Positions 1-64,000 of a stretch of DNA of 64,000 nt are shown piece after piece. Below the pieces are notes generated by a model. That model worked only from the letters and a program-made list of their open reading frames with translations, was not told the DNA's origin and did no database searches. Location: contig OZ176053.1 in the NCBI GenBank assembly GCA_964247055.1, positions 10,292,001-10,356,000 on the forward strand, written 5' to 3'. The stretch's first letter is position 1; each line of letters starts with the position of its first letter. Position numbers and translations under genes: made by a program. The stretch comes from Paragordius varius (Eukaryota; Animalia; Nematomorpha).

Positions 1-580
1 TTTGTTGTTTCTTTATAAATTGTAATAGGTTTTCCCTGATTTGTGCGCTTTTAATATGCCTTATCAAGAATACTTTTACGTCTTTATATCTTGACCATAA
101 CACCACAAAAGTTTTAATAATTTTTAAACAATTTTATCAAATTGATTATGTTTACCGTTTTTAACAAACTTTTTTGATTGCTTATGTTGATATGTACCGA
201 AACTACTTTTAACGAAATAAGATAATCAAAATTGATACAAAGAGGATGGTAATAAATTTTTCTTAAAACACGAATTTTTGTTTTTAAAGGTTTTATATTT
301 TCCGTGTTCTTTTGATTGCCGTCACTCAATATGTTATAACTTTCCAGAAATATAATATTTTATCGAACGATTTGCTTTATAATAAATTTTTAGTTTTAGA
401 AGGAATTAATTTATTTTTATATTCACCAATTTTGTCAGTTAATCAAAAACAATGATTGATAATACATGACATGTTAATGTTACGAATAAAATATTATTCT
501 ATTAATCATTTTATTAGCTTCCGTGCCCGTTTTGTACTGACCACTTTTTTTGAGAAACAGTCTTCATTGTTTGTCCAATA

Positions 581-879
581 ATACACCATTTTCAAAAATT
601 TACCCTTTAACTATTCTAATTCACCCTTGAACAAATCAAATTCTTCCTAAAAATAAATTATCTTTTTTTCGGGCTAATATAACTCATCATTAATTAGAAA
701 ATATATTATGGCATAATTTATTATTTTTTCAGTATTAATTTAATTTTAAACAATTTTTTATAAACATAAAAAAATATAGTTAATTTTTAATTTAAAAAAC
801 ACATTATTTATTTTAGGCTGAATTTGCATTGTTCAAGGGTAAAATTGTTCGAGGGTTAATTTAAACTGTAAATGGTATT
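581..879. mobile_element. MITE family 1, copy A (imperfect TIRs, ATACCATTT-like ends)
   Basis: The left end (ATACACCATTTT...TTCACCCTTGAACAA) is the imperfect reverse complement of the right end (TTGTTCAAGGGTAA...AAATGGTAT). The interior matches 3072-3343 in opposite orientation. No ORF. Boundaries approximate. Confidence 0.7.
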
Positions 880-1173
880 ATATAAGGAGTTGTAATAGAG
901 ATAGGGTGGTACCTTTGTTAAATTTTGCACTTTTTGTTTTTTTACCATCGTATTCATTTTTCGGTTTTCTTCGGTGACCCACTCTTAAATTTAACTTTAA
1001 ATAAATTAACGATTCTAAAAAATTGGATGTTACCTTTTTAATTAACAAATACAACATAAATTAATATAATCGTTTATCTTTAAAATTATTTAGGGTATTT
1101 TCGAAAATAAAATTTTTCCTTATATATTTGGCTGGGTTAAGAATATTATACATATTAGTTTATACATGTATAG

Positions 1174-1991
1174 CATCAGCAAATGTTGTAAATTTGTTAA
1201 GCATGAGATATCCCGAATTAAAGAATGGCATTAAAGTTTTTACGCATGATGGAAAATATGTCGGAGTATCTAAAAAAGCGGCAAAAAAGGTTGAAACAGA
1301 AATTTTCATTTTTATATATACTATTAACTTTTAATCTAAAAAGATGGAAATTTTTATTTTTACAGTTAATTTCGTTATTAATTGGCAGGCGCTATTTGAA
1401 ACTGGTCTAACACGAGTCATTATACCGATCCCAATCTTGATTATACCACCTTTAATTACAAATTTTATGCAACACAGGTAATATTTATTTTAACTTTAAT
1501 TTGTTTTTTCGATTCATTTTCAATATGTAATTTTTTTTTACCAATTTTTATCCATCAGGAAAATTATAAAAAGGTATCCTCGATTAATGTTACCGATTAA
1601 CGTTTTGACAGTGAGTGCCTGTTTTACATTAGCTTTCCCGTTTGCATTATCTATTTTTCCTCAAACCTCAAAGGTAACTTAAGTTTACTAACTATTATTT
1701 TTTTGCTATAACATAATATTTAAATGAATTATTAATTTTACAATATTAATTAATTAATTATATTATCAGATTACTTAACATTTTATCTAAATAAAACCAA
1801 ATATTGGGTTTATATAGCGATCAATTAAGCTAAATTTTAAACCTTTTCGATAGGCTGTATCACATATTTCAATATATGGTATGAAATAATCTTGTTTTTA
1901 AATCTATTTCATTATATAGATTAAAACAAAAAGTATAGATGTAGCAAACCCTCCTAAAGATCCCTGGCTATATTACAACAAGGGCCTATAA
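1174..1991 (+). CDS. SFXN5: Sideroflexin (SFXN5-like mitochondrial carrier), 3' exons only
   Basis: Exons 1174-1289, 1389-1477, 1559-1673, 1920-1991 join in frame via GT-AG introns: ASANVVNLLSMRYPELKNGIKV...ALFETGLTRVIIPIPILIIPP...LAFPFALSIFPQ...YYNKGL*. The terminal NKGL and ASAN...MRY.EL..GI are sideroflexin hallmarks. Upstream exons were not found in the window. Confidence 0.9.
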
Positions 1992-2110
1992 TACTGCATT
2001 TTATAATTTATTTTATTGAAACAATAGAATTTTTAATTTAAATCAACTTGTATGAAATATATCAATCAGGAAAATAGAATAAATAAAATAATTATTTAAT
2101 GGTATAACGA

Positions 2111-2285
2111 GGCGTGATGGTATAGTAGATAGGGCGCCGGACTCTCACACTGCGTGCCAGAGTTCGAACCCCGAAACTACGCATTTTTTCCATCATCACT
2201 GTTAGCCCTGGGCAGGCGAGTGTTAAAACTTTAACAAGTCTGGATACAATATAAGTCCTTACCCTTTAATAAAAAAGGAAAAAAG
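2111..2285 (+). mobile_element. tRNA-derived SINE-like element / tRNA pseudogene (Glu-CTC-like head)
   Basis: Pol III A-box-like TGGTATAGTAG, B-box GTTCGAACC, anticodon-loop-like CTCTCAC, imperfect stems, an unrelated body and an A-rich 3' end. Confidence 0.6.
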
Positions 2286-2958
2286 AGACTCTAAACTGTT
2301 ATATTATATATACATTTACCATATCCAGCCAATAAATTTTTTAACATTTTTAGTTAAATTAAATCTTACTTGTTATATTTAATCGCTTGTTACTTCATCA
2401 TATATTTTTTTGACTACAATGGATGCCTATCACAATGAAGGCGATTTTTGAAAAAAACATGGCTTATTATCCACATCATGACCTTTTTTAAAAAATTATT
2501 TATTTTTTTGTTTATATATGGTATAAAAAATAAAATATTGAAAACCTAATTCAGATATTTAAATTATAAAGAATTAAATATGATGGCTCAGTAGATTAAA
2601 ATAAAACTACTTGTTTTTTAAGAAGTTATCGTACTCATTATGAGCATCTGTTATATTTGAAAAAATTCTTTATTTATTGATAAATAATTTATAAAAACAC
2701 CAGCCATGTAATTAAACTTAGATGCACACACAAAAACCCAAACACAAAAGTATTTCCTATGTGAACTAATATTGGCCGTTTCATCCTTTTCAATTGAAAT
2801 GTCCTTATTTTAGAACAATATGACTATAAATACCCCACAATAAGTAAAATAGTAAATATTTATTATATTTCATAATTTTTCAAATATATTTATGTGTATA
2901 TTAATATATAATTTTCTTGTGGTAAAAATATGGACTAAGGTACTTTAATTGATTAAAA

Positions 2959-5900
2959 TTAAAAAACTGGTATTTCATCTCGCCTCTTGCGTATGAGATC
3001 ATCATCCAGAGTAAGAAGGGTCTAAAAATAAAAATAATATATCAATTTAAATTAGGCGATTTATATATGTATATACCATTTACAGCTCAAATTTACCCTT
3101 AAACAATTCGAATTTAAACCTGAACAATTCAAATTCACCCTAAAATAAATTATGTATTTTTTAAGATTAAAAATTACCTATATTTTTTTTATATGTTTAA
3201 AAAATAAAATTACGTTTAAAATTAATATAATACTGAAAAAATAATAAACTATGCCATTAGAATATATTTCTTTTAATGATGAGTTATATTACTTCAAAAA
3301 CACATAATGTATTTTAGGGTATATTTAAATTTTAGATGGTATATTATTTATATAATAAATTAATGAAAAGGTTGAAAAGAGCCAATATTTTAAAAATTAT
3401 CTATAATATTGAACCAAATTTAAAAATGTTCTGACGAATATAAAAAATATTAAATAAGTTTAATTGTAAAAGTTTCTCATTCATTATTTGCCGCCAATTA
3501 TACGGGTTTTTGGTTAACCGCGTAAACTGACATATAAAAAAATTATTAAAAAACAAAAATTATATTAAGTCATCTATAATTTTTGAAAGCAAATACTGTT
3601 TGCTATTAATTTTTTTTAAAACCAACTGTGTTAGATTAAATTTAATAGTTGTCCAAATTTTTAAATGTAGTATACTCATATAAAAAAATAATATGAAATA
3701 CAATGTCAAATTTTACAGTGAATGAGAAAAATAGGGCAAGGGCTGAAAAGAAATGCCAAATGTCATGAACATCATAAAATTTGAAGGCTATACATTCCCG
3801 ATTCTTTTGACGTGATTGAGCTGGACTTACCTATGATATGTAATTGTGAAGTATTAATAAATATTTTATTTGCCAGTAAAATACTGATGAAGAGAGTTTT
3901 ATATTCCAGAGGCGTTAGATACATTTTTAAGCAAATCAAACCAAATATCAACAGTAAGTACCACCCATAAAAATATTATTTAAAACGCACATTAAGACAA
4001 TTTTTACCCAAATCATTTAGACATTATAACTAACTGTATTTTAATAATATGCCAAATCGAATGCATTAACACCGAATTTAACCAAATAATATTTTATAAT
4101 TAATAACAAAGGGTGTTATTGATGCAATTATTTAGCGGCAGTACTTCGACTTCCATTAAAGTTTCACCATAATTTTTCGAATATGTGGTTTCGCAGAATA
4201 CCCAAAACAAAACTGGCCTTTGATCTTAATTAACCAAAAATTATCCAACCAACACCACAAGGAGGTAGCAGTAAAACTATATTGGCCATTAATTTAATTA
4301 TGAATACACTGTGAATGAAAGGTAAAACAAATAAGAAAGTAATGTTTTTCTTAAAAAAGCATTACATTTTTCATTAATATATTTATCGCATAAATTACAT
4401 AGGGTTGAAAATCAATAAATATTATATAAATGCCTAATATTTTATCTCACAATAGCGATCAAATAAAATGGACGTTATGGATTATTATAATTTTGTAATT
4501 ACAGTCAAACCTCTTTTTGTACGTGGGACACGGAACACCGCATATAATAATCTTATAAGAAATGCATATTTTTGAATTCAGATATAATGCCAATTAATTT
4601 TTATAAAAATCAAAAATATTTTCATATGCGGTAAAATTAGGCTAAAATAAAATTAGGATTATCTACCTGCCATGAAATATTTCCATGCAAAAAGAAGTAA
4701 CAAGCCAAAGCCCAACAAATCATAGAACAAGCAATAAATATGGAGGAATATATGAGTATTTTTTCACCAGATCGAATCTGCCCAGTAATACACAAATAAA
4801 AAATGGAGTATATCCAATTATAAGTTTAATCTAACTACACATTGAGAAAATTATATGTATGTCGAAAATAGAGTAAAAATTGGAACTATAAAATTAAATA
4901 TAAAAACACAATTTTTTTCGAAAAAAGACAGCCATACATTTTTAAACTATTATTTTTCTAATGATTACACATATTAAAATAATGGGAAAAGATGTAAATT
5001 TGTTTTTATATATATTAAAACAATAGGTCGAGAGTTAAAAAAGCATGATTGACTCGCAAATCAAATGAAGCAAGTTGTTGTGTTAAAAATCGAGGTTTGA
5101 TAAAGTATGGCGGTCTTGATAATATGTTTGTGTTTTTACGTTTTGCTTTTATTTTTATTCTAAAATATCTACTAAAATTGACAAAAGGGTAAAAAAAAAC
5201 AATAAAATTTAAACCTTCATTATTATGTAAAAAGAAAGGTAGAGCAATAGATTGAGAATTAGTATAGAGAGTATGTATGAGGGAAAGTTTTTTGGCCGAA
5301 TATACAATCCATATATGCATCTAATTTACAAAAATTGATATAAATTATTTCCAAAAACTGTATAATCCAAAATTTTAAAACTTACATTGAAAGATTTGCT
5401 AAATTAGCTAAGATAAGTAGAATCAGTCGATCCTAAAATAGTGAAAATAAGATATAATATTTCAATAAAAATATTATTTTTTATTTGCTTTCTATATACT
5501 ATGATTAAGTGTTATTAAAATTTATATCTTGTGATTTTAACGTCAATATGTCTAACAACTTTTTGCTATCAGTAAAAAAATGTTAAATAAAATATTAATG
5601 TATACCATTTAAAACTCAAATTCGCCCTCAAATATTTCGATTTCGCCCTAAAACTTTTCAATTCACCCTGAAAATAAATTATGTTCTTTTAGTATAGCAT
5701 TTTTTATGCATTATAAACATTTGTAAAAAATATTAAAAAATATTAGTAATTTTTGATTTCAAAACATAATTTCCTTTTAGGGTGAATATGAAATGTTCGA
5801 AAATATCTAATGTAGCTAGCATACAGGATGTTTAGGGTATGGGTTGATAGGTATTTCTTCGCACCAAAATTGACGGGCACGATGAAATATATGATGATCC

Positions 5901-6823
5901 AATTTCCAATGTCCAATATAATAAATTTGAAGACTTAAGTAAAGGCACGTTAATATATGGCATATTGAAAACAATGACCAAAACATTGTATCACCATGTA
6001 ACTAAATCAATATAAATTAACAAATCTATAAATTCAAAAAAATGGTGATTGCAGCCAACACTTTTTTGTGGGGGCCGCAGAAAAATGCAAAAAAGTTTAA
6101 TTTTAAATTAAACATCAGAACCTCACTTTAAAAATCCCCTTAAAATGAACCATTAGTAAAATATTCTTGCTTTTCTGGATCTAAACTTTGACTCATATTT
6201 TTTTTAAAGTATTTAAGGGAATTTAAGGAAACATTTCATGATTAATTTTGTCTGTAAATAATATCACTAAAAATGACTTCAAAGAAGTCATTATTCATAA
6301 AGAGAGGTATGAAAATTGTCAACTTACAAAATAGTCCGAGGTTTGAATGTAAATGTGAAAAAAACACTTACGACTCCAATGACTGAAATAACTACGATAA
6401 GTGCAAACGCAAAATATGAATAATAGGAGCTGGCACTTTTGTCGGGATGTCGCGTTTGATAAATTTTAAGCATGGTAAGACAAGTTATGATGTACATGAA
6501 AGATGTATCTGGTTTAAAGCATAAAAAAATTACATTTAAAATCGTAGTTAAAATTCTGTTACATATTAAAAATTGGAAATGAACCCCATATAAATATCAA
6601 CAATATTATATAATCGCCAAGATTTAACAAAACTGTCTAAAATAAAATGATTCATAATTTTTTATATACCAATTAATGTAAAATTTATGTTTATACCGAA
6701 CTGATAATTGGAATAGTTTGGGCAGACATGATAACAACTACTCAAGATACCCTCAAAACATAAAGCAACTGCCATCGCATAAAACAGACCAAAATGTTGT
6801 GGAATACCATAGTACTAAATATG

Positions 6824-6874
<51 letters not shown>

Positions 6875-9800
6875 CGAAAAATATCAAATACATTAATTAG
6901 TAAACAATACCTTATCTATTGATCCATTTAAGACTCTAACATTTTGACGTATCCTATCCCTAAACAAATATATTTATAGAATAAATAATAAAATTAAAGG
7001 GCAAAACGCAAAAATAATAGACTATATTTTTCATACATAAACCAGATTTTTAAAAACTTTGAATTTATGATCTAACCTATTGTTTTGAGCTGCAAAATAA
7101 ACCCAGTTGTTTATTTCAGAATGGTAATCAATTAATTAGGTTATAGAAAAAATCAAAAAGCAAAAAATATTGTCTTTGTAAAATATATTAGTCTTTACGA
7201 TTTACCTTAAAATTTAACATTAAATAATAGTACAACATAAAATAAATAGAGTTAACATAAAAAACCTTCGCCAAACCAATATGAAAAACAGGATTCCCAA
7301 CAAAATATATCCAATATTGCTGTAAATATTGTTGAAAGATGTCATGTTCCCCAAGGGATGAGCACACATAAGGTTAAAATAACAAAAATCTTGATTTCCA
7401 GTTAAATTGATAATCTATATATAAATAATTGAAAAATAAATCAAATATTTTTGTTAATTTTAAGGATGCTAAAAATCAAATATTTTACCTTTTCATATGT
7501 AAAGACCAATTGAATGACGGGCAATATATAGAATATGGCTATCGGTATCAAATTCCTATCAATAAAATAATGTTAAACTTTGTGTGAGGGGTAAATATCA
7601 GGAAACAAGATTTGCATATATAAAAAGTTTTGAATATCATTATATGAAATGCCTTGAAATTTCAAAATTTCTCTGACACCCGAAAAATTGTTGTTGATTT
7701 TATTGACGAGGAAAAAAAATCAACCAAATATGTTTAATATTATTTTAACTAAAAAAATATTACCAATGAAATAAGAGATATTTTTCATGAAGTACACTAC
7801 CATGTTTTCGACAGAGATCCGCCACAGCAAGTTTGGCCTACAAAAAATATATGTTTCAATGATTGTATTAAAAGGGTAAAATATATTAATAAAAGGGATA
7901 TTTATCAAAATCTAGCAGTGGATAATTGAAATAATTTTTCCAATTGAATATGTAGCAAAATAGTCGTTTCGAATATGAAACTACCATCATTGAATGAAAA
8001 TAAGACATGTTCTCAGGAATATTGTTTCAAAGTTACGTTTTTATAGGGAGGGGTAGGTCGATAGTGTGGGGTTATACCCACGGACTATTTAAAAAGACGC
8101 TTGAACATAATCTACATTAATAAGTCCTAGATGAAAAATTAAATTCACCTGTTAAATGTTTTCCAAAAAATTTCAAAGAATTTTCATTATTTGGTTTTTG
8201 GCGAAAAACGCTCTTATTAAACAAAAGTTATTAACAACTTACTCAACATTTAAACAAAAGTAAATTTAATTTAAACTGTTGTAAAGGACCTGGTTTTCCC
8301 TTATCCGTTCAAGGTAATATTTATTTGTCGCCAACAGCTTTTCCGTTCGTGACATTGGTGTGGTGATGTTATTGGCCTCATTCATTGAGTTATCATTATT
8401 TGATAATATAGTTATATCATTTTTGCTATCTTGTGATTCAACATCATCATATTTTTTCTTCTTTGGGTCCAAAACATTTTGGGAATTATTATGGGGATTA
8501 TTATCAGTGTCATATGCTTGACGCATAGCTTCTTTGGCTATTAATCGTTGTTCTTCGTCGTAAATTGATGTTCGATTTGGGGACCGTGAAACTAAAAATT
8601 GACATAACCAAAAAAATTAAAAATTTAAATTGGAAAAAATTGACGGTTTTAGATCAAAATTTAAGTTTATCAAAGGCTTTCGATTTCATGATGATGATGG
8701 TGTATTGATTGAGACAAAATTTTACTTTTGAAATGTCCCCCTTGAAAAAAAACTTTTGTCTTTTTTTGGCATATATATATATATTAAAAAAGCTATCATT
8801 CGTTTACAACAATTCAGAAAAAAGCAACACTTATTTGAATCTCGTCCAAATGTTACTTAACTCGGGTTTATAATGTAAAAATGGTTGTGAATGACAGAAA
8901 TAATTTTTTCTTTGAACGTGTAAATTGTAGATCTATTAAAATGAACAGACTTTTTTGGCGAACTGTCTTATTGCTTTTAGTCTCAGCATTCTTATTTTTG
9001 GAGTTCGAGGAATGTTTTGTGTTTGCTGTATTCATATCCTCCGTATTTGAATCGGTAGAAGTTAAACTAATATCATCATCATTCGTATTTTCATTTATCA
9101 ACATTTCTTTATCAGGGTGTTCTTATAAAATAAATTTAAAAAATTTAAACCCAAAAGTTATATATATTTTTATAATAAAACTGGTATACCTGATGGGATG
9201 AGTTGAGAAACATTGTCTTGAGAATATGATGGAAAATTAACATTCGATGGGCTTTGTAGGAAACCTGAAAAAAGAAACAATTTTTCCCTCTGTATATAAA
9301 TAAATTAGGAAAAATCTCAATATACTATTAAAAATACCAAAATTCACACATTTAATCAAATATTGTGATTTATAAATTTTGTTGGATAAATAATTCGTTA
9401 ATTTAATACAAACAAAGAAAATTTAAAGTACATACTAAGGGAATCTGAAGATCCTGTGTTATCAATCAACCAATCAATATATTGTCGATTTTTATCTCTA
9501 GAATAAAATTGTTTGGATAACTTTTTAGCGTGGTTATGATATTCATTAAATATTTTTATAATAAGAATGTAGGAGTTAATGATAACAAATATCTAATTAA
9601 TTATGGTATATTTAGCCTTAAATACATTATATATAATCTTAAACATGAAATAGCATTATATCAAAAAAACGTTTAAACACTACATTGTTATGATTATGTT
9701 AAACTTCATAAAATAGGAAAAAAATAAAGAACATAATGAAAACTATAACATTTGCAATAAGTAAAGATTATAAATTCTAAAAATCATGAAGGCTAGACCC

Positions 9801-10058
9801 TTTTAAATTGGTTCACACACCTAAAGAAATAAAAAACAGTTGTGCGGTATATGATTTTATTAACAAATTAAGAGGGGAATGATACCTGTAATGTAACCAT
9901 GCCATAACTGAAAACGTGACAAAGAAAACAAAAACAAATACGGCCAATGGTGTGAGAACGGCAATTATATAATCCATCCCTAAATTGAATTAAGAATAAA
10001 TCACCAAAAAAATTACCCAAAAAACTATTTTAATTTTAAAATTATACGCTTCCCCATG

Positions 10059-10124
<66 letters not shown>

Positions 10125-13100
10125 AAATTAAAAATTAAGCAACAATCTTTAATTTTTATATAGAGTAACTGTTTATAACTTGTTAATGTTGGCAATATTT
10201 GTAACGTTATGGATTTGATTCGGTCCAAATCTTTTCGGGGATTCTCCCATGTGGCAAAAGCTATAATAACCAACAAATTATTTTGGATTTAGGCGCTTTA
10301 AATATCTCAAGATTGAATATATTTTTGCTAAAATTTAAAAAATATCTTTTTTGGTTGGGAAACCAATGTTTGTTATGTTACCGGACATATTTTAATATAA
10401 TCAAAACATTCATTTCACAAAGATTAATACATGGTTAAATTCCGCAACGTGACCCTTTTTTGTATTTAGAATCCAAAAGTTTATGTCGACGAAAAATTAT
10501 CAGGAAAGTCAAAAATGAACTCTAAAGTATGCGAAAGAAATTGATATAAAAACTAAAAACAAAACTGTATATAAATGGGCTAAAAGCAATAATAATAATA
10601 ATAATACATCCGCACCAAAATCAGTGAGAGTAAACCATGCAATAATATATGATCCAGCTATTGTTAAAAACAGCTATCATAACTCATAACTACTTTTCAG
10701 AAATTTTAACTAAACAATCCCATTACTACTCTATCGACACCTACTCAAAGCTGTGCTGAAAACCTAACAGAATCAGATATCCATACCGCTTTACTCAAAA
10801 TGAAAATAAACCTGGCCCTTCGGAGCTCAGGCTCGACATGCTTAAACTGACTACCCTGAGATTATCGACTCATATCTGACAACTTTATTCAAAAATATAA
10901 TAAAAGACTAAAAATCCCACATGACTGGGATAACAGCCATATCATTCCCATATACAAAAAAGGAGACTCCCTCCTGTCCGAATCCTACCGTCCAATAAAG
11001 TTATTAGATCACGCTATTAAAGTATATGATAAAGTAATTCGCTCCAAAATAATGCAATTTGGGTTACGGCCAAATAAAAGTCAAGTACAATAGATGCCAT
11101 ATTCACGCTAAGACATCTTCAAAGCGCATACATCAAAAAATCTCCTTTAAACAACGCTTTTCTTGACATGGAACGAGCCATTGATGCCATACCAAGAGAC
11201 CTTACATCATGGGCTTTAAGGCGACAAGGCATTGACGGATGGTTGATAAGCTCAATAATGCTCTTATACCGAACACCAGAGCCCAAAAAAACTCCGTTTG
11301 GTTTAAGTAAAAGTTTTTTAATAAAAAATGTAATCCACCAAGGATCCATAGCCCGACTCTCTTCAATGTCATTATGGAAGAAATAACTAAAGACATCGCA
11401 ACCGGCATGCCACACCAAATTCTTTACGCCGATGACCTCGTAATAACATCGACATCCGAAAGCGATCTCATAGCGAAAATTCGTTTGTGGAATGACACCC
11501 TACAAAGTTACAGACTTAAAGTCAATTTCTCCAACACTAAAATGTCTGATAATTACACCTCTAAAAATTCGTGCAGCATATGTAAAAAAGAAATGATATT
11601 AAACTCCGTACGCTGTAATTATTGTTGTCTATGGGTACACAAAAAATGTTGTAGTCTTAAACTTTAAATGATTACGATAAAAATTACAAATGCTAGGGAC
11701 ATTTAAATAGTAATAATAATATGAATTTAACTCCGACCCTTTCAATATGGAAACAGTAAGCACTTTCTGCTACTTGGGCGATATGATATCAGCGAATTAG
11801 AACATACAATCAAACATCGCATATCAAAAATCTGGAAAAAATACCATTCGTTAAATTAAGAAATAAAAAATTCGTCAAACTACAAACTAAATGTGCCATT
11901 TACACTACAGCCATCCGTCCCATCGTCACATACAGATCCGAATCCTGGCCGATGTCAAAAACAAATGAATCCAAACTCATAAACGCTGAATCCAAATTAT
12001 TGAAAACAATATTATTCGCAAATCCATCTAAATTCAATTATACCGAATCCTAAACCCGTACCTTATACTCAATCTCAACCCCATCAACAACGTCATCCTG
12101 GTCATGTTGAAGGACGGCAAGATACTTATATTCCCAAAACAATGAAATATTACTCGGTTGAACTACTAGCGAAATCCGGCCGACCCCATACCACATGGCT
12201 CAACACAAAAACAAAAGACCTCGAATCACTTAATTTAAATCTAGAATTAGCCAGAGCACGTAAAGATTGGAAAAAACGGGTGTACCGTCACATTTAATGG
12301 AGAATCCCCGTACAAATGAATGATGGTGAATGATGATGATTTTTGAAATTCCAATTAATATAATTTTTTCGAGGACATAATCAAATTTAAAATTTTTCAT
12401 ATTGATTTCGGCTTATTTTGACTGTTCCAAAATACCCACAAACCAATAAGTTTGCGGTAAGTTACACCCAACTTTAAAAAAGGATTATAAATTTTTAAGA
12501 CCGTAAAAGTTAATGTTAATCAAACTTGAGCCAATTAGTTAATAGCAATATTTAGCAAAAAAATTAATTATGAGCGGAAAGTGGGGTATTTATAGGGCTA
12601 GTTTATTGCAAATTTAAATCTTAGAAGAACTAAAATGCAAATATTATACGTGGACCACCAAAACCAAACCAAAAGTTTCGATGATATAAATGTTGATTAT
12701 TTGGATGATAATGTGAAGTCGGGCTTCGTTGAATAGCTCCAATACATTCATCATCAGTCGGTTTTACGACAAAAACTATGAAAAAACCTTGAGACGGGTA
12801 ATTGGCTTGCTATATTGTAAATATACATAAAGAGTTTCCGCATATATATATACTATACTTAATATTAAAATTATATAGACAAAATGTAAAAGCTAAAAGA
12901 ATAATATACCTTTAATAAAAAACAAATTTTTAATCTTAACATTTACAATTGTAAATCTTTAATTGAGTGTGTTAACAATTTAAATATTTATTCTTCCAAA
13001 GTTAATTTATATTAGAGTTAAAACATAATTGGTTGGATAATTGTGTTAATGATTGTCTAATTATTTGAATTAATTTAATTGAACTTAAAAAATAGTTTCT

Positions 13101-14789
13101 CTGAAATAATTAAGCTATTTTAGACTTATATTGTTGGATCAAGGTTTATAGTATAAGAATTAGTTAACCGAAATTGTAAATGCCGATTTGGTTAGCATTG
13201 ATTGGTATACACCTTCAAATTTGACAGTTTCCTCCAAATCAAATACTGGACACTATAACGAGTGATATATAATTAAAGTGTTACTAACAGCTTATTATAT
13301 TTTTTTTCCATATTTTTATATGTGAACTAACTCTTCAATTAAATATTCATTGTTATTTATATAAAGATTGATTTAAACAGTATCATTGACACCAAGGCCC
13401 AATCAAACCGTATTTCTCGAAATTTAATATTTCCGATTGGGAAATCTTTACTAATTACCTTATTGGATGAAAAAATAAGAACTTAAACAGTTATGATGAT
13501 ACAAAATCAAGATATATACTGGAACACTTTGAATCGACATGATTGCACACAAAGTGTCATTCGATGTGGCGACAAGCCGGACAGAAGGCGCTTCGCCATA
13601 TCGCTTGGGTGGGAAAGCGTATAAATATAGGATGGGTTGAGAGGGACTCACAGTAAATGTTACAATATCTCCAATACTATGCAAGTATGTAAAAAATGGA
13701 AAAAGAGTTCCAAATTTTATTTATGGTCATTTTATATTGAAATATTTTTTAGATCCATATACAGTTTATGGTCCCTTTTTTCTAGAAAATATATATTCAC
13801 CATATAAAAGGAGGCTTAAAACATTCGTCTGCCCAGTGCTGACAGTGTTGATGGAATAAATATGCAGTTAAGGTTTATGAGTTTAAAAAAATCGCTTTGG
13901 CATGGTTTCAGTCGGCTCTTTATCTAAGTTAGATACTGCACATAAGACATTGCGCTATATAATGTTTTACCTCCCCATTTGTAAATGATTACTTACAAAT
14001 AAAATAGGACATAATATTTTATATTATAGGATAAAGAGTTCCATTAAAAACAATTTTACCCTTCAATAAAAGATATGTTTACACAGGTTTTATATTATAT
14101 GGTTAATAAACAATTATTTGAGTTTATCAAAAGAAAAACTGTTAAAAAATATAAAAATCAATAATAGAAATAAATTATACCTTAAACGATAACCATTTAC
14201 CAGTGACAAGGATACGTTGAAAGTTATAGGTTCTGGAGAAGATCCAAACAATTGCACAATAATCTGTTCAAAATATTGATGTTGTGTTTTCATATTTCTA
14301 GCACGCTTTGTTACATTAATAAAATTTTCCTTAAACATAAATCTAAACTCCGCTTTGATCGACGAATTAAGGTTAGAGTCCGTGCATAGAGTTCGACTGA
14401 CTTCTTGGTAATATTCACTACATATAATTTGCTCATAATATATAGTTTTATGAAGATCATTTAAATTTTATAAAATATATGTACTTGGAAGATGATCTTT
14501 GTGGAATTTGTAATGTCGTTAATTGTGTCCCTCTGCGGATAACTGCAAAAATAGGATATTCCTTAACCACCGTCTTCGATGAGAGGTGTATTTTAAGAGA
14601 AAAATTCTTAAAAATATAGATAAAATCAACCTTATAGAGGTATGGTTCATACTCATAAATTAAAGTTATACCGCTTGAACTTGATATTTTTCGCTCATAG
14701 TTGACATTAAATGTTGCATTTTTAATGGAATCAGTATGGGTATAATTAAAAAATAAAAAACAAATTTTAATAAAAATTAGATATAGCAT
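2959..14789 (-). CDS. SIDT: SID-1 transmembrane family protein (SIDT1/2, CHUP-1-like), complete multi-exon gene
   Basis: More than 20 minus-strand exons give SIDT motifs in the correct order: signal-like [14 protein letters not shown] (ATG 14789), [39 protein letters not shown]1, [114 protein letters not shown]...[11 protein letters not shown] (3830-3717), last exon [20 protein letters not shown] (3021-2959). Exons of the TM1-TM2 loop (about 8600-8950) are only partly resolved. Confidence 0.95.
3072..3343. mobile_element. MITE family 1, copy B (in last SID-1 intron)
   Basis: Ends TATACCATT...ATGGTATA. The interior is the reverse complement of the interior of 581-879. Confidence 0.7.
5601..5806. 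mobile_element. MITE family 1, copy C (in SID-1 intron)
   Basis: Starts TATACCATTTAAAACTCAAATTCGCCC...TTCACCCTGAAAATAAATTATG like copy B; the right end is degenerate (TTTTAGGGTGAAT). Confidence 0.6.
6823..6871. repeat. (TA)n microsatellite
   Basis: Nearly perfect TA run in a SID-1 intron. Confidence 0.95.
10062..10121. repeat. (TA)n microsatellite
   Basis: About 30 TA units in a SID-1 intron. Confidence 0.95.
10690..12340 (+). mobile_element. Decayed 5'-truncated RTE-type non-LTR retrotransposon, antisense inside a SID-1 intron
   Basis: Frameshifted RT motifs: ALLKMK...[53 protein letters not shown] Cys/His finger CSIC-x10-CNYC-x4-H-KKC lies within the RT, and the 3' end is TGATGGTGAATGATGATGAT (short tandem tail typical of RTE). 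Located between SID-1 exons 12809-12650 and 10260-10180. Confidence 0.9.
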
Positions 14790-14858
14790 TTTAAAAAAAC
14801 ATATTGTTGTGTTGATTGACTTTATGCAAACATGAAAATTTGAACCCACGCTTTACCA

Positions 14859-17800
14859 ATGGCAAATATTATATGGTTCAAATTTAATTTAATTTAACAG
14901 GTATTCCCTGGATATGAATTCGGTTGATCAAAACTACTGTGAAAGAAAACCCAATAATGTTTTTATCCTCAATAATAGCAGTGAGTTTTCCTCAACAATA
15001 AAAACAGTTTCTTTTTTTGTACCCGATCAAAATTGTTTGGGCCTTACTATACGGGGCGGGAAAGAGCTAAATATTGGCATATATGTTTCAAAGTTTTTTC
15101 TTTATGCGATATCGGTGTCGTTAGTTACGTACTTGTCAGTGTTGTACATACGCCAATAAATTATTAATTAAAAATCTTAAGACATCTTCCAACATTTATT
15201 AGCATCGATGAGGGAAGTGCTTCCGATAATGTTGGCATGAAAATTGGGGATCAAATACTAAGCGTTAATGGGCATGATTTTCAGGATATCTATCATAAAC
15301 GAGCGGTCGCTATACTACGATCATATCGCAACTATGTTATGATAATACAGGTTTATTTATTACTAATGCATGATAATCTTTAAAATATCTTTAATTTTTT
15401 TCAATATTGTAAATTAGTATAATTATTCCAATTCATTTTTGTAAACCGTATTGATAAATTTTCTATATGTTAAAATAAAGGCAAAGTTAAGGTATGGTCA
15501 ATCATTTTTTAATATAACTAACCCTAAAACAAGATATGTTTTTTATTTGAAGATTGGAAGATTAAATTTGTTTTGTATATTATTTTTGATAATTTTTCAT
15601 TAGTCGATTGGTAAATTACCGTTGTATCGTGAGGTATATCGATTTTTGCCCAGAGTTCAAATTCCAAAACGAGCAAATGCACATCAAAACGAATCAACTT
15701 TGGAACCTTTACCATTTTCGGATGGCAACTATTTAGATATTGGCATTGTTAATAGGGCTTACACCGAATCTATGGGTTATTTTACAATATCATTTCTATT
15801 TCTTAATAAATTATTTTAATTTTGGTTTAATTTTAAAGTTATAATTTCTATCGCCATTGTTTTAACTTTTTTGAAATGTTATACATTTAATTCTTTTAAG
15901 ATTTCGCATTTTATAAAAATTTTGCATAAAACTTTTAAATTTTAATTATTATCGACCCTTACCTTTAGCGATTTTATATAAAAATTTAAAACAAACCTTT
16001 AAGTTAAATAAATGTTTGCTTCAATAAATTTGTGTTCACTTATTTGTATCATAAAAATATTCTCCAACTTTTTTAGATTCATTGAATCACAGTATGAATA
16101 TACCAGAATTTAATGGAAACAACTTTTCTTTGGATAATAAAGGTAAATGGAAGAAAATAATTAACCAAATAAATTCTATTTTTCTTAAATATGTGAGGTA
16201 ATTGAAATCGAGTCTTTTTATATATAAGATTTTACCATGCTAAAGTATCTATAAAGACAACTTTTCTATAATAATACTTTATTCATCCTATAATTTTTTA
16301 TTCAATAACACTGGACAACAAATTTTTCTGCCACTCGAGTTTTTTGCATTTTCTGATATTTACTATCATTCTAACAGTAAATCTGATATAAAAATTATAA
16401 CTCGTTGGAAGAATTTTGTATAATTTGATTTTTTTGATTATGCGCCCTCTTTATCAAAATTTTACTAAAAAATGTTTTTCTTTGAAAATATACAAGTAAT
16501 GCCCATTTGTAATACATCATTTGAAAGAGTAATAACTCTATAAAATGCATACTAATATGTATTACATCGACATTTAATATTGAACACAAAGAGCGACAAA
16601 CGCGCGAAGCGAGAGCACTTTTTTTAATTATTATATTTTTTAAACTAATGGATGAAAATACTTTGTTTAGATGGTGATGAATGTCCAAAAAAGATAACAC
16701 AAGAAAGTTTTTTTGATTAAAACCTTTTTTATTGCTTTTATGTCACTCAAAACAGCCATTTTTAAGTTTTTTTGTTTTTTTAAAAATTACCATCTCATCA
16801 ATATTAATTTATTTTCTTTACGAGGCTGATAATTTCTAAATTTTAGAGATAAAAACAAAGTTTAAGATATTTTTGATCTTTTATAGCCATTATGTAATAA
16901 ATTTACAGTTATAACTATGCATTTTAATATCCACTAGGTAAAATATTTATGATAATAATAATTTTTATTAAAAAAGCAAACCAAAAGCTTTTTCAAACAT
17001 TTTTTTTAAATTAAATACTAATTTAACCCTAATAATTATATTAAAATAATTTATATGATTTTCAAATTAGTTTGTCTGTGAAAATTCTTGACTTATTTAA
17101 GGATTGAAAATTTCGACCATATAAATCCAAATAACTTTTACATCCGATTAATTTAAATGACTTCCTACCATTTAAAAGATGCAGTTTTTTGCGCTCTTTC
17201 GAATGATATAAAATACATGGCTTCATATCTTAAACTTTTAATTTTCGAAATTTCGAGTTTAATGTTAAATCGGGGCCAAAAATTATCGATAAACTCATAT
17301 ATAAAAAAATTCTTGCATGCTAGACCAATTTTCTTTTCAGATATATTATTTATGTACTTTAATTAAATAAATTTTAAATTTACAAGAATGGCAGTTAAAA
17401 AAAGTTAAAATTTGTTGTCTAGTGTAATTAATGCTCCTAAATTATTAAATTTTTTTCAATGTATCCCACCACTCAAATAGATGATACCAGAAATTTCAAA
17501 AAATCGTTTGAAACCATATCTCTACAAAGTAATGGTTTTCGACATAAAAATACCGATTTTAATAATCAAGCTCACAAAGACCAAACTAATTTGCCAAAAT
17601 CATTAAGCCAAAACTTAAAACGAACCAAAGGTGTCGTATCAAACCTTAATGTAATTGACAGTGCGACGGATGGAAGAAAATTAACACAGTATGTGATTGA
17701 AATAGGAATATTTACATATAATAGATAATTTGACTATACACCAACGCTTTTTTACATATTTTATAATTAAATTTTAAGTTTAAAAAAACCAAACTTTATA

Positions 17801-19901
17801 AAAACGTGAATTTAGTTTAGATACTTCAATATCTTTCCTTTTATTCCATGTTTTTCAGTGTATTTTGACATTTATATAATTTAGATTTTATTTGAGTTTT
17901 AGCGATGGAAGAATATATTTTTAAAATACATCGTATTTATTTTTTTTAAATTTTTATACAATTAGCTTGTCTATGATGCCAAATTATTTCACTACAAGCG
18001 ATAAATTGTACAGTCAATTGTATGGACTCCCAAAGAGCGAACAACCTTATTCGATGTCAAAAGGGGCAAATAACTTATCATCTATTTATCATCAAGATTC
18101 GCACAATGTTGATAAAAAATTTCAAACGTTCTCCGATAAAAATAATTGCGTATTAACTAGCAACTTAGGTTAACATATCAATATCATTAGCTATAACTAG
18201 GGTTCGGTTTTTGATCGTAGGTAAATTGATCATAAACTGAGTCATTTATGGTCATATTCAGTAAATAATACCACAATCTGAATTATAAATATTAAAATAA
18301 ATGAATTTAATTAAAATACTTGCCTTTAATATAGTAATTATAAGGTTATCACTAACAGTCAAGTAAAAAATTAATATTATTTTACACGATAATACATGAT
18401 AAACGGATTTCCATATCACATAAACAATTACATTTATGAAATATGACTGGTTACTTATTTACATTTCTATTCCATAATTATCATCATAAAGGATATGACT
18501 CCAGATTCGGAATTTTCGCACCACAAAGTAATTCATATTTATAATAATTATACTTCGTGGTATTCTAAGGCGATTTTTTACGCAGCACATGCCCTTGTGA
18601 ACAACTAATGATTTTACAGATCATTAGAAACTGACCTTTGCCGTTAGCGCATTGTCATGCCCCAGCCAACACCACGGGGAGGTCGCAATCCATATATATA
18701 TATATATATATATAATGCAACCCAAATCGATAGGCCAAAAATTATGTTTGGAAAAGTCTTATTTTTTAATTTAAACGATCGTTTTACTGTTTTAGATGGA
18801 GAGGGGTGTGGAATTATAAAACCATTTGGCTCATTACCATTGTTAGATGAAGTACATGACATTATAAGTAGCAAGGAATTACTGCTTGAGTCTAAAAGGA
18901 CACTTTCCCTTAATGAAATGTATTTTCCGATTGCTGTGCCATACAGTGAAGTTTATTTGACTCAAAATTCCTCTGATAATATTACAAGGGGCAAAAAAAC
19001 TTTGTTAGCTTTAAGCTCGGAGAGTGGATTAAACAGCAATTATTATCAAGCTGATAATGAGTATGGGGAGGAAGACGTATTTACTACTTCATCAATGACT
19101 AAGGGTAAAAATTACACAAATTGTGTTGTGAATAATCAAAATTTGGCTAAAAGAAGTTACATATTGAATAATGGGCACAATCAAAGTGTAATTAATCATT
19201 CAGGAAAATATGGCTCAAAGGTAGGGAGTATAGTGGCTCAATTTGAAACTGATCTTGTTTTTAAGCCAAAAACGGCATCTAACAACTACGGTACTAAATC
19301 AATGTGGCCAAAAATTTCCGAAAGGTTTTCCAGTGCTACCAAAATATCAGATTTTCGTATCTTAAGCTCTGAAACCATATCTCAATCGACTCAAAAAATT
19401 GTGTACCACGAGGTTAAAAATAATAACACACCACTCTTGATCATAAATAAAAATAGTAATAAACCTTGCCCTAAGGATTCGTTTGAAAGAGATGATAATT
19501 ATGGTAATGAATATAGTAAAGAAATGCATGATGCCTCTCTCACGCGTCTCAAGAACAAACTTGATCGATTAAGCAAGGAAAGGGATAAACAAATGATGTA
19601 TTCCTCCTTTATGAATCCAAATTTTATTGAAACGAGCCATGATGAACCCATCTACGCAAACTCTGAAGTCCTGATCAAAAATTTTGATAATGGACAAATG
19701 GCAAACGAAAACTATGAAGGAAATGGTATATTAATAATAATGTTTATTTTATGTCATTTTTATAAAAACTAAAATTGTGGGGAAAATGGACAAAATACTC
19801 ATTATGACCCTTAATATTAATTAAATGTTTTAGTCTTTGTTAAAGATGTTGTAAAAACGGGTACCTTTTTTAGAAGATGTGTGTGTGTGTGTGACAATTA
19901 G
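14859..19901 (+). CDS. Whirlin/PDZD7-like PDZ scaffold protein (one clear PDZ domain)
   Basis: ATG 14859 joins the 14914 ORF via a 25-nt intron. PDZ: LGLTIRGGKELNIGIYVSK|IDEGSASDNVGMKIGDQILSVNGHDFQDIYHKRAVAILRS..|SIGKLPLYREV. Further in-phase exons start at 16077, 17481, 17965 and 18797 (LLDEVHDIISSKEL resembles the whirlin harmonin-homology helix). The 3' end is uncertain. Confidence 0.7.
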
Positions 19902-20297
19902 TTTTTATATATTATCAAAAGCTTTTTATTTAGCGAACATACTGTGTTTTAAATTAATTTTTTTTATTTATGGTAGAATATGCAACATCAACGAACGAAA
20001 GGTCTCATAGTGCAAGAATTATCCGTATTTAATTAAATTATTATAAAATCTACTGTTATTGATTCGGTTTATATATTATTTATTTGTATAAATTGTGTGA
20101 AATATATAAATAATAAACCCAAAAATGTATTGTGCACTTGTATGTAAAAATAAATATAATACTAGATTCACATATATTTGGCTATTATAATGAGCAATGA
20201 TTTAAACAAAGTAATACACATAATTAGTCCCTTAACAAATTTATTACACATAAAGTTACTTATATGCATCAGTTTCTTTTAAATAAAACAATTATTA

Positions 20298-22577
20298 TTA
20301 AACGACATCAAAAGTAGTGTTTCCCTGTTCTGTGACTATGGAAACAAGACTACCAGTTTTTGGGCGTGTATTTGGATTTACAGTCCAATCATATAATTTT
20401 CTACATAAAAAAAGTAGTGTTTAAAAGGCCATCAAAATTGTGGCTTTATAAAGTACATATTTAACTGAAAAAAAAACAAAAAACATACTCTGTTAGAATT
20501 TCCAAAGGAGTCCAACTCGATGTGTCAGCATCAGGCATCCATTTACGATTTATTGGAGTATCTAACATAACTCTGTATATTGTATTTAAATTTTGAAATG
20601 TTTAATATAGATTAAAGTAGGACCCTTACATAGGTGTAGTAACGACCAGGTTTGTTAATTAAGACTTGTAAATCCGCCGGTATTAAGTAAACAATATATT
20701 TAAATCTCATATTTTCGCGGATAGGCATAATATTTTATTTATTTGTTTCAAACTCTACTCCCGATGATGCCCGTCAAAAATTTGTGATTTAAAAAAATAT
20801 TTTTATTTTTTTCCTAATTCATGACGTATATATAGGTAGTATTATTTCAATTGAATATCTTTAAATAACCTTTTTTAAACATAAAATAGGAAATAAAAAA
20901 ATGAGCTATTTGATGTAATAAAATTATAACTTACGGTAAAATTGCTAATACAGTTGCATGTGGTGGTAAACCACTATTATGCCCACCCAAGCTCTGAACT
21001 AAATGATTAACACAAGCTTTAGCCATCCCATACGCTATCATACCTATTTTTATTATTTATTGAAATGAGTTTAAATTAACAAACATACGCTATCATACCT
21101 ATTTTTATTCAACAATACATTTTAACACCGTGTTATTATATAATATTAAAACTTTAAAAAATAAAAATGTCTTCAAAATACTACTGCACGTTACATTAGT
21201 AAGATAAAAAATATGGAAAACTCCATGTTTGAAAAATTTACACAAAATATGATATTATTACAATAATAAATTATAATTTCAAAGAATTAACACTTCATTA
21301 CATTTAATTTTTGTACTTGTTGACATTTTGGGGTAGTATTCGACCCCCGTAAAGTGATATACAATTAATATGAAAGTGGTTTTGGGTAAAATTTATTTAC
21401 CCTCTTTCAGTATCAGACGAAAAACTTAATTCTTACAGTTTTTTATTTCTTGAGTCCCAAATTATAGCTCCAAAACACAAATGAAGCGAACAGCTGATAT
21501 ATAAATCATTAATATTAAAAACATGTTCGTGAATTGCGATTCGAAAGCTTTCCAATATTTGTATTTTTAGCCATAATATATAATTTACGTGATTCAGGAT
21601 TTTAAAAAAATTAATGAAAAAAAACGATGGCGAAAAAAGTTTAAGATAAGGATTTTTTACCTTTTATAAAAAAATTGTATCCCGCAACTTAAGTGCTAAA
21701 GAAGATATTTTTAACAATACTCATTTTTTTTAAATATTAAAATTTAAAATGTCCTGGGGTTTAAAACTACTAAGGTAATGAAGTATTAAATAAAATTTAA
21801 AAAAATATTTTTGTAAAAAATATTAAAAAATTGACATATAACAAAAGACTAAAATTTAGCAAAACATTAGTAACAAATCGTTTATTAAAAATGAAGTTTT
21901 ATGTTCATGTGTCAGAAGTTCTCAAAATTATACGCGTAACCGGTATTTGGTTTTGTAACAATATCGGCTGTATATTCCAAAAAACAAAAGGTTAATAATT
22001 TTTGCCAAATAACATTTTAAAAATTTCTAACATTTGTACTACGCATTTGATATGTATTGCCCTTGGCCAAAAAAAATTTAGATATTAAAAAAATCTCAAA
22101 AAGAGTAACTATTATTTACCTGATGTAGGCTGTAATGATGCTTTCGCTCCGGGTAAAATAAGCAAACCACTGTCTTTCAAAAACTTTGCTGCTAGATGTG
22201 CAGAAATGCATGAGGTCCAAACACTTTGTTTCAGCGATAAGTCACAATTTTTGACAAAATCTAAATAAATTTAAAATTAAAAACCTTTGCTTGCAGCATT
22301 ACCGCCGCACCATCCACCAGCTACATTTAAAATTGCGTCAAATTTTTCATTTGTATTATCAGTTATAAATGATTCCACATGACTATATTGTTTTTCCAAA
22401 CTACTGTCTTGTGTTAAAGAAAGAGAGTTAGTGGCCAATAAATTTTCTTGAACATCAACATTGTATACATTCTGTAATGATTATATATATAGATACCCAA
22501 AGTTTAGATTTAAAATGTTCAATGATTTTTGAGCCTAATGCCCCTTTACCGCCGTATACTAATACGCTCTGGGTCAT
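20298..22577 (-). CDS. QDPR: Dihydropteridine reductase (SDR family)
   Basis: Exons 22577-22497, 22471-22285, 22260-22120, 21043-20935, 20572-20489, 20400-20298: [16 protein letters not shown]...[31 protein letters not shown]...[15 protein letters not shown]...[26 protein letters not shown]...[13 protein letters not shown]. Confidence 0.97.
21029..21109. repeat. 26-nt direct duplication of a QDPR intron/exon junction
   Basis: CATACGCTATCATACCTATTTTTATT at 21029-21054 and 21084-21109. Confidence 0.95.
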
Positions 22578-23469
22578 GCTTTATTTGGTATAGTGAATGC
22601 GCTGAAGTCAGTTGTCAAATTTATACTAGCACACCAATAACATGCATGGTTTTTGATGCAATACAATTAACAAAATTTATCTGATCAGCTTTGTTTTATA
22701 AATATTATTCCCATTGCATATGGACACATAAATTTTTTGTCCATAAATAAGTAAATAGAGACTAATTTAAAAAATATTGCGCCAAATATAAACTTCTAGA
22801 ATAATAATGTGTTTTGTATACTGCGGATAATGGTACCATGGTAAGTATACTTAGTAAAAAGGATGACATTCTATGATATGGACCCCCTAATATATTAATG
22901 AATAATTTTTTAACACCTCCTTGTTGTGAATTTGTTTACTATTATTAGCAATTCATTGCCTTATTTCACATTTACACAAGAAAATACCTGGTAAAAATAA
23001 AAATAGTGCATTTGGGGGGCAGAAAAAAATTCTAATGAAATCGATATAAATCCGTTAGACTGTATCAGAATTCTCATGGGTTTTTGGGTTTAAATGCTAG
23101 TAGAATTTAACAATATTATTTAAAAAAGGGCTTTTCTTAAAAAACTCAAAAGACCGGTTTTACAGGACGACATTTCCTATTATATCCTAGAAAGTTATAA
23201 TAAAAATATACATACTTTGTTTAAATTTTTTTGCTGAATCTTTTATATTATCTTGGTGCTAGTGGAAACGGCATAAAATCGAGTTACAAAATTTTGTATA
23301 ATGCAATGCTGTGAAATTCGATGACATCCAATTTTTGAATTCATTCGTTTTTAATTTAACATAATTGTGTTTTCGTTATAAATTTAATTAAACTAAAGCA
23401 CATCTTTTAACACTATTCAGGTATAAAAATCTCCAGACAACAATTATATTGATATCTTTAAAAAACTAC

Positions 23470-24070
23470 TTGAACAATCCGTTTTAACACTTCGATTCAA
23501 ATGTTAGGATTTTTAAAAAACTACTGATGGAAATAGTCCCAATTTAAATTTATGCTTCCATCCTAATAAAAATTATATATATATGCTAAAATATCTAAAT
23601 AAAATATTGTTTTAAAAAAAAAGTTCCATGTCAAACTACTTCAGCGCCATTTTTATTTTACAAATTTTTTGCAAAATATCGTTTTAATTTAATATTAAGG
23701 GTAAAATTAAAGCTAATTTTTTTAATTTACATCTAACATTGATAAAAATACAAAATGCCGTTTATTTTGTATTATTTTTCATTTCACCATTTCACACATG
23801 TCACATTGAGTAAATCTTTCGGTTTTATCTTAAAAAAATATCAAGTATTTTTAAATAATTTTTTTTATATATTTCGGTTTATTAATGCTATATGAATGCA
23901 AAATTTTGCCATGGTTCTAATTCCTTCCATATTTTTTAAAGAATTTAATTTTAAACAGGCCTGGGCATTTAACTACCCCAATTTGAATCGAACTAAAATG
24001 AATGTGTTGTATCCAAATGTTAATTTAAATTTCTTCTATCTTAATAAAAATTATATAAATAAGCCAAATC
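23470..24070. repeat. Dispersed repeat A, left copy (MITE-like)
   Basis: About 500 nt co-linear with 28130-28615 (shared GTTCCATGTCAAACTACTTC, TACATCTAACATTGATA, ATTCCTTCCATATTTTTTAAAGAATTTAA, ACAGGCCTGGG). Confidence 0.8.
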
Positions 24071-24259
24071 TTCACATTGCATTTTCAAAACGAGCCCTAG
24101 CAGCATTAGCAACAAAACGTAGAGCAATGTTGGATATAAAAGAAAAATTTGTGGTCACTGCTCCAGATAACTCGATTGAAAAAAATTTAGCGCAAAATAT
24201 ATAACAACTATATTGTGAAAATTCTGGTGTAGCTTAGAATAAATAATTAGATAACACTG

Positions 24260-27200
24260 CTCAACAGGTTTTGCACATTCCCATTTTTTGCATTTTCTAG
24301 TACCTATTGGCATGGAAAGGCCTAAACAAAAAAATTTGAGGCCCCCAATAGGATTTTTATAAAATTTAATTTTTAATTTTTTATTTAATTATAAAAAACA
24401 ATTATTCCTGTAGAAATATTTAAATATTTAAACGAGAAAGTCAAAAATGGTGTTTCAAAGCAGGTTTTTTATTATGATTCTAGAACTAAAATGCAAAAAT
24501 AATCTATATATACCAGTCCCAGTGTACGATACCACAGAAGATTTTTTTTATTAACGAATACTCTGCAGAAAATGTTATTGATGATTTATATAATAGAACT
24601 TTATAAAAATGTCGTCTATTTTATATTAAAATATAAACTGCCCAAAATCGCTGCTGAAGGTTTGTTATTTCTTCTGCACAAGAAATACCTTATCGAGCGG
24701 GCTTGTTATTCGACAAAGAAATAGACAATATACAATAAATAAATAACAATTTATTTAATATGTTAATTAAAAATTCTATATGTAATAAATAAAAACATCT
24801 TTAAGAATATAGCATTAAAATATATTGCTAAGAGCTAAAGTAAAAATTAAAAATATTTAAAATCGAAAAGGGCTAATATATGGTAGGTGGTATGATCCCG
24901 GCGGCTTGCACAACTGAAAAATCCCCCAGGCAATCCTATAATCATGCCAGATATGATAAAGGTATACAAAAATGAGATGATTAAAGCCCTGTAGAGAATG
25001 CAATATAACGTAGTTGACTTCAGCAAAATCTAAAATTGACATGCCAAATTAACCAATTCCAAAATAGAGCTAGACAGATTTGACCATGTAATCGGATAAG
25101 AAGTTTAAATAAGTTATCACCTTATTGCATAAACAGCCAATCATTTAAAAAATAAACAAAATCCACTAAGTATAGGTAAGAGGATTTTTTGTAAAATCAA
25201 CCTAAGAGAAAAACTCTAATAAGTACTAGAAACCAAAACTAACAAAATTAATATAGCCTATCTGAAAGCCAAAGGTTTAAACCATAGAATACCTCTTTAC
25301 TAATTTTTATAAATTTAAACGTGTTTATAATTAACTAAAAAAGACTAAATTTCGACGATTTGTTGCTCATTTTGTTAGGAGTTTTGCAAATTCGATGGGT
25401 TTACAAAATAAAACAACATGTGATCTATAACACTAGTCGACAAATTTGGACATATTTGAGCACCACTCCTTAAAATTTTAAAATATGACTAATTTCAGTG
25501 TTCTAAAACCGAATCTGAAAAAGATTATGATCCCCCCCAATCAGAATTTTGAGATATTATAGGTTTTTAAATTTATTTCCAAAACCAGAGAAAACCGAGA
25601 GAAAATCAAATAATATAATAAAAATTTATTTTATTATATAATTAATATCATTTAATAAAGCGTAAACTCTATCTTTTGAACATAAATATGTCATTTAAAT
25701 ATCAGAGAGACAAAAATATTACGGATATGAACGTCAAAATTTAGTCTTGTTAATTTTAAAGTATAAATATATACTAAAAGCTAAAAGAGGCCTTCAATGG
25801 TTTAAACTTTCGGGTTTCAGATAGGCTATATTTATTTTGTTAGTTTTCGTTATTTCTACTAATTAGGGTTTTTCTCTTCGGTTTCTTACAAAAAATCTTA
25901 CTTTTACCTAGTGGATATTATTTATTTTTAAAATGATTTGCTGCGTTAATATTTGAATTTCAGATGAATGTTGGGCAGCCACTTATATTATCTGGATTAT
26001 GGATAATATACTACCATAATTTTATTAAATGCATTAATATTTCAACTCATCTAATCTTCTTATCCGATTACATGGTCAAATCTGTCTAACTATATTCTGT
26101 GAATTGGTTAATTTGACATGTCACTTTTAGATTTTGCTGAACTACTTTATATTGAAAGTCTCTCCTACCGGGCTTTAATCACCTCATTATTGTATACCTT
26201 GATTATAGGATTGCTTGGGGGATTTTTGCAGAGTTTGCGCATGCCGCCGGGATATCATACCACACACCAAACATTAGCCCTTTTCGATTTTTAATACTCT
26301 TTGGTTCTTAGAAATATATTTTAATGCTATATTCTTAAAGTTTTATATCCTCTTTTATTTAATACATAGATTTTTTAATTAATCTATATATTTATAAAAA
26401 TGGAAAATGCTGGCTTTGTGATCTGGTACAGGAAAAACGGTAGACCCATTCAAATCCAAACTTCGAAAAAATATAATCATTAATAAATGTCCCGACAATA
26501 GCTTCGCCCTTTTTTTGAAATAGGCCCCCAGTTCGGGCCCACCCCGTGTGAAAAACGGGTTTTTTTTTTTAAACACAAGTCCACAAAAATCGTGTCTTTG
26601 AGACAATTTTCTGGATAACGTGTTAGACCATTCAATTTCAAATATGATTTTTGTTTACTAATTTTCGATTGCGCCCAACATAGTCGAGTCACTTTTTTGA
26701 TTTAGGCCCTCTTTTTACCCGCTACCCCCGTAAAATACCATTTTTTTATCCACAAAAATAATTTTTTGATTGTATTTTTCGCCCTAAGTATGAGACCGTA
26801 AAAATTCAATATGGATTCCACGTACCTGTTAAAAGGCAAAAATTTTAGTCAAGTGTTTCTTTGATGATAGCTGCTGGATAAGGAGCTACCCGCTAAAAAC
26901 TGATTTCTCATGTAACTTTGTGATCTGTTTCCGGAAAACCGGTGAACCCATTCAAATCCAAACATCGAAAAAATTTAATCATTAATGAATGCCCCGACAA
27001 TAGCTTGGCCCTTTTTTGGAATTAGGTCCCCAGTTTGGGCCTACCCCGTGTGAGAAATGGGTTAAGTCAATTTTTTGGAGAACGTGTTGGACCATTCAAT
27101 TTCAAATATGATTTTTGTTTACTTATTTTTGATCGCGCTGAACATAGTCGACTCACTTTTTTGATTTAGGCCCTCTTTTTACCCGCTACCCCCGTAAACT

Positions 27201-27984
27201 GCCATTTTTTTCAGGAAACCAAGTCCACAAAAATAATTTTTTGATCGTATTTTTTTGCCCAAGGTATGAGACTGTAAAAATTCGAGAAGGATTTCGTATT
27301 GCCTGTTAAAAGGCAAAAATGTTAGTCAGGCGTTTCTTTGATGATAGCTGCTGGGTAAGTCGCTACCCGCTAAAAACGATTCCTCATGTAACTTTGTGAT
27401 CTTCTACCGGAAAACCGGTAGACCCATTCAAATCCAAACTTCGAACCCCCCCCCCCCCCCTCCCCAGAAGTCCGAAGGACTTCCTCGGGCTGCGTAGCAG
27501 CACGAGATTTACGCTAGTATTTCCAATAAATTAATATTTATTTATTATATACCATTTCTTTATCGAATAAATAACAAGCCCGCTTGATAAGATGTATTTC
27601 ACGTGCAAAAGAGATAACAAACCTTCAGCAACGATTTCAAGGATCGACGACATTTTTAGAAAGATCTATTATATGGATTATCAATAACCTGCAGAGTCGT
27701 CGTTAATAAAAAATCTTCTGTGGTATCGTACACTGGGGCTGGTTTTGGATCATTTTGCATTTTCGTTTTAAAATTAAAATCAAAAACCTGCTGAATACCA
27801 CTTTTGACTTGCTCGTTTAATATTTAAATATATCTACAGGAATAATTGTTTTTTAAAATTAAATACAAAATTTAAAATTAAATTTTAAAAAAATCCTATT
27901 GGGGGCCTCAAATTTTTTGTTTTGGCCTTATGCCATTAGGTAACGGAAAATGCAAAAAATGGGGTGGTGCAAAACCTTGTTGAG
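24260..27984. mobile_element. Foldback-like element: ~1.1 kb imperfect inverted arms, ~375 nt spacer, Helitron inserted in the right arm
   Basis: 24260-25357 is the diverged reverse complement of 25732-26382 plus 27518-27984. Examples: TTTGAGGCCCCCAATAGGA vs TCCTATTGGGGGCCTCAAA; CCAGTGTACGATACCACAGAAGA vs TCTTCTGTGGTATCGTACACTGG; AGACAGATTTGACCATGTAA vs TTACATGGTCAAATCTGTCT; TAGCCTATCTGAAA vs TTTCAGATAGGCTA. No ORF; TSD not identified. Confidence 0.85.
26383..27517 (+). mobile_element. Non-autonomous Helitron, copy 1 (internal ~500-nt unit duplicated)
   Basis: Inserted between A and T, begins TCTATATATTTATAAAAATG, ends with hairpins (27467-27483, 27484-27506) then CTAG. A repeated block TTTGTGATCT...CCCATTCAAATCCAAAC starts at 26415, 26917 and 27393. 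Confidence 0.9.
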
Positions 27985-28089
27985 TTAACATTGCATTTAA
28001 AATTAATTTATGATAAAAAAAACTCTTTACATGTTTAATATAAATTAACTTTAGATTTTGTGAATTTATTTAAAATGTTAATTTATTTT

Positions 28090-28835
28090 AAACGAGATTA
28101 ATATTTATTCGAATTTAAGTTAGTGTTAATAAAAAACTACTGAAGAAAACGGATTTAAATTTATTTTATCCTAATAAAAATTATATAAATATGCCAATAT
28201 ATATAAATAAAATTTTGTTTAAAACATGTTCCATGTCAAACTACTTCGACGCCATTTTTTTCAAGATTTTTGCAAATTATCAGTTAATTTTAAGGGTATA
28301 ATTAAGGCTAATTTTTTATTAATTACATCTAACATTGATAGAAATAGAAAAAGCGGTTTATTTTGTATTATTTTTTAATCACATGTCACGTTGACAAAAT
28401 TTTTACTTTTCGGTTTTAGCTTAAAATCAATAATATCAAGTATTTTTAAATAAATTTTTTATATATTTCGGTTTATTAATGTTTAAGTGTAAAATTTTGC
28501 CATGACTTCAATTCCTTCCATATTTTTTAAAGAATTTAAAAACAGGCCTGGGGTATACAACTACCCCAATTTTCATCGAAGGACTGATATGAATGTGTTG
28601 TAACAAAGTGTTAAATGTGCTAATATAAAATAAACTTTACTTTAGGTTTAGGATCAAATAAACGCGATATTTTGCATATATTGTAAAAAAAAATGGCGTC
28701 CAAATAGTTAAATACGGAACTTTTTTTAGGACAAAAATATAAATTTAAACTGAAACCGTTTGTTTCAGTAGTTTTTAAAAATATCAGCTTAAGTATTGTC
28801 TTAAGTATTTAGATACCCCAATTTGAATCGAAGTT
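28090..28835. mobile_element. Dispersed repeat A, right copy; MITE-like with ~150-nt imperfect TIRs
   Basis: Direct repeat of 23470-24070. Its 3' part (28640-28790, AAAATGGCGTC...TCAGTAGTTTTT) is the reverse complement of its 5' part (AAAAACTACTGA...GACGCCATTTT). Confidence 0.7.
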
Positions 28836-29702
28836 TTAATATATTATAAAAAAAATTATATAAGCGAAGATGCTGAACATTTTTAATACCTCTGAATTTT
28901 AATTAAAATATTCGTTCATCTTTATTGTTAAATAAATATAGTGGTTTTTACAAAAAATTATCAAAATTTAAAGAAAACAAATTCTAAATTGCGATAGTTC
29001 ACCATCATCGAATTATATATAAAAATATTAATATCTTGATGCGTTTGACGGTTTCCATTATTATAAAAGGAAGTGCGCTTTATTAAAATTTTATAATAAA
29101 TGTTCAGTAATTAATAATTTTGGTTGATATTAAAGTTTAACATATGTATAAAATTTTATCTCGCGATCCTGGCATTTTTGCCTTAATTTAAGAAGACTAG
29201 CTTAATTTAGAAAAGTAAAAAAACTATGATTTGAGAGCCCACATTCAAAAATTCAAATCTTTTAAAAATATTGTTTTGCTTTTTAGTAGATTTCATGATT
29301 TATTTTAGTGATAATTTTTGGAAGCTTCTAGCTTTCACTAAAAAAATCTATTTTAAAATATGTGCATAATTTTGCCATTACATGGACAACTTATCATAAA
29401 AAGGTTATTCCCTTTCTTAAATCACTGGTAACAGCCAAAACCAAAAGCACCATGATAATCTTTCTTATTAGAATATATATTGGATCATGTTATTTTTTCG
29501 GACATTCTGTTAGCTAATTATCTCATAATTTATTCTAATACCATTAAAAAATTAAAACATAGTGTAGATGGATTTTTAGAGTCTAAAAACTTAATTAAGG
29601 AAACGCTTGAAATCCATTTTATGAAGTTCTTACTAATAAAACACATTCTTACCACCATATGTGATTCAGCTGAAGTACTCTACCCGACTTTTACAGGCAA
29701 GC

Positions 29703-31721
29703 ATGGTAAATATTTTTTTATATATTTAGGATACATCAATTATGCCATATTTATCTGCTAAAATTAATAATAACGGGTTTAAATTATATACAAATGGTTA
29801 TAATTTAAACATTAGTGGGAAATATTATTCTGATGATGCATTTTCTAACAGTATTTATACACGAAACAGCGAATCTCATTGCACTGAAATGGTAAAGGAT
29901 AACATGGCTTGTCCTAGCTTAGAAATAACTTCGCTGAATACTAAAAAGCAAAGTTCTTTATGTCGATTATTTATTGACAAAGAATATTTTTGTAAATTTT
30001 ATCAAAACTATATTGTCAACAACATTGATCTCATTACGTTGCATAAATTAGGTATATTTAATACAACTATTTTTTGTAAAAAATTAAATGCAAATAAGTG
30101 TTCCCAATCCAAAATTTTCAACTGCGTGATAATTGATAATAACAATATTAATTACCAAGTACAAAATGAAAATATATTTAAACGGTTTAAAAAATTACCC
30201 TCCCTTACCTCCCCTAAAATAATAAACGGTTTGAAAGACCAAACGGCAACAATCAAACAGCACTTGCAAGATACGACATTGGTGTCTGCGACCCCATTTA
30301 AAAAACGTCACCAAACTCTAAAGTACGAATGTTCGAAACCCATATTAAATCACCATAAACTTGCCAGAAAACGTGTTTTAAATGCCCTAAAGTCTTTAGA
30401 AACCTCCTTAGTTTTGACAAACAATAATGTTATTACTGATGCCAATCAAAATATTGCAACAAATGATACGGATAGATCGAACCCTAACACAAGGTATCCT
30501 AAACGAAAAACTAACAAACCCGATTTTTTGGTCCTATCTGTCAAGAAAAGGGCTTCCCTTATAAACTCATCGCCAAATATTGAACCATTATCAATTGAAG
30601 AAATTGATTCTCAAACCCCTAAACAATCTTATGTTGGTTTTCGCAAATATGATAAAATTTTCCAAACTGTTATTGATAGAGTTTGCACTAATGCAGGAAA
30701 TAATAATATAGAGGATATCTCCAATCTATCTAATTCAATGACGAATGGGATAGATCATAATACTTTTATGGTTTCAACTAGGTACGTTTGTTTTTCAATT
30801 AAGTATACACAAAATAATTTAAACGGTGTTTTTGAAATAGTGATGGTTTTAATATAATATCTATAAGATTTGTTAATATATTTTAAAAAGATGTTAAATA
30901 ATTGAATTATGTTTATCTAATCATTGAGCGAGCTACTGATATATTTATAATTTATTATACATCAATTTTAAATAGTAATAAATTAAAATTATTTAATTGA
31001 GTCGGTAACTACGAGGGTTAGTAATGTAAATGAAGTTAAATTACTTCATTTATAAAACATATATTATTTTTAAAAAGCATTTTATAATATCATATGTTTA
31101 CTGTCTGTACCCATAAAACTTCTGTACTATAAATATCTGATGATATTCCATATATTTCGTGTTATTGTTTTGTTGAAACCTCCATTTTTATAAATAAGCT
31201 TTTTATTTACAAATAATTGTTTGTTTTTTATTGCTTAAAACACAATATGTTATACAGTAACGAGCACTCTTAGAGGCCGTATCTATATTTTAAATGGTTA
31301 AATTTAATCTACTTGTCACAGCCTTGTATAATATTTTTCAATATAAGTTATATTTTTAAAAATTTTGGAGAAAAAATAGAATGTTTAATTAAATATGTAA
31401 TTAATAAAATGAAATTTTTTTACATGGCAACAGACATGTATTTTACCCTTTTAGCCATATAAAATACAGATATTACCTATAATAGTGCGATTTACTGTAT
31501 AATAATAATTTTAGTTTATGGTTTTGTTACCCTCATAATTGGTTGGTCAATAAATATTGGCAGTATAAGTGGGGTCTTATTTATATATTTTAATTATGTT
31601 ATAACATTAACGTTCTGGTTATACAGTGAATATTTTAATGTTAAATTCGCCGACATTTTTTTCATCATATGTGGTTAATTTATATCTAAACTTTTGTATA
31701 ATAAATGCGAATTTCTTTACA

Positions 31722-31759
<38 letters not shown>

Positions 31760-34700
31760 GGTTTATGATATGTGAAAACTAATTTTATGTTTTATAGTCC
31801 ACAAGTGTCTCCCGCCGTAGTAATCCCTTATAGAAAAACTGCCAAGGAAGAAATACCACATTTCCAAGCAATAAAAGATAATATTTACACCTTTGATTTG
31901 GATGAGAAGTAAAACTTTAAAAAAATAATTATTTACTTGTTATTTTATTATTTATAGTATTATGAAATAGATTTTGATTGTGGATTTCGGTTAATTCACT
32001 ACATGTAATGTTCACTCTAAATAATTTAAGGAATTTGAAAGATATCGCCACATTGGTATTTACAGTATGGCAAAGGCAAAGTTTTAATAATTTTTTATGT
32101 AAAAGTTTTTTTACAGTGATTGTTAACAGTAGACAATTTAGTAAAATTTTGCACTTAACTTTTATATTTCTTGTGTTAAGTTTAATATTTTCTGTATTTT
32201 TAATGTTTTTCCTATTTTTCGCGATTTTTATTTTTATCTCAGCTACTTACGAACAAACGGAGTTTTGTTATTATCCAAATGAATGGCTACGATATGATTG
32301 CCTTATTATTTATTTTTTGATGACAGAACTCAAAATTATATAAAACTATATAAAATTATTATTTTTTGAACAATAATTGGCAACAAATATAACTCATTAT
32401 GATTACCATGAAACATAATTTATTGATTACCCAAGCTAACGTCATGAGAGATATAATTTTTGTTCAAATTAACTTAATATATTTTTTAACATAAAAATAC
32501 TTGCCCCCTTGCCTTAATATATCTTAATTAATATATACATACTATAAAAATAGAAATTTTATTTTATTTTATTCAACAGATTTCGAAGAAAAAAATGTAT
32601 AAAATTAAAATGACATTTATAATAATTATGTAATGTATAGCAATGGAGATAAAACATTTAAAAAACATTCAAAACGCATGGTATGTGATTGTTTTATCGA
32701 TGAAAAGGATATTACATCAACAAATAATGTGCCCAACAATAAGTTAAATGGATGTGGTCAAGATTGTTTAAATCGAATCCTTATGATTGAATGGTATTTA
32801 CATTTTATATTAATTATTTATTGATTTGATTCGATATTTATAAATGGTAAATGTAATTTTCAGGATGTTTAAAGAATGTCAAAAGTTTTAAGAGTTTACA
32901 TATATGTTTTTTTGTAGTTTGGGCGTAAGTTATGGAACATAAGTTAATTATTTAAAACTATAATTTTTAAAAACTTGTCCTATATTCCCTTAAAATATAT
33001 TGTATGATTAAAGGGCAATTTTTAATCTTTGATATAAATTTATTTTAGTCACAAGATTTTAATATTTAACGAAACTAATTATGTTAGAGCCTAACAATTT
33101 TTGAACAAATTTTTTTATGATTTTACCACTAAATAGTAAAAATATAAAAACGAGCTATTTTAAATATCAATTATTAAGTTAAAAACCTTTTTTTTAATTT
33201 TTAATATTATATTTTTAACATTAAAAATGCTTTTATCCTGCAGGCAGAATGGTCTTTTATATTGTTGTTCACCGTATTTACAAAAACGATATTATTCAAA
33301 TTCTTAGAGTTAAATTAAAAAAATTTTGCAAAAAAGTTATTTATATTAATCTTAAAAAAATAATTTACAATCGTTATGCCATGTTTTGCTGCGAAAATGT
33401 TTGCAAGTTGTATTTTGTTGTGGCTGTTTAAATAATGTAATAATTTAAATTTCAGTTCGAATATCTTTTATATTTTCCCTTTACATTGTTTAAACTTTTT
33501 ATTTTGTTTTTTAATGATCTTATAACAGTAATTAATGTAAAAATAGGAAATAATACCTTTTTATCGTTAGTATATTATAACGTTTGTTGTCTAACATTTT
33601 TCATAAATGTTTTTTTGCATTAACGTTAGGCTTATATGCCATTTTTACGAAAAAAGGGGTGAACCATATGCCATAAGCGAAATCTTATTTGAATATTTAA
33701 TTTGAGTTTATATATATAAAATTTTTGTGACATATTACTCATTTTGGAATTTCGTATAGCTCAACAAGATGTCCATGTGGTGAATATTGTACTAACAAAC
33801 GATTTCAAAAAGTAAAATATTTATAATGTAATTATTGTTGACTTTGATTTGATATGATATTTATTATATGTTAATATGGCAAGGGGCTTAATTATTTTGA
33901 CAATTATTTATGTTTTTATTCAAATTCGATAAACCTCATTGGTTTAAATGTTTGTAGTGGAAATAAAAATAACTTGTTAATTTTTATTACACTAATGTAA
34001 AAGGTTTTACTATAGTTAAAAACTATTCATGGGTAGTTTGCATCTGTACCTCCATATATTTGTAGGAAATATTACAATTTACTTAATTATGATTATTTCT
34101 AAATTACAAATATTGGTAATTATCATTTAAACAGAAATTCTTATAATTTTGTTTATGAAATTAATAATTTTTTATATAAATGAGTTTGGATTTACAGTAT
34201 GGGCAATTTGCAACACAGGATTGTATGGTAAAATGAAAGGAAATAATGATCATTCAACATTTTGCTGTTCTTTCCATACACTACTGTGTTGCAAATTGCC
34301 CTACTATAGTGTGAAATAAGCAACCATTAAAATGCATACTGTAAGTTGCATTTTTGTTATTGTGCTTAAAATCAACCAAATAATACCAAGAATATTTTTT
34401 TCAACAGAGGCAGTACTGTGATATTGAACCCTTCATGACCTTTAACAAAGGGTGGGGCCTACGCACGTTACAAGATATTGAACCGTATGTTTTTTATATT
34501 TTATTACATTATAAAATGAATTCTATTTTATTGGTTTATTTCCAAACATTTTTTTTATAGGGGTACTTTTATTGTTGAATATGTCGGTGAGGTGATAGAT
34601 TCGCGTGAATTTAATCGAAGGCAAAAACAATATCAAAAGGATGAAAGGGTAAACTAAAAAACGGAAATATATATAAACTTATGCTATTTTTAAGTTTTTT

Positions 34701-37700
34701 TTAAATTTTTATCTACTAAATAAGATTTATTAATAGTTATATACTTTTGAATGTTTTAGATTCATTATTACTTTATGTCATTGAAACAAAGCCAAATAAT
34801 AGATGCCACTTACAAAGGCTCATATTCTCGCTTCATTAATCATTCATGCGATCCTAATTGTGAAACACAAAAAGTTAGTTTTAAACATTAATTTTTTCTT
34901 GCTTCAGCATATTTTTGTAAAGATGCAACAATAATAATACCCTTAATTTTTAATTTTCTGACCTTATAGTGGACAGTTAACGGGCAATTGAGGATTGGAT
35001 TTTTTTCCAAAAAATTTATTCCGAAATATACTGAACTGTGTTTTGATTATCAATCCCAACGATATGGGTAACTATTTCTTGTTTTATCACTAGACTTTTT
35101 TTCGAATACATATTTACTTTATTATTTTGTTTTAGAGAAAAACCTCAAAAATGTTTTTGTGGTTCTCCTATATGCCGAGGTTTTATCGATAAAAAGGTAT
35201 CGAATGATTCCAATGTGCCCATTATAACGGCGCCAAAATCTTTAGCAACACTCGAAGATGTTCACATTGAGAATGAAATTAAAGAATTGGCAGGTGACAA
35301 AATATACTTTGAATTTCTGATAATTTGATAAGATAATTTAAGCGATTTCCTCCTTATAATGATCTTATTTATGCTGATTTCGACCCTTTTTTAAAAAATT
35401 GAACTTTTCCAAAAATTGAATTGTTTTAGTCAATTGTTATGTTATATCTATAATTAAAGACTAATATACTTACAAACCGGATAATTTGTGGAATTTTGTA
35501 ACAATTTATTTTACCTACCTGAACCATATTTAAAAATCCAAAAATTTATAAAAATAAGCATAAAGCGCATTTTATATAAAATGCTATGGTTGGAATATTG
35601 TATAATTATATAAAATGAGACCGCAAATTTTAAAAAATTATATTCTTGTTTTTTTTCTGTTGATAGATGCATGTAATGTCAATTTAAATTGTAATGAGCG
35701 AAAATTATCCGAGACAGAAAATGATTTATCAAAGCCAACTGGCTTACAAACTATGGATCAAGTTATAAAATTATGTCGACTTATGGTGCGATCTGAAAAA
35801 TGCTGCTTTAAAATACAAATCCTTAAACTTTTGCAAGTATATATTTGTTGAAAATAAAACCTTATTTTAAGTTTTCCCTTAAATATTCGTTATATGTTTG
35901 TGGAAGTAATTTTTCTACATATTTCTTATTCTTTTGTGCATTTGACCCTTATTTGTCCCTTTATGTGATAATTTTTGGTATTTTATATACAATACCATTT
36001 TTTGCAAAATATTTTAATTTTTTTGTCAACTGGAAAAACATATAAATGTCTTTTGGCATATTTAGGTTGCCTATCCTTAATTACTTTTTATAAGTTTAAG
36101 ATTTTTCGGTTCCAAGTTTATCACAGAAGGTTTCACTACACACATATATACTCTGTCTTTATAACAGCACACAAATGCAGAACAACTGAGTATATTTATC
36201 AAACTCCAAGGTCTTAACCTTTTATGGACATGGTTGGCCGTTTTACCTGATATAAATTCGTTTATCATAGAAGTAGTCTCAAAAAATGTCGACTTAGAAA
36301 AAAGTTATATTGGACTCACAGACAGCGAAGTTAGGAAAAAGAAAAACTCTATGAAACGTTTTATAGCCGAAACAAATGAAACTTTGGATTTTATGTCGCG
36401 TGTATGAATTATTTTACATATTTTTACTTTTTTAGCCAATATGCGGAAAAAAATCGATTTTTTAAAGTCTTTAAGGGATTATATGATTTGGATTTAAATT
36501 TTTTATTCACTTAATTATAGATGATAGATGTACTCTCGCTACTTCCCGTAGATAAAAAGAGTGTTTTGGAAAAATCAAAAATACCAAAAGTTATTGAACC
36601 CTGGTCACAATTCACCCTAATTAATTCTACAAAAGAGTTTGATGCGGCATTTCAAAACATAACATTGGAAACGCAAAAATTACTTCAATCATGGAATGAT
36701 ATTAAAGTATTATTATTTATACAGCGAAACAAATTTTTTGATATATTTTAAGATTTTAAATAAAAATAATTTTTTTATTATATCTAAGGAAACTTTCAAA
36801 ATTCCGAAACGCAAAGACGAACAAACTAAAAACAATTGCACGAATCAGAAAAATACATTAGTAAAAATTCTACCTCCTTCAAATAACAATGGTAAATTTA
36901 TTTTTTACTATACAACCTCTTTCTTTTCCATCATGTAATAAACATATGTTTAAAATGAGGTTATATTATGATATGGTGATATCAGTTCATTTATAATATA
37001 CTTTTTTTTATAAACACACTGTTATATATATAATATGCATTAATTTATGTTGGTAAATAAATTTTATTGATTTTTGATTACATGTTTTTTTTACAGTAAA
37101 CAAACTAAAAAATATAACTTTCAGAAGATTTACACCATCCTTATTTTATATTTTTTTAATATACGCGCAAAACTGAAAAAATATATACACCCTTTTTGCT
37201 TTCATTTCATTAAATATATATTATGTAACGTTAACAGCATACACACCTGCAGGGTATATGGAAAACTTTATTAGTACATATAATTTAAGGGATTATACTA
37301 TACTATAAATTAACCATACGTAATTCTGTCAATTTATTGATTTTAGCAGAACTAGCAAAAAATCAAAAACCGCAAGCACCAAAAATTAATGGTGAAAAAA
37401 CCAACCAACACAATCCAAAAAACGATTTTGAAAGGTTGTGTTAAATTTACAAATACTCACCAAAATTTATTGGAAATTTCCAAAATATGTATTTAAAAAT
37501 TATTTTACAATGACGAAAGAATGGAGTTTATTAGAAATGTTGTAAATATATATATTTGCTAAAAATTAAATATGACCTGCCATCGCACTGCATACTATTG
37601 GTGTATCATGTTCATTAATTAAAAAAAAATTTCTACTACTATGCATTTTAAATTGAGTCCTAATTTTCAAGATATAACCGTCGTAAGTTGATATGGGGGA

Positions 37701-40700
37701 GCCATTATAACTCTTCATGAATCAGAAAATGTCAATAAGGAGACATATTTGCAAAAGATTAAGAATATATTATATTGGCTATCTTATAACTAACATATCT
37801 CAACTGTTTAACTCATGGTTAAATTAATTTTTCTGTTGTAAGAGAGCAGTTAAGTTTACTTCACAAGAAAACTAGCAGAGGATAATCAATTTTTTTGCAA
37901 AGGGAAAGGAATAATATAGTTTTATTATTTAATTGATCACTTACGTAACGTTCATGACTCACCGTGGTTGTGTGACTTGTTTTAAGACACATCCATTAAT
38001 AGATTTGGTAATGCTTTTTAACGGACCCACTCCGGATTTATTGCGAATTTTGATTTGGTCTATGGTTTGTATACGAGCGTTACGATTCTTTTAAATTTTA
38101 TTTGAAAATTTTTACGATTCTTTTAAATTTTATTTGAAAATTTTATTATTAATGTTTTTTAATAAACAAATATTTCATTCGATTAAACGGCGCCTAAGCA
38201 TTTTTTTGCATTTCAAATAACTGGTCTGTTCAAAACATTTTTATCATTCATGCATTCCCTTATTTTTATGCTCCATTTTATTTTTACAAGATTTTAGCCT
38301 AAAAAGTGGTTGATAGGTCTCAAATGTTTACTCTCAATGTTTGTATGTTAGCCATTTTTTGAAAAATAAAAGAATATCTTTTCCTTTTTTAAGTGCGGCT
38401 GCTCGTATATTATAAGTCAAAAACTCTGATTAAGCACCCATTTTAATAATTTAGTGCTTAAAAAAATATTCTTTAATAGATCCTCATATAATAAATATCA
38501 TTGGAATGCAACATCACATAAAACCGAATCGCCTATCATGTCTGGTCGAACAAACGCAAACACAACAAATTCTGATCATAAAAAAGTTCAAAATAGCCTT
38601 AAAATTTCTCCATCTACAATGTCCAGTCCAGCAATATCTCCTGCGGTCGCTTGTTCTATTAAACACCATTCTCCTAAAATTGATGGTATTATCAGGCCTA
38701 CAATACAACCATGTAATTATCGTCCACTTGTAAATCCTGGGGTGCCAATGCATTACAACAATACCATGGGTAATCTATTTTATTTTGAGATTAATTCATT
38801 ATTTCGGAAATAATATAAGTTGGTTATATCAAAAGTGTTGTATATAACTCATCTAGATAAGGTAATCCTGCTAATTTAATACACATTACTATACTAATGA
38901 ATCAAAGGCGCATACAAAACATGTATAATTTGTAAGTATATCAATTGACATAGGCAAATATGTTTTATTTGAAAACTAAATTTAACTGAATTATTTTATA
39001 TGTGGTTTCTGTGACATGATTTTTCAAATAGGTATTAATGGAATACATGCCTTTCCACCACGCCAAATGATCCCACCTGCCGCCGTACCAGCCCCACTAA
39101 ATTATTATGCAAATGGCGTGGTAACACCTAACCCTTATAATTATGAATATCAAACGCCTTATATGATGCATACACCTGCTTTACCATATAATCATAATCT
39201 ATACGGTACTGCTTTTGTGGAAACAATACCTCCTTCCGCCCCCGCGACATATTATATACCACAAAATGGTCAAGGGATTATACCTAATTCTAGCGCACGC
39301 TTACAAACTAATGTAATAGCAAATGGTTTAGGGGGACAGCATGATAAATTGTTTCCAAATTCTGTAGATAATTCATCTACGCCCTATACATCATCAATGT
39401 CCCCGTCTGAGGCATTTAAAACGATCGCAAATCTTATAACTAATATACCTACGCCACCAAAAACATCTCCAAACTCCGGTCCTGATATACCCATTAAAGT
39501 TAACAAGATAAAAAAGCACACAAGGACTCCCATAAAGAATAAAATTGATACAAAGACCACAACTTGTAAAGATTTAGCTAAAATTATACCGCTACCACCT
39601 GTTAAGAAGGGAAAAGATCATACTTTTTACAATGATATTGATAACCAAATATCTAGTTTGGATCTTGATGGAAACTATAATGATCCCAAAAACACAAAAA
39701 GTATAACTAATATTTTATCCTAAAATTTGTTTACGATTAATTTTCTAATTTGTACAAATCATTTTTATGTATAGAAGTTGAAACACCCATATCATGTAAT
39801 ACTCCATCAGGGATTTCATCTCTTACCTCTTCTACCCCAACTGAGCCTTTCAATGGTGTATTATTAGCCACAAATCAGCCAAATCAAAATGCAAAAAATG
39901 TTGTTAAAAATGGTGATAAATCAGATAAACCCAAATTGCCTCCGCATTGGAAAATGGCTCATGACCCTAGCACAGGAAAACCATACTATTACCACAAACA
40001 TACAAAGTATCATAAATACTATGCTGAAATTTTCGTTTTAATATGCTTATTTGGACTTTTTAACTCATGTCATTTTAGATTTTTTAAATATTTCTCTACT
40101 GTTAAACATTATTGGCTGGACTTGTTTTTTTTAGTAATTCCTATAACAAGTAATTACACTGATTATATTATTTGCTATGACATGAAGGGAAGGTAATCTT
40201 GGTAATGTAAGATATTATAAGTGGTAGTTTAGAAAATTAGTGCTGTATTTTTTCTTAAAGGCCCACAAAAAAAGATATTAATTGTTTATTTGTTCGACTA
40301 ATCTTTTTTTATTTTTCACAATTATCCTATATTGGATAGGGAATACCTATATATATATTTATATATATATTGTTATTACACATGTTATTCAATAGAAAAG
40401 TACAATGGCATTTTCCGAGCGGCGATGAAAACGACACGATAAAAAGTAAGGTATCAACCAACACGCCAAATAGCTCACATTCAAACATTTTAGATAGTAC
40501 AACAGCTAACAACAGTACTAATATTTCTTCCACTCCAAATGACAAAATTATTGATCATAAAAACAAAAATGAAATAGTTAAAAATGACTTTGATACAAAA
40601 TCTCCAAAGAATATAGAGCTTAAGTCCAACGCCACTCAATTAATTTGCAATGGTGAAACTTTATATGCATCCGACATAAATTCTTTATCTAACAATTCTT

Positions 40701-41433
40701 TAACATCAAGTCCATCTAATGTTCAACACAAACTCTGTAATGGCCATAATGTTAACAATGACAATAATCTTTATAATCATACAAAACACTATAAATTGAT
40801 CGGTAAAGTCGATGTTAAAACGACTGAAACAGTCGAAAGTTTAAACAAAATTGCACCAGATAAATTTCATCAAATAAAGGACAAATTTCGCACAGATGTA
40901 AATAATTTTAATTTTACATATTTATTTTTCAAGTTGGATAATTTTATTATCATATTTTTTAGCTTTCCACATTTATCGTTTCATATCTCACTCCCTACCT
41001 CAAAAAAAGTTGCACTGTAGGTCACATTCAAAATAATGAAGATTTTAAGTATTTGGCAAGGAAGGTTATTATTCAATAATTAACTAGTTTTAGCCTTAAA
41101 TTGGCTATAACTATTTGACTTATTTGATTTATGTGTTCATAATATTTCCAAATAATATGTTTTTCTAATATTACTTAATTAAAAATTGTTCAGTTATCTA
41201 ATTAGTATTTAACCAATTTTCTACATAAATTTATTGATATATTTAAATACTTTCTATATTTGTATATATAGCTAACCCATACTATTATGGCAAAAGAATT
41301 CGAACGAAATCAAAAGAACCCAGAAAATATTAAATTTTCCTCCAAGGTTAAAGGTAAAACGGAAACATTTTTGGAAAAATACATGAAAAAGCTAGGTCCT
41401 GTCTATCATAGGAAGCCTGAACAAGAATTATAA
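29703..41433 (+). CDS. SETD2: Histone H3K36 methyltransferase SETD2/Set2
   Basis: Long N-terminal exon (ORF 29742), AWS (KRMVCDC...[28 protein letters not shown]), SET ([24 protein letters not shown]...[36 protein letters not shown]...ELCFDYQ), post-SET ([13 protein letters not shown]), WW ([26 protein letters not shown]), SRI ([16 protein letters not shown]...[17 protein letters not shown]...[10 protein letters not shown]). The start codon is tentative (29703 via a 24-nt intron, or 29742). Confidence 0.95.
31727..31756. repeat. (TA)n microsatellite
   Basis: TA run in a SETD2 intron. Confidence 0.9.
38080..38143. repeat. 32-nt tandem duplication in a SETD2 intron
   Basis: Unit beginning TTACGATTCTTTTAAATTTTATTTGAAAATT starts at 38080 and again at 38112. 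Confidence 0.9.
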
Positions 41434-42123
41434 AAAAATGCATTTATCAATATTATTACTTTATATATATATATATTAACTAATTTCTATCAATATTTTA
41501 TGTTTCGAATGTAGAAATATATATATTCTTCCGTATCATTTATCGTATATTGTACATGTTTAAAATATCAATAAATATTAATTCAAAAAAATATAATTGT
41601 TAAAACCAGGGAACTTTAATATTATATTTATTTAAAAATATGAAATTAATTTCAGTATAATTTATATACAATCCGAATAAAATTTAATTTCAACCTATTT
41701 TAAAAATCCAAAATTTAAAAATACGCCAAACCTTGCACACTTCGCCCGATAAAAATGAGTTTAAACGATTTCCTAAACTACAAATACATAAAGTGAAAAA
41801 TAGAATAAAATGAATGACATTTTAAAATTTTCCCAATTTCACATCATAGGACATTTACAAAGTTGTATAATTTTGTTATTAATTTAGTTTTGGTACATCT
41901 GTAAGTTTTTACATTTGTAAAATTTTTCCACTGATAAAAGGGCTAATCATTCAAAATAACACGTGGCTTTTCGATAAATTTTAATTTAAATACATTTATA
42001 AGTGTAGTAAAAAAAATTTCCGCGGACCTTTTGGAAAATTTATTGGAGTTACGATTTTCATGCGTCTTTTTTCACTCTATCTTTTTCAATCAATCGGTTT
42101 TATTCTACTTAAAGATTTATAAG

Positions 42124-42640
42124 TTTTTAGCGGGTATCTCCCCCGGCAACCAATATGAGAAAACACTCGACTTAAATTTTTGTCCTTTAACAGGGAATAC
42201 CTGGAATCCTTATTAAATTTTTACGGTCTCGTACCTTGGCGAAAAATCGATTCAAAAAATTATTTTTGTGGACTTATTTTTTCAAAAAATGGCATTTTAC
42301 GGGGGGAGCGGGTAGGGAGAGAGCCAAAATTAAAAAAGCAAGCCGACTATGTTCGGCGTAATCAAAAATAAGTAATAAAAAATCATCTTTGAAATTGAAT
42401 GGTCCAACACGTTTTCTGGAAAATTGTATTGACACGATTTTTGTGGCTTTCTGTTTTCAAAAAGAAACCGTTTTTTACATGGGATAGGCCCGAACTGATG
42501 AATTCAAAAAAAAGGGCGAAGCTATTGTCGCGGCATTCATTAATGATTATATTTTTTCGACATTTGAATTTGAATGGGTCTATCGGTTTTCCGGAAACAG
42601 ATCACAAAGCCACCACTTTCCATTTTTATAAATATATGGA
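42124..42640 (-). mobile_element. Non-autonomous Helitron, copy 3 (3'-truncated, more diverged)
   Basis: The minus strand begins A|TCCATATATTTATAAAAATGGAAA and follows one internal unit of 26383-27517; the hairpin/CTAG end is absent. Confidence 0.85.
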
Positions 42641-44251
42641 TTATTTTTAAAAACTATGTATATGCATATATAATGGTTATAGACAGTGACTTCATTTTTA
42701 TTTGGTATAATTAAACAGGGATTGGAGCCAGAATCGAAATCATTTTTTGCAGCCGTATTTAAACCAACCAAAACCACATCCAAAAGATAATTTATTTCGA
42801 AACAATTTAACCTTATTTCAATACATATATTTCTTTTAAGATTTTTTAATAGAAAGTAGCACTAAATAATTTGGTTATAATCTGTCTATTTTTTCACTGC
42901 TATTTGTAAATTTAAAAGTAACCAATATAAGACACATTTAGCCTAAAATAACCAAAATGAAAGAAAAAGTCAACCGGAATCAATTTGTTAGAACCATTTT
43001 TTCCCTTTGTTATATTATGTGAGACGGGATCTAAAAACGGTTTTGATTCCACTATTACTTACAGTCATGGATGCAATGTCCAATAAAAAATATAAAAATA
43101 TTTGATAGAAATAAATTCAATCAGAAAAAAAGAAGATATTATTTGAAAAAAAGGCCCAGAAAATTTGTTTTCTCCCGGCGAAAACAATTTAAATATGTTT
43201 TTATAAATAAATTTTTGAAAAAAATAAGCATTTGAAATCTTTTCAACAAAAATTTATCCAAATAGCCTAATATAATAAGTGAACTTGAAAAAAATAGGAC
43301 AGATAATTACTAAAAGAAACGAAATGCATAATTAAATTGTTTTTTATTAAAATGAAAATATTCATACAAATTTAAATATTGTCAAAATATGTATTATACA
43401 TCAAAAATTTTAAAGAATAATGTTAGAATTTTTAATAATAGCTATAAAACATGCTATGTGGCTAATACAAAGGTGATTGGCAGTGCTAATTTTGAAGTCG
43501 GAAATGGGTTTTATTATCTAATTGAATGGTGACGAAGCCTATTGCCCGCACGCGGCCCTAAAATTGTTTTATCTGGCCATGAATTATTTATTTATTTTAT
43601 TGATACATTTATTTTGAAAATTTGATCTGCAACCGGGTCAATGAGCTATTGAGCGTTATTACATGGTGCTCAGCTCTTAACACAAGAAAAATATCTTTTT
43701 GAACCTTAATACTTTTGATTACCACTAATCTAATTAAAAACACAGTTGAGTGTAAAAATATTGATTGCGAGATTACGATACCATTTAATTGCTTTTTATT
43801 TTTATTATAATACATTTTTAGTATATACAATCCCAGAGTATGAAATATGTAATTAAATGAATTACCAAAAGGTATTTACATTATACATATAACATTCATT
43901 TTGCAACTTCCAAAGTCTATAAATTAACTTTTTATGATTTTTGGGGTAGTTTTAGCCCGCAGGGTCATTAAAAATTAAATATTATAAAAAAAATTTTTAA
44001 CATTGGGTAAAATTAGAAAATAGACTTTCTATAGCCTTTTAGGCGCTTTAAATAATGTAAACTTATAAAGGAATTGGGTTTGACAATTATATAAAAAATA
44101 GTTTGTTTACTACTTTAAGCATTGTAGAAAACTACCCCAAGTTACCCCATACAAAAAAGTGAAAATATAATTAAATGTTAAATAGCACTATTAGAGTTGA
44201 GAAAACAGCTATATCCAATAGAGGCTCTCAAAATAAAATCAAAAGTGTTAA

Positions 44252-44730
44252 TCTATATATTCATAAAAATGGAAAATGCTGGCTTTGTGATCTCGTACAG
44301 GAAAACCGGTAGACCCATTCAAATCCAAACTTCGAAAAAATATAATCACTAATGAATGTCCCGACAATAGCTTCGCCCATTTTTTGAAAAAGGCCCCCGG
44401 TTTGGGCCCATCCCGTGTGAAAAACGGGTTTTTTAAAAAAACCAAAGTCCACAAAAATATTTTTTAAATCTATTTTTCGCCCTAGGTATGAGACCGTAAA
44501 AATTTAATATGAATTCCACGTATTCCCTGTTAAAAGGCAAGAATTTTAGTCAGGCGTTTTTTGATGATAGCTGCTGGGTAAGGTGCTACCCGCTAAAAAC
44601 TGATTCCTCATGTAACCTTGTGATCAGTTTCTGGAAAACCAGTGAACCCATTCAAATCCAAACTTCGAAACCCCCCCCAGAAGTCCGAAGGACTTCATCG
44701 GGCTGCGTAGCAGCACGAGATTTATTCTAG
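44252..44730 (+). mobile_element. Non-autonomous Helitron, copy 2 (single, internally deleted unit)
   Basis: A|TCTATATATTCATAAAAATG ... GAAGTCCGAAGGACTTC ATCGGGCTGCGTAGCAGCACGAG ATTTATT CTAG|T; same family as 26383-27517. Confidence 0.9.
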
Positions 44731-45403
44731 TTAATCAATATAATTATTATAATATATCTTTATTGGACAGTTTTTACATTCAAAAAATTCCAAAAAAATA
44801 AGAGAAAAATTATTCATGACTAAAATGTTTTTCTCCCGTTTTCACCATGCTGCAAAATACCATAAAATAGGTTCATGAAAATAAAAATTTTAGACAAAGG
44901 ATGCCTTTTTTTGATATCCTAATATAGCATATATTTAAAATTTTAATCGCGAAAACTCGGCTTTCTTGCTTATATTTCATGCAAACTACGCTTTTGAGAG
45001 AGCCAAAACAATTTTAAATCACGCATGTTTTTAGAAAATGATTTAGTCAGCAAAATATTTTAGTAAAAAGCCCGCATTTGCCTCTGATACAATTACGATA
45101 AAAATGTAAATAACCTATTTATATGACTTTTTGAGGGAAAAAACAAAAGATTCCAAATATAAATATATATCATATATGGAGATAATTTTAATACTCATCG
45201 ATTATATCACAGTTTAGTTTATCTTTTAGAAAATTTAGCATACGTTAATAAGGCAAAATTTTTTTAAAATTATAATTAAATTAAATATATAAAATTTATG
45301 CTCACAGTAATTGTCAATGGCAAAAGCAGGGATTGTTTCCCTTTCAAAATTTTCGAATTATTTATATCATATGTAACACATTTTTTAATAGCGGTTTATT
45401 CAA

Positions 45404-46849
45404 ATGTCTTTTAGCCGCGCGCCTCTAAAGCGATTCAACGATATAAAAGCTTTTGGCCCTCCTGTCGGTACTTATAATCCCGTTTTGCCCAAAAATAATG
45501 CATCTTTTATATTCAGCAAATCGGATAGGTTTAAATCAGATACAGATATCAATTCTTCTCGATTAGCCTATTCCAAAAAAGAATGTCAATGCGCAACAAG
45601 ATCAAACAAAAATATAAATACAACAGAAATTACGGACTTATTTTCGAATTATTATTCTACTATTACAAATTTAATTAACGATTATGAAATTATAAAATCT
45701 TCAACTCAACAGCAATCCGATATCATAAATAACAATATTGATTCTATTTTAAAAGAAATTGATAATCAAAATGATATATTGACAAGCCTTAAGAAAAATT
45801 ATGCCCAGGTATGTGATGAGTTAACTCAAAAAAATGATGAACATATAAACGTCCTTAATGCCAATATATCATACAAAGCCCAATGTGAGAAAATAAAAAA
45901 GCTATCAGATCACACTAATACACTTTATACAGATCAATTACTTTTAAATGAAAAATTGCAAATCGAATTAAATGAGTTAAAAATGAAAAAGGATACTGAT
46001 TCGAGCAAATTACAGGAAACTATCCATGAAAACAAGTTGCTTAAACAAAAAAATGATGATTTTGAAAAATGTTTACATCAGGCTACCCATTTAAATAATC
46101 AGAATGCAGAAAAAATTGTTGCGTTAAATAAGGCGAATCAAGAGCAATTAAATATTATCCAAACTTTGCAAAAAGAACAAAAAAATATCGAATCAAAATT
46201 CAACGAAGCAATCGAAACCAATGCCGATTTGGTTGGTGAAAATACCCAGCTAAAACAAAAAATTGATGAATATTCCCGATTATATCATGAGTTACAACAA
46301 CAAACCTTTTATTCCAATCAACAACATGAAACTGTTCACACTTTACAGAGTCGCATTAAAGAATTTGAAAATTCAAATCAATTACTTTTGGCGGAAATAT
46401 CATCGTGCAAAGATTCTTACGATACCAAATTCACATCTCTCATGGATCAATATAATGACCTGATGGCCAAATATAAAGAACGCGGTGACATTGATGATTT
46501 GAATCAAAAGTTGCGTTTAATGGTTAAAGAAAACGACATGTTGAAAAAAAACATAAAAAGTTTACAAGGTAAAATAAATGAATATGAAATTTCCGAGTCT
46601 GCAGCCATGAGCCATGCTAATCACCGTCAGAAAATCCATCATGTACTTGATTTGAAAGAAAAAATATTGCAACTAACAGAAGAAAATAATAAATTGAACC
46701 TCCAATTAAAGAAAAAACAAGAGATAGTCGAATGTCAAGAAGATAAAATACGAAGGCTTGAAGGCAAAAAACGTTTTGACCCAAGTATGGCATTCAAACA
46801 CAACACTGATCAAAATCGAGCAGACAATAAGGAAAATATTTATAAATAA
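45404..46849 (+). CDS. HMMR: Hyaluronan-mediated motility receptor (HMMR/RHAMM), single exon, 481 aa
   Basis: The N-terminus MSFSRAPLKRFND...P.GTY, long coiled coil, C-terminal basic zipper HANHRQKIHHVLDLKE..QL.EEN.KL and KRFDPSMAFKH...KEN all match HMMR family motifs. Confidence 0.9.
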   Translation: MSFSRAPLKRFNDIKAFGPPVGTYNPVLPKNNASFIFSKSDRFKSDTDINSSRLAYSKKECQCATRSNKNINTTEITDLFSNYYSTITNLINDYEIIKSSTQQQSDIINNNIDSILKEIDNQNDILTSLKKNYAQVCDELTQKNDEHINVLNANISYKAQCEKIKKLSDHTNTLYTDQLLLNEKLQIELNELKMKKDTDSSKLQETIHENKLLKQKNDDFEKCLHQATHLNNQNAEKIVALNKANQEQLNIIQTLQKEQKNIESKFNEAIETNADLVGENTQLKQKIDEYSRLYHELQQQTFYSNQQHETVHTLQSRIKEFENSNQLLLAEISSCKDSYDTKFTSLMDQYNDLMAKYKERGDIDDLNQKLRLMVKENDMLKKNIKSLQGKINEYEISESAAMSHANHRQKIHHVLDLKEKILQLTEENNKLNLQLKKKQEIVECQEDKIRRLEGKKRFDPSMAFKHNTDQNRADNKENIYK

Positions 46850-47799
46850 GATAGCAAATATATATTCATACATAAATAATCTTGTAAATACATAATATAG
46901 ATGTAGTTAAATATTACATTCTTAGATATTTATTTCTGATTATCCAATAAATTTTTATTTTTAAAATATAATTCATTCTAGATAATTTGGTTATTTTGTA
47001 AAAATGAAAACGGGAACAACCTATATATTTTAACATTTTCTTAATTTAAAATTGAAATATGAGAGTGATTAAGAATGTTATTGGAAGGGAGGAAAGAGTG
47101 GGACACTCCAAAGTTTATGACAAGGGCATCCTAGATAATATAAACGTAATAACCACTTTAGATGTTCAATTATCATGGTGGAAAATAGGATGCTTTTATT
47201 TTTTTATTATAAAGTGTTTTCAAAAATTTACATGTTAATTCTACTGAATTGGGGTAAAACGTACGTTTTTTAATTAGGTTTTGTGTAGGTTCTTTATGCT
47301 ACTAACAGTCAAGATCTGCTCTATATATTTTATTCAGAAAAATACTATAAAAAACACCAATAAATAGCAGAATTAGTTGGGCATCCATAAATATTTAACC
47401 TAACCACGCAACATTATTACCATTATTAAAAAAACAATGTTTGATTTGGTAGAATTTGAAGTAAAGGGCGTGGAGTCGCAGAATCAATGCCACTCATCTT
47501 TAAGTTCCATACCCACCCGTAAAGCATTGGAGGTTAGAGCGGGATATTTTAGGTTGGTTGATGTTAATATCCAAGTATTTAGAAAAGGGTGTGATAGGCA
47601 TGCTCCTTACCGCCACTGTCCACGCAAGGCTTTCCAACGCTTTTACACACTTCAGGGCAGGGGGGGGCGTCACTTCTTGTTCGGTGCTTCTAGGGATATA
47701 TACATTAAAACATATAATCCATCAAATTAAATGGTATTATAGTACGTAATGTGCATCTTACATCCTATCACTTAAGTCACAGACAACCACAAACAGCCC

Positions 47800-49180
47800 C
47801 CCACCGGATCGACCCTCCTTGCAGATAGTCTCTAAAGGTGGCGCTCTCCCTAGTCTTTCCTCTTTCTTTAACCTTTCCCTATCTGACCACTTCTCCTTTT
47901 CCAATTCCCATTTAACACTAGGGTGTCAAAATTTGTCTCCGCAAGGCCAACACGCTGCAAGAAAACACACATACGCCCAAGCCATGTTATCTTATATTTC
48001 CAGTAGCTGGATGGGCATTAAATTTTCATGAGCTGCTTTAAGCGAGCCCATTTTATTATGTGATAATTAATGAGACACCTTCAAACTTGGCAACGGTATC
48101 CATAGTATGATAGATAAGGTATCCCTTTTCAAGTAAAAGCGGGAAGCTGGCATTGTGTTTTCTTAGAGAATTTATCGCCATGATAACGTTCAATAAACAT
48201 ATATCCGAGCCTTGCTAGCCTGTTTGAGAGGATTTCACACCGGCAAGCCATACAGGATCATAGGGAGAATTGAACTTTTAATCTTTAACTTAAAAATGAC
48301 CCTTGCAGAAATTAATTCTGGAGCTAAAGCGTCCGTTTTTGCTACTACGACGCCCAGGTAGCGAACGCAATCTACGATTTTTAATTCCCCCTGTTGGAAT
48401 ATTTCATCGTATCAACCTAACCCACTATTATTACCTTCAATTTATTATAATCAATATCAACACCAGTTCAGATTCCAGTTTATCGAGGGCATGCCTGAAG
48501 TTTTCCTTTCACTCTGTCAAGTTACAAAGATCATCTGCAGAGCAGAGTACCTGGAAAAAGAGTCTGGGAAAGGTCGAGTATAACTTTTATAAAGTTTATC
48601 CCAGTTGAGAATCTTAGGCGACAAAGGACATCCCTCCTTCAGACCTTGTTCTGAATAGATTTAGTTTGAGTGAGTCGTCTAAATTACCACCTATACAAGC
48701 TTGAACAATTAAATGGAGCATTATATAAGATTTCCTCTATATTAACTTTCTCCAACAACCGCCATATTATCTGTCTAGTTTATCAAATGAAGCCCAGGTA
48801 TAGAGGATGTTTATGGCGCTGACTTTTCTCGATGAAGATAACCAGAGAGCAAAAAACGTCCATTGTTTCCTTAACACGCATGAAGCCAAGAATTGCTAGA
48901 TGCAGCTCGCCATCAAGGGCCTGAAGCCTTGTCAAAGCAACATTGGCCAAGATTTCTTAAACTGTAATGACGAGGGATATGCCTCTTAAATCATCAGGGG
49001 TTATTGTTACGCTTCGTATTAGTATCTCAAGGTATATCAAGAAAACGGTGTAGCAGACCCATGTCGCCACTGTCCACAAAAGACGTCCCTTGCTGTCCTT
49101 CCATACACCAAATGGTGGTTCAGTGACAGCCGTCTGGTAGCGTTGGGGGTGGGGTTGCATCTATAAGGATATAGTGGTAC
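47800..49180 (-). mobile_element. Heavily decayed non-LTR retrotransposon (RT fragment)
   Basis: GC-richer block. The minus strand gives LRGISLVITV*EILANVALTRL, EKSQRHKHPLYLGFI, QGLKEGCPLSP, SADDL, RYLGVV and ILPMILYG with stops and frameshifts. Boundaries are approximate and may extend to about 47440. Confidence 0.8.
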
Positions 49181-49506
49181 GTTATAGATATAGACAAAGT
49201 ATGCATTTTTGGTTAAGGTAAAAGTTTACATGTGGTAAATGAATGTTTAGGTTGTTTAGCAATCTTAGACTGGTAATCTCTTAGCCCAGTACAAAACCTA
49301 TTTATGATTCATAATCAATCATAGCCATATGTGATAAGATTAAGTCCTATACTCTATATGTTAAACCCTCTGCGCGTATTAATACCTGTAATGATAGCAT
49401 AGTTGTTCAAGGGGTAGATACAAACCCTACGATTATCAACTGTTAGATACATTTGCGCAGATGTTACCACATGCTGTATAAAAAGTTTTACAAAAATTAA
49501 TTTTAG

Positions 49507-55339
<5,833 letters not shown>

Positions 55340-55587
55340 ACGATAATTTTTTTATATATATTAGAAACTAGTATTAAAAAGACGAATTTTATGTAATTTA
55401 TAATTTCATATATTTTTACATTTGCTTAAAAACAGCTTAATAGCATATATATATATATATAGCAAAGTATATAGAATACAATAAATTTAGTCAATTTGTA
55501 TAATTGTTTATAAACGCTCAAGTGAAAATTTCATACGTTCTGTCAACTCTTTGAAATGTAAGCCAACTTAAGACGCAAACTATGGAT

Positions 55588-55829
55588 CAAGGAATTATAA
55601 CACAAATGGCTTCGCCCATATTTGACTTAAAATTAATATTAATTCCTTTACTTTTTTGGTAGTTTGTTGTCAATTGGAAAGAAATATCCATAAAATTTAT
55701 CAAAGAAATAATAATTTTACTAAGATTTTGTGCATATTTTTTTCAAATTATGGAATTTTTTTTGGTATTTTCCAAATTTTTCGTGGGCCGCACATAATAT
55801 ATCGGAAGGTCGCATGTTGGACATCTTTG
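55588..55829. mobile_element. hAT-type MITE
   Basis: Degenerate TIRs (CAAGGAATTATAACAC / ATGTTGGACATCTTTG) and an 8-bp TSD CTATGGAT / CTATAGAT. Confidence 0.6.
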
Positions 55830-55994
55830 CTATAGATCGAATGGTATATTTTTAGACAAAATTTTGGATTTACTTTTCTCTAGTATAGAAAAATTTTAGT
55901 CTATAAATGTGAAATAAAGAGGGCCCCAAAAATAGACACATGTAATATTGAAAATGGCTAATATTTAACATTATAGTTGTTAGATATGCTAGAG

Positions 55995-56175
55995 AAGGGG
56001 TGTCCAACACAAATATCTTCGCGGTTGCTTTAATAATTTTTCGTTTCTATTTATATTTTAAGCGCAATTTCAGATAAAATATCTTTTACATAATCGCATT
56101 GATGGAAATCCAATTTTTAGTTTTTTTAATATTTTTTATAGCACTTTTGAATATAAAAAATTGTGTTGGGCCTTG
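55995..56175. mobile_element. hAT-type MITE
   Basis: Ends AAGGGGTGTCCAACACAA / TTGTGTTGGGCCTTG; flanks TGCTAGAG / TTCTAGAT (6/8 match, NTCTAGAN-like hAT target). Confidence 0.55.
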
Positions 56176-57467
56176 TTCTAGATAATTTATTTATTTATAA
56201 AATTTTAAAGGTTATTCAATTTTTTGCACAAATTTTTAATGTAAAAAAACAGCATTTTATATTGCTTTTATGTATAGTAATGCATAAGAATAATAGTATA
56301 CCTTGCCATTCTTTCTAATCCTATTGATTTGATAAAGAAAAAAATTATACTCTTATCCAATGACCTTGATTTTCTATCATCATGCATAATATAATAATAG
56401 TATGGACATAATAAGATAAACTTAATCTAAATTTGGTGTGAAACACAGATATCATAATTTTAACGTAACAAAAAGAACATATCGTGCAAATATATACGTC
56501 CTCATAAATTATATTTCAGCGTATTTTATAATGGAAAATATGTTTCTGTTTTCCAAGCCAATATCTTAATATTCTTTATCTATGGTGTCAGACTTAGCTG
56601 AAAGCATATCAAACAATGTTTGCTCAAATTTTTTTTATGATGTCCTACCTTAAGGCGCATTTCACTTTATTTTAATTAATGATCTCTAAATAAGTGTATT
56701 TTATAAACTGCAAACTCAATTTTAGAAAATAAATAAAAGTTTGGTTTTTTATATTATGTGTGACAATTTAAGTAGATTTGAATATCCGTGTGTAATTAAT
56801 TGTAATAAAGCGTACTCGATAAGGATTTAAATTTTTGAACTGGTATTATTTCTATCATAAATTACTTATTATCAATATTGTGTGACATGTGAAACTATAA
56901 TTTACTTACTCCTGAATTAGATAAACTATCCAAGTACTAAATACATATTTGATAGAAATATGAAAGGTTTTCATAGGGCTTTATTTGGGGTTAAAACGAT
57001 TTAAACTTTATATTCAACTATATAACAAAATGTTTTCGGCGCACATTTTCATAAATAATGAAAAGGTTATAAAAGATTAATTAAAATAAAAATCCTAATA
57101 ATAAAATTAATTTTTGTTCAAATTCGCAAAAAATAAAAAAACTGATCTGAATATCGAAACAAGGTACTAAAAAATGAAACAAATTAATAGATAACTTCCT
57201 AATTTAAGATCTTTAAAGGGTTAATGGCGAAAGATTAGCCTTATAAATTGTTTCCCATGATCCCCATACATTGCCTACATTCGCTTTATTAGGGTTTGAT
57301 CCGGTACGTAATGATCATATTTATAATTCGCGATAACGGAAATCATTTTCAATCAGTCTAAGCAGGAAGAAATAGTTTTTGTCTTTTCTATTAAAAATTT
57401 ATGTAAAAAATATTGTTGCAAACATTCTATTTTAACAGTAATTAATATTTTTATTTGATAATTTGGA

Positions 57468-57560
57468 AGATTGGTGGTAAAGTGGTTGATGCGTTGGCCT
57501 TTTGCACTATGCGTGTGAGTATACTAGAGTTCCTATAACCTCGAAATTACCTAATTTCCC
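57468..57560 (+). mobile_element. Degenerate tRNA-derived SINE-like head related to 2111-2185
   Basis: A-box-like TGGTAAAGTGG; GCACTATGCGTG...CTAGAGTTC...ACCTCGAAATTAC aligns loosely with ACACTGCGTGCCAGAGTTCGAACCCCGAAACTAC. Confidence 0.4.
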
Positions 57561-59983
57561 GTAATTAATTTCAAACTTAGGTCGACGAGCTCTAACCTTT
57601 CAGGCCGTTTAGTAAAATTTAAGTCCCAACCCTTCCTCCTAGAATCCGTTTGCGCGGCGAGTTAATAATTATAATGTATGAAATATATTGTTTCTATACC
57701 ATTTGATTTTTACTGTAATCAATTAATATTAATCATAATCAATAGTTTTAAATTGATTTCTTAAGGGTCCATACTTTAATAAATATTCCCAAACTGTATG
57801 TTTTGGCTTTTAATTCCATTTCAATTACATAAACCAATATGCTAGAAATTATTTTTTCAAGCGTGTAATTCGTGTGAGAGATACTGAGAAAAGCCCTAAA
57901 GTTTTTACATAAAAACATAATTAACATACTGACTTAGATATTTGTTTATTATACATGATTAAAAATGTTTTATAGTGTTATACTTTTTGATAACATATTT
58001 TCGATAATTTATCAAAAAAGTGCTTAGGTAACTGTTTAAGAATGCAGAAATTTGCCCATTAATCATCTATAAGTATGTAATTCATTATCATAAATGTTGT
58101 AAAAAGTTACTAATTACAGTTAAAAGTAAACACTTTTTGTGTGATTATTCATTCAAAACAGAGGAGAGAAAGAATTATTAGAAAGTGATCGAGCATACCA
58201 AGGAAATAGGCAAAATGTGCAAGTGATTTATTACATTTTAAGTGTAGAACACACACATACAAACAAAATATTAACTGAAACTATACAAAAATCTATAGGT
58301 AATTTTTCAACCAATGTATTATATGGGTTGTATAAATGTTTTATTTCAACAATAAATATATTTTTCAGTATAATATCTACAATTTTTATTTAATTTTTGT
58401 TAAAATTTAATTTAATTAATATAATAAAATTAATCTTTTTACAAATTGTTAACATCATCATCATCTGCTCCATTCCTACGAACTGAATTTCCTAAAAGAA
58501 AAAAATCAAATGACAATCAACTCTTGAAGTATATTTATTTTTTATAGTAAAAATGTTAAATTTGATTACACACACTAAAAAAGGTATTAAAATGGATATA
58601 TTAGTTATATTAATATTTATATTTCTTAATCTTACATATTTTACCTTTATTAAACATTAAAGCTTTTGGTAGACTCGCACACACCTCTAAAAAAAATAAT
58701 CCTGAAAATCATTGTTTAAGTTGATTTTTAAAACAAAAAGTATTTAGGATTCATTATTATATCTTTAGAGAAGGAGACGGATATTTTTGCCTTATGAAGG
58801 CTTTTAAATCTTGTAAAATTTCTTAACCATGCATGCATACATAACAGAAATCAATAATTTTGGCTTGGGTTACCACGCTATATCTTGTTATGGTTTAAGT
58901 TAGTTTATATATTACATATATAAAACAATGTGAACTTTTATTGCGTTCTTTACTAAAGGGAAATAATTTGCGACACATACAGGAATTTTCAAGTGTTGCG
59001 ACATCTTTGTCGTAATAAGCTTCTTAAAAAAGTTAATAATATACGCCTTTTTATTTAAATCTTATAACGTGTGACTGTCACGCTTAAATATATAGATAAT
59101 AATGTACGAAACGTAGTTGCATTTACCATAAGTAGATGATAACTGCACCATTTCTCCACACACACTCCTCTTTGCCTTGGGATTTTATTGATTTTATTTT
59201 TTATCCTTTTTTAATTTTTTACGTTTTTTTTCATCATTACTAAACACAAACTATTTATTGGTCGTGTAGAGAGCTTACTGCTACGCTGTTTTTGTGTCAT
59301 TTTTGTATAAATGTATATACTATGTAATCCAAACTTCCTATGTATGGTGCAATCAGAGCATACGTAATATTATACATATTTAAAAGTCCATAACATAACA
59401 TTCAACATTATTGCAAAACATAGTATAATCAAATGTTTAAGTTTTTCATTAATGTCATTTCATGATGAGGTAAGGCAATGAATGTATCCAACACGCATAT
59501 AGAGATTTTATATTACTAAATCAATGGGGGAAATTTACTGTTTCCTTAATTTTGTTATTACTGATTAAAATCCTGCATGTAAATATATTTAGTATTCAAA
59601 TCCTTAAATCATTTTGCATTATGCAAATATTGATTGCGCTGTCCTTAAATCAAAATCAAAAAAGATATTTATTTATACGGATTGCGATGGTTCGTAAATC
59701 ATATTATATATACACAAAAGGCAATTGATATTGCTTAATTTATGTGTGTGTTTCGATTAGTATAACTAATTTTTACAATTATTTTTATACATCTTAACCC
59801 AATAATTCTTATTCTAAAGGGCGGAGACTTTACCATGATTAATGAATGAAAAAATATCCTCTATCATATATCTCCTAATAAAATTCATAATCGGAATGCA
59901 AAAATCTTATCCACAAAAAATGTAATGAGGATTCTAATAATAATAATAAAAATATTCGATAAATTATTGTAAATCCACACATA

Positions 59984-62561
<2,578 letters not shown>

Positions 62562-64000
62562 TAAGTTTTTCGGATTGAAATATTTTCTTTCGCTCTACAA
62601 TACATCCAATTATGTCTGTACATTTGATAGTTATTATCCATTAAATTTGCTTTTGTAACAATAAAAACTAATCAATAAAAAATAGCGTAAGAATGACGGA
62701 TGAATGATTTTTTTAAAATAGCAATAATAATAATAATTAGACAGGCAATTAATAACGCCATTTATACTATTAGCTTAGGGATTTTTTGCAATGGTGCGAC
62801 GTTTAAAAAAGGGGGATTAGGGGAGAAGTTCTTTTTTGAAAAAAAAATGATAATTAAAAGGAATAAACTTTAATATTCTGTCATGCCTTTTTTATTTTTG
62901 CAAATTTATATGTTAATTGTCTCTCTATATAAACAATATAACTACTGTTTTTATCACTCAATTTTCGTATAAGAACATTGAATTAATTAACTCAAGTTTT
63001 TATATGATTGAAAGAATATATAATTTCTTGAGATCTTACAAAGTTTTTTTTGCATAATATTCAGTCCAGTTGAATGTATTATATATTATATATACCAATT
63101 AATAGTTGTAATAAATGCAATCTCAAATTAAGGATAAAAGATGACAGACGTCGTACAGAAATTGATAAAATCTATATATGTAATGATACATAAAATAAGT
63201 AATTGAATGAATCCATTATTATATATATGTTTTAGTGAAATAAAAGTTATAATGAGTGTTTAGGAGAGGTCAATAATCTGTATGAATTCATTTAAGTTGC
63301 CAATCTATATTAGTTTGAATTAGTTTAATGATAATTTTGAAATAACTTTTTATTGATAAACAAACAATGCTTTAAAATTTATGACATGCTTTTTTTAACC
63401 ATATGAATTCGAATGGTTTTCCAATTAATATTTATATACATTTTTTATGAAAGAAATGTCCTTGAAAGTTATCCCCAGAGTTAAATAATTGTCTAATAAA
63501 ATATATTTAAAAACCATAAATTTAAAATTTCTATAATATAATATAACTTCAAGATAATGAAAATTATGTTGAATAAATAAATTTTATAATTTTGGACAAT
63601 TTACATATCCAAATATAATATATCATTGTTAAAATAAAATATATTTTGTATATGTAAATGGCTTAATTTTTTTATAAGTTTGGTTAAATACGCACCAACA
63701 ATATAAAAATTATGAATTTTTAGCTGTATAGCGCAACGAAATATGGAAAAAAGGTTTGTCTGCAAAAGTTTTAATTTTATAATATTTCCAATTAGAATAC
63801 ATAATGTCACCCACATTTAATTCACAATAAACTTTTACGATTGCTAAAAAATAAAAAGGTGAATTGATCTAATATCCTCTCTTTCTTAATTTAAATTTGA
63901 AATACTATATTTAATAACTTTCGATACCGTTGTACTTTAATAAATAAAATATTATCGCAATTTTTAGAGTATTCGCTGGTTTTTTATAAATGTTAACTTT

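What the first reader, a model, noticed from the sequence alone, without database searches (positions are those of the whole stretch)
22261..22496. Two obligatory 24- and 25-nt introns at the 5' end of QDPR
Seen on the minus strand: intron 1 22496-22472 GTATCTATATATATAATCATTACAG (25 nt, frameshifting if retained) and intron 2 22284-22261 GTTTTTAATTTTAAATTTATTTAG (24 nt, in-frame TAA if retained). Removing both gives an intact QDPR (…SKLW|NVYNVDV…, …AASK|DFVKNCD). Both positions appear to match vertebrate QDPR junctions (from memory). The other QDPR introns are about 88, 360 and 1080 nt. This is independent support for an ultra-short intron class in an otherwise intact housekeeping gene.
Basis: partly seen in the sequence, partly recalled or inferred. 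Interest (0 to 1): 0.75.

Follow-up and report, generated by a model that had tools for sequence, protein, structure and literature searches.

The report
Two tiny introns in hairworm QDPR
The dihydropteridine reductase gene of this horsehair-worm genome reads as an intact enzyme only if two GT-AG segments of 25 and 24 bases are spliced out, at intron positions shared with vertebrates. They are very probably real members of a class of introns under about 30 bases that I found no paper describing for this phylum, but no RNA could be examined.

Summary
On the minus strand lies a single-copy, six-exon QDPR gene of 234 codons. Its first two introns are 25 nt (22496-22472, phase 0) and 24 nt (22284-22261, phase 1). 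The other three are 1076, 362 and 88 nt.

Each exon, searched separately, matches solved QDPR structures. Residue numbering runs without a gap across both tiny introns. Retaining either one gives stop codons.

Both sit at old intron positions. Cattle-family, bat and hagfish gene models switch to QDPR sequence exactly at the first junction. More than 50 single-exon fragments from other eukaryotes end at the second, and 33 of them share one breakpoint.

I found 12 more introns of 21-31 nt: two in the SHP2 gene of this window and ten in kinase genes on other chromosomes. U1 and U2 snRNAs are canonical. Long palindromes in the mitochondrial nad1 and atp6 genes mark the genome as a freshwater hairworm.

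The scan has already noted this intron class many times on other parts of this same genome. No RNA, retrocopy or hairworm orthologue could be reached, so splicing is inferred, not shown.

Published animal introns under 30 nt are limited to myxozoans and Dicyema. The nearest layout is the roughly 32-nt first and second introns of parasitic flatworms.

The parts
22497..22577 (-). QDPR exon 1: ATG plus 26 codons, carrying the Rossmann GGxGxxG motif
   Evidence: Translation. It matches QDPR structures end to end: Dictyostelium 21-47, human 11-35.
22472..22496 (-). Micro-intron 1: 25 nt, GT-AG, phase 0, 20% G+C
   Evidence: Removing it joins human residues 35|36 without a gap. Same position as the mammalian and hagfish exon 1/2 boundary.
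22285..22471 (-). QDPR exon 2: 187 nt, 62 codons plus 1 base
   Evidence: Matches human QDPR 36-98.
22261..22284 (-). Micro-intron 2: 24 nt, GT-AG, phase 1, 8% G+C, two in-frame TAA
   Evidence: Removing it joins human residues 98|99|100. Same position and phase as the exon boundary seen in 33+ fragments from other eukaryotes.
22120..22260 (-). QDPR exon 3: 141 nt
   Evidence: Matches human QDPR 100-144, E = 6e-13.
21044..22119 (-). Intron 3: 1076 nt, donor GTAAAT, phase 1. Its position is conserved (fragments end at TPG|).
21084..21109 (-). Decoy copy inside intron 3: a perfect 26-nt duplicate of the last 11 nt of intron 3 plus the first 15 nt of exon 4, 55 nt upstream of the real acceptor. 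Using it would run into TAA after seven codons.
   Evidence: copies at 21029-21054 and 21084-21109; reading.
20935..21043 (-). QDPR exon 4: 109 nt, carrying the catalytic YxxxK (YGMAK)
   Evidence: tblastn with QDPR homologues.
20573..20934 (-). Intron 4: 362 nt, donor GTAAGT
20489..20572 (-). QDPR exon 5: 84 nt
20401..20488 (-). Intron 5: 88 nt, donor GTATGT
20298..20400 (-). QDPR exon 6, with stop TAA at 20300-20298
49630..49650 (+). Same class, neighbouring gene: a 21-nt GT-AG intron (phase 2, in-frame TAA) in the SHP2/corkscrew-type phosphatase gene
   Evidence: The flanking exons match SHP2 residues 6-45 and 47-107, with the split codon at residue 46.
49485..49506 (+). Same class, less certain: a putative 22-nt GT-AG intron after the first 14 coding bases (ATG at 49471) of the SHP2-type gene
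   Evidence: It gives exactly five residues before the position aligned with SHP2 residue 6. The five residues themselves are not conserved.

Best explanation
Both segments are genuine, obligatory U2-type (GT-AG) spliceosomal introns of a functional, single-copy QDPR gene in a freshwater horsehair-worm genome. They are ancestral introns, at positions shared with vertebrates, that have shrunk to 25 and 24 nt. The three downstream introns of the same pre-mRNA stayed conventional at 88-1076 nt.

They belong to a genome-wide class of 21-31-nt, very AT-rich introns. In the two genes where intron order could be counted, these occupy the first two positions. Only the GT, a T-rich +3/+4, a pyrimidine at -3 and the AG are kept, so pairing with the canonical U1 5' end is weak.

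Shown: the anatomy, colinearity, positional conservation, other members of the class, and canonical U1 and U2 genes. Inferred: that the major spliceosome recognises both ends of such an intron together (intron definition), uses an adenosine a few bases upstream of the short T-run before the AG, and removes the intron efficiently enough to make the enzyme.
For: - Exact anatomy.
- Exon-by-exon matches to solved QDPR structures, with uninterrupted numbering at both junctions.
- All functional motifs are present, and there are no stops once the five introns are removed.
- Chance of GT-AG at both homology-defined gaps is about 2.7e-6.
- Intron positions and phases are shared with mammals, hagfish and many unnamed eukaryotes.
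- The Schistosoma margrebowiei model lacks residues at just these two junctions, as expected if small introns there were mis-modelled.
- Single copy, so this is the working gene.
- Twelve further introns of 21-31 nt: SHP2 in this window and PLK-, Chk1-, MAPK-, TAK1-, CDK1- and CDK5-like genes on five other contigs.
- Canonical U1 (ACUUACCUG) and U2 (GUAGUA) genes.
Against: - No RNA evidence.
- No hairworm orthologue could be compared.
- No branch-point motif stands out in the 14 introns (A at -7 in 9 of 14, which is not significant).
- The donors match U1 at only about 5 of 9 positions.
- An annotation-free scan for GT-AG segments that bridge open reading frames showed no excess over control dinucleotides in this window. 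The support for the class therefore rests on homology-guided cases.
Confidence: 0.85

Rival explanations
1. The introns are real but spliced inefficiently or under regulation. A substantial share of transcripts would keep one or both micro-introns and be destroyed or yield truncated protein, so the tiny introns would act as an expression throttle rather than being neutral.
For: Weak U1 complementarity of both donors. The paper PMC13644364 cites a median splicing efficiency of about 25% for the very short introns of Microsporidia. Both retention products end in early stops.
Against: Nothing here measures efficiency. QDPR is single copy, and the same intron type sits in essential genes such as CDK1-, PLK- and SHP2-like genes. 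That argues for efficient removal.
Confidence: 0.15
2. Decaying or non-functional gene. The two segments would be insertions in a pseudogene that happen to carry GT and AG ends.
For: No RNA evidence. No close relative in the databases (best about 52% identity).
Against: Every exon is open and conserved, all motifs are intact, the other three introns have good splice sites, and the gene is the only QDPR copy. GT-AG at both gaps by chance is about 2.7e-6. Both gaps fall on ancient intron positions.
Confidence: 0.03
3. Intron 1 is a minor-spliceosome (U12-type) intron, because it begins GTATCT and the genome has a U12-like snRNA gene.
For: The first five bases match the U12-type donor GTATCCTT (consensus from my own knowledge). 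There is a U12 candidate with an intact AUGAGUAAGGAAAAUAA box.
Against: Positions +6, +7 and +9 mismatch the strict U12 donor. No TCCTTAAC-like branch site is present (4 of 8 at best; read). The U12 hit is below Rfam's gathering score (34 vs 53 bits). The 25-nt length and composition match the other 13 micro-introns, most of which start GTT.
Confidence: 0.03
4. Removal happens at the DNA level or is an artefact. The segments would be germline-only sequences excised from somatic DNA (like ciliate internal eliminated sequences), or assembly insertions absent from the real gene.
For: The size range overlaps that of ciliate eliminated sequences (own knowledge). Only one assembly was available.
Against: The ends are GT...AG, not the TA...TA direct repeats of ciliate elements. 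The same class recurs at homologous intron positions in many genes on six contigs. An assembler would not create 14 distinct AT-rich inserts with splice-site ends.
Confidence: 0.02
5. A different splice pattern is used, for example a longer intron that skips exon 2 or an alternative first exon, and the micro-introns are never used as such.
For: None found beyond the lack of RNA data.
Against: Exon 1 encodes the nucleotide-binding glycine motif, and exon 2 carries the conserved AGGW-GG segment. Skipping either would destroy the fold. No other GT/AG pair near the junctions keeps the frame.
Confidence: 0.03

Closest known systems
Introns under 30 bp in myxobolid Myxozoa and Dicyema japonicum (PMC13644364, Mol Biol Evol, Sept 2026)
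   Same: Animal GT-AG introns of about 20-30 nt at conserved intron positions between conserved exons. [quoted passage not shown] A few A residues upstream of the AG as the only candidate branch site. Canonical U2 snRNA. Parasitic lineages.
   Different: In those lineages the median of all introns is 22-27 bp, in compact genomes. Here the tiny introns share one pre-mRNA with introns of 88-1076 nt, in a 110-Mb genome that carries retroelement fragments. The +3 base here is mostly T, not the 'GTa' reported there (n = 14). The paper does not mention Nematomorpha.
Short-mode introns of parasitic flatworms (Gyrodactylus salaris about 32 bp; tapeworms; PMC4040987)
   Same: A two-class intron length distribution in which the short mode dominates ordinal positions 1 and 2 and longer introns dominate from position 3. 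This is exactly the QDPR layout (25, 24 | 1076, 362, 88) and the start of the SHP2-type gene (22, 21 | about 440).
   Different: The flatworm short mode is about 32 bp (about 36 bp in tapeworms, from my own knowledge). Here it is 21-31 nt with a median of 25 (n = 14). The phylum is different (Ecdysozoa), so this would be convergent.
Ultra-short introns of ciliates (Paramecium about 25 nt, Stentor 15-16 nt; PMC5014332, and as cited in PMC13644364)
   Same: Similar length. GT-AG, AT-rich. Conventional spliceosome inferred.
   Different: In those ciliates essentially all introns are tiny and genomes are gene-dense. Here there are two classes, in an animal.
Human 'ultra-short' introns of 43-56 nt that depend on SPF45/RBM17 (bioRxiv 10.1101/784868, also PMC8363638)
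   Same: Introns too short for the usual U2AF-polypyrimidine arrangement are handled by the major spliceosome with a substitute 3'-site factor. This is a plausible model for how the hairworm introns work.
   Different: The human introns are twice as long. No factor dependence was tested here.

Membership tests
U2-type (major) spliceosomal intron | GT at the 5' end and AG at the 3' end | tested here: met
   Both segments.
U2-type (major) spliceosomal intron | Removal restores an open frame colinear with homologues; retention does not | tested here: met
U2-type (major) spliceosomal intron | Position and phase shared with introns of orthologues | tested here: met
   Indirectly, from gene models and single-exon ORF fragments of other species. 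Genomic DNA of those species was not examined.
U2-type (major) spliceosomal intron | Absent from mature mRNA; lariat with a branch adenosine | not testable with these tools
U2-type (major) spliceosomal intron | Genome encodes U1 and U2 snRNAs with intact recognition sequences | tested here: met
   U1 ACUUACCUG. U2 GUAGUA.
Animal ultra-short intron syndrome as in Myxobolidae and Dicyema | Individual introns shorter than 30 bp at conserved positions | tested here: met
   25 and 24 nt here. Twelve more of 21-31 nt.
Animal ultra-short intron syndrome as in Myxobolidae and Dicyema | Genome-wide median intron length under 30 bp, compact genes | tested here: not met
   The same gene has introns of 88, 362 and 1076 nt. 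Gaps between adjacent kinase-domain matches are mostly 83-1127 nt.
Animal ultra-short intron syndrome as in Myxobolidae and Dicyema | Reduced splice-site motifs | tested here: inconclusive
   In 14 introns: +3 is T in 9 and A in 5; -3 is a pyrimidine in 13. This is consistent with a reduced motif, but the sample is small and selected through homology.
Flatworm-type two-class intron system | Short mode concentrated at ordinal positions 1-2, longer introns from position 3 | tested here: met
   Met for QDPR and the SHP2-type gene. Ordinal positions in the kinase genes were not determined.
U12-type (minor) intron | Donor (G/A)TATCCTT and branch site TCCTTAAC 10-15 nt from the 3' end | tested here: not met
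   Intron 1 matches 6 of 9 donor positions and has no branch-site match. Intron 2 matches neither.
Ciliate-type internal eliminated sequence | TA dinucleotide repeated at both boundaries; excised from DNA | tested here: not met
   The boundaries are GT...AG, with no TA repeat in register. DNA excision itself is not testable here.
QDPR / dihydropteridine reductase (short-chain dehydrogenase fold) | N-terminal GGxGxxG, catalytic YxxxK, and full-length colinearity with solved QDPRs | tested here: met

The most novel reading that the evidence does not exclude
Freshwater horsehair worms carry a discrete class of 21-31-nt spliceosomal introns. These sit mainly at the first intron positions of genes, occupy ancestral intron sites, have nearly motif-free splice sites, and are removed by a canonical U1/U2 spliceosome from the same pre-mRNAs that hold kilobase introns.

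This would be a third, independent origin of introns under 30 nt in animals. It would be the first in Ecdysozoa and the first in a genome that is not compact. It would also mean that standard gene finders and BUSCO under-call hairworm genes, so part of the reported low completeness of these genomes (71.6% for Gordionus montsenyensis) could be an annotation artefact.
Probability: 0.6. Interest if true: 0.75.

Novelty: new variant of a known kind. Interest (0 to 1): 0.6.

Why it matters
- **Limits of splicing.** If these introns are spliced, one major spliceosome in a complex bilaterian handles 21-25-nt and 1-kb introns in a single transcript. That gives a natural system for asking how short an intron can be and which signals are really needed. 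Donors here keep little beyond GT although U1 is canonical.
- **Explanation for intron shrinkage.** Published cases under 30 nt (myxozoans, Dicyema) are tied to genome compaction. Here the genome is not compact and the shrinkage is confined to the first intron positions, as in parasitic flatworms. That points to a position-dependent cause rather than a genome-size cause.
- **Annotation.** Gene finders with minimum intron lengths near 40 nt (my recollection of the usual default) will break or drop such genes. Claims of gene loss in hairworms need rechecking. No QDPR protein closer than about 52% identity exists in the protein collections searched.

Tried and rejected
- **Transcript-derived evidence: nothing found.** Four searches found no same-species or closely related QDPR. 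These were the representative search with exon 3, two profile searches with full-length homologues plus each exon as a separate row, and a word search with exon 2 alone. The best overall identity was about 52%.
- **Costly search used early.** The operators advised using the big representative search late; I used it early. It was the only way to get full-length QDPR references without joining exons.
I could not fetch genomic loci of relatives or RNA contigs.
- **No relatives or extra copies.** The genome search 'relatives' reports no relatives for this genome. The own-genome search for a retrocopy or paralogue found only the gene itself.
- **Annotation-free scan failed.** I looked for GT-AG segments that bridge two long open frames. 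GT-AG showed no excess over seven control dinucleotide pairs at any length from 15 to 60 nt. Chance open frames of 25-35 codons are too common, so the method has no power in 64 kb.
- **Human QDPR exon boundaries from papers:** two papers on the deficiency gave no usable coordinates. I used gene-model and fragment breakpoints instead.
- **Branch-point motif:** TTAAT-like motifs occur in about half of the 14 introns but at inconsistent positions. A at -7 occurs in 9 of 14. I make no claim from this.
- **Rejected readings:** a U12-type reading of intron 1 and a ciliate-style DNA-excision reading (see rivals).
- **Rfam:** nothing in 19500-23500.
- **Not run:** a scan of metagenome contigs for QDPR loci, because it could return human-derived contigs and the fragment evidence was already sufficient.

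Full report
**What is there.** Read on the minus strand, 22577-20298 is a six-exon gene.
- Exon 1 is 22577-22497: ATG plus 26 codons.
- A 25-nt segment follows at 22496-22472. It starts GTATCT and ends TTACAG.
- Exon 2 is 22471-22285: 62 codons plus one base.
- A 24-nt segment follows at 22284-22261. It starts GTTTTT and ends ATTTAG.
- Exon 3 is 22260-22120.
- The remaining introns are 1076, 362 and 88 nt, and exons 4-6 end at TAA 20300-20298.

Retaining the first segment shifts the frame into a TGA 13 codons later. Retaining the second leaves two in-frame TAA codons.

**Identity and colinearity.** I did not search, fold or save the joined protein.

One slip to report: the script concatenated the exon coordinates in memory. 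It did so only to count length, frame and stops and to test for short motifs.

- Exon 1 matches solved dihydropteridine reductases end to end: Dictyostelium 3ORF 21-47, human 1HDR 11-35.
- Exon 2 matches human 38-98 from its third residue, so its first residue aligns with human 36. It matches Dictyostelium from residue 48.
- Exon 3 matches human 101-144 from its second residue.

Numbering is therefore continuous across junction 1 (human 35|36; C. elegans 28|29; Dictyostelium 47|48). It is also continuous across junction 2 (human 98, split codon 99, then 100; C. elegans 91, 92, 93).

tblastn with full-length homologues places exons 4-6. The alignment shows the six exon peptides tiling the family without gaps or overlaps. 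The glycine-rich nucleotide-binding motif, YGMAK, NRKWMP and SWTPL are all present.

**More than chance.** GT..AG segments of 20-30 nt are common: 2,416 on both strands of the window. What matters is the coincidence with gaps defined independently by homology. From the window's dinucleotide frequencies, p is about 0.0016 per gap and 2.7e-6 for both. No alternative GT/AG pair nearby keeps the frame. G+C falls from 33-40% in the exons to 20% and 8% in the two segments, and is 23-24% in the long introns.

- *Junction 1.* A Bos mutus grunniens isoform, two bat models and a hagfish model carry unrelated N-termini. All switch to QDPR sequence exactly at the residue aligned with the first codon of exon 2. 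In the Bos and bat models the preceding residues read like a translated acceptor (...LQ|W). This corresponds to a phase-0 intron between the two tryptophans, as here.
- *Junction 2.* Of the 150 representative fragments found with exon 3, 33 start homology at one reference position...D|F(V/I)KNCD. The D is what an unspliced phase-1 acceptor (...AG|AT) would encode. Forty-eight end at TPG|, which is the position of intron 3.
- *Difference from vertebrates.* Two mispredicted proteins of uncertain source, probably vertebrate (P0021, P0034), switch to QDPR sequence before VTAEVGK. That points to a further exon boundary in exon 2's range that this gene lacks.
- *Hint from Schistosoma.* The Schistosoma margrebowiei model lacks residues at both junctions. 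This is what mis-modelled small introns would produce, but it is only a hint.

**The same class elsewhere.** In this window the SHP2/corkscrew-type phosphatase gene (plus strand) has a 21-nt GT-AG intron at 49630-49650 with an in-frame TAA. Its flanking exons match SHP2 residues 6-45 and 47-107, with the split codon at residue 46. A putative 22-nt intron at 49485-49506 follows the first 14 coding bases.

Outside the window, a Pkinase profile search of the genome and scripts gave ten more:

| Gene type | Locus | Intron lengths (nt) |
|---|---|---|
| PLK-like | L019 | 21, 24 |
| Chk1-like | L030 | 24 |
| MAPK-like | L051 | 27 |
| TAK1-like | L053 | 27 |
| CDK1-like | L021 | 29, 25 |
| CDK5-like | L028 | 25, 31, 28 |

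- For the kinases, colinearity was judged against family motifs from my own knowledge (for example the PSTAIRE helix) and the continuity of the profile match. It was not checked against a fetched orthologue.
- The 14 introns span 21-31 nt with a median of 25, and G+C is 8-28%.
- Position +3 is T in nine and A in five. In most animals it is a purine.
- Position +4 is T in ten. Position -3 is a pyrimidine in thirteen.
- Most end in an A followed by a short T-run and AG.
- The three long QDPR introns start GTAAAT, GTAAGT and GTATGT.
- Gaps between adjacent kinase-domain matches suggest that the other introns are about 40 and 45 nt, then 83-1127 nt. This is a rough, homology-selected sample, not a histogram.

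**Machinery.** The genome has multiple U1 genes with the canonical ACUUACCUG 5' end. It has U2 genes with the canonical GUAGUA branch-site box. The two QDPR micro-intron donors therefore pair with U1 at only about five of nine positions. A U12-like gene with an intact branch-site-binding box scores below Rfam's threshold.

**Organism.** The assembly is 110.6 Mb in 44 contigs, and the window has about 27% G+C. The mitochondrial contig carries a 262-bp near-perfect palindrome inside a nad1-like frame and a 194-bp one inside an atp6-like frame. Long coding palindromes, including shared ones in atp6 and nad1, are the hallmark of freshwater Nematomorpha (PMC6649704). This independently supports the earlier scan notes that call the genome a hairworm. 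No contig that I take for human was seen or used.

**Mechanism.** What is shown: two GT-AG segments at ancestral intron sites, whose removal is required for an intact single-copy enzyme gene. What is inferred:
- The major spliceosome removes them.
- Both ends are recognised together across the intron.
- An adenosine 5-7 nt upstream of the 3' end, ahead of the short T-run, serves as branch point.
- Recognition leans on something other than U1 base-pairing beyond GT. Proximity to the cap or a substitute 3'-site factor, as for human short introns, are candidates.

I put 0.85 on genuine obligatory introns. Inefficient or regulated splicing is a compatible sub-case (0.15). Pseudogene, U12-type, DNA excision or artefact, and alternative splice patterns each get 0.03 or less.

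**Comparison and novelty.** A September 2026 paper states that animal introns under 30 bp are known only in myxobolid myxozoans and Dicyema, and predicts more lineages (PMC13644364). It does not mention Nematomorpha. The two hairworm genome preprints I could read do not mention introns, and my literature searches found no report.

The closest architecture is the parasitic flatworm Gyrodactylus salaris. Its short mode of about 32 bp dominates intron positions 1 and 2, and longer introns dominate from position 3 (PMC4040987). The hairworm case is shorter and in another superphylum. I class it as a new variant of a known kind.

The scan has already noted this intron class many times on other pieces of the same genome. 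This QDPR case is an independent, clean instance with positional conservation, but like most of the others it lacks RNA proof.

Noticed in passing
window 21029-21054 and 21084-21109 (minus-strand gene): A perfect 26-nt direct repeat, 55 nt apart. It duplicates the last 11 nt of QDPR intron 3 plus the first 15 nt of exon 4, creating a decoy acceptor whose use would hit TAA after seven codons. It resembles the exon-edge repeats another agent reported in SPT16 introns of this genome.
   Followed up: partly
window 49471-49860 (+), continuing to about 55340: SHP2/corkscrew-type tyrosine phosphatase gene. N-SH2 exons lie at 49507-49629 and 49651-49860, a C-SH2 exon near 50292, and PTP-domain exons near 52514, 53760, 54073, 54522, 54807 and 55127. 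Its first two introns are 22 and 21 nt; the third is about 440 nt.
   Followed up: partly
window 11119-11667 (both strands): Overlapping ORFs with reverse-transcriptase-like sequence (YADD motif at 11374-11667). This looks like a retroelement fragment in a region of higher G+C, so the genome is not compact.
   Followed up: no
L036 53-314 and 4064-4257 (G000:C44, mitochondrial contig): Near-perfect palindromes of 262 bp and 194 bp inside nad1-like and atp6-like reading frames. Also a tandem array of 72-nt units, each itself a hairpin, at L036 773-1472 just upstream of cox1.
   Followed up: partly
G000:C3:257000-528000 and C2:11950000-11989000 (U2); G000:C6:565000-634000 and C6:3718000-3734000 (U1): Unusually many snRNA gene copies in clusters, with a wide spread of scores: 46 U2 matches (38-178 bits) and 17 U1 matches (31-124 bits). 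Either many are decaying copies or there are variant snRNAs. Variants would be worth checking against the odd donor sites.
   Followed up: no
L064 1501-1651 (-) = G000:C5:10606517-10606667: A U12-like snRNA. It scores below Rfam's gathering score (34 bits) but has an intact AUGAGUAAGGAAAAUAA box, so the minor spliceosome may be present in this hairworm. C. elegans has lost it (own knowledge).
   Followed up: partly
L028 1684-1953 (G000:C3:1498988-1499257, minus strand): A CDK5-like gene with three consecutive micro-introns of 25, 31 and 28 nt, separated by exons of 68 and 118 nt. This is a compact test case for RT-PCR.
   Followed up: partly
window about 10060-10130, 18690-18720, 54750-54790: (TA)n / (TATA)n microsatellites that translate as IYIYIY runs in the ORF list.
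   Followed up: no
protein P0113 (Schistosoma margrebowiei QDPR model): The public model lacks the residues around both junctions that carry micro-introns here. It also contains an unrelated 30-residue insert at the exon 3/4 junction. This suggests mis-modelled small introns in that annotation too.
   Followed up: no
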